A stretch of DNA of 40,304 nucleotides from Candidatus Nomurabacteria bacterium (GCA_943356375.1 CALRET010000002.1:1-40304); one strand, 5' to 3'. Shown: positions 1 through 40,304, counted from the first letter of the stretch. Notes: a model not told the origin generated them from the letters alone. Translations and numbers: made by a program.

Positions 1-1
1 A

Positions 2-1300
2 TTATGGATTAAGTCTCTTTACATCGCGCGGGAGATACGTCGCCTCACGGACGTTTGGAAGATCGAGGAGCTTCATAATGAAGCGACCTGGACCGATTCC
101 AGCACCACCATGCGGTGGAATACCGTATCGGAAGAAATTGAGATAGTCTTTCAACTCTTCGAGGTTCATCCCCTTTTCAATCGCCTGTTTTTCGAGGACT
201 TCGATTCGATGTTCGCGCTGAGCGAGTGTGGTGACTTCTATACCTCTGAACAACAAGTCTGCTCGGCGAGAACGGTCTGATCCTTCTTCAAGGCGCATAT
301 GATAGAAAGCGCTTTTTGATTTGTGATAATCAGTGACAAATACAAATTCATGGTTGAATTCTTTTTTCACATATTCTGAAATTGCACGCTCTTCTTCTGG
401 AGAAAGATCATGGTCTTCCCCACTTGGAATACCTTCTTTTTTAAGAATTTCTTTTACTTCAGTGATTGGAATTCGAGGAAATGGTTGTGCAGGAATAGTA
501 ATATTGAGTTCTGGAAATTCTTTTGCAACAGTTTCAAAACCGGTAACAATCATTCCTTCTTCTTGATCCATGACGTCATGATGAGATTCGATAAATCCTA
601 ACTCAAAGTCCCAACCAGTAAACTCAGTTAGGTGACGAGTCGTAAATGACTGTTCAGCGCGAAATACCGGTCCTACCATGAACACTCGTTCGAAACCTGA
701 TGCAATACCCATCTGCTTGTAAAACTGTGGAGACTGGGCAAGGTATGCCTTGCGATCGAAGTAATTTACCTCAAACACTTCAGCACCAGTTTCAGATGGA
801 GTAGACATAAATGATGGCGTGTAGATCTGTATGAAATTGTTTTCATCCCAGTATTTTCTAAACCCTTTTTCAAGCGCAGTCCATACTTTGAATATTCTGG
901 TCTTTTCAGGCTTACGAAGGTCAATCCAACGATAGTCAAAACGAGTTGGCGCCTCTGTTTCTTCATCATTTCCTTTGATAACCACCGGAATAGCGAGTTC
1001 AGGATATGATTTTGATAATACTTCTATTTCAGTAACCCCAAGTTCAAACCCACCCGGCGCTTGCGGAGCTTTTTTTACCAGACCGGTAATTCGGACAACA
1101 GATTCAAGAGAAAGTTCTTTTGCTACATCAAATACTTCTGGAACTGAAATCTCAATAATATTTTGAACAAGACCGGTAACATCGCGAAGAACAAGAAATA
1201 TAATCTTGCTCTGTACGCGAATAGCGTGAACAAACCCTTGGATAGAAACTGTCTCACCTTCATGTTGTGAAATTTCTTTCACATGATATGCGTGCTTCAT
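2..1300 (-). CDS. aspS: aspartate--tRNA ligase (archaeal/type-2, ~430-aa class IIb aaRS)
   Basis: 432-aa ORF with an N-terminal OB-fold-like region. Class II motifs present: FRAEQS...TRHLTEF and GGAGIGPGR, with the tail ...YLPRDVKRLNP. It is preceded by a T-box leader whose candidate specifier is GAC (Asp). AsnRS cannot be fully excluded by eye. Confidence 0.85.
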   Translation of the reverse strand: MKHAYHVKEISQHEGETVSIQGFVHAIRVQSKIIFLVLRDVTGLVQNIIEISVPEVFDVAKELSLESVVRITGLVKKAPQAPGGFELGVTEIEVLSKSYPELAIPVVIKGNDEETEAPTRFDYRWIDLRKPEKTRIFKVWTALEKGFRKYWDENNFIQIYTPSFMSTPSETGAEVFEVNYFDRKAYLAQSPQFYKQMGIASGFERVFMVGPVFRAEQSFTTRHLTEFTGWDFELGFIESHHDVMDQEEGMIVTGFETVAKEFPELNITIPAQPFPRIPITEVKEILKKEGIPSGEDHDLSPEEERAISEYVKKEFNHEFVFVTDYHKSKSAFYHMRLEEGSDRSRRADLLFRGIEVTTLAQREHRIEVLEKQAIEKGMNLEELKDYLNFFRYGIPPHGGAGIGPGRFIMKLLDLPNVREATYLPRDVKRLNP

Positions 1301-1304
1301 ATGT

Positions 1305-1529
1305 TTTAATCAGAGAAAAACGAAAAAATCGCCTCTCTGAACTTATCTAATTAAATTGATAAATTCATAGGGGCGATCTTTCCTCTTGGTAAGCCGCGGT
1401 GCCACCCTACTTTCCCGACACTGATATAAGTGAAGGGCTCAAAGTATAATGAAGTTTACTAGCGACTAGAACCTAGCCCCTAGAACCTTGCATTTATGTC
1501 CTCCCCGATTGTCAGTCGGATCGTTGGTT
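1305..1529 (-). promoter_or_regulatory. T-box leader (tRNA-sensing transcription attenuator) of aspS
   Basis: The minus-sense RNA reads AGUAGGGUGGCACCGCGG (plus 1394-1410), a near-consensus T-box core, then ...UCGCCCCUAU. A 20-bp terminator hairpin with 2 mismatches follows (arms 1358-1377 and 1328-1347) plus a U-tract. An extended -10 TGgTATATT lies at 1536-1544. The hairpin CCGA-CUGACAA-UCGG (1505-1519) displays GAC followed by A. Confidence 0.8.
1459..1488. repeat. CTAG-heptad element, copy A (4 x CTAG at exact 7-nt period)
   Basis: Sequence CTAGCGACTAGAACCTAGCCCCTAGAACCT. CTAG starts at 1459, 1466, 1473 and 1480. About 25/30 identical to copy C and shares CCCCTAGAACCT with copy B. Confidence 0.7.
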
Positions 1530-1560
1530 ATTTCCAATATACCACACGGTATATAAAAAC

Positions 1561-1588
1561 AAAACCCCAACATGGTTGGGGGTTTTTA
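1561..1588. terminator. rho-independent terminator (bidirectional shape) after the 81-aa ORF
   Basis: AAAACCCCAAC-atg-GTTGGGGGTTTTT, a 7-bp GC-rich stem flanked by A and T runs. Confidence 0.75.
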
Positions 1589-1591
1589 TAT

Positions 1592-1837
1592 TTAATTCAT
1601 TCTGCTCTTGTTCAGAAAAAATGGATCTCTTTCATCATCCACATTAATATCTGCAGGATTAGTAACGGGTACGACATTCTTACACTCTTCCTTGCATTCT
1701 TTTTTAAACTGAGTAATTCCACGAACAGATTGTAATGTCTCACTGAGAGTAAAATCTATTTTGTCCGGATCATAAACTGATTCGATAATGCTTTTTTTAA
1801 GTTCTTCTTTTGACTTAATTCTCTCATACCTTTTCAT
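1592..1837 (-). CDS. hypothetical small protein (81 aa from the ATG; the track ORF starts at a non-ATG codon upstream)
   Basis: ORF MKRYERIKSKEEL.... An extended -10 TGgTATAGT lies about 30 nt upstream and a terminator immediately downstream. No recognisable family. Confidence 0.5.
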   Translation of the reverse strand: MKRYERIKSKEELKKSIIESVYDPDKIDFTLSETLQSVRGITQFKKECKEECKNVVPVTNPADINVDDERDPFFLNKSRMN

Positions 1838-1890
1838 AAACAAGAATGTGCAGTAATCTATCAGCACTATACCATACTTTTTATTTTTGC

Positions 1891-1922
1891 AAAATAAAAC
1901 CGCCGGATATTGATCCGGCGGT
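1891..1922 (-). terminator. rho-independent terminator of the ABC transporter gene
   Basis: ACCGCCGGAT-caat-ATCCGGCGGT followed by TTTTATTTT in minus sense. Confidence 0.8.
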
Positions 1923-1925
1923 TGT

Positions 1926-3773
1926 TTATTCTTCTAATACCTCACTTTCTTTTTCCAAAATTTCTCTTTCGTGAAATTGTAGGTCATACAACTGTTTATA
2001 TCTACCTTTTGGTTTTGCCATAAGTTCATCATGAGACCCTTGTTCAACGATTTTCCCTTTATGAAGGACACAGATAATATCTGCATTGCGAACTGCACTC
2101 AATCGGTGAGCAACAATGAACGTCGTCTTCCCTTCCATAAGTTCTTCAAGAGATTTCTCAATACTCTTCTGAGTTTTTGCATCGAGCGCTGAGGTAGACT
2201 CATCAAGAATAAGAATTTTCGGATTCCTGATAATTGCTCGCGCTATCGCGACACGCTGTTTTTGTCCACCAGAAAGTTTTACCCCTCTGTCTCCAACAAC
2301 AGTATCCCATCCATCCGGCTGCTCTTTTATAAAATCTGCGAGTTCAGCTTTTTCTGCAGCTTCTTCTATCCTTGAAAACGGAATGTTGGTGTGAGGATAT
2401 GAAATATTTTCACGAATACTCTTATCAAACAATACTGGTTCTTGTGGCACTACTCCGATCTGTGAGCGAAGGTTATTGAGATTATAATTCTCAATCGGGA
2501 CACCATCTATAGCAATCTCGCCTTTTTGAGGAGTATAGAATCTAAATATGAGTTCAACAAGTGAAGTCTTACCTGACCCTGTCTCTCCAACAAGTGCAAC
2601 TCGCTGCCCCGCTTTGACCTCAAGCGATATATTATTGAGAATCTTCTTACGTTCATCATGAAAGAAAATAATATTTTTAAATGAAACATCTCCTATTATT
2701 TTTCTTTTGACTGCGTCCTCTTTATCATATTCTTCTGGTTCTGTATGTAATATGTCATGAGCATCAGAAATTGCAATAATTGCATTCTGAATTGTTCGCC
2801 ACATGTTACCTAACTCAAGAAATGGACCAAACATCATACCGACATACGCATTAAGTGCGATCAAACTACCGGCCGTCAAAATTCCTTTCTGTACAAAAGA
2901 TATTGATACAATAAATACAACGGTTTGAGTCACAATAATAATTACTTTCTGCCAAAAGCTAATACGGTTCCACATTTCGAAAATTTTCCATTGTGCACCC
3001 CACGCATTAACCACGTAGTTTGTATGATTCTTTTTTGTCTCAAACTCTTCAGCGGTAAACTGTTTAACGGTTGCAATATTGTATAGTCCGTCACCTCGAT
3101 CACGCCACGCCCGCACCCACGCCTTATGACTGATTCTCTGCAATAGTGCTCCTTCACCGACTGTTCGAATCAAGATAATGATATAGAGAACGACTCCTGC
3201 AATAATTATCCAAGCAAGTGTGGTATTCACTGAAAAAAGTGTAACCAGTGCAACCACAATACCCAAAAATTCCGGAAGCAATCTTAAAATAACTCCCGTA
3301 AACATGTTGATGAGATTGTTCGCTGAACGAACAATCTTCTGATCGATTTCAGATATCGGATTATTATTATGAAATGACATCGGCAACCGAAGTAACACTT
3401 TCACTGAATCAGCGAGATACCGGGCGAAAAGTTCCTGAGAAACATTATCACCTTTTGCGCCTTTCCATCTACTACCAAATGTGGCAAGCGCAGTGAAAGC
3501 AATAAGGATAATCAAAGAAAACCACACATTTCCAAAAGAGAAAAAGGTGGATGTTGTTTCAATCCCTGCCTCAAGATGAAATACTGCGTCAAAAAATTTA
3601 CCCGAGATAAGCGGAGTCAATCCGCCAGCAAGAGCGATCAGCAAAGAAATACCAATCAACAGATAGGTTTGTTTTTTATATCGAGAAGTTATTTCGTGCC
3701 ATATAATTTGTATACCACGAAGATATCCTTTCCAACTTATTTTTTGATCCTCTGTATCTTTTTTCATTTTCAA
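1926..3773 (-). CDS. ABC transporter, fused permease/ATPase (MsbA-like exporter)
   Basis: 615 aa with an N-terminal region of about 6 TM helices. Walker A GETGSGKTS, signature LSGGQKQRVAIARA, Walker B ILILDESTSALD, H-loop AHRLS. Confidence 0.9.
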   Translation of the reverse strand: MKMKKDTEDQKISWKGYLRGIQIIWHEITSRYKKQTYLLIGISLLIALAGGLTPLISGKFFDAVFHLEAGIETTSTFFSFGNVWFSLIILIAFTALATFGSRWKGAKGDNVSQELFARYLADSVKVLLRLPMSFHNNNPISEIDQKIVRSANNLINMFTGVILRLLPEFLGIVVALVTLFSVNTTLAWIIIAGVVLYIIILIRTVGEGALLQRISHKAWVRAWRDRGDGLYNIATVKQFTAEEFETKKNHTNYVVNAWGAQWKIFEMWNRISFWQKVIIIVTQTVVFIVSISFVQKGILTAGSLIALNAYVGMMFGPFLELGNMWRTIQNAIIAISDAHDILHTEPEEYDKEDAVKRKIIGDVSFKNIIFFHDERKKILNNISLEVKAGQRVALVGETGSGKTSLVELIFRFYTPQKGEIAIDGVPIENYNLNNLRSQIGVVPQEPVLFDKSIRENISYPHTNIPFSRIEEAAEKAELADFIKEQPDGWDTVVGDRGVKLSGGQKQRVAIARAIIRNPKILILDESTSALDAKTQKSIEKSLEELMEGKTTFIVAHRLSAVRNADIICVLHKGKIVEQGSHDELMAKPKGRYKQLYDLQFHEREILEKESEVLEE

Positions 3774-3818
3774 GTTACTAACTATTTTTTATATTTTAAC
3801 ATATTAAAGTAATTTTGT

Positions 3819-4826
3819 CTAGAAATACTCGATTTTCATATTTCTCTTTACTTCACGAAGAGTTTCAGCTGCAACAATGCGCGCTTTTTTCGTCCCATCT
3901 TCAAGAATCTGCATTATTTGTTTTGGATCCTTAGCGAGATATTCACGTCGTTCGCGGATTGGTGAAATAAACACATCGAGTACATCAGTGAGACGTTGCT
4001 TGAGTGCCATATCACCGAGTCCTCCTGCTCGATACTTATTCTTCAATTCTTCTACCTCGTCTTGCATAGGATCAAATATAGTTAAGTAGTCAAACACCAC
4101 ATTTCCTTCAACAGTTCCTGGATCTTCAACACGGATATGATTTGGGTCCGTATACATATCTCGTACTTTTTTTTCTATCTCTTCTCGTGAATCTGAGAGG
4201 TAAATCGCATTACCGAGTGATTTCGACATTTTTGCATTACCATCAATACCAACCAGTCGAGAGGACTCACTCACTACTGGATTGATCTTCTTGAATGTTT
4301 CTCCATAAATTCTATTAAATTTTTCCACGATTTCATTTGCTTGTTCGATCACTGGAAGCTGATCTTCTCCAACGGGAATAGTATTTGCTTTGGCGAATAG
4401 AATATCTGCTGCTTGAGAAACCGGGTAGCATAAAAACCCAGCTGGAACATCTTCATCGTATCCTTTTTGCTTCATTTCATTTTTAACGGTAGGATTTCTC
4501 TTGAGACGAGCGAGAGTAACTAGATTCAAGAAGAAAATAGTAAGTTCAGCAATCTCTGGAATTTGTGATTGTATAAAAAATGTTGTCTTTGCTGGATCAA
4601 GACCACATGCAATGTTATCAAGTGCAACCTCTAATACATTACTTCTGACTTTTTCAGGATTTTCTGCATTGTCAGTGAGCGCTTGCACATCAGCAATCAT
4701 GTAATAGTTGGTTTTATTCTCTTCTTGTAATTTAAGACGATTTTTAATAGAACCGACAAAATGCCCAAGGTGCAATCTCCCTGTTGGCCGATCCCCGGTA
4801 AGCACAATAGAATCTATAGTTTTCAT
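3819..4826 (-). CDS. trpS: tryptophan--tRNA ligase
   Basis: Class I aaRS of about 335 aa. It has TGDRPTGRLHLGH (HIGH region) and KMSKSLGN. The start is taken at MKTIDS... because a -10 TATACT lies 6 nt upstream, making the upstream 11 codons of the track ORF unlikely. Confidence 0.85.
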   Translation of the reverse strand: MKTIDSIVLTGDRPTGRLHLGHFVGSIKNRLKLQEENKTNYYMIADVQALTDNAENPEKVRSNVLEVALDNIACGLDPAKTTFFIQSQIPEIAELTIFFLNLVTLARLKRNPTVKNEMKQKGYDEDVPAGFLCYPVSQAADILFAKANTIPVGEDQLPVIEQANEIVEKFNRIYGETFKKINPVVSESSRLVGIDGNAKMSKSLGNAIYLSDSREEIEKKVRDMYTDPNHIRVEDPGTVEGNVVFDYLTIFDPMQDEVEELKNKYRAGGLGDMALKQRLTDVLDVFISPIRERREYLAKDPKQIMQILEDGTKKARIVAAETLREVKRNMKIEYF

Positions 4827-5041
4827 GCAAAAAGTATACCATACTGAAGATATAGACAAAACTGAAATTTAAAAGTACAAATTACAAATCAATATATAAT
4901 TGTCAAATTTAAAATTCAATTGTACTTTGTAAGTGGTCATTTGTAATCTTCCGTATCCAAGTTCGCTGTCCACAGATTACTCACATAACGTCGAAAATCC
5001 TCATTTGCATATCATGTGTCGTGCCATGTACAATGAGCCAC

Positions 5042-6424
5042 ATGAGTAAAAAAATGTCTTCCGCACTCCGAGTTCCTCCACAAAACATAGATGCTGAAAA
5101 AGCAGTTCTTGGATCTATCATGCTCAGGCAGAATGCGCTCCAAGAGATTGATGACTTTGTACATCAAGATGCTTTTTATGTGGAACGTCATAAAATAATC
5201 TTTGCAAATATGATGGAACTTGCACAACACGGACAACCGATTGATCTTGTTTCTCTGTCCAATAAGCTCACTGAAAAGAAACAAATTGAGAGTTCAGGTG
5301 GAAGTCAGTATCTGACAGAATTAATCAATGCAGTCCCTTCATCGACCAATATCACCTATTATGCAGAAATCGTCCATAAAAATTATCTTTTGAGAAATCT
5401 TATCACTGCGGCGGACAACATATCTGATCTCGCTTTCAATGATACCGACCAACCCGTAGAAGACGTACTTGATCAAGCTGAGAAAAAAATCTTCGGCATT
5501 ACCTCAATTAAAAAAGGTCAAAAATTTATCAGCATCAAACATACCCTTGCGGAAACATGGGAACAGATAGAAAAACTTCAAGAATCAAATGGAGAAATCC
5601 GAGGTGTGCCAACTGGTTTTAAAGATCTCGACACATTGCTTTCAGGACTTCAAAAATCTGACTTGATTATTCTTGCCGCTCGCCCTTCTGTTGGTAAAAC
5701 AACTCTTGCACTTGATATGGTTCGTCATGCGGCTGTTGTTCATAATATCCCCGTTGGGATTTTCTCTCTCGAAATGAGTGCACAACAATTAGCCACTCGT
5801 CTCCTCTCTGCCGAATCCCGTGTGAATTCTTGGAACCTCCGCACTGGACGACTCACAAAAGATGACGAGTTTATGAAGATTCGCGACTCGCTCGACAAGC
5901 TTGCAAAAGCTCCGATCTTTATCGATGACCAAGCAGGAAATTCTATTACCAAAATGAAATCTTTTGCACGCAGACTGAAAGCTGAGAATGGTTTGGGTCT
6001 CATTGTTGTGGATTACCTCCAGCTCATGTCAACAAACAAAAATTATGACTCAATGGTAAATCAAGTGACAGAAATCTCACGATCATTGAAAGGGCTTGCC
6101 CGTGAACTCGATGTTCCCGTTCTTGCACTCTCACAGCTTTCTCGTGCAGTTGAACAGCGCGGTGGCAAACCTCGTCTATCTGACCTTCGTGACTCAGGAT
6201 CTATTGAACAGGACGCCGACGTCGTTATGTTTATTCACCGAGAAGATAAAGGAAAAGATGAAGCCGAAAGAACCAACATTGCAGAAATCTTAGTTGAAAA
6301 ACACAGAAACGGTCCAGTCGGTAGAATTGAACTATACTTCGATGACAAGACAACCAGTTTCCTCTCTATCGATAAACAAGGGCATGGTGGCGGTGGTGGC
6401 GGATCACAATTTGATCAATTCTAA
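5042..6424 (+). CDS. dnaB: replicative DNA helicase DnaB
   Basis: N-terminal PPQNIDAEKAVLGSIM, Walker A ARPSVGKTT and a RecA-like C-terminal domain (DYLQLM, SQLSR, IEQDADVV). Start is ambiguous between 5021, 5033, 5042 and 5054. 5042 is preferred because TTGCAT-18-TACAAT ends 7 nt upstream. Confidence 0.9.
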   Translation: MSKKMSSALRVPPQNIDAEKAVLGSIMLRQNALQEIDDFVHQDAFYVERHKIIFANMMELAQHGQPIDLVSLSNKLTEKKQIESSGGSQYLTELINAVPSSTNITYYAEIVHKNYLLRNLITAADNISDLAFNDTDQPVEDVLDQAEKKIFGITSIKKGQKFISIKHTLAETWEQIEKLQESNGEIRGVPTGFKDLDTLLSGLQKSDLIILAARPSVGKTTLALDMVRHAAVVHNIPVGIFSLEMSAQQLATRLLSAESRVNSWNLRTGRLTKDDEFMKIRDSLDKLAKAPIFIDDQAGNSITKMKSFARRLKAENGLGLIVVDYLQLMSTNKNYDSMVNQVTEISRSLKGLARELDVPVLALSQLSRAVEQRGGKPRLSDLRDSGSIEQDADVVMFIHREDKGKDEAERTNIAEILVEKHRNGPVGRIELYFDDKTTSFLSIDKQGHGGGGGGSQFDQF

Positions 6425-6430
6425 GTTAGC

Positions 6431-6482
6431 TTGTCTCCCTACGGGAGATGTCTCCGAAGGGACATAGCTGATAGATAGTAGT
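6431..6482 (+). repeat. 52-nt structured 3'-flank element, copy 1 (after the dnaB stop)
   Basis: TTGTCTCCCTACGGGAGATGTCTCCGAAGGGACATAGCTGATAGATAGTAGT, 49/52 identical to the reverse complement of 7893-7944. Contains UGUCUCC/GGGAGA/UGUCUCC/GGGACA segments capable of alternative hairpins. Confidence 0.8.
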
Positions 6483-6583
6483 TTGTAGAAGTGATGCGAA
6501 TCAAAGATTCATGTCATAAGTTCTATGATATACTTTGTTTTGTATCTCTATACGCTATACCCTAATCCCTATACCCTAAATCC

Positions 6584-7192
6584 ATGGATCCCATTTCAAA
6601 ACTTGCAGAACTGTTTGCATATTTCCCAGGAATCGGCGAACGACAGTCGAGGCGTTTTGTGTATTACCTTCTCAACCGCAATCAAGATTATCTCGACCAA
6701 CTTGCAGCATATATTAAAAATATTAAAAATGAAGTGAAGCAATGCACACTCTGTTTCAGGCAACACGAGTCAAGGACTCCTGAATGTGAAAATTGCTTAT
6801 TGAGAGCAGCAAGCAATTCCCTGTTGGTTGTGGAAAAAGATAGTGATCTTGAAACTATTAAAAAAAGTAAAGCCTATGATGGATTATATTTTGTGTTAGG
6901 TGGATTAGTCCCCGTCGTTGAGAAAAATACTCTTTCTAAAGTTCGAATCCAAGAACTTATCAAACGAATAGAAGTGCTTTCTCAAAAAAATAGTCTCCAA
7001 GAAGTTATTCTTGCTTTCTCTCTAAGTCCACAAGGTGACCACACTGACACGCATGTACGAGAAACACTCAATACGCTGTCTACGGAAAAAGGATTTGTCG
7101 TGCACAGTCTCGGACGCGGACTCTCAACAGGAACTGAACTTGAATATTCTGATTCAGATACGATTAAGAATGCATTAAAGAATAGGCAATAA
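6584..7192 (+). CDS. recR: recombination protein RecR
   Basis: 202 aa with an N-terminal helix-hairpin-helix FPGIGERQSRRF, a C4 zinc finger CTLC...CENC and a Toprim-like VVEKDSDL. Confidence 0.85.
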   Translation: MDPISKLAELFAYFPGIGERQSRRFVYYLLNRNQDYLDQLAAYIKNIKNEVKQCTLCFRQHESRTPECENCLLRAASNSLLVVEKDSDLETIKKSKAYDGLYFVLGGLVPVVEKNTLSKVRIQELIKRIEVLSQKNSLQEVILAFSLSPQGDHTDTHVRETLNTLSTEKGFVVHSLGRGLSTGTELEYSDSDTIKNALKNRQ

Positions 7193-7219
7193 GAACAGTT
7201 TATAAAAAATACTCTATAT

Positions 7220-7559
7220 AAACAATAAGTCCCGCCTTTATGGGGCGGGACTTACATTACGAGTAACCATTTTTTTATTTCAGACACTATGGTCGGATGG
7301 TTGGTCAAAATGTACGCGGTAACAGTTAGGAAACTATCTCACACATTCAATAAATGTCTTTCAATATGGCGTCGACTCCATACTCAAACACATATCACCA
7401 AACGAATAAGAAAATAGTAGTTTCTCCAAAAGAGAGTGATCTCTTCTAGAAAGCTATCTGTTACCGCAAATTCGATTCTTTTGTTTTTTCATCGGCAGAT
7501 GAGGTATTAGTTAAACAAATAGATTCAAAGAACATATAAAGCGCATAATTTAACGCTAG
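7220..7559 (-). ncRNA. candidate novel sRNA 1 (~340 nt; promoter-to-terminator unit, no credible ORF)
   Basis: Promoter TTGACA-16-TATAAT lies at 7593-7566 in minus sense. The 3' end is a 10-bp GC-rich hairpin plus UUAUUGUUU (7220-7253). Internal 10-bp long-range pairing GCGGUAACAG/CUGUUACCGC. The longest minus-sense ATG ORF is about 24 codons. Confidence 0.45.
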
Positions 7560-7565
7560 GAGTAT

Positions 7566-7593
7566 ATTATAGCAAATCATATAAATTTGTCAA
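7566..7593 (-). promoter_or_regulatory. near-consensus sigma70-type promoter P1 (TTGACA-16 nt-TATAAT)
   Basis: The reverse complement of 7588-7593 is TTGACA and of 7566-7571 is TATAAT, with a 16-nt spacer. Confidence 0.6.
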
Positions 7594-7603
7594 GTATTCC
7601 TAA

Positions 7604-7822
7604 AAACAATAAGTCCCGCCTTTATGGGGCGGGACTTTAAGTGAATGGATAGTTTTGTTCTTTCAAGCCTTATTTATATGTTCCGGCTGAGGTATCCTTC
7701 AATAATATGTTGCATCGGCTGAGGGTTACTCAGGGTGTCGCTTGTGACACCTAGTAGTTCTTAAGTTGTTCGCAAAGGCATAACGGTTTTAGTGGGTTAA
7801 ACAATAATGCGTTAATTACTCT
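7604..7822 (-). ncRNA. candidate novel sRNA 2 (~220 nt; promoter-to-terminator unit, no credible ORF)
   Basis: Promoter TTGACA-16-TATACT lies at 7856-7829. It ends in the same 34-bp terminator module (7604-7637, identical to 7220-7253). Local hairpins GGUGUCACAAGCGACACC and CUGAGUAACCCUCAG, and CCUCAGCCG occurs twice. Confidence 0.45.
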
Positions 7823-7828
7823 AGAAAC

Positions 7829-7856
7829 AGTATAGCAGATAACAATATTTTGTCAA
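7829..7856 (-). promoter_or_regulatory. near-consensus sigma70-type promoter P2 (TTGACA-16 nt-TATACT)
   Basis: The reverse complement of 7851-7856 is TTGACA and of 7829-7834 is TATACT, with a 16-nt spacer. It shares the flanks taTTGACAaa...tgcTATA with P1. Confidence 0.6.
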
Positions 7857-7861
7857 TACCC

Positions 7862-7892
7862 TAACGAAAATCACCCTAGATGGGTGATTTTT
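7862..7892. terminator. rho-independent terminator downstream of rplU
   Basis: AATCACCC-tagat-GGGTGATT with T-rich flanks on both strands. Confidence 0.65.
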
Positions 7893-7944
7893 ACTACTAG
7901 CTGTCAGCTATGTCCCTTCGGAGACATCTCCCGTAGGAAGACAA
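7893..7944 (-). repeat. 52-nt structured 3'-flank element, copy 2 (after the rplU stop)
   Basis: Minus sense reads TTGTCTTCCTACGGGAGATGTCTCCGAAGGGACATAGCTGACAGCTAGTAGT. It has the same orientation relative to its upstream gene as copy 1. Confidence 0.8.
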
Positions 7945-7952
7945 ACTACTAT

Positions 7953-8270
7953 CTATTTTATCGCAGTAATCTTTACCTTTGTGAATGGCTGTCGATGGCC
8001 ATTTTTCTTGAGATATCGGCTTTTTGCCTTATATTTCATCACAAGGAGAGTCTTTGCCCGGCCATTTTTTTCAAAAGCAGCTTCTACTTTTGCGCCATCA
8101 ATATACGGCATACCAATAGTAGTATCTGAACCATTGTCCACAAGAAGAACTTTATCAAAAACGACCTTGTCGCCTTCTGCAAATTCCCCAGGAAGTTTCT
8201 CGATAGTCAAACTATCTCCAACTTTTACCTTATATTGTTTTCCACCTGTTTGTATTACTGCAAATTCCAT
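7953..8270 (-). CDS. rplU: 50S ribosomal protein L21
   Basis: MEFAVIQTGGKQYKVKVGD... is the classic bL21 N-terminus, giving about 105 aa from this Met. The upstream 9 codons of the track ORF are probably not translated. Confidence 0.9.
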   Translation of the reverse strand: MEFAVIQTGGKQYKVKVGDSLTIEKLPGEFAEGDKVVFDKVLLVDNGSDTTIGMPYIDGAKVEAAFEKNGRAKTLLVMKYKAKSRYLKKNGHRQPFTKVKITAIK

Positions 8271-8429
8271 AATGTCGCCATTGTATACTAATTTCAATAA
8301 AAAGCAACCCCTTTCTTGTGTGCTGTGGATTTATTCCCAAAAAGCTTGACTATTTTTTCCTTTCATGCTTAAATAGACACAGAAATATGCCGAACAGCCA
8401 CCGGCACGCCCTAAGCGAAATCGTGGAGT

Positions 8430-10166
8430 ATGAACATTAAAAAACGAATAATCATGAAAAAAGTAGGATTTGTAAAAAGCGTCTTTGGACGTTTAATAAT
8501 TGCACTATTGATTGCAATTAGCGTATCTGCCATGCTGTACACATCTTCGGATAAAGTACAGAATATGGTACACACAGATTTCAACATTGAAAAAGTTGCT
8601 GAAAAAAGTGTCGCACAGGCTTCATTTGTTTCGGTTGAAAAAATACAGGTAAAAAACGATTGGACAGAAAAACTGCTCCATGTTGATACTGCGTACTCTT
8701 TTGACTCCCCTGCAAAAACGGCAGAGAAATCACCGGAAGAGGTTACTATTAAAACAGTAAACAAGGAGGAGTGGGTTAAAAAAGCTCCAGTAAAAAAACA
8801 GAAGGCACTGAATAAATCTTCTGTAGGGAAAAAAGAGATGAAGACTAGTACTGTTAAACAGAAAGAGGAAGAGATACTTGTTGCGAAATATGTAACAAAA
8901 TCTGCTATTGAAAATGAACCTCTTGCTAATGATTCTATTGCAAGAGAAATTGAATTGTTTGAAAAATACTTAGCAGAAGTTGATAACAAAATGATCAGCA
9001 ATAAAATACCTGCAGTTGCAGATATTTCAACTGAAAATAGAATACTGGGACCAGTAACAGTAGAGGAAGAACAGAGATCCATGGAAATCAACTTCATAAA
9101 AATGCGTGATGATTCATCAAATGAGTTATTGCTCATGCAAAGAACTATTGTCACAGAGATGCCTTTTGACGAACAATTGCTCTCTGTATTACCAAAAGAC
9201 CGGATACAGACAGAAGTAATGACCGCTGAAACAATCCTACCGGAAGAAACAGAGATTCCCACTCAAGATAAAAAAGAACAACAAGAAGTGGATGATGCTA
9301 TTACTATCTATGAAGAGAAAAGTGGTATTGCGGAAGAATCTTTGAAACAACAAGAAATCTCCAAGAAGCTTACTGAATCACTTCTAATTGCTGAAAAGCA
9401 AAAAGAAGTAAACATTGTGCAGAAAATGGAAGAAGCTGAGAAAGCAAAAATGGAGGAAGCGGCAAAGATAGCTGAACGTTCACGCGAAAAAGCTGATTTA
9501 AAAGCTTCTGCGCAGAAACAGAAACGAAAAGTTGAAAAACAACCGGAAGATGTAACGAGTGCAGAAATAACAACCGAAAAAAAGGTTGAGGAAACTGAAA
9601 TCGCAACATTTCCAGTAGTAATTGAAAAAAAAGTATACTCTTTTAAAGAGGATCTCTCAATTGCTCTCAAGACGATCAATAGTCTGAATAACCCTGCGTA
9701 CCACGCAAGACCTGATGGTTCTGCAATATACACTGAGCGTTTTAGTGAAGTGCGTAACTTCTACTATGGACGAGCTGCTGTTCGGAACGAAGGCAAGTGG
9801 TTCTTTATTGACACCACCGGTATGCAAGTATCAAAACAATATTGGTCAGCATGGAATTACAAAGAAGGGTTTGCTGTTGTCGCAGAGCGAGATAGTGTTA
9901 CAGGAGTTATCCTATACCATCATATCGATACAGAAGGTAAAGAAATGTACTCAGAAAAATTTAAAGATCTGAGTGATTTCAAAAAGGTGGATGAGAACGG
10001 AAACTGGACAAGTGAACTGCCAAAAGTGAATCTTGTTGCTTTCGGAAGAAAAATCGTTACAGAAAAAAATAGAGGGAAAACTACCCTCAAACAGGTTATA
10101 TATCAAATAGACGGATACGGAACTATCACCCCCTATACAGGGACACTAGATACCCGATTCAAATAA
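8430..10166 (+). CDS. membrane-anchored protein with a long Lys/Glu-rich low-complexity region and a C-terminal WG/KWG-type repeat domain
   Basis: N-terminal hydrophobic anchor (GRLIIALLIAISVSAM), about 350 aa of E/K-rich sequence, then ...GRAAVRNEGKWFFIDTTGMQVS...YKEGFAVVAERD..., which resembles WG-containing beta-propeller-like repeats. Confidence 0.6.
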   Translation: MNIKKRIIMKKVGFVKSVFGRLIIALLIAISVSAMLYTSSDKVQNMVHTDFNIEKVAEKSVAQASFVSVEKIQVKNDWTEKLLHVDTAYSFDSPAKTAEKSPEEVTIKTVNKEEWVKKAPVKKQKALNKSSVGKKEMKTSTVKQKEEEILVAKYVTKSAIENEPLANDSIAREIELFEKYLAEVDNKMISNKIPAVADISTENRILGPVTVEEEQRSMEINFIKMRDDSSNELLLMQRTIVTEMPFDEQLLSVLPKDRIQTEVMTAETILPEETEIPTQDKKEQQEVDDAITIYEEKSGIAEESLKQQEISKKLTESLLIAEKQKEVNIVQKMEEAEKAKMEEAAKIAERSREKADLKASAQKQKRKVEKQPEDVTSAEITTEKKVEETEIATFPVVIEKKVYSFKEDLSIALKTINSLNNPAYHARPDGSAIYTERFSEVRNFYYGRAAVRNEGKWFFIDTTGMQVSKQYWSAWNYKEGFAVVAERDSVTGVILYHHIDTEGKEMYSEKFKDLSDFKKVDENGNWTSELPKVNLVAFGRKIVTEKNRGKTTLKQVIYQIDGYGTITPYTGTLDTRFK

Positions 10167-10263
10167 AATACAAAAAAGTGAGAACCCGAAAAGATACACA
10201 ACAATCGTGTGTATACGGAAAGAACATTGTTCGGATAAAACCGAATTCATTATATTTCCAATC

Positions 10264-10296
10264 ATCCCCCGCCAAGTTTGGTGGGGGATTTTTTAT
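10264..10296 (+). terminator. rho-independent terminator
   Basis: ATCCCCCGCCAA-gt-TTGGTGGGGGAT followed by TTTTTTATT. Confidence 0.75.
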
Positions 10297-10330
10297 TGTA
10301 TTCTTTTGAATATATCTATATAATAAAAGT

Positions 10331-11239
10331 ATGATTTCTAAATATCAGTATAAAAATGTTACTTGGGTAGATCTCAACTCTCCAAGCAAAGAAGAACTCC
10401 AAATTGTCACAGAACAATGTCAAATACCAGGAACAGTCCTCGATGAATTAGCGACAAACACTCTCAGATCAAAAGTAGAATTATACCCAAATTTCATCTA
10501 TCTCATTTTACACTTCCCGCCTAAAATCCAAGCAGGAAAAATGATCGATCAAGAAATTGATTTTTTGATTGGTAAAAATTTTCTCATAACGGCACACTAC
10601 GAAACGATCGATATTATTGAACAATTCGCAAGTCGTTTTGAATCAAACACAGAATATGGAAAACAACACATGGGTGAACATGCGGGCTTCGTATTCTATT
10701 ATTTAATCAAAGAGCTTTACCATAAAGCAAACCTAGATCTAGATAGCGTTCATGAACGACTTCGAGAAATCGAACAGGGTATTTTTAATAAGCAAGAAAG
10801 AGAAACGGTGCAAACTATTTCTCGTATCAACCGTGTACTTCTTGATTTCAGACAAGCGCTCAAATTCCACAAAGAAATACTTGTATCCCTTGAACATGCG
10901 GGAAAAAATTTCTTTGGAGAAAATTTTGACTATTATCTATCAGCAATCACAAATGAATACAACAAAATAGAATCCATGCTCGATAACTATCGAGAGACGC
11001 TCAACGACATGCGTGAGACCAATGATTCCCTTCTCGCATCAAAAACAAATCGTACAATTCAAAATCTAACGGTCCTTAACTCTATTCTCTTACCACTTAC
11101 AGTTATCACTGGAGTTTTTGGGATGAATATGGCTTTTGTATTTATTAAAGACATGCGAGATTTCTTTATTACCATTGGAGGAATGGCGTTCATTGCTCTT
11201 GCTTTTTTCTTATTATTTAAAACAAAACGATGGCTCTAG
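10331..11239 (+). CDS. corA: CorA-family magnesium/cobalt transporter
   Basis: 302 aa with a cytoplasmic domain plus two C-terminal TM helices and the signature GVFGMNM (GMN motif). TATAAT ends 6 nt before the ATG. Confidence 0.85.
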   Translation: MISKYQYKNVTWVDLNSPSKEELQIVTEQCQIPGTVLDELATNTLRSKVELYPNFIYLILHFPPKIQAGKMIDQEIDFLIGKNFLITAHYETIDIIEQFASRFESNTEYGKQHMGEHAGFVFYYLIKELYHKANLDLDSVHERLREIEQGIFNKQERETVQTISRINRVLLDFRQALKFHKEILVSLEHAGKNFFGENFDYYLSAITNEYNKIESMLDNYRETLNDMRETNDSLLASKTNRTIQNLTVLNSILLPLTVITGVFGMNMAFVFIKDMRDFFITIGGMAFIALAFFLLFKTKRWL

Positions 11240-12603
11240 AACTTTACAATACACTGTCGAAACAAAAAGAATTGTTCGTCCCTATCAATGGTAAAAAGGT
11301 AAATTTATTTGTCTGTGGGCTTACTGTGTATGATTATTCACACTTGGGACATGCAAAGACCTATACGCAATTTGATTTAATTACTCGATATCTCCGGTAC
11401 AGCGGGTATGACGTGTTTTATCTACAAAACTTTACCGATATCGATGATAAGATTATCGACCGGGCACATGCCACTGGAATTGATTGGAAAGACCTCACTA
11501 CCAAATTTGAAAATGCATACAAAGAAGACATGATCGCGCTCGGCAACACTTCAGTAACAGAATACGCGCGCGCAACAGATCATATCCCGCAGATCATATC
11601 GCAAGTGGAAGCACTTATGGCAAAAGGATTTGCATATAAGACCGAAGATGGTATTTATTTTGAGGTTTCAAAATTTGCCGAATACGGGAAACTCTCAGGC
11701 CGAACAAATCTCAAAGAAGATGATTCAGTGAGTCGTATTGATGAAGGTGGTTTTAAGCGCGGATGGAATGATTTCTGTCTCTGGAAAGCAGAGAAGCCTG
11801 GTGAACCAGTCTGGGAATCAGAAACTCTTGGCCGAGGACGTCCTGGCTGGCATATCGAGGATACTGCCATCACAGAGAGTTATTTTGGCCCACAGTACGA
11901 TATCCATGGTGGTGCAGTAGACCTCATTTTCCCCCACCACGACTGTGAAATTGCACAAATGGAAGCCGCTTCAGGAAAGGTTCCTTTGGTAAAATATTGG
12001 CTCCACACAGCATTTCTCAACATCAACTCAGAGAAGATGTCGAAATCAAAAGGAAATTTTAAAACAATCAGAGACATGTTGGAAGTGTACAATGCAAAGA
12101 TCGTTCGATTCTTTATCGTTTCCGCACATTACCGTACTTCAATAGACTTCAGCACAGACGGACTCGACCAGGCAAAAAACACACTCGAAAGAATCCAGAA
12201 TTTTATTGCAAATATTGATCCGAGTTTAGATGATACTGGAAATGAAACTATGGTTGGAGAAGTAAGAAAGAAAATAATTACCGCACTTGATGATGATTTT
12301 AATACTCCACAAGCATTTGCACATCTTTTTGATTTTATCCGAGAACAGAATATACGTGGCGGAAATGGTAAACAAGTGCTTGAATTATTTATTGAACTCA
12401 ATAAAATATTTGGGGATGTATTTGATTTGTCAAAAACAATGATTACAGAATTACCACAAGAAATACTCAACCTTATCACAAGACGAGATGAAGCTCGTAT
12501 AAATAAAAACTGGAATCTTTCTGATGAATTACGTACCGAAATTGAAAAGTTGGGATATGAAGTAAAAGATACCCCAAACGGAACACAAGTTGTAAGAAAA
12601 TAA
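11230..12603 (+). CDS. cysS: cysteine--tRNA ligase
   Basis: Contains CGLTVYDYSHLGHAKTY (HIGH), KMSKSKGN and WHIEDTA. Overlaps the corA stop by 10 nt. Confidence 0.9.
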   Translation: MALELYNTLSKQKELFVPINGKKVNLFVCGLTVYDYSHLGHAKTYTQFDLITRYLRYSGYDVFYLQNFTDIDDKIIDRAHATGIDWKDLTTKFENAYKEDMIALGNTSVTEYARATDHIPQIISQVEALMAKGFAYKTEDGIYFEVSKFAEYGKLSGRTNLKEDDSVSRIDEGGFKRGWNDFCLWKAEKPGEPVWESETLGRGRPGWHIEDTAITESYFGPQYDIHGGAVDLIFPHHDCEIAQMEAASGKVPLVKYWLHTAFLNINSEKMSKSKGNFKTIRDMLEVYNAKIVRFFIVSAHYRTSIDFSTDGLDQAKNTLERIQNFIANIDPSLDDTGNETMVGEVRKKIITALDDDFNTPQAFAHLFDFIREQNIRGGNGKQVLELFIELNKIFGDVFDLSKTMITELPQEILNLITRRDEARINKNWNLSDELRTEIEKLGYEVKDTPNGTQVVRK

Positions 12604-12604
12604 T

Positions 12605-12631
12605 AAAAACCGATCTTTCGATCGGTTTTTT
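12605..12631. terminator. rho-independent terminator between convergent cysS and M16 peptidase genes
   Basis: AAAAACCGATC-tttc-GATCGGTTTTTT. Confidence 0.8.
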
Positions 12632-12652
12632 GTTGTGATAGATATTGCACAT

Positions 12653-13906
12653 TTAAGAATTGATTGGTAAAGCAAGGAATTCTCCCGAAACATCCGGATG
12701 CCAATACGTATTATATATTCTTTTCAAAAACGATGAATATGCAGCTTGTCGTAATAATTCGCCTGACTCTTCTTCATTCGAAATTTTTCCAAAGTAATGC
12801 AAAGAGAAAATCTGATCATCCAATACATCGCTTATTCTTTGATAATTGAAGATTTGCTTAGTCAATTTTTCCTTCACGTGCAGATCGATCTGTTCTTGAT
12901 CGGAGATTGCGCCATATATCTTTTGATGTAATTTCGATCGCACATGAGATACTTGTCCTATGTCATTAAGCGGTAGCGATAACTGCCAAGCACCAATATT
13001 TGGAGCAATTGATACAGATGCACCAAAATTAATATTATACACCCACCCCAAATCACGCCTAAGCCATTCATATAGCATACCATTCACATTATTCGTGAGA
13101 AAAGAACCAAGCAAGGTTATACCACGAAATACGAATGGGTCCCGAGAATCGACAATACCGCCCAGATAATATATATGTCTATCTGATTCCACGCACTTTT
13201 CTTCATGATATTCGCGTTTTTGCCATGAAGCTTTTTTCCAGAACACAGGAAGATCATTAAACTTTGTTTCTATCTGTTCAAGTGTCTTCATTGCCAATCG
13301 AGCATCATAAGAACCTCCAATAAACAGATGTGCTCGTGGATCTTTATATGCACAGTGCAGTGAATAGAACTTTTCTGGCGTCATGTTACTAAAATCATCA
13401 TCTTCTCCAAATATCTGGCGAAGTGTATACGGATTATTATTCTGCCAGCCAGTCCGTACATGCATCCCCAATTTTGAATCACCAGGAAACCATATTCCTT
13501 TCCTCTTCCTCTCATTGGCAATTATCCCAGATTCCTCAAGAATATATTCCTCTGTTATGAGTGGATTAAATATATGATTGATGAATTTCGGGAATATTTC
13601 AGAAAAGGCAGCTGAAGGTATTGATAAATGATACTCAGTAAATGTTTCTGATGTCGCAGCACCGAACTCACCACCAAAAGATGAGACGAATTTCTTGAAT
13701 TGACTTTTTCCAGGAAAACTCTGTGAACGACTACACATTAAATGCTCCAAAAAATGAGCCGAACCTGCAATAATTGAGTCAGTATTATTTCTTGTCCCAA
13801 TAGGAACAAAGAACCTGACAATCACAAATGGCACATCCCATGGCTTACCATACACCATCATACCGTTCTTGAGCTTTTGAGTCTCGAAAATAAGCCTATC
13901 TTTCAT
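12653..13906 (-). CDS. M16 (pitrilysin/insulinase) family zinc peptidase
   Basis: 417 aa with the inverted zinc motif HFLEH in GSAHFLEHLMC near the N-terminus. The promoter TTGACT-17-TATTAT lies upstream. Confidence 0.75.
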   Translation of the reverse strand: MKDRLIFETQKLKNGMMVYGKPWDVPFVIVRFFVPIGTRNNTDSIIAGSAHFLEHLMCSRSQSFPGKSQFKKFVSSFGGEFGAATSETFTEYHLSIPSAAFSEIFPKFINHIFNPLITEEYILEESGIIANERKRKGIWFPGDSKLGMHVRTGWQNNNPYTLRQIFGEDDDFSNMTPEKFYSLHCAYKDPRAHLFIGGSYDARLAMKTLEQIETKFNDLPVFWKKASWQKREYHEEKCVESDRHIYYLGGIVDSRDPFVFRGITLLGSFLTNNVNGMLYEWLRRDLGWVYNINFGASVSIAPNIGAWQLSLPLNDIGQVSHVRSKLHQKIYGAISDQEQIDLHVKEKLTKQIFNYQRISDVLDDQIFSLHYFGKISNEEESGELLRQAAYSSFLKRIYNTYWHPDVSGEFLALPINS

Positions 13907-13960
13907 TGTTAATATACATATAACTGCTCATGATAATACTATAAAATACAAAAAAAGTCA

Positions 13961-13990
13961 AACAAAAAACCACTTTGAGGTGGTTTTTTG
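13961..13990 (-). terminator. rho-independent terminator after the histidine kinase gene
   Basis: AAAAAACCAC-ctcaaa-GTGGTTTTTT followed by GTTTG in minus sense. Confidence 0.75.
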
Positions 13991-13999
13991 ACGTATCCT

Positions 14000-14029
14000 C
14001 TAGAACCTAGCAACTAGCCCCTAGAACCT
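14000..14029. repeat. CTAG-heptad element, copy B
   Basis: Sequence CTAGAACCTAGCAACTAGCCCCTAGAACCT. CTAG starts at 14000, 14007, 14014 and 14021. It lies between the kinase stop (14035) and its terminator. Confidence 0.7.
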
Positions 14030-14034
14030 GTCTT

Positions 14035-15684
14035 TTACAGCTCCACAATAAACGTCGATCCCTTACCTACCCCCGGAGATTCTACCCACACTTTCCCTTT
14101 ATGCGCACCGACAATTTCTTTTGCTAAATAGAGTCCGAGACCTGATCCGCCAGCATTTACCTTGCCGCCTTCACCACGTGCAAATTTTTGAAAGAGTGAT
14201 TGTTTAGTTTCTTCGGTCATACCCATACCAGTATCTGTAACAGAGAATCGAATCTTGTCTTTATTCTTCCCGAGAATAACAGAGATACTTCCTCCTTTTG
14301 TATATTTAATAGAATTGTCTATCAGGTTTAAGAAAACTTGACGCAATTTTTCCATATCACCATTAAGTGTGTATGGTGCTTGATTATCAGTTTTGAAATC
14401 CATAACAAGTCCTTTCTTTTCTGCAGTAATTCTCAAATCATCAACTATTTCTTTCGCTGTTTTTTCCATGTCAAATGGTGCCATCTGATAGACCATGCCA
14501 CCTTGCTCAATTTTCGTCACATTCAAGAGATCTTCAACAACTTTCGCCAAATGTTTACTGGACTGAAATACTTTATCAATAGTATCCTTTTGCACACCTG
14601 TAACCTCACCAAAACTACCTTCGAGAAGCATAGATGTGTACCCTTTTATCGCAGTAAGCGGTGAACGAAGTTGATGGGATGCAAGAGACAAGAATTCCGT
14701 CTTTAGTTTATCAAGCCCCTTCAATTTTTCATTGGCATCATAGAGTTCTAAACTGATCTTCTGTAATCGTTCTTTTTGAGTAATTTCATTTTTAATAGAC
14801 CTAATGAGTATAATCCCTAAAATAATCAAAAGTACAAGGGTTATCAAAACAATTACATGAACGACATCTATTTTATTAATAAATATCAGCGATAGGACTA
14901 ATACCCACAAAGAATATACCAATGCTTGCGAACCAAACAAACGCATATTAAAACTCTTATATCGAACAATGGTATACGTAACCAGCCCAAGAAATACAAC
15001 CATTCCTAGGGGGCCAACCAGGTTGACTTCATAATTTTGTGTAATTTCACCGTAAATATTCGAAACAGAGAAAGCGAGAAGGAAGAGTGTGAGACCAGTT
15101 GTCATCAAAGTGATCTGCCTTCGCTTATTATAATCTTGTTTATTTGTTATATATCCCTTAATACCAATAATCAAAACCCATAAGAGTGTGAGGATTTCAA
15201 AACCATATACAAAATACCAGAAAATTCCTAATGACCCCTCGCAGTAGACACTATCGTATGATTGAATATTATAGATTGTCGGTACAGCAATTAATGTTGC
15301 GATATATACAATTAACAAAATCCCGTTGATAACCCAAGAAACGTTATTTCCATTTATAAAAGTACGAATATAAGCAATAGAAAATATGAAGATAGAAATC
15401 TCAAACAACACAGTTAATTGCCAAGCAAACATTAAGCCGACATGGTATGAAGAAACCCATTGAACAAGCACGTTAAGAATCCATAATGCAAAACTCATCG
15501 CAATACCAAAAAATAGCTTGCTTCGTACTGAATAATTATCCTTTACTAAAATAATACTCGATAAGATTATTGAAATAATCAATATTGGAATGTATGAATA
15601 GAACAACAATGTCGGTGCAGTAGAGAAATCAAAAATCCCTAAGAAAGATGGTGCTTCTGTTCCACAAATTGAATTTAATAACAT
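14035..15684 (-). CDS. sensor histidine kinase with a polytopic membrane N-terminal domain
   Basis: About 8-9 predicted TM helices followed by a coiled linker. HisKA H-box LASHQLRSPLTAI, and HATPase N/G boxes (NLIDNSIKYT, DTGMGM, GGSGLGLYLAKEIV). No response regulator is adjacent. Confidence 0.85.
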   Translation of the reverse strand: MLLNSICGTEAPSFLGIFDFSTAPTLLFYSYIPILIISIILSSIILVKDNYSVRSKLFFGIAMSFALWILNVLVQWVSSYHVGLMFAWQLTVLFEISIFIFSIAYIRTFINGNNVSWVINGILLIVYIATLIAVPTIYNIQSYDSVYCEGSLGIFWYFVYGFEILTLLWVLIIGIKGYITNKQDYNKRRQITLMTTGLTLFLLAFSVSNIYGEITQNYEVNLVGPLGMVVFLGLVTYTIVRYKSFNMRLFGSQALVYSLWVLVLSLIFINKIDVVHVIVLITLVLLIILGIILIRSIKNEITQKERLQKISLELYDANEKLKGLDKLKTEFLSLASHQLRSPLTAIKGYTSMLLEGSFGEVTGVQKDTIDKVFQSSKHLAKVVEDLLNVTKIEQGGMVYQMAPFDMEKTAKEIVDDLRITAEKKGLVMDFKTDNQAPYTLNGDMEKLRQVFLNLIDNSIKYTKGGSISVILGKNKDKIRFSVTDTGMGMTEETKQSLFQKFARGEGGKVNAGGSGLGLYLAKEIVGAHKGKVWVESPGVGKGSTFIVEL

Positions 15685-15689
15685 ATTGA

Positions 15690-15839
15690 TTATTCTATAG
15701 AAGTATCGACAATCTCTTCTTCAGGACTATCGATCACAACAAAATCCCCCTTGATAACAGTTTTGTAAAAAGTAAACGAAATACCCGCAAGAGTAGTGAT
15801 TACTAAAACTATAAAAAATAACTTTGTCTTTTTTATCAT
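15690..15839 (-). CDS. 49-aa single-pass membrane micro-protein (below the ORF-track cutoff)
   Basis: ATG at 15839 and TAA at 15690-15692, giving MIKKTKLFFIVLVITTLAGISFTFYKTVIKGDFVVIDSPEEEIVDTSIE. It ends 5 nt before the kinase start. A -10 TATACT lies about 17 nt upstream. Confidence 0.4.
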   Translation of the reverse strand: MIKKTKLFFIVLVITTLAGISFTFYKTVIKGDFVVIDSPEEEIVDTSIE

Positions 15840-15863
15840 AAAAGAGTACTATGGCAGTATACC

Positions 15864-17168
15864 ATGAAAATACTATTCATAACAACAGATTTAATAGCTG
15901 GAAATCTTGCACACATAATGACACAGGAAGGTCATGATGTAAAATTATACATTCATGAAAAACAACAGAGGAGAAATTTTGATTATTTAGTCAAGAAAAC
16001 AAAAAACTGGAAAAAAGAGATTGATTGGGTTGGAAAAGACGGATTAATTGTGTTTGACGACGTCGGATATGGAAAAATCCAGGAAAACTTACGGAAAAAA
16101 GGATATACCGTTTTCGGAAGCTCTTTCCTTGGAGATAGGTTGGAATTAGACAGAGAGCATGCTCAAGATATTTTTAAAAAACATGGATTTAAGACAAAAG
16201 AAACAAAAGACTTCAATAATATTATTGACGCAATTGAATTTGTACAAAAATACCCAAAACGTTGGGTAGTCAAACAAAATGGAAGTGCCTCAAAAACGAT
16301 CAATTATGTTGGACATTTTAAGGATGGACGGGATGTAATTTCTCTATTAAAAAATTATGCTATAGATAAAAAGATAAATAAAGAACGTATTACACTTCAA
16401 GAACGAGTTGATGGAATTGAAATTGCAGTGGCTCGAGCATTTAACGGAACAGATTGGGTTGGACCAATAAAACTAAACATCGAGCATAAAAAATTTTTTC
16501 CAGGAAATATTGGACCAACGACAAGTGAAATGGGCACACTCTCCTGGTTTACTGAAAATGAAAACAATAAATTATTTAAGGAAACATTAGGCAAACTAAA
16601 ATCTTACCTCCAAAAAGCAAATTTTCGAGGTGAAATAGATATTAATTGTATAGTAAACGAAAAAGGGGCGTTCCCTCTTGAATCAACATCAAGATTCGGT
16701 TCTCCTATTGTCCACTTACATAGTGAAATACAAACATCTCCATGGGGTGAATTTTTGTACGCAGTAGCAAAAGGAATACAATACGACCTTAAATGGAAAA
16801 AAGGATTTGGAGTTGTTATCCTTGTCGCGGTACCACCTTTCCCTTACGCAAAAAAAATACAAGATATGAGTGATTTTTTTGGTCTTAATATATTCTTTGA
16901 TAAAATCACACCAGAGGAACTTAACCATATTCATTTTGAAGAAGTATCACGAGACGTAGACAACAGAGAACAATTATATATTTCTGACACAAGAGGATAT
17001 GTTCTTTATGTAACAGGAGTTGGTAAAAACACAGAAGAATCAATGGAGAAAACTTATGGAATTATAGAAAAAATTATCATTCCTAAAAAAATCTACAGAA
17101 ACGATATTGGTTTGAAATTTATTACAGAGGATAGTAAAAAACTCAAAGAGTGGGGGTATTTGGATTAA
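15864..17168 (+). CDS. ATP-grasp enzyme, phosphoribosylamine--glycine ligase (PurD)-like
   Basis: 434 aa. The layout resembles PurD: ...LELDREHAQDIFKKHG..., VVKQNGSA, ERVDGIEIAV, EHKKFFPGNIGPTTSEMG, ESTSRFGSP. The canonical N-terminal GGREHA motif is absent. Confidence 0.55.
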   Translation: MKILFITTDLIAGNLAHIMTQEGHDVKLYIHEKQQRRNFDYLVKKTKNWKKEIDWVGKDGLIVFDDVGYGKIQENLRKKGYTVFGSSFLGDRLELDREHAQDIFKKHGFKTKETKDFNNIIDAIEFVQKYPKRWVVKQNGSASKTINYVGHFKDGRDVISLLKNYAIDKKINKERITLQERVDGIEIAVARAFNGTDWVGPIKLNIEHKKFFPGNIGPTTSEMGTLSWFTENENNKLFKETLGKLKSYLQKANFRGEIDINCIVNEKGAFPLESTSRFGSPIVHLHSEIQTSPWGEFLYAVAKGIQYDLKWKKGFGVVILVAVPPFPYAKKIQDMSDFFGLNIFFDKITPEELNHIHFEEVSRDVDNREQLYISDTRGYVLYVTGVGKNTEESMEKTYGIIEKIIIPKKIYRNDIGLKFITEDSKKLKEWGYLD

Positions 17169-18082
17169 AGAAATAAAACAGTACTTCCGAGAACCATAAA
17201 AAGAATAGCGACTACTTTTGGCAACAAAGTACGAAAAGAGGTATCTTCTGTTACAATGTGTGGAAAAAATCGAGTGCCCAAAAGCGTAAGAATAAGAACA
17301 ACTGCAGGTTGAAAACTTGCGACAAGATATACTATTGCTACAGGCGCGAGAAGGACCGCATAATTGGTTAGAAGATTTCCTATAACAGTAAAGGTCTCAC
17401 TCGAGATATTTAAACTAATAATAATTCGTCCTCCATTCCTAAGCATCTCCAAAAAATCTTTACGATATGTTTTGACACCAAAATATATGACAACACCAGT
17501 AATTCCTAACCCGATATACTCCCAAAAAGATGATACCCAAAAATTATCTACAACAGTTACATATTTAAAGATGACACCAATTACGGAAGCCATTAAACAT
17601 GCAGGAATCATATACTTTAAAACTTTCCATTTAAATATATTTTTTTGAGATCCTGAGAAATCAATAGATAAGATAACTGCTCCAATCATAACAATAATTG
17701 ATCCTATTAGTTGATATGGGGTCAAAGTCTCACCTAAAAATACATATCCAAGAATATACCCAAAGATAGGGATGGTTAGAAACCATGGCACAACAGCCGA
17801 AACATCTTCGACAGAAAGTGCTCTAAAATACAAAATCACCCATCCAATAGTTAATACCCCTGTAAACGCAAGAAGTAGTCTATCGCCAAGAGGTACCTGA
17901 AAAACATTTGGAATAAATACAGCTATCAAAAAAGCAGTGATTATACCAATTAGACTTGAGAACAAAACAAGAGCGCCAGAGCCCTGTTCACTCTTTGAAT
18001 ATTTAGCAATAAGATATTGATCCGATATATTTACCAACGCCCACAATACCGGCGCACCGAGAGCAATTAAAAACCAGTTCAT
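17165..18082 (-). CDS. EamA/DMT-family transporter (10 TM)
   Basis: 305 aa, hydrophobic throughout, with two internally similar 5-TM halves typical of drug/metabolite transporters. Confidence 0.7.
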   Translation of the reverse strand: MNWFLIALGAPVLWALVNISDQYLIAKYSKSEQGSGALVLFSSLIGIITAFLIAVFIPNVFQVPLGDRLLLAFTGVLTIGWVILYFRALSVEDVSAVVPWFLTIPIFGYILGYVFLGETLTPYQLIGSIIVMIGAVILSIDFSGSQKNIFKWKVLKYMIPACLMASVIGVIFKYVTVVDNFWVSSFWEYIGLGITGVVIYFGVKTYRKDFLEMLRNGGRIIISLNISSETFTVIGNLLTNYAVLLAPVAIVYLVASFQPAVVLILTLLGTRFFPHIVTEDTSFRTLLPKVVAILFMVLGSTVLFL

Positions 18083-18130
18083 GATATTATAATAACATAA
18101 TTATTAGAGATTAATCTTTTTTATAGAACA

Positions 18131-18159
18131 TTGACTCTTTCAGAAGAACTATGTATTAT
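18131..18159 (+). promoter_or_regulatory. sigma70-type promoter (TTGACT-17 nt-TATTAT) of the 26-codon ORF
   Basis: TTGACT at 18131-18136 and TATTAT at 18154-18159. Confidence 0.55.
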
Positions 18160-18223
18160 AAGTCAGGAACAAGTATTGGAGAATTAACTCTAATAGAAAC
18201 TAAGTTCTTAAAAGGAGGGCATC

Positions 18224-18304
18224 ATGAAAACCATAGCAACACCCAAAAAAGCTGTTAAAGTAAACAAGTGGAAACCACGAATTACTAAACACCACTGCGG
18301 GTGA
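18224..18304 (+). CDS. 26-aa Lys-rich peptide MKTIATPKKAVKVNKWKPRITKHHCG (candidate RiPP precursor or leader peptide)
   Basis: A strong SD, AAGGAGGG (18212-18219), lies 4 nt (GGAGG core 5 nt) before the ATG, which is exceptional in this window. It has its own promoter. A hairpin with a U tract starts 13 nt after the TGA stop, and the ATP-grasp gene follows. Confidence 0.5.
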   Translation: MKTIATPKKAVKVNKWKPRITKHHCG

Positions 18305-18314
18305 AAACAAACAT

Positions 18315-18357
18315 AAAACCAGGGAATATTGTCTAAAAGCATTCCCTGGTTTTATTA
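18315..18357 (+). terminator. hairpin plus U-tract (terminator/attenuator) between the peptide ORF and the ATP-grasp gene
   Basis: ACCAGGGAAT (18318-18327) pairs with ATTCCCTGGT (18341-18350) and is followed by TTTATT. Confidence 0.65.
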
Positions 18358-18393
18358 CTCAAATACATTCTTTAACAATTAAATACTTTAAAA

Positions 18394-19332
18394 ATGATTT
18401 TACTATTATCCTCATTAGGCTGTGATGTACAAACACGCCTATTAAAAAATGAACTGGAAAGACGTGGTATCGAAACATTAGTTATAGATACACACGCATT
18501 ACATAAAAAAGATATTTCCGTTTCATTGTCATCAAAAGGAGAAGTGAAATTAAGTATCAATAAAAAGAATATTGTTCTTGAAAAAATAATATTAACGACA
18601 AATCCGAGAACAGATGCAATACTGTATTCCCCATCGTCCATACTGTACCCGATGGAATGGAGGTACCGCATTGGATCATTCCTCAGAGAATTTATAGATC
18701 TTTTTGAAGAACAATGTTATCCAGGAACATTTTCTGCAATACAACAAGGTGAATCTAAAATGAAAGTAATGCGGTATGGTACAAGTACAGGATTAAATAT
18801 CCCAACAATATCTCAAATTTCTTTCAATGAACCGAAGGGGTATAGATTTATCAAACCTCTAGGATTCCCTTTTATAGTTAGTAATACGACTAATAATACA
18901 GATGAAGTTTGTGTTACCTCTTTTGGAGGAATGGCTAAAAATTCAGACCCCCTGAAACACTACCCAAACATGTCCCAAACACCTATACAAGCCCAATATC
19001 ACCTACGTTGTTTTGCAACAACAGAGAAAGTTTTCACTTCGTCAAGAAAGGTTTTAAAAGGTGAAAAACTAATAGACCTTAGGCAATTAAACGAGAGTGA
19101 GAATTTTAACCCAATATGGTCTGAAACAATACTATCAAAAAAGACGGACGGATATTTAAAGAAATTACTCAAATCAATGAGCTTGAAATGGGCCTGTCCA
19201 GAATTTTTAGTTGATAAACAAGGAAAAGAAATTTTTATAGATTTAAACCCTTGTGGAGATTGGTATGGTTTTTTTCAGAAAAAAACAAGAAGAGAGATTG
19301 TGGGTCACTTAGGAGACCTTATACTGAGATGA
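18394..19332 (+). CDS. ATP-grasp ligase-like protein (RimK / MdnC-MvdD-like)
   Basis: 312 aa with the N-terminal pre-ATP-grasp-like MILLLSS...LERRGIETLVIDT. It has YRFIKPLG (ATP Lys region) and ...LIDLRQL...ACPEFLVDKQGKEIFIDLNPCGDWYGF, which resembles the Mg/ATP (E/D)-x-N-P-x-G-x-W motif of peptide-modifying ATP-grasps. Recognition is by memory of motifs only. Confidence 0.5.
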   Translation: MILLLSSLGCDVQTRLLKNELERRGIETLVIDTHALHKKDISVSLSSKGEVKLSINKKNIVLEKIILTTNPRTDAILYSPSSILYPMEWRYRIGSFLREFIDLFEEQCYPGTFSAIQQGESKMKVMRYGTSTGLNIPTISQISFNEPKGYRFIKPLGFPFIVSNTTNNTDEVCVTSFGGMAKNSDPLKHYPNMSQTPIQAQYHLRCFATTEKVFTSSRKVLKGEKLIDLRQLNESENFNPIWSETILSKKTDGYLKKLLKSMSLKWACPEFLVDKQGKEIFIDLNPCGDWYGFFQKKTRREIVGHLGDLILR

Positions 19333-19337
19333 TCTTC

Positions 19338-19370
19338 ATGCGGTAGCTCTAAGCTACCGCATTTTATTTT
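19338..19370. terminator. rho-independent terminator between convergent genes
   Basis: ATGCGGTAGC-tctaa-GCTACCGCAT followed by TTTTATTTTT. The 3' arm overlaps the last codons of the hydrolase gene. Confidence 0.7.
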
Positions 19371-19923
19371 TGACTATTTGAATATACCCCTGGGTTAATT
19401 CATGTCCTGTTTTGGGAATAATAATAAAATTAGCATTATTACTTTTCGCTATTTTCTTCGCAGTGCTAATACCGATTTCCCAATCATTCTCACCAAAAAA
19501 GAATAAGGTATTTGAATTTTTAATACCAAGTACTCTACGGTATGAATACTTCTTAAAGTCATTCATTCGTCTAATTCCAAAGAAATCTGACGATTCTTTA
19601 GGTATATATTTAAGGTTCTCAGAAAAGTATGGAGATATTGATGCAAGAAGAAGTTGTTTAAAAGTTTTATTTTTTGCAATATGAAATGCAACTTCTGCAC
19701 CAAAAGAAAAACCAAAAAGGACAGCTTTCTCTGATTCAATATGTTTTTCTTCTAAATATTTTTCAACTTGAATAATCCATTGTGACAATATACGAAAATC
19801 CCATTGAATTTTCACAATATGAACAATGTATCCTTGCTGCACGGCATATTTAGATAGCTCTTTATATGGTTTTTCTTTCCCTGTCTCACCAAATCCAGGA
19901 AGGATAATAAAATATTTTTTCAT
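19354..19923 (-). CDS. small alpha/beta-fold serine hydrolase (YdeN/RBBP9-like)
   Basis: 189 aa with the nucleophile elbow GFSFGA and late D/H candidates (ENDWEI, GHEL). TATAAT ends 7 nt before the ATG. Confidence 0.65.
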   Translation of the reverse strand: MKKYFIILPGFGETGKEKPYKELSKYAVQQGYIVHIVKIQWDFRILSQWIIQVEKYLEEKHIESEKAVLFGFSFGAEVAFHIAKNKTFKQLLLASISPYFSENLKYIPKESSDFFGIRRMNDFKKYSYRRVLGIKNSNTLFFFGENDWEIGISTAKKIAKSNNANFIIIPKTGHELTQGYIQIVKNKMR

Positions 19924-19969
19924 TTTATCTATTATACTACGGAAATCTTATTTTATATAACGAGAACAA

Positions 19970-20475
19970 TTAACTCCTTTTAACAATATATCGATAGATA
20001 TGCCAATATTTGATATCTCCTGACATGGTTACCCCCAACCCCTCTTCCTCTGTTTTAAATATCGACTTAAAATTATTATCTAAAATAATCTTTTCTATAT
20101 CATCTTGCTCGACACAAATAATGTTTTTATTCTTATTCCAATCATCTTTTTCCCCAACAACGTAAAGCAGACATACCCTCCTTTTTCGGTAAGATTAAAC
20201 AATTTTACTAAGTTAGTTAGAGGATCATTTGTAAAAAATAATACATTTTGTGCAATAATAAGCGAGTATTTTTTCTCTGTATTAAAATCTTCAATTTTTG
20301 ACTTATAAAAATGTATAGACGGATCAATCACATCTGATTCGTTTATATCTACAGCATCAACAATATATCCTTTTTCAGCTAGTTTTTTTGCTTCATTTAA
20401 TTTACCAGCACCAACATCTAAGGCATTCCCTTTATTTAATAACCCCAATTGTTCAAGTTTTTTAATAAAATCCAT
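19970..20475 (-). pseudogene. class I SAM-dependent methyltransferase interrupted by a 1-nt frameshift
   Basis: The N-terminal 126-aa ORF has motif I LDVGAGKLNEA and DAVDINE. At the G4A5 run (plus 20147-20155) the frame changes. The other frame continues open for 61 codons (VGEKDDWNKNKNIICVEQDDIEKIILDNNFKSIFKTEEEGLGVTMSGDIKYWHIYRYIVKRS*), which restores a normal MTase length of about 168 aa. Confidence 0.6.
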
Positions 20476-20484
20476 AAAGATCGA

Positions 20485-21333
20485 TTACTTTTTAACCCAA
20501 CGACCCAAGAGAAATGCTTCTTCACCTTTTTTGTTTCTGTCGTGAGCAAAGACGACAATGGAATCTTTTTTCATTTTGACTTCTTTTCCTCCATCATGTG
20601 CTATCACTTCCCCCTTTTTTGCTTCGTAAAAATCATCCAGTTTTTTTACTAGTGTAAATGAATCGGTTTTCGAGTAATACAGCGTATCCATCTGTATATG
20701 TTTTCTTGTCTGAATTTTTAAAACTTTTTTACTTTTGATATGACCACGGGTCTGTAAAAACATAGAAATGGTGTCAAGTGCAACTTTTTCCGCTTTTGGA
20801 TCTTCGTGTTGTCCGCATTCGACACAAATACCAACTTTTCCTTGTAAATTCATATAGTCATCAGTCGCACCCGGTTCAATATCACCAAATCCCGATACGG
20901 TCTTTGTAAAATTCTTTGGAAAATACTGCACGATATTTTTCGCATTTTTTTCGCAAATAATAAACGGTACACTTTTGTTGGTAGTCGAGTGAATGTCGAG
21001 ACACACCTCCGCTTCTTTCATAATCATCTTGATGAATTGCGCACGCTTGTATTCATACGTTTTTTTAATCTTTGCACTATAGGTAGATGCCTTGCGAAAC
21101 ATGCGATTAAGATTGGCTTCAGTAAAGCGCTTGTTTTGCTGGATCGCTTCCGGATTACCCAACACAAAAAACACCGTCCCTTTCTCTACAACGAGCGTTG
21201 GTAATATTTTCTCAAACGCTTTAATTCCACATGCTTCATTTCCATGGTTCCCGGCAATAATAACACTGGTCGGACCACTCTCCTTCCCTTTTTTCATCAC
21301 ATATCCATTTTTAATAACTTTAGGTATTTTCAT
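20485..21333 (-). CDS. AstE/AspA-family (M14-like) zinc deacylase/carboxypeptidase
   Basis: 282 aa with zinc/substrate motifs IIAGNHGNE, NLNRMF and CLDIHST, typical of succinylglutamate desuccinylase/aspartoacylase-type enzymes. Confidence 0.7.
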   Translation of the reverse strand: MKIPKVIKNGYVMKKGKESGPTSVIIAGNHGNEACGIKAFEKILPTLVVEKGTVFFVLGNPEAIQQNKRFTEANLNRMFRKASTYSAKIKKTYEYKRAQFIKMIMKEAEVCLDIHSTTNKSVPFIICEKNAKNIVQYFPKNFTKTVSGFGDIEPGATDDYMNLQGKVGICVECGQHEDPKAEKVALDTISMFLQTRGHIKSKKVLKIQTRKHIQMDTLYYSKTDSFTLVKKLDDFYEAKKGEVIAHDGGKEVKMKKDSIVVFAHDRNKKGEEAFLLGRWVKK

Positions 21334-21334
21334 A

Positions 21335-22384
21335 TTATTTATACAATGTTTTATAGCTTATAGCTAAAGCGCTTGTAATGTAACCCAAATCTTTTGTTTC
21401 TTCTACAGAAAAATAACTGAAAAAGTCCTGAGTGACTAAATCCTGGGTCAGTGCAAACCCAAGGTTATACTCGATTCCCAGCTTGCCATGAAGCATACTT
21501 CCGAGCATAACCGGTATATTATTTTTTTTAGCAACATCGATAATTTCAAGTGCTTTTAAAATACCGCCCGTCTTTGCAAGTTTTATATTAAAATAATTGG
21601 TTAATTTTTCTTTTGCATAATACTCCGCTTCCAGAGGTGTGTGAAGTCCTTCGTCTATCATAATTGGGAGTTTAGTTGCTAATCTAAGTTCTTTAAGACC
21701 AGAAATGTTGTCCTTATGGAGAAGTTGTTCCGCCCACGCAACATTCAATTTCTCAAGTTTTTGCGCAAAAGAGATGGCATCATGAGAATTATCAAATGCC
21801 TGATTTGCATCAACCGAAACAGAGACTGATGAATCAACGGTTCTAAGAAACTCGATTGCCGAAATTTCCAATTCCAAATTCTTTCCCACTTTAAACTTAA
21901 CATATTTGGGCTTATTTTCTGTAAGAATATTTTTAATATGATTTGTGTATCCATCCAAGTCTTGAAAATACGGTATTGTAATTTGAATGACAATTTCTCT
22001 GTTTTCGTCGACACCAAGCAATTGTGAGATATTTTTACCTGTTTTTTTTGAAACAATATTAAATAATGCTTGCTCAATCCCACACAAGAATCCTGTGTTA
22101 TGAGCCATATTCAGTCGTATCTTTTTCATAATAAAATCAATATCTTTTACAGAACTGACTGTATCAAAAGATCCAATAAAACTATCGATATACGGAACAT
22201 AATATTCCGCACTTTCTTGTAGTTCCCCATTTATATCGAGAGCATGAGCTATTTCACCTTCCCCAACAGCACCCTCGTTATCAGTAATAATAATTTTTGA
22301 ATACGGTAAAGATTCCAAATCACCCAAAAAATACCTGAACGGCTTAGTAAGCTGAATATCGTATTTTATTATCTGACAATTCAT
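21335..22384 (-). CDS. enolase-superfamily MR/MLE enzyme, dipeptide (L-Ala-D/L-Glu) epimerase-like
   Basis: 349 aa with VKFKVG (KxK), VDANQAF, AWAEQL, MIDEGL and IKLAKTGG, i.e. the metal ligands and two catalytic Lys in the order expected for this family. Confidence 0.7.
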   Translation of the reverse strand: MNCQIIKYDIQLTKPFRYFLGDLESLPYSKIIITDNEGAVGEGEIAHALDINGELQESAEYYVPYIDSFIGSFDTVSSVKDIDFIMKKIRLNMAHNTGFLCGIEQALFNIVSKKTGKNISQLLGVDENREIVIQITIPYFQDLDGYTNHIKNILTENKPKYVKFKVGKNLELEISAIEFLRTVDSSVSVSVDANQAFDNSHDAISFAQKLEKLNVAWAEQLLHKDNISGLKELRLATKLPIMIDEGLHTPLEAEYYAKEKLTNYFNIKLAKTGGILKALEIIDVAKKNNIPVMLGSMLHGKLGIEYNLGFALTQDLVTQDFFSYFSVEETKDLGYITSALAISYKTLYK

Positions 22385-22417
22385 GATAATTATATTACCA
22401 CAATTTAATCACTCTAT

Positions 22418-22448
22418 CAAATTAAAAGCCAATCCTAAGATTGGCTTT
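22418..22448 (-). terminator. rho-independent terminator after the GNAT gene
   Basis: AAAGCCAATC-ttag-GATTGGCTTT followed by TAATTT in minus sense. Confidence 0.7.
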
Positions 22449-22454
22449 ATATAA

Positions 22455-23096
22455 CTATTTCAGTGCAAAAAAAATACCTTCACGATCAATGTCGTGACCG
22501 ACAAATCCATCCTTTATCGATTGGTCAATTTTTTCATGTGCCAACTGATCATGATTACTCATAAAGAAAGCAACGGGTATCTTCTTGTAGGAGATAGGGG
22601 TGGAATTCTGACTGCCTAGATCTTTAAGAAGAATGACTCTCGCATCTTCTGGATAGTTTGATCCGTAATATGCCTTATCGTATCCTATAATTTTGAAACC
22701 TGATGCCATCCGTAGTTTCAAACTTGGATAATTTTCAACACGAATCGTCAATAAGAATTTTGTTTTCCCTTGCTTGACTGCAAATTTTTCCTGTTCTGCA
22801 GTGAGGAGTTTACCGATATTTTTACCTTGAAAATCTGGGTGCACCCCTGTTCCATAAAAATATGCAGTGTCGATTGGGAACGCAGGAGAACCAGGAAATG
22901 TTTGAGTGATGAGTTGAGACTCCCCTACAAGGCGATCTCCGTCAAATAAGAGAACTATCGCACCGTTTTCTATCACTTGATTCAGTTCTTCAATAGAAAC
23001 ACCCTGATGGGAACCGAAAGATAGATCATCAAGTTCCTTAATTTGTTGTATATCGTCCTTAGTAGCAAGACGAGTTTGGTATTGTACATCTATCAT
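22455..23096 (-). CDS. GNAT-family N-acetyltransferase
   Basis: 213 aa with acetyl-CoA motif A GVHPDFQGKNIGKLL. Confidence 0.75.
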   Translation of the reverse strand: MIDVQYQTRLATKDDIQQIKELDDLSFGSHQGVSIEELNQVIENGAIVLLFDGDRLVGESQLITQTFPGSPAFPIDTAYFYGTGVHPDFQGKNIGKLLTAEQEKFAVKQGKTKFLLTIRVENYPSLKLRMASGFKIIGYDKAYYGSNYPEDARVILLKDLGSQNSTPISYKKIPVAFFMSNHDQLAHEKIDQSIKDGFVGHDIDREGIFFALK

Positions 23097-23153
23097 TGAT
23101 TATGGTTTTTTATCTACTTTAAAATTAACATAGGTATATAAATTAGTCAATAT

Positions 23154-23183
23154 AAAATCCCCGTAGATATAACGGGGATTTTT
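23154..23183. terminator. rho-independent terminator after the PLP-enzyme gene
   Basis: AAAATCCCCGT-agatata-ACGGGGATTTT. Confidence 0.75.
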
Positions 23184-23197
23184 AAGTTGCGTATAAA

Positions 23198-24433
23198 CTA
23201 TTTCGCAAGTAATTCAGAAATAAATTCAGGTTCTGTGTTCTTTTCAACAAATAATATTCTCCGAGAATCGCTGACTCCTTGTAAAACAAGATCTAATGGT
23301 CTCTGATTAATTTTTTCCAAAATATGAGTTTTATGTCTACCGCCAAATTTTTTAATACCATCTAAATCCTTGTACCCAGCACCAGTGAAAGATAGGAGTA
23401 ATTTATCTTCTCTTTCAAAAATATGCCGATGTTTAATTACTGCAGCTAAAGACATGATCCCTGTAGGTTCTGGAATATATCCCAGTGCAAATGACTGTGT
23501 TTTTTCATACAAGAAGTCATACGCATCAGAAATATCCTGATTAACAATTCCACCTAAAGGAAAACCTTTACTTTTTCTCATAGCATAAATCAGTTGAGGC
23601 ATACTATAACTTGCACATGCAATAGATCCTTCAGCAGAAGATATATCATCTTCTCCATAAAGAAAATCTTCATACTCCCAATAACTAAGCTCTTTAATAA
23701 ACGCTTCTTCGGTTGGAAAAGCACCTCTCATACCTACCGGCACAGCCTTAATTCCGTTTCGACCAAAATAATCAAATCCAAATATCAACCCGGCAAGGTA
23801 TGTACCATTTCCAACACCAGCAATAACATGTGTCGGAAAATCATGTCCGAGTGTATCTATTATCTGTTTTGACGCTGAAGAAAATCGAGTCATAAGGAAA
23901 TCATTACTCACATTGGCATTATATGTGTTTGGCAATTCAACCTTTTGAGCAAGACGATATACATCTTCAAAGATTGCATCTTTTACTGCAACAATCTGTA
24001 CGTTTTCAAAACTACTGAGGATTGGAAGTTTAGACGTAGTTGCTGGAACAAAAACCACACACTTTCTATTTACTTCTTTTGTAAAATGCGCCAACGCTGC
24101 CGCATGATTACCAGACGAAACAACTGAATAATTGAGTGTGTTATTTTTTTCACCATCAGAAACAGCTGCTCTTACCGGGTAATCCTTCATACTTCCTGTT
24201 TTATTTGCTCCCTCGTAGCGTATCCAAACTCTTTCCACATTAAGATATGCAGCGAGCTCAATTTCTTCAATAATTGGAACATCTACGTCCCAAGAGGTAT
24301 CAATTTCTAATACTTTCTCAGGCCACAAAATACCATAATTCCTGTGCACATCGGCACTGTCTTTGTATTTTTTAAATTCGCTGTTCTCTAAAATTTTTGC
24401 AGTAATAGTACAACGTGCTCTATCTATATTCAT
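23198..24433 (-). CDS. fold-type II PLP-dependent enzyme (threonine synthase / cysteine synthase-like)
   Basis: Has GANKTGSMKDYP (PLP-Lys motif, compare PTGSFKD), SSGNHAAALA and a GVGNGT glycine loop. The track ORF starts at a TTG (24487) that is itself the -35 TTGACA of a TTGACA-16-CATACT promoter, so the ATG at 24433 is preferred. Confidence 0.7.
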   Translation of the reverse strand: MNIDRARCTITAKILENSEFKKYKDSADVHRNYGILWPEKVLEIDTSWDVDVPIIEEIELAAYLNVERVWIRYEGANKTGSMKDYPVRAAVSDGEKNNTLNYSVVSSGNHAAALAHFTKEVNRKCVVFVPATTSKLPILSSFENVQIVAVKDAIFEDVYRLAQKVELPNTYNANVSNDFLMTRFSSASKQIIDTLGHDFPTHVIAGVGNGTYLAGLIFGFDYFGRNGIKAVPVGMRGAFPTEEAFIKELSYWEYEDFLYGEDDISSAEGSIACASYSMPQLIYAMRKSKGFPLGGIVNQDISDAYDFLYEKTQSFALGYIPEPTGIMSLAAVIKHRHIFEREDKLLLSFTGAGYKDLDGIKKFGGRHKTHILEKINQRPLDLVLQGVSDSRRILFVEKNTEPEFISELLAK

Positions 24434-24479
24434 TCTGTTATGTAAAAGATTCTGAGCAAAGTATGAACTCTTGTGTAGA

Positions 24480-24499
24480 TTTGTCAATATATTGACAAA
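24480..24499. promoter_or_regulatory. perfect 20-bp palindrome TTTGTCAATATATTGACAAA (candidate operator overlapping -35 boxes)
   Basis: Read directly from the sequence. It is self-complementary over all 20 nt and lies between the arginase-family stop and the PLP-enzyme start. Confidence 0.5.
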
Positions 24500-24519
24500 A
24501 TAGAATAGAATGTCAAAAA

Positions 24520-25428
24520 TTATACCCTGTTTTCAAGTACACCAAGGATAACCTTCTGTGCCATATCAATAGTCTTTTCCGGATTATCCTTTTTCGGATT
24601 CACCTCAACAACATCCATAGAGAAGAGTTTTTGTGATCCTAAAACTGCATTCATACACAGAGCTACCATCTCCTCATCAAAACCATCTGGATTCGGCGTA
24701 CCGGTTGCACTCACAATATCTTTTTTAAATACATCAATATCAAATGTCAGATGTATCACATCAACAGAATCACAAAATGATTTTATTTTTTCGGAAACTG
24801 CCTGTTTATCAGAAAGTATATTTTCTGAAGTAATTGTCTGAATGTCGTGCTCTTGTATAAATCGCTCTTCTTCAGTCTCAGTAATCATATTCCCAATATA
24901 CAAACACCTATCAGTAGGTAGCTGTACATCAATAATATTTTTAATATGCGACTCATCAAATGAATCTAAGAATGGACGAAGCCACATGCCGTGGAAATTT
25001 CCCGACGGACTCGTCCCCAATAGATGAATATCTCCATGAGAATCAAAATCCACTAATCCGACTTTCTTGTCTTTAAAAAATCTGAGTACGGCAAGCACTG
25101 AAGCGCACGCCGTACCATGATCACCTCCCACCATAATAAGTTTTTCATATGTTCCGGAATCAAGCGCTTTTGTTATCTTTTGCGCAAGAGTGTTTGTCTC
25201 CTCTGCAACGACAGCATAATACTTTTCACTATCGACGGTGTCCGGATTTGAAAAAACATATTCAATGAGATCAAAATCTGTCTTCCGTTGTATAGTATTT
25301 AAAAAATGTGGATCGAGTACAGCATCAGAGCCTTCTTCAACACCAATATTGGGCACATGTTCACCGCCAAATGGCATAAATTTCATCCCAATCCGAGAGT
25401 GTGCTTTCACCAAAAGAGTTTTTTTCAT
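24520..25428 (-). CDS. arginase-family ureohydrolase (agmatinase/formiminoglutamase-like)
   Basis: 302 aa with Mn-binding motifs VGGDHG, DFDSHGDIH and LTFDIDVF. Confidence 0.75.
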   Translation of the reverse strand: MKKTLLVKAHSRIGMKFMPFGGEHVPNIGVEEGSDAVLDPHFLNTIQRKTDFDLIEYVFSNPDTVDSEKYYAVVAEETNTLAQKITKALDSGTYEKLIMVGGDHGTACASVLAVLRFFKDKKVGLVDFDSHGDIHLLGTSPSGNFHGMWLRPFLDSFDESHIKNIIDVQLPTDRCLYIGNMITETEEERFIQEHDIQTITSENILSDKQAVSEKIKSFCDSVDVIHLTFDIDVFKKDIVSATGTPNPDGFDEEMVALCMNAVLGSQKLFSMDVVEVNPKKDNPEKTIDMAQKVILGVLENRV

Positions 25429-25548
25429 AAAATAATTCTACATGTCAGTTATTATGTTAATTTTTCTATTAAATAATTGGTTTTCTCCCAATTATTATAA
25501 TTATACCACATATTTTTCAAAAATATAGATCCTTGGCACTACCGCACA

Positions 25549-25577
25549 TTAAAAAAGGAGAGTCAAAGACTCTCCTT
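25549..25577 (-). terminator. rho-independent terminator of argS
   Basis: AAGGAGAGTC-ttt-GACTCTCCTT followed by TTTTAA in minus sense. Confidence 0.8.
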
Positions 25578-25594
25578 GGAAAACATCCACAAAA

Positions 25595-27346
25595 TTACAT
25601 TTTGCTCGGCACTTCGATCCCGAGTAACTTGAGTCCGAGCGTCAACACATTAGCTGTTGCCTGAGAAACAAATAAGCCTGCTTGATTGCGTTCCTGAATA
25701 ATCTTCGTGTTCGCGTAGTATGAATTATATGTACGCGCGAGATCAATAAGGTATGACGCAAGATGATGCGGAGCATACTCATTTGCCGCCTTCATAATCA
25801 CCACAGGAAAACCTTCAATAATTCGCGCGATATCTTGCTCGGATTTACCAAGTACAATCTCATACGGAACCATTTCTTGTGTTCGTGCTTTTTCAAGTAA
25901 AGAATTTATACGAACAGCTGTGTATTGCACATAGGGTCCTGTATCACCTTCCATATTAAGAATATTTTCCCATGAAAAGAGGACGTCTCCCTCGCAATCA
26001 CGATACAGATCATAAAACTTTATGGCACCAATACCGATTTTTTCGATATCACTATCACCCAAGTTGCCACCAGACAATGCACGAGCTCCCTTGACTGCTT
26101 CATCTAACACATCTGCAAGCCATATAACATTTCCTTTTCGGGTACTCATCTTCCCATCAGGAAATTTATACAGACCATGCTTCACATGAATGCGCTGCCC
26201 TTTTTCAAAATACCCAAGCAGTTCTTCTACCTTAAATATTTGCTTAAAGTATGACGCTTGTTCCTTACCAACTTCATTAATGATTACAATGTTTTTACCG
26301 TAAAATTCCTTACGGTATCGATCTGTTGCAAGATCACGAGTTGCATAGAGAGTTCCACCATCTTTCTTCAGCACCATCAACGGATCAAGTTTTGTTTTAT
26401 CCTCAAAAAATACCATGAGGGCGCCTTTGCTTTCGCGAACAAGATTCTTGTCTTTGAGCTCTTGCAGAACAACATCCATCTTATTTTCAAACATACTTTC
26501 TCCCCAAAAGGTATCGAAACTGACACAAAGTCGTTCATAAATCTTTGAAAATTCGCGCATGGACAAATCCACACATATTTTCCAAATTCTCCGCGCTTCA
26601 AGATCACCCTTCTCAAGTTTTACAAACCACTCGCGCGCCTCATCAAGAAGCGGTGAGGTGCCCTTTTCAGGTTCATCCTCTTCTGTCAGTTGCGGGTTAG
26701 TATCGTCAACCACACCCATTTCTGCAGTAGACTCTGCGTGAAATTTCTGATATAAGGCAACCAATTCTTTTACCGGATTTTCTGAATTTGAGATCTGTTC
26801 CTCGTCTCCCCATTTTTTAATAGCAACAATCATTTTACCGAATTGTGTCCCCCAATCACCCAAGTGATTATCCTTCACTACCTTGTATCCAAGATGCAAT
26901 AGAATCGATGCAATACTGTTACCAATAATAGTTGAACGAAGGTGTCCGATGGTAAATGGTTTTGCAATATTAGGAGATGAGAATTCAACAATATGTGTAC
27001 GTGAATCAACAATAACGTTTCCACAAAATGTATAAGGATTATTAAATGCATCAAGCGCCACATCCTGTAAAACTGAATCACTCAAAAAGAAATTAATAAA
27101 ACCGGGTTTTACAACTTCTATACGTGCAACATTCGACAAATAGTTCTCAAGAAAATTCTTTTTTAATCCCTCGGCAATACTCATTGGATTTTCTTCCAGC
27201 AAATTACCTATCAGAAGCGCTGCATTCGTGGAATAGTCCCCAAATGATAAATTCTTTGGTTTTGAGAGAGAGAACTTAGTATCAGGTGGAAGAGTGTCAA
27301 GAACGGCCAAGTTAATGGCATCCCATATGACTTCATAACTTTTCAT
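25595..27346 (-). CDS. argS: arginine--tRNA ligase
   Basis: 583 aa with an N-terminal Arg_tRNA_synt_N-like domain, SSPNIAKPFTIGHLRS (HIGH-like), MSTRKG (KMSKS-like) and a C-terminal DALR-type anticodon-binding domain. Confidence 0.9.
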   Translation of the reverse strand: MKSYEVIWDAINLAVLDTLPPDTKFSLSKPKNLSFGDYSTNAALLIGNLLEENPMSIAEGLKKNFLENYLSNVARIEVVKPGFINFFLSDSVLQDVALDAFNNPYTFCGNVIVDSRTHIVEFSSPNIAKPFTIGHLRSTIIGNSIASILLHLGYKVVKDNHLGDWGTQFGKMIVAIKKWGDEEQISNSENPVKELVALYQKFHAESTAEMGVVDDTNPQLTEEDEPEKGTSPLLDEAREWFVKLEKGDLEARRIWKICVDLSMREFSKIYERLCVSFDTFWGESMFENKMDVVLQELKDKNLVRESKGALMVFFEDKTKLDPLMVLKKDGGTLYATRDLATDRYRKEFYGKNIVIINEVGKEQASYFKQIFKVEELLGYFEKGQRIHVKHGLYKFPDGKMSTRKGNVIWLADVLDEAVKGARALSGGNLGDSDIEKIGIGAIKFYDLYRDCEGDVLFSWENILNMEGDTGPYVQYTAVRINSLLEKARTQEMVPYEIVLGKSEQDIARIIEGFPVVIMKAANEYAPHHLASYLIDLARTYNSYYANTKIIQERNQAGLFVSQATANVLTLGLKLLGIEVPSKM

Positions 27347-27383
27347 AATTAAATTTTTAAATAACCTACCGTGAGCGTACCAC

Positions 27384-27414
27384 GCAAAATAAAAACGCGC
27401 AAGGGCACGTTTTT
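27384..27414 (-). terminator. rho-independent terminator after the decarboxylase gene
   Basis: AAAACGTGC-cctt-GCGCGTTTT followed by TATTTT in minus sense. Confidence 0.65.
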
Positions 27415-27429
27415 ATTTTGATTTTCATA

Positions 27430-28806
27430 CTAATTATTAGTCCATCCGAACAGTTTTCCAACCATATCCGGAGTTTCTCGTTTTCGTGCAATAGTTATCT
27501 GTCCATCTTCAGCGAGAATCTTTGCTGGAGATGACAGCAAACAATGGTGGGATGCGAGTGCGTCTTGATATGCACCGGAATCGAGAAATGCCAAGAATTG
27601 ATGATCGTGTGCTTTTATTTTTGGTGCAAGCACGTAATTTCCCGCCGTATACTTATCATCCGAATCACATGAGCTCCCTGCAAGCCACACCGGAGTAAGT
27701 GCCGCTCCTGCATTATTAACAGGAACCACATGCCACTTCTGATGAATCGCCCATGTATCAAGCAGATCATTCATAAATGAACCATCGATCACATACCACG
27801 CTTTCGCACTCGCATGCGGAATAGGTTTCTCTGCAATTACTTTATAGAGTGTTACTTGTGCTGGTGCCGCCACATAGCGTCCCCATTCAACAATAATATT
27901 GGGTTCTTTTACTTTTTCTTTTTCGGCAAGCTTTTTAAATAATTTAATTATTTGGCGAATAACTGGCTTTGCGGTATAGAACTTTTTCTTCTCATAGGGA
28001 ATACCCAAGCCCCCGCCCATATCAATAGTATCAAGGTGAGGATGTTTACGGGAAAGCTCGGCGTATATTTTGAACGCACGTGCAGCAGTGGTTAAAATAC
28101 TCTTTCCTGAATTGATCTGTGAACCGATATGATAGTGAAGTATTTTAAAGTTTTTTGTTTTAGGCAAATCTAAAATCCTACTTTCAAGTAATCCAAACCG
28201 ATCATTCTTTTTATCCCATCTAGTGTCGGCTTTAACGTCCAAGTCGACTCGAATACCGATATCCCACTTGTATGCGGAAAGTTGTTCGAGCTCCCCTTCA
28301 TCTTCAACGATAGGAATAACGTCAAGGCCTTTTTTCCTCATTTCTGCAATAAGTCCAATATACTGCTCGGCTTTCGGTCCATTGCATAATACGCGTAATT
28401 TAGGATTTACTTTTTCACTTTCCCACAATCGCTTGATCAGCCACAATTCATTATATGAACCCACCTCAAGATTTGCTCCGGCACCCACAATCGGTAGCAC
28501 AAATTCCTTGTTTTGATTCACCTTCATTGGATAGTGATAGGAGAATTTCCCCTTGTACCCTGCGATGGTTATATATGCATTAAAGAGTTCGATCAGACTT
28601 CGCACTCTCTTTCGAATAATTGTAGGGAATACAACTTCTAACGGTGAACCGTATTTTTTAATAAGATCATGAAGGTTATACCGATGATTGTTTTCAGACA
28701 CAACAAAGTCTCCATCTTTGTCTATGTGAAAATTCTCAGTATTCCATTCAGAGACCCCCAGCTTCCAACGCTTCTTCAGGTTGGTTTTACTATTGGATTT
28801 TTTCAT
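27430..28806 (-). CDS. fold-type III PLP decarboxylase, SpeA-like arginine decarboxylase (short form)
   Basis: 458 aa. FPTIIRKRVRSL...YHYPMKVNQ resembles the SpeA FPQIL..R.RS...YPIKVNQ PLP-Lys region. It also has DMGGGLGIPY and a GSSCDSDD active-site Cys. Substrate specificity is not provable by eye. Confidence 0.65.
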   Translation of the reverse strand: MKKSNSKTNLKKRWKLGVSEWNTENFHIDKDGDFVVSENNHRYNLHDLIKKYGSPLEVVFPTIIRKRVRSLIELFNAYITIAGYKGKFSYHYPMKVNQNKEFVLPIVGAGANLEVGSYNELWLIKRLWESEKVNPKLRVLCNGPKAEQYIGLIAEMRKKGLDVIPIVEDEGELEQLSAYKWDIGIRVDLDVKADTRWDKKNDRFGLLESRILDLPKTKNFKILHYHIGSQINSGKSILTTAARAFKIYAELSRKHPHLDTIDMGGGLGIPYEKKKFYTAKPVIRQIIKLFKKLAEKEKVKEPNIIVEWGRYVAAPAQVTLYKVIAEKPIPHASAKAWYVIDGSFMNDLLDTWAIHQKWHVVPVNNAGAALTPVWLAGSSCDSDDKYTAGNYVLAPKIKAHDHQFLAFLDSGAYQDALASHHCLLSSPAKILAEDGQITIARKRETPDMVGKLFGWTNN

Positions 28807-28869
28807 GCTGTTAGTATAACAACTAAGATCTTGATTGCAATACCTATCACGGCTTGTCTAGAACTCCCT

Positions 28870-29967
28870 TTATATCCCCTCCTCTTTGAGTTTTTCTATT
28901 TCTTCTCGCGCTTTCTTTGAAAGTTTTGTTGGCAATTTAATATGGATGGTGACCAATATATCTCCACGTTTTGCACCATGAGGCACACCCTTTCCTTTAA
29001 TGCGCAATATTTCCCCATGATTAATCCCTTCAGGAATTTTCATTTCTATTTTCCCATCCAATGTTTCAATCGGGTATGTTGATCCTAAAAGTGCATCAGT
29101 CAACTTAATATCAAGCGTCATAGTAAGATCAGTTCCGTGTCGTTTAAATATATGATGAGGTTTAACTAAAATCCTGATATACAGATCGCCCGCAGTTCCT
29201 TTTGCAACAGCTTCACCCATTCCAGTCATGCGGATCATCTCGCCATCCTTAATTCCTGCAGGCACATGAACCTCGACTTCTTCTTCTTTACGTTTTACAC
29301 CTACACCCTTACAACTGTGACATTTTTCTTTTGGAATTTTTCCACTACCAGTACACTCATCACAAGTAACTACTTGAGAGAAAGCACCTAAAAATGAACG
29401 TCTTGTTTCGTGTACTTGCCCTTGACCATTACATTTTGAGCAAGTCTCTGAACCAGACCCTGGCTGTGCGCCGTTACCTTTGCATGTATCACAATGAGAT
29501 TGCTTGGTAAAAAGTATTTTTCGACTAACTCCGAATACAGCATCAGAAAAAGAAATATGGAGCTCTGTTGAAATATCACGACCGCGACGCGCCTGAGTTC
29601 TCTGACCGCTCCCACGCATACCACCACCAAAAAAATCTCCAAATATATCTCCAAGGTCGCCCATATCAAATTCCACGCCGCCCCCGTTCTGAAATCCTGA
29701 AAAATCAAATCCGCCAAAACCACCTTGGCCACCCTGAAATCCCCCTTGATTAAATCCAGGTCCCGCAGATCCGAATTGATCATACTGAGCGCGTTTCTTC
29801 TCATCTGAGAGTGTCTGATATGCTTCGTTTACCTCCTTGAATTTCTTATCATCTCCTTTGTTCTTATCTGGATGATACTTGTGTGCGAGCTTGTGAAATG
29901 CTCTTTTAAGTTCATCTTTTGAAGCGCCCTTTGGCACCCCTAATATTTCATAATAATCTTTTGACAT
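28870..29967 (-). CDS. dnaJ: chaperone DnaJ
   Basis: J domain with HPDKN, a Gly/Phe-rich linker, four CxxCxGxG zinc motifs ([32 protein letters not shown]) and the C-terminal domains. Confidence 0.92.
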
Positions 29968-30008
29968 ACAGCCAATATAGCATACGAGTCAAATTTTGAA
30001 AATAAATT

Positions 30009-31727
30009 TTATACGAATAATCTCGCGAGACGGATTTCATCAAAGCTCGCAGTAACTTTCATTTTTTTATGTAAATAATCCTTCAGTGGTGTCAATTTGG
30101 TCTCTCCTGTGGCGATCAATGCCTTCTTGATTGCTGTCAATAATTTTTTATCAATTTTTATTTTCCGAGTATTAAATTCAATTCCCTCTTTCTGAAGAGT
30201 TTCTAAATGAGAGACAATAGTTCCAAAAGTAAACCCACGCTCCTTGGCAATTTCTTCAATTGTTCCACCTCTATCTAACAGTTCCTTCGTTGCCATATAA
30301 CTCTTCTGTTTCGGTTCGGCATTTTTTACTCCCTTTCTTTTTGCTTCTCTTTTTTTATTGGCTTCAATTTTCTCAAAGATCAATGTTCCGCCAGATTTGA
30401 GAACAAATTCTTTTTGTATTTCTTCAAGCTTTTTCTGTGGCACTTTTGAAAATTCTTCTTCTGCAACAGTGGATCGTTCTTGGAGATCTTTGTCAAAAGC
30501 GAGCACTTCAGGATCAACCCGTAGTGCATCTGTATGCATACCAACTAAACACACCCCAGCAAGTGTTCGCACACGGGAAAGTGCGACATATCCCATACCA
30601 TAAGCAAATGATTTAGAGAGATCAATCTCAGCAGCATCAAGCGACATTCCCTGACTCTTGTGTATGGTAATTGCCCATGCATACCGGAGTGGTATCTGAG
30701 TGACTGACGCTTTCACTTTGCCGTCTTCTTCTATCGCCCAATCAACTGGAGATGCATGGATAATTTCTCCACGAGCAGTCTTAACAACAGGTGTGTTATC
30801 TGCAAGAAACGCAGTAACAACACCGAGCGTACCGTTCGCATATCCAAGTTCAAAATTATTCTTTACAAACATAACCTTAGTTCCGATTTTTAAAACAAGT
30901 TCTTCATGTGCAAGCACACTTTTTTTCAAAATATCCACAATACGATCATTACCTGTCACGCTCATAAAAAATTTCTTTGCAACACCTTCAATTTTTTCAA
31001 GCTCTCGTCTATTGATCATATCAACATCAGCATTATGGGTATACAGTTTCGTCGGCTCAACTGTTAATTCAACTTTTTTTTGATACCGGGTCCGAAGTGG
31101 AGCAAGAACTGATTCATTTATAATACCCGAGCGAATACCATTGAGCACTTCTAAAAACTGTTGATCGTCCTGACGATGTTGTTCAGTTAAATAACAAATA
31201 ACAAAATTCCCTTCTTTCCAAGCAGGTGAGTTATATACCGTATTTGATTCTTCTGTGTCTTGATTTTCATCTGAATCATTCCTATTCCTCGTAACTGGAG
31301 GAAGCTGAAAGAAATCTCCCGACAATACAATCTGTAATCCACCAAATGGTAATTCGTTTCGTTTGAAATTTCGACAGACACGGTCGATCATATCGAGACG
31401 ATGTCCATGAAGCATGGAAACTTCATCAATCAGAAGTATTTTTGCTTTTTCAAACCGTTTCCATAAATAAGATTTTTGCTCCAAATCATCAATATCTCGT
31501 GGATCAAGTGTTTCTCTGATACCGAGTCCGGTCCATGAATGAATAGTCATACCATTCATATGCGTTGCTGCAATACCGGTTGATGCAGTCACTGCCACCG
31601 CAACATCGCGCGTCTTCAAATATTCAATATATTGATTGAGTACATGTGTCTTGCCACTCCCCGCAGATCCGGTGAGAAATACATTGACGCCAGTTTTTAA
31701 AATGTCGAGTGCTTGAGATTGAGTCAT
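30009..31727 (-). CDS. PIF1/RecD-like SF1 DNA helicase with a C-terminal helix-turn-helix domain
   Basis: Walker A GSAGSGKTH and Walker B LLIDEVSM, then SGDFFQLPPV and ITIHKSQG. The start is set at MTQSQALD... because the upstream 29 codons of the track ORF run through the purA terminator hairpin. Confidence 0.8.
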   Translation of the reverse strand: MTQSQALDILKTGVNVFLTGSAGSGKTHVLNQYIEYLKTRDVAVAVTASTGIAATHMNGMTIHSWTGLGIRETLDPRDIDDLEQKSYLWKRFEKAKILLIDEVSMLHGHRLDMIDRVCRNFKRNELPFGGLQIVLSGDFFQLPPVTRNRNDSDENQDTEESNTVYNSPAWKEGNFVICYLTEQHRQDDQQFLEVLNGIRSGIINESVLAPLRTRYQKKVELTVEPTKLYTHNADVDMINRRELEKIEGVAKKFFMSVTGNDRIVDILKKSVLAHEELVLKIGTKVMFVKNNFELGYANGTLGVVTAFLADNTPVVKTARGEIIHASPVDWAIEEDGKVKASVTQIPLRYAWAITIHKSQGMSLDAAEIDLSKSFAYGMGYVALSRVRTLAGVCLVGMHTDALRVDPEVLAFDKDLQERSTVAEEEFSKVPQKKLEEIQKEFVLKSGGTLIFEKIEANKKREAKRKGVKNAEPKQKSYMATKELLDRGGTIEEIAKERGFTFGTIVSHLETLQKEGIEFNTRKIKIDKKLLTAIKKALIATGETKLTPLKDYLHKKMKVTASFDEIRLARLFV

Positions 31728-31794
31728 TGGGACAGTTGGTAGGTTAAAGCTTATAGCTTGTAGAGTAATACAAATACAAGATATGAAGATTATA

Positions 31795-31827
31795 TCATAC
31801 AAAAAACCCTGCATAATGCAGGGTTTT
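31795..31827 (-). terminator. rho-independent terminator of purA
   Basis: AAAACCCTGCA-tta-TGCAGGGTTTT followed by TTGTATG in minus sense. Confidence 0.8.
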
Positions 31828-31829
31828 GA

Positions 31830-33140
31830 TTAAATTAAAACCGGAACACGTTCGATATATTCTGTTCGATCTTTACCAATCGATACTCCTTTAATTTTAA
31901 CATTAAGAAGTTCTTCTATTCTATTTATATAGATTTTAAACTCTTTTGGAAGTTCAGAAAATTCAGTGACATTTTTCATATCACCCCAAGACGCCATATC
32001 CTCATACAGAGGAATGATTGCTCCTTCTTCATAATCCTGAGAACTCAAGTAAATCTTCTCGGGGTCTTCTTTATATCCAATGCAAAGCTTCACCGGTAGA
32101 CCAGACAAGACGTCTGATTTCATTAAAATCAAATCTGTTACCCCGTTTATTGCAATTGCATATTTAAGTGCAGGAATATCAATCCATCCTGGATCTCTTT
32201 TGCGTCCAGTTGTCGAACCAAATTCAGATCCCTCTTGAACAATCTTATTTGCGAGTTCTATATCTAGAATCTTGGTGAGAAATGGTCCACGACCTACACG
32301 AGTTGTGTATGCTTTGAATACACCAATCACTTTCCCAATTGCTTGCGGAGGAAGTCCGAGCGCTGCACAGACACCTCCAGTTGTAGTATTACATGAAGTA
32401 ACAAATGGATATGATCCCATATCACAATCAAGCAATGTCCCCTGTGCCCCTTCAACAAGAACTTTGTGTCCTGACTGAAGGGCACTATGCAATACGTGAG
32501 TACAATCTACTTTTGGTATAGATGATAAAAATTCTAATGCATCCATCCATTCTTGCATTTGTCGTTCAAGTGTTTGTATGTCATAACCAAAACCATATAA
32601 ATCTACAAGCTTGAGATGTTCTTCTGCTAGAATTTGAACTTTTTTATTAAAAGATTGCTTATCAGTATACCAACCAATACGAAGACCTGCTCGTGAAGTT
32701 TTATCTGCATATGCAGGACCGATCCCACGACCAGTGGTGCCAATAGCATTCTTACCTCTTCTTTGTTCGAGGGCAAGATCTAATAATTTATGTGTCGGTA
32801 AGATAAGTTGAACTTTATTCGATATATACAGATTTTTTACATCAGATAATCTTTTATCGCGTAATTCTTCAATTTCTTTACGAAGATCTATTGGATTGAT
32901 CAATACATTACCAGCAATGAGATTTTTTGTATGCTCATTAAGAATACTTGAGGGAATTGTATGAAGCACAACGACTTCTGTCCTCCCGTTGATGTTTCTG
33001 ATAACAGTGTGCCCCGCATTTGGGCCACCTTGAAATCGTACGATCCAATGATATAGTGATCCGTAAATATCGATCAACTTTCCTTTGCCTTCATCACCCC
33101 AAGTTAAACCTAGGAGTACATCGGCTTTCGACTTAAACAT
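31830..33140 (-). CDS. purA: adenylosuccinate synthetase
   Basis: WGDEGKGK P-loop, GTTGRGIGPAYADK, GSTTGRKRDPGW. 436 aa. Confidence 0.92.
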   Translation of the reverse strand: MFKSKADVLLGLTWGDEGKGKLIDIYGSLYHWIVRFQGGPNAGHTVIRNINGRTEVVVLHTIPSSILNEHTKNLIAGNVLINPIDLRKEIEELRDKRLSDVKNLYISNKVQLILPTHKLLDLALEQRRGKNAIGTTGRGIGPAYADKTSRAGLRIGWYTDKQSFNKKVQILAEEHLKLVDLYGFGYDIQTLERQMQEWMDALEFLSSIPKVDCTHVLHSALQSGHKVLVEGAQGTLLDCDMGSYPFVTSCNTTTGGVCAALGLPPQAIGKVIGVFKAYTTRVGRGPFLTKILDIELANKIVQEGSEFGSTTGRKRDPGWIDIPALKYAIAINGVTDLILMKSDVLSGLPVKLCIGYKEDPEKIYLSSQDYEEGAIIPLYEDMASWGDMKNVTEFSELPKEFKIYINRIEELLNVKIKGVSIGKDRTEYIERVPVLI

Positions 33141-33193
33141 GTTGTATGGTACATATTGTCTGCCGTCACTTTACAAAATATATCATTGAATGT

Positions 33194-33228
33194 AAAGGAC
33201 TGGGATGCCTACGGCATCCCAGTCCTTT
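33194..33228. terminator. 16-bp perfect hairpin downstream of the 110-aa membrane protein gene
   Basis: AAAGGACTGGGATGCC-tac-GGCATCCCAGTCCTTT. The T-tail is weak in minus sense. Confidence 0.55.
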
Positions 33229-33243
33229 ATTTATCATTCTCTC

Positions 33244-33576
33244 TTATTCTTTTGAAACATTCTCAACGTGAATTGTCCTATTAACTTCTTTTTTAGTTAT
33301 CTGTTTTGTAAATTTTATAACTTTCCATGAAATAAAAGATACCGTGCCGGCACCAATAAGAAACACATAAAAGAAGAATTTTCCAATCATAAAAGGCCCG
33401 CCTAATACACTAGTAAATCCGAGAATAAAAAACAGTGCGAGTAAGAGTACGCCAATCAATATTGGCACAACAAGTATACCCAGTAAAAAATCTTGAATCT
33501 CCCCACTAGCAAATTGCCCTGGGTTCTCTTTCGCATCTTTAATCATTTTTCTTATGGTAAATATTTTGAATAACAT
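33244..33576 (-). CDS. hypothetical membrane protein (2-3 TM)
   Basis: 110 aa with hydrophobic helices LLGILVVPILIGVLLLALFFILGF and FFFYVFLIGAGTVSFISW. It is tightly packed after ftsI. Confidence 0.5.
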   Translation of the reverse strand: MLFKIFTIRKMIKDAKENPGQFASGEIQDFLLGILVVPILIGVLLLALFFILGFTSVLGGPFMIGKFFFYVFLIGAGTVSFISWKVIKFTKQITKKEVNRTIHVENVSKE

Positions 33577-33581
33577 AGTGG

Positions 33582-35291
33582 TTATCGATCTGGTGGAAGA
33601 TCATAATAATTAATTAAAAATTTTGCTGTCTCCATGAATGTTGGGAGAAGTGATTGCGATGCATACTGGACTCCTTTTGGGTTCACATTATACAAAAAAA
33701 CAAGAAACTGTGGATCATATGCAGGAAAATATCCAAAAAATGAATGCAGATGCCGATCATCATAATAGCCACCACCAGTTGGAAGTGCAATCTGAGCGGT
33801 TCCTGTTTTTGCAGCAACGCTATAATTTTCAAGTTTTATCTTTCCATTCCCATACCCATCATCAAGCACGGTCACGAGCATGGTGGTAATTGCATCACTC
33901 GTCTCTTCAGAAAGTACCCGAGTTCCCACTGGCCATTCCATTGCTATCTTAGAGCCATCTTCATCGATAACTTCTTTAATCAAATGAGGGGTAATCAATA
34001 CTCCTCCGTTTGCAAGAACGGAGAAAGCTCGAACTGCAGCGACCGGAGTGAGAGCAATCCCTTGTCCAAATGACGCTGTAGCAGCTTCAACCATTCCACC
34101 CTTTTTAAGATTCGACACAAGACTTGTCGTTTCATTCGGAAGATCGATTCCTGTTTTCTCACCAATACCATAAGAAAGCATGTATCTAAAAAATTGCTCT
34201 TGCCCCAATAGTTGCATACTATATACCATTCCTGTATTAAGGGATTGATTGAGCACTTCTTGCATAGAAACTTTTCCACGCGCCTTCCTATCAAAATTAT
34301 TTATAACCTTATCTCGTACTTGCACAAACCCTTTATCAATATATTCTGTATCTTTCGAAAGCACCCCTGCATCAATCGCTGCTGCCATTGCGAGCGGTTT
34401 AATGACTGACCCAAATTCAAATACATTTTCGACAAATGGATTTGAGAATATTCTAGGATCTTCAACTTGAGAAAAATCATTGAGATCAAAATGAGGAATT
34501 GCTGCCATTGCGTATATCTCACCTGTTTTTGGATTTATAATAATTGCACCAACAGAATCAGATTGATATGCTTCTCCAACTTTATCAATTTCTTTTTCAA
34601 TAAATGATTGAACTATCGGTTCTATAGTGGTCACAATATCTCCTTCTTTCTTCTTAGATTCAAACAGTGAGTCAGTAATATTAGAAAAAACTTCGGCAAA
34701 AAAGTTTACATACAGATTATCTCCCTGTTTTGAAAGTAAGTCATTGTATTGTCGCTCAAGCCCATATCGCCCAGAGAAATCATCTCCTTTAAAAGCAACA
34801 AAACCTAGTGCATGCGCCGCAAGTGTGCCACCTGGATAAAAACGCCATTTTTCTCGTACCATACGAACACCGGGTAGCTTTAATTCTTGTATTTTATCCG
34901 CATTTTCTTTGGTAATATGGGTGGCGATTTCTTCATATGGATCACTTTTCTTGTTCGCACGCATAGTATACATCTCTTGATCAATAGGGATAATTCCGGA
35001 TAATGCTGCATAAGTATCTTCTATTGAAATTAATTGTGCGGGAATAATTGCGAGACGGAACCCGGTGATTACCGACGCTGCTGAGATCTGTGATTCGTCT
35101 TTAGTAGAGAAAAAAATATTTCCACGATCAAATATATCTTTTGCAGATACTACATACTGAGTTTCAGCTTCTTCGGTATATGATTTCCCGTGGATCACTT
35201 GCACATAAAAAAGTTTTGCCACCATAACAATGGCAGCAAAAATAATACAAACAGATATAACAACGATACGTGATTTAAAATTATAATTCAT
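33582..35291 (-). CDS. ftsI: penicillin-binding protein 2/3-type transpeptidase (FtsI-like)
   Basis: N-terminal TM anchor and PBP dimerisation domain. Active-site triad motifs are GSVIKP (SxxK), NQSLNTG (SxN) and AKTGTA (KTG). It occupies the dcw position after the ftsL-like gene. Confidence 0.85.
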   Translation of the reverse strand: MNYNFKSRIVVISVCIIFAAIVMVAKLFYVQVIHGKSYTEEAETQYVVSAKDIFDRGNIFFSTKDESQISAASVITGFRLAIIPAQLISIEDTYAALSGIIPIDQEMYTMRANKKSDPYEEIATHITKENADKIQELKLPGVRMVREKWRFYPGGTLAAHALGFVAFKGDDFSGRYGLERQYNDLLSKQGDNLYVNFFAEVFSNITDSLFESKKKEGDIVTTIEPIVQSFIEKEIDKVGEAYQSDSVGAIIINPKTGEIYAMAAIPHFDLNDFSQVEDPRIFSNPFVENVFEFGSVIKPLAMAAAIDAGVLSKDTEYIDKGFVQVRDKVINNFDRKARGKVSMQEVLNQSLNTGMVYSMQLLGQEQFFRYMLSYGIGEKTGIDLPNETTSLVSNLKKGGMVEAATASFGQGIALTPVAAVRAFSVLANGGVLITPHLIKEVIDEDGSKIAMEWPVGTRVLSEETSDAITTMLVTVLDDGYGNGKIKLENYSVAAKTGTAQIALPTGGGYYDDRHLHSFFGYFPAYDPQFLVFLYNVNPKGVQYASQSLLPTFMETAKFLINYYDLPPDR

Positions 35292-35622
35292 TGTTTGAAA
35301 GCACAGAAAGCATACGGGGTGTTTCTATACGAGAAGCAAATGCCTGTGGGCTGACATCAATAAAACCCCGTTCATGTGCAAGTGCCAATGTTACTGTGCT
35401 TGATTTTGATAGATAATCAAGCTCAAGTGAACTAATGTAGGACATAAGAACCTGTGAATCATTCTCGAGCTCTTTTCTTTCAATCACTGAAAATGTCGTC
35501 TGTCCAACAACATACACATACATACACATACATACAACAAAAGCCGCACAAATAGTCTTAAATATCTTTGCCTCAAGTTCCCCTCCGGTTATTCGTACTG
35601 TTTGTGATAATAGATTTTGCAT
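35281..35622 (-). CDS. FtsL-like single-pass cell-division protein (positional call)
   Basis: 113 aa with one TM helix (ICAAFVVCMCMYVYVV) followed by a short helical region. It sits between rsmH and ftsI, as ftsL does in dcw clusters. Confidence 0.45.
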   Translation of the reverse strand: MQNLLSQTVRITGGELEAKIFKTICAAFVVCMCMYVYVVGQTTFSVIERKELENDSQVLMSYISSLELDYLSKSSTVTLALAHERGFIDVSPQAFASRIETPRMLSVLSNNEL

Positions 35623-35625
35623 ATT

Positions 35626-36525
35626 TTACAATTTCGTAATAATTCTCAACTTTGCGCTCCGTGCACGTGGATTACTGTGTGTTTCTTCCTCTGTCGGAAC
35701 AATAGGCTTTTTAGTAACTAATTCCCCATTACCCAGCTCTACTTGTTTTTTAAAAAAATGTTTAACAATCCTATCTTCTAAACTATGAAATGAAATGATG
35801 AATAGTTGCCCTCCTGGCTTAAGTAGTGCGAATGCTTTTTCTATTCCATCGGTGAGTGCGCCTAATTCATCATTGACTGCGATACGGAGTGCTTGAAATG
35901 TTCTAGTTGCTGGATGAAGGCGTCCATATCGATATGGTGCAGGAACAGCAGACTTGATAATTCCTACTAATTGCCCAGTTGTCTCAATAGGATTTAAAGC
36001 GCGAGATTCAACAATCCTTCGCGCAATTCTTTTCGCATAGCGCTCTTCGCCAAAACCAGTAAGTATTGCTGCAATATTTTCTTCATCCCAACTATTCACA
36101 ATATCGCGCGCCGTTGTATCATCTGGTCCCGGTGAATCTTTAAGTGTCATAACCAATGGGTCGTCATTTTTAAATGAAAACCCGCGACGATCATCGTCTA
36201 ATTGAAATGAACTCACTCCGAGATCAAGAAGTATCGCTTGTGGAGCAGAAAATCCTAATTTCAGGTACTCAATACCCATGTGCCTAAAATTACTGTGTAT
36301 AATTTCAGGAACACAACCAGCAAACGTGATAGCATCCTTTGCGCGTTCTGTTGCCGCGAAGTCTGCATCAAAGCCTACGATTGATATACCGGGAAACTTC
36401 TTACACACCGCACTCGCATGTCCTCCAGCACCCAATGTGCCATCGATATACACATCTCCATCCGAAAGACGAAGATGCAATAAAATTTCGTTTAAAAGGA
36501 CCGGAATATGCATATTAGAGAACAC
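35626..36525 (-). CDS. rsmH: 16S rRNA (cytosine1402-N4)-methyltransferase RsmH (MraW)
   Basis: HIPVLLNEIL, DGTLGAGGHA, DLGVSSFQLD and SFHSLEDRIVK. Confidence 0.9.
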   Translation of the reverse strand: MFSNMHIPVLLNEILLHLRLSDGDVYIDGTLGAGGHASAVCKKFPGISIVGFDADFAATERAKDAITFAGCVPEIIHSNFRHMGIEYLKLGFSAPQAILLDLGVSSFQLDDDRRGFSFKNDDPLVMTLKDSPGPDDTTARDIVNSWDEENIAAILTGFGEERYAKRIARRIVESRALNPIETTGQLVGIIKSAVPAPYRYGRLHPATRTFQALRIAVNDELGALTDGIEKAFALLKPGGQLFIISFHSLEDRIVKHFFKKQVELGNGELVTKKPIVPTEEETHSNPRARSAKLRIITKL

Positions 36526-36952
36526 CCACTTGCCCTAATTTTTCAGCAAGCGCGTCCGCTCCTTTGTCGACTACTTTCTTGTACTCTGCCCATACGCCAT
36601 CGTTCCAAATTTCAACCCTGCTTTGTACACCAATGAGCGCAACTTTTGAAGTTGTGAGATTGGCATACTCTTTTAAAAAATCTGGAACAAGAATTCGGCC
36701 TGCACCATCGACATCAACTTCGACAGCGCCACCAAACATAAAACGGTTAAAACTTCGAGTATCAGCTTGGAGGAGCGAATTCTCCGAAAGCTTCTCTGAA
36801 ATTTTTTGCCATTCTTTCATCGTGAAAATAAATACACATCGATCGAGACCTGGGGCAAGGACAATTGCCTTACCCATTTCTTTGCGAAATTTTACCGGCA
36901 AAGAAACTCTATTTTTCTCGTCTACTGTGTGAATATATTCTCCGATTAACAT
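36515..36952 (-). CDS. mraZ: transcriptional regulator MraZ
   Basis: 145 aa with two DxxxR motifs (DEKNRVSLP, DGAGRILVP). It is the first gene of the dcw cluster. Confidence 0.9.
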   Translation of the reverse strand: MLIGEYIHTVDEKNRVSLPVKFRKEMGKAIVLAPGLDRCVFIFTMKEWQKISEKLSENSLLQADTRSFNRFMFGGAVEVDVDGAGRILVPDFLKEYANLTTSKVALIGVQSRVEIWNDGVWAEYKKVVDKGADALAEKLGQVGVL

Positions 36953-36994
36953 ATGTTTTTGTGAGAAAAGAAATCAAGACAAAATTGTTTTAGT

Positions 36995-37060
36995 CCCACT
37001 CTATCCCACTGCAATACATTGTACTCCACTTTATCCCACACGACTAGTTTAATTACCCAC
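36995..37060 (-). promoter_or_regulatory. array of five GTGG(G/A) boxes (candidate MraZ operator) over the mraZ promoter region
   Basis: Plus-strand CCCAC/TCCAC at 36995, 37005, 37025, 37035 and 37056, with spacings of 10, 20, 10 and 21 nt (helical phasing). A TACAAT -10 candidate at 37018-37023 lies among them. Confidence 0.6.
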
Positions 37061-37065
37061 TTTTC

Positions 37066-37074
37066 TGTGGATAA
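37066..37074 (-). promoter_or_regulatory. single perfect DnaA-box 9-mer (TTATCCACA)
   Basis: The plus strand reads TGTGGATAA at 37066-37074. It is an isolated box and there is no oriC-like cluster. Confidence 0.3.
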
Positions 37075-37136
37075 CGAGGTACTTGTATGAAATACAAAAC
37101 TAATGTATACTCTTGTCAAACAGATCTTTAAATCCA

Positions 37137-37319
37137 ATGAAAAAAAACGAACAAAACAAAGAACAGCAGATTCCAAATCAAGACTTTAAACCTGATAAAT
37201 ATGGCTATCTGGTTGAAAAAAACCTTTTAAATGAAGATCAGCGAAAACTGACCATTCAAAGCGTAGGTTTCGATACGACCACGAAACGTGAAATTTATGG
37301 AATTTTCTGTTCAAAATGA
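37137..37319 (+). CDS. hypothetical 60-aa protein
   Basis: MKKNEQNKEQQIPNQ.... The promoter TTGTAT-17-TATACT (37084-37111) lies upstream and a perfect terminator follows immediately. The track start at 37113 is a TTG abutting the -10. Confidence 0.4.
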   Translation: MKKNEQNKEQQIPNQDFKPDKYGYLVEKNLLNEDQRKLTIQSVGFDTTTKREIYGIFCSK

Positions 37320-37346
37320 AAAAAGCGGACAATTGTCCGCTTTTTA
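37318..37346. terminator. bidirectional rho-independent terminator
   Basis: AAAAAGCGGACAATTGTCCGCTTTTT, a perfect palindrome. Confidence 0.8.
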
Positions 37347-37362
37347 TAATACCCTTATACTT

Positions 37363-37998
37363 TTATATCTCCTTAGAATCTGTCATTGGTACCCAATGAA
37401 AACAGGTGGTTTTACTCTTCTGAACTTCACAATACCCTTCCGGAACATACTGTTTGGGTGACAAAATAATCAGATATTTATGCATCGGATATTCTGTAGT
37501 TAATCCGGCAAAACTTCCAGCGGTTTTTTCATCTTTTTCAGCGTTCGAATCAACACCCATTGGACTGATTTCTTGTGGAGTACCAGAGGTTCCTAATTCC
37601 TCTTCCAATGTCCGTTGAATCGAATCATTATCTGGTTCTTCATAGGTCTTCAATTTTTCACTGACTGATGCCCACTTCATTCGCACTCTCCCACGACCAT
37701 CATCATGAAAATACTGGTGCTGTTCTCTGAGAACCAATTTGCCCTTTTGTGGATCAGTATACGTAACTAAAAAACCAAGCACCCGGAGTTTGCGGATAAG
37801 CTGACCACCACGCTCAACAAGTTCCGAATCATTTGTTTGAGTCTCTTTAAATAAATCTTGAATCGTTTTTGATCCATGTGAACTATTACCGCCCCACGAT
37901 TGATACTCTATCTTATATTTTTCAAGTAATGTCTCAAGTTCTGCTTCAGATTTGATTTCAATCTTCTTTTCGGATTGGCGACGTGATTCGATGGTCAT
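37363..37998 (-). CDS. hypothetical protein with a degenerate Nudix-box-like motif
   Basis: 211 aa. K-x5-E-x7-RTLEEELGT approximates the Nudix box G-x5-E-x7-REUxEExGU, with the first G and the RE position substituted. Confidence 0.35.
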   Translation of the reverse strand: MTIESRRQSEKKIEIKSEAELETLLEKYKIEYQSWGGNSSHGSKTIQDLFKETQTNDSELVERGGQLIRKLRVLGFLVTYTDPQKGKLVLREQHQYFHDDGRGRVRMKWASVSEKLKTYEEPDNDSIQRTLEEELGTSGTPQEISPMGVDSNAEKDEKTAGSFAGLTTEYPMHKYLIILSPKQYVPEGYCEVQKSKTTCFHWVPMTDSKEI

Positions 37999-38002
37999 AG
38001 AA

Positions 38003-39469
38003 TTATAACTCCATGTCTTTCGGCTTCACAAATGGAAAGAGTTGTGTTTCTCGGATCGGCTTGTTGACCAAAAATGCAAAAAGTCGTTCACCATACGCAA
38101 AGCCAAATGCTGGCGGCATACCATGTTCGAGCATTTCAACGAATTCAAAATCTGGCATCATCGCTTCATCATCTCCTGCAGCAATCAATTTTTTCTGCTC
38201 TTCAAATCGTGCACGCTGATCAATCGGATCATTGAGCTCTGAAAAACCATTGAATACTTCAGCCCCACCCAAAATAAGCTGGCATCGTTCAACAATTTCT
38301 GGTTTATCTGGACATGATTTTGCAAGTGGAGAAACCAATTTAGGGTGATGGATCAACCATACTGGTCCCGCAATTTGCTTGCGACAAAACTTCCATAATG
38401 TGTCAGTTAACCGTTCGCGATTTTCTCCTTCATAAGTTACTCCGAGCTCAGTAAGTTTTGATTTCATCTCTTCAAGTGTTGCAGTCAAAACATTAATCCC
38501 TGTTTCTTTTTCAACATATGGAACATATTCAATGACTGGCCAGTTTGGTTCAAGGTCAACAATGAATTGTTTGATAGTGAATTTCAATGTTCCAAAAGTC
38601 TCAACAACAACGGTCTTTAACATCCGTTCAGTAAATTCCATCCCTTCTCTATAATCCATATATGCCGCATAAAATTCATGGTTGGTGAATTCTTGCAAGT
38701 GTTCAGGACTTGAACCTTCATTTCGATACACACGACCTATTTCAAATATACGCGGAAACCCAGCAGCAAGTAATCGCTTTTGCCATAATTCTCCAACAGA
38801 AATACGAAGATACACATCCATATCATAATCATTATGGTGTGTTTTAAATGGTCGAGCTTCTGCACCGCCAGTAGTAGTTTCCAATGTTGGTGTTTCTACC
38901 TCAAGAAACCCCTCATCTTTCAAAAAGTTTCGTGTCGTTTCCCAGAATTTTGCTTTCAATTCAAAAAGTTTTCTTAGTTCCGGATCCATGAGAATATCTA
39001 AATATCGCTTACGATAGCGTTCTTCAACATCTTGAAGTCCATGCCATTTTTCAGGAAGTGGTGCGAGACTTTTTGTAAGCATACGCCAACTCTTTACTAG
39101 TATTGTTTTTTCGCCAGTTTTTGTCGTAAAAAAAGTTCCAGAATATTCAAGGAAATCTCCAATATCAACCGTATCGGCAAATAATGAAAATTGTTCATCA
39201 GAAAGTTCACCTTTTTTCACGAGTGCTTGAAATGTTCCTGTACCATCCATAATATTTGAAAACATAATCGCTCCCTGTCCGCGAAGCGCCATAATACGAC
39301 CAACAATTTTTTTCTCTTCTCCTCCTGTTGCAAGATTTTCGAAGTGTGCAATAACATCCTTAATCCATAAATCGCGCTTCGAAATAGCCGTGTATGGATT
39401 CATACCGACAGCACTCAATTTATTCATTTTTTCCATGCGCACTGCGCGAATTTCATCTAGAGAAGCCAT
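38003..39469 (-). CDS. lysS: lysine--tRNA ligase, class II
   Basis: 488 aa with an N-terminal OB fold. Class II motifs include FEIGRVYRNEG and a GFAYGERL-type motif 3 region, with typical LysRS length and layout. Confidence 0.9.
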   Translation of the reverse strand: MASLDEIRAVRMEKMNKLSAVGMNPYTAISKRDLWIKDVIAHFENLATGGEEKKIVGRIMALRGQGAIMFSNIMDGTGTFQALVKKGELSDEQFSLFADTVDIGDFLEYSGTFFTTKTGEKTILVKSWRMLTKSLAPLPEKWHGLQDVEERYRKRYLDILMDPELRKLFELKAKFWETTRNFLKDEGFLEVETPTLETTTGGAEARPFKTHHNDYDMDVYLRISVGELWQKRLLAAGFPRIFEIGRVYRNEGSSPEHLQEFTNHEFYAAYMDYREGMEFTERMLKTVVVETFGTLKFTIKQFIVDLEPNWPVIEYVPYVEKETGINVLTATLEEMKSKLTELGVTYEGENRERLTDTLWKFCRKQIAGPVWLIHHPKLVSPLAKSCPDKPEIVERCQLILGGAEVFNGFSELNDPIDQRARFEEQKKLIAAGDDEAMMPDFEFVEMLEHGMPPAFGFAYGERLFAFLVNKPIRETQLFPFVKPKDMEL

Positions 39470-39476
39470 GAGAATT

Positions 39477-39506
39477 AGGTTTTAGGTTCAAGTTGCTAGG
39501 TTATAG
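39477..39506. repeat. CTAG-heptad element, copy D (degenerate, inverted relative to A-C)
   Basis: AGGTTTTAGGTTCAAGTTGCTAGGTTATAG, 25/30 identical to the reverse complement of copy B. NTAG/NAAG recurs at a 7-nt period (39482, 39489, 39496, 39503). Confidence 0.6.
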
Positions 39507-39540
39507 TAAATACGAACACAATCAGTATAACGTATTTGTC

Positions 39541-39580
39541 TTATAAATAAAAGAAAGAGCGGTCAAGCCGCTCTTTCTTT
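39541..39580 (-). terminator. rho-independent terminator of greA
   Basis: AAGAAAGAGCGG-cttga-CCGCTCTTTCTT followed by TTATTTAT in minus sense. Confidence 0.8.
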
Positions 39581-39586
39581 TATTTT

Positions 39587-39616
39587 CTAGAAACTAGAAC
39601 CTAGTCCCTAACACCT
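39587..39616. repeat. CTAG-heptad element, copy C
   Basis: CTAGAAACTAGAACCTAGTCCCTAACACCT, with CTAG at 39587, 39594 and 39601 and CTAA at 39608. It lies between the greA stop and its terminator. Confidence 0.7.
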
Positions 39617-39620
39617 TTCC

Positions 39621-40091
39621 CTACGCTACATCAGTAACACTGTATTCGATTGGGCCACGAGGGGTTACCACAGATACAATGTCACCTTTCTTCTTTCCAA
39701 AAAGTATTTCACCCATAGGAGAACGATTTGAAATTTTGTTCTTAGTCATATCAGATTCTTCTGATCCAACTATTTGATAGGTTGTTTTTTCAGATGAGCC
39801 TTTTTTTGAAACAGTCACCGTTGAACCAATCTCAATGATTGCCCCATGTGCTTTCTTATCCATAACAACTGCATTTCGGAGAATGTGTTCGATTTGACCG
39901 ATTCTTTCTTCAAGTTTTCCTTGTTCCTCACGAGCAGAATGATACTCAGCATTCTCAGACAAATCGCCGAGCGATTTTGCAAACTCCAAACTATCTAAAA
40001 TTTCCTTACGTTTTGTTGTCTTTAACGTCTCAAGTTCAGCGAGTAATGCCTTCTTCTTTTCTGTTGTAATATAATCTAATTCTTTATTCAT
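39621..40091 (-). CDS. greA: transcription elongation factor GreA
   Basis: About 156 aa from MNKELDYITTEKKKALLAELETL.... It has an N-terminal coiled coil with DLSENAEYHSAREEQ and a C-terminal ISNRSPMGEILFGKKKGD. TATAAT ends 7 nt before this ATG. Confidence 0.88.
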   Translation of the reverse strand: MNKELDYITTEKKKALLAELETLKTTKRKEILDSLEFAKSLGDLSENAEYHSAREEQGKLEERIGQIEHILRNAVVMDKKAHGAIIEIGSTVTVSKKGSSEKTTYQIVGSEESDMTKNKISNRSPMGEILFGKKKGDIVSVVTPRGPIEYSVTDVA

Positions 40092-40169
40092 TGATATGAT
40101 TATATAAAAAAAAATGTCATACGTCAAATATCACTTCTCTTGTAAGATTTTTTAGAAATCCGTCAAGAA

Positions 40170-40304
40170 TTATTCTGTAGTCAAATACTCCGGAGTGTTC
40201 ATGCGCATATATTCAAAAAATACACGCATAACATTTGATGCACCGAGTGTATTAGTCGACGCAGCATTTTCCATTAACACAACGAAGGCGTATTTGGGTT
40301 TTTC
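40170..40304 (-). CDS. 3' end of a gene running off the window (penicillin-binding-protein/transpeptidase-like tail)
   Basis: An open frame from the window edge reads EKPKYAFVVLMENAASTNTLGASNVMRVFFEYMRMNTPEYLTTE*. The ...YAFVVLMEN... pattern resembles the end of PBP transpeptidase domains. Only 44 codons are visible. Confidence 0.35.
   Translation of the reverse strand, partial: EKPKYAFVVLMENAASTNTLGASNVMRVFFEYMRMNTPEYLTTE

Follow-up and report, generated by a model that had tools for sequence, protein, structure and literature searches.

Two putative structured non-coding RNA genes at the recR/rplU junction of a narrow Paceibacteria lineage

The window analysed here is a stretch of 40,304 nucleotides from Candidatus Nomurabacteria bacterium (GCA_943356375.1, CALRET010000002.1:1-40304). 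The source contig belongs to Paceibacterota (Parcubacteria, candidate phyla radiation), and all named relatives of its RecR and L21 proteins come from the same group. Between recR and rplU lies an island that holds two units on the minus strand, termed A and B, whose predicted parts are collected in Table 1. The terminator of rplU forms the upstream boundary of the island and is situated outside both units. The initial annotation had described the intergenic gaps elsewhere in the window as mostly under 170 bp; this is roughly right, although the list of window ORFs contains three exceptions of ~290, 310 and 410 bp. Two further members of the 90% RecR cluster, with RecR proteins that are 94-96% identical, are found on contigs that carry the island as well. 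Three distinct versions of the island are thereby available, namely that of the window, that of L009-L012 (four JGI and SRA contigs with an identical island, represented below by L009) and that of L013 (one contig). In all three genomes the neighbouring genes are dnaB, recR, rplU, the gene of a WG-repeat protein, corA and cysS.

Table 1. Positions of the features at the recR/rplU junction, counted from the first letter of the window
Feature	Position	Strand	Remarks
recR	6584-7192	+	left flank of island
island	7193-7952		two minus-strand units between recR and rplU
unit B, predicted RNA	7215..7559	-	~345 nt; ends predicted; ~300 nt before terminator
unit B terminator hairpin	7225..7255	-	same module as unit A; faces recR 3' end
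unit B core domain	7316..7467	-	three-way junction closed by invariant helix
unit B invariant block	7448..7490	-	43 nt; identical in three genomes; overlaps 12-codon micro-ORF
unit B promoter, TTGACA-16-TATAAT	7566..7593 (7593-7566)	-	12/12 match; TG before -10
unit A, predicted RNA	7600..7822	-	~220 nt; ends predicted; body ~185 nt
unit A terminator hairpin, AAGTCCCGCC-7 nt loop-GGCGGGACTT	7611..7637	-	T-rich tail to ~7600
unit A promoter, TTGACA-16-TATACT	7829..7856 (7856-7829)	-	11/12 match; TG before -10
rplU terminator, AAAAUCACCC-loop-GGGUGAUUUU	7867..7892	-	read from sequence; kept in L009 and L013
rplU	7953-8270	-	right flank; 105 aa as called in source assembly

The WG-repeat protein, a Lys/Glu-rich protein of 578 aa encoded at 8430-10166 between rplU and corA, has one WG_beta_rep match. 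The two island-bearing relatives encode homologues of 598 and 548 aa, and the protein is absent from relatives in which the island is absent; phylogeny alone may explain this co-occurrence. We also note several other intergenic elements in the window. A 56-nt element occurs at 6427-6482 and, inverted, at 7893-7948 with a match of 93%, each copy lying directly past a stop codon (dnaB and rplU, respectively) and in the same sense with respect to its gene. Two overlapping hairpins, GTCTCCCTACGGGAGA / ATGTCTCCGAAGGGACAT, can be drawn for the element, which is found in the window's own strain only, being absent from L009 and L013. Repeats of the CTAGAACCTAGC type are located in three intergenic gaps (1459-1496, 14000-14037 and 39587-39624), with an inverted copy at 39477-39514, a family which indicates that this genome spreads short intergenic modules. 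At 33192-33230 on the plus strand, a perfect, GC-rich hairpin of 18 bp with a T-rich tail behind it occupies a short gap between two minus-strand genes. The 410-bp ORF-free gap at 36953-37362 lies upstream of mraZ, the start of a cell-division gene cluster; it contains the terminator of the preceding gene (37345-37320) and gives no Rfam match.

Two near-consensus promoters on the minus strand of the island had been reported from inspection of the sequence, and both are present, ranking first and second among ~139 promoter-like sites in the window. Since matches of at least 11/12 are not enriched window-wide (3 observed in 40 kb, 2.5 in shuffles), promoter sequence quality by itself is weak evidence, and it is position and conservation that carry the case. 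Two such promoters on one strand within 760 bp have an expectation of ~0.02, as estimated from the shuffle counts. The TTGACA and TATAAT hexamers of the unit B promoter are identical in all three genomes, with a variable spacer between them. In the unit A promoter TTGACA is kept, the -10 hexamer reads TATACT in the window, TACAAT in L009 and TAAAGT in L013, and the spacer differs. With a start ~7 nt past each -10, the unit lengths of ~220 nt for A and ~345 nt for B prove correct.

At the opposite end, the units share a terminator repeat of 37 nt with one mismatch (7217-7253 = 7601-7637), within which lies the identical 34-nt module (7220-7253 = 7604-7637) that had been pointed out at both unit ends. 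The GC-rich hairpin attributed to this module is likewise present, with 10-12 bp, and the T-rich tail follows it in the minus sense only. The terminator of unit B is conserved in the three genomes. In L013, the terminator position of unit A is taken by another GC hairpin, so that the shared module is not obligatory for unit A. In both units a small GC hairpin and then UGAAA(G/U)AA(C/A)AAAA are observed ~25-30 nt before the terminator, at 7648-7665 in A and 7279-7295 in B; this A-rich motif reads GGCCUGAAAGAACAAAAAC in unit B of L009, compared with GGCUUGAAAGAACAAAAC in unit A. The resemblance is weak, its score of 3.9 being equal to the best of 100 shuffles, and homology between the bodies of A and B is not significant.

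The island has no credible coding capacity, as the initial annotation had held: there is no ORF of at least 60 aa within 7193-7952. The longest ORF on the promoter strand, and the only one above 31 aa, has 39 aa (7461-7580); its ATG falls inside promoter B, between the -35 and -10 hexamers, and it has no Shine-Dalgarno sequence. The small-ORF conservation check that had been proposed revealed no ORF conserved with a coding-type substitution pattern. The longest shared ORF of unit A (13 codons) is frame-shifted in L013, a 14-codon ORF across a unit B hairpin differs by 2 synonymous and 5 non-synonymous changes, several of the latter being radical, and about one third of the residues are changed in a 31-codon ORF of the opposite strand. 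The exception is a 12-codon micro-ORF in the invariant block of unit B, (A/G)UG AAA AAA CAA AAG AAU CGA AUU UGC GGU AAC AGA UAG, which is intact in all three genomes. It starts with ATG, but with GTG in L013, a change that leaves a valid start. That the units are mRNAs for micro-proteins, such as the 12-residue M/V-KKQKNRICGNR of unit B, is nevertheless very improbable. No Shine-Dalgarno sequence precedes the micro-ORF, the sequence at that place being ACCUCAUCUGCCG, and all 39 nt, every synonymous site included, are invariant together with flanking bases; since the synonymous sites are also frozen, constraint at the RNA level fits better than coding. A micro-protein would further leave the ~230 nt of conserved structure downstream unexplained, and unit A has no conserved ORF.

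Comparison of the three islands reveals a rearrangement. The order is rplU, A, B, recR in the window; rplU, A, B, a 78-aa gene cassette, recR in L013; and rplU, B, A, recR in L009. In every arrangement each unit has its own promoter and terminator, and the exchange of order in L009 argues that the units are independent. The similarities between the genomes are incongruent as well: unit A of the window is nearest to that of L009 (89-92%), and unit B of the window is nearest to that of L013 (92-93%). Together, the order swap and the incongruent similarity suggest the exchange or rearrangement of whole cassettes between strains, for which the repeated terminator may have provided the homology.

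Conservation in relatives together with covariation had been named as a test of the two units. Both units are present in both close relatives found in the databases, with compensatory base-pair changes. The bodies are 78-89% identical for unit A and 80-92% identical for unit B in pairwise comparisons of the three genomes. Over the same pairs, the four-fold degenerate sites differ by 37-51% in recR and by 22-32% in rplU, and the dnaB-recR spacer has an identity of 0.53-0.60 versus 0.53-0.58 after shuffling. The alignments thus show purifying selection on the unit bodies and the promoter hexamers, with divergence much slower than that of neutral DNA. It is highly improbable that the island is non-functional, made of decayed repeats or of remnants of promoters and terminators whose likeness to genes is fortuitous. 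Such an origin could account for promoter matches of at least 11/12 at chance frequency, and it would be in keeping with a genome that spreads other intergenic repeat modules. It fails to explain why the bodies are so much better conserved than neutral intergenic DNA, why compensatory changes are found, why the predicted structure is strand-specific and dependent on G-U pairs, and why the promoter hexamers are kept in three genomes despite rearrangement.

The predicted fold of unit B comprises a 5' hairpin, a hairpin H2, the core domain, a 3' hairpin domain and the terminator, with ~70% of the bases paired. The minimum free energy is -110.1 kcal/mol (z = -9.06), whereas that of the opposite strand is only -85.9, and the minus strand is thus favoured by 24 kcal/mol. 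The minus-strand fold contains 14 G-U pairs, five of them within one 10-bp helix, which become C-A mismatches when the opposite strand is folded; such a difference suggests that the RNA is transcribed from the minus strand. The orthologues, folded independently, reproduce the core and the 3' domain, with z = -7.2 (L009) and -7.1 (L013). The 5' hairpin has a wholly different sequence in L009, yet the hairpin is retained. In the core domain, the closing helix has 10 bp in the window and 9 pairs in the three-sequence consensus. Arm 1 is an 11-bp hairpin with the loop UCAC, and arm 2 is a ~37-bp hairpin with the invariant 8-nt apical loop AGUCGACG (7370-7377), which contains the palindrome GUCGAC. 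Through this invariant palindromic loop, unit B could in principle self-associate. Avoidance of GTCGAC was also tested, and none was observed. On the 5' side of the junction lie 29 nt, a hairpin among them, and on the 3' side 0 nt.

Unit A is less structured (z = -3.8). Its 5' part of ~47 nt is variable and unpaired, and is followed by the invariant single-stranded TGCGAACAACTTAA at 7774-7761, two small hairpins, the 3' hairpin and the terminator. The 3' hairpin has an invariant A-rich apical loop of 15 nt, AACAUAUAAAUAAG, and an invariant internal loop, CUUGAAAGAA. The invariant blocks of the unit in the three genomes are TGCGAACAACTTAA, AACATATAAATAAG and CTTGAAAGAA. A complementarity of 9-11 nt between the apical loop of A and a hairpin arm of B recurs in the three genomes; pairing between A and B was rejected, the complementarity being no greater than chance expects of two conserved segments.

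The consensus structures of the three sequences (RNAalifold) contain 37 pairs for unit A, with standard pairs in 98% of the cells, and 114 pairs for unit B, with standard pairs in 96%. When the partners are slid by 1-3 columns, only 33-42% and 40-48% of the cells remain paired, respectively. Pairs in which both partners have changed number 6 in unit A (shuffle expectation 2.0) and 6 in unit B (1.9), a count reached by 0 of 500 shuffles in either case and contrasting with 0-2 in the slid-partner controls of both units; coming from three distinct sequences, this covariation is suggestive, is statistically not firm and does not constitute proof of structure. Three of the double changes of unit A are located in its terminator, where the alignment of the two different terminator sequences gives 3 double changes.

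Known RNA families were sought with the 4227 covariance models of Rfam 15, applied at the gathering threshold over the whole window and at a permissive E ≤ 10 to 7100-8050 (951 bases). No match reached the gathering score in the whole window, as would be expected if the island were novel in the sense first proposed. At E ≤ 10 the island region gave only sub-threshold matches that centre on the terminator hairpin, the best being isrJ with 21.5 bits versus a threshold of 37, and nothing relevant was found at E ≤ 5 in the L009 and L013 loci. The earlier failure to recognize RNase P, tmRNA or SRP RNA by eye is corroborated, because no such model appears even among the noise at E ≤ 10.

The hallmarks of each familiar class were also considered individually. 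tmRNA is recognized by a tRNA-like acceptor and T-arm together with a tag reading frame. Neither tmRNA nor tRNA genes are reported by ARAGORN for the window, the tmRNA models of Rfam give no match, and a GCG-AAC-AAC frame in unit A, considered as a tag frame, is broken by 1-nt indels between orthologues. RNase P RNA is defined by the P4 pseudoknot sequences and by core helices that the RNaseP_bact_a/b models recognize, and no such model matches at E ≤ 10. An AAGUCC-like string occurs solely in the terminator stem; both units have a copy of this stem, and unit A of L013 has another one in its place. The mark of SRP RNA is its domain IV hairpin, in which a GNRA tetraloop is combined with conserved loops of symmetric and asymmetric type. 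At E ≤ 10 none of the SRP models gives a match, and the apical loops are AGUCGACG in unit B and the A-rich 15-nt loop in unit A. 6S RNA forms a long rod with paired ends, in the middle of which a large two-stranded bubble imitates an open promoter. There is no 6S-type Rfam match, unit A has its variable, unpaired 47 nt at the 5' end, and unit B lacks a two-stranded central bubble, because its junction has 29 nt on one side and 0 on the other. Retron msr-msd, omega RNA, bridge RNA and tracrRNA were rejected as well, with no adjoining reverse transcriptase, TnpB/IscB, IS110 recombinase or Cas protein, as were a DGR template/variable repeat and a CRISPR or tandem array, with no repeat array or second copy in the window.

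The distribution of the units is narrow. GTDB representatives include no close genome, their RecR matches being only distant (32-33% identity). The next relatives, with 62% identity in RecR and 79-84% in L21, have neither the island nor a homologue of either unit within the 2-20 kb available per locus; those at 79-84% identity in L21 have the same recR/rplU neighbourhood with other junction contents. Contigs with an identical L21 add one member, which is short and ends before the island. Covariance models built from unit A and from the core of unit B detect no more copies in ~240 kb of related DNA or elsewhere in the window. A pattern scan for the conserved unit B motif in a metagenome collection that does not include the island-bearing JGI contigs gave 16 matches, all of which nhmmer and the covariance model assign to chance. 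Pattern scans of viral contigs gave 0 matches, and a distant blastn against phage records gave nothing. The units are, on present evidence, known from one narrow clade and sited at a variable junction, and this would make them accessory RNAs rather than universal housekeeping RNAs.

The distribution also bears on whether one or both units represent a very divergent housekeeping RNA (6S/Ms1-like, RNase P, SRP or tmRNA), which is quite unlikely. The very strong promoters, the sizes of ~220 and 345 nt, which are within range, and the highly structured unit B would suit such an RNA. RNAs of candidate phyla radiation bacteria can be atypical, and the SRP RNA gene of Bacillus is found near dnaX-recR. 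In contrast, no model of this kind is detected at the permissive cutoffs in the window or the relatives, ARAGORN reports no tmRNA, and unit B does not have the central bubble. The island is moreover missing at the locus in the next relatives, and essential RNAs are not expected as order-swapped cassettes in a variable junction.

How variable this junction is becomes apparent from the relatives. It is a gap of 25 bp in L007 and is also empty in L030; it contains a 169-aa ORF in L006, an ABC transporter and a 61-aa ORF in L031, and hypothetical-protein ORFs of 183/228 aa in L033-L036. The 78-aa gene cassette at the junction of L013 has its own TTGACA promoter and terminator. Since the junction carries a different cargo in each relative, or nothing, and since the order swap and the incongruent A/B relationships fit cassette exchange, units A and B might be cargo RNAs of a mobile or hotspot module, that is, a toxin-antitoxin or defence RNA, or a guide or scaffold RNA with its protein partner elsewhere. 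We regard this as unlikely. No integrase, transposase, reverse transcriptase, nuclease or toxin gene adjoins the island in the three genomes, and no clue to an RNA chaperone or a mobile element is found among the ten window genes scanned against Pfam. The small cargo ORFs of the relatives have no Pfam match, and neither similarity to phage records or viral contigs nor a repeat array is observed.

Considered together, these observations probably reflect two independent structured non-coding RNA genes, both read from the minus strand and each equipped with a strong sigma-70 promoter and an intrinsic terminator of its own. Such genes would be confined to a single narrow lineage of Paceibacteria, and their products would function as RNAs rather than as mRNAs. 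The original proposal of two dedicated non-coding transcripts of an unfamiliar class is thus supported, for predicted genes, by their anatomy, selection, structure and modular independence.

The layout of the units permits some suggestions about their roles. Unit A might be a trans-acting regulator that pairs with its targets through a candidate seed, the invariant unpaired GCGAACAACUUAA between helices, and its 3' hairpin and A-rich loops might serve stability or act as a platform for protein binding; the base-pairing role is read from the shape of unit A and is proposed with low confidence. Exact complements of the candidate seeds yielded self matches only, with no target for the unit A seed in the window, and RNAduplex against the translation start regions of the window yielded long duplexes that are uninformative. 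Unit B appears too large and too fully paired for base-pairing, and could instead be a protein-binding or architectural RNA, again with low confidence, as is the whole division of function between A and B, which is drawn from shape alone. A more far-reaching and rather unlikely possibility is that unit B founds a hitherto undescribed class of large structured RNAs confined to candidate phyla radiation bacteria and would form an RNA-protein or RNA-only assembly, for instance by self-pairing of GUCGAC or by sequestering RNA polymerase or another core protein. Its regulatory or physical partner would then be unit A, and the pair would be exchanged between strains as self-contained promoter-RNA-terminator cassettes.

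Candidate phyla radiation bacteria are mostly uncultured and have very small genomes, and the phylum of the window is poorly studied. Full-text literature searches yielded no account of a small regulatory or structured RNA from Paceibacteria or from other members of this radiation. The presence of two strongly promoted RNA genes under selective maintenance in a genome of this kind suggests that RNA-based functions escape annotation pipelines, and units A and B are concrete targets for metatranscriptome mapping. With their order swap and incongruence, they would also represent small-RNA genes that behave as exchangeable cassettes at a variable chromosomal junction. The narrow distribution and the three known variants limit the impact of these findings.

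Among known systems, 6S/Ms1 RNA resembles the units in being a stand-alone, strongly promoted and structured RNA of ~200-350 nt with a long irregular helix. The three-way junction of unit B, with no central bubble, and the very narrow rather than phylum-wide distribution set the units apart from it. The raiA motif, OLE, ROOL and GOLLD RNAs share with them much conserved structure, no coding capacity and restriction to particular lineages. OLE, ROOL and GOLLD are larger than unit B, and the units differ from these classes in having no Rfam match and in being known from three sequences.

The arrangement of the two units is reminiscent of OmrA/OmrB of E. coli and PrrF1/PrrF2 of Pseudomonas, which are tandem ‘sibling’ small-RNA genes. 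In both cases small-RNA genes are adjacent on one strand, each with a promoter and an intrinsic terminator, and have end sequences in common, which are here the terminator module and, upstream of it, the weakly similar small hairpin with UGAAAGAACAAAA. In contrast to those siblings, the bodies of A and B are unrelated and very unlike in length and fold; unit B greatly exceeds the usual base-pairing small RNA in both size and degree of structure, and the shared terminator is missing from unit A of L013. Both units present a promoter, an intrinsic terminator, conserved sequence and structure, and no conserved ORF, which are the features of a stand-alone bacterial small RNA gene. Units A and B match no described RNA family and, as judged from these features, are new families of a familiar kind, namely stand-alone bacterial non-coding RNA genes.
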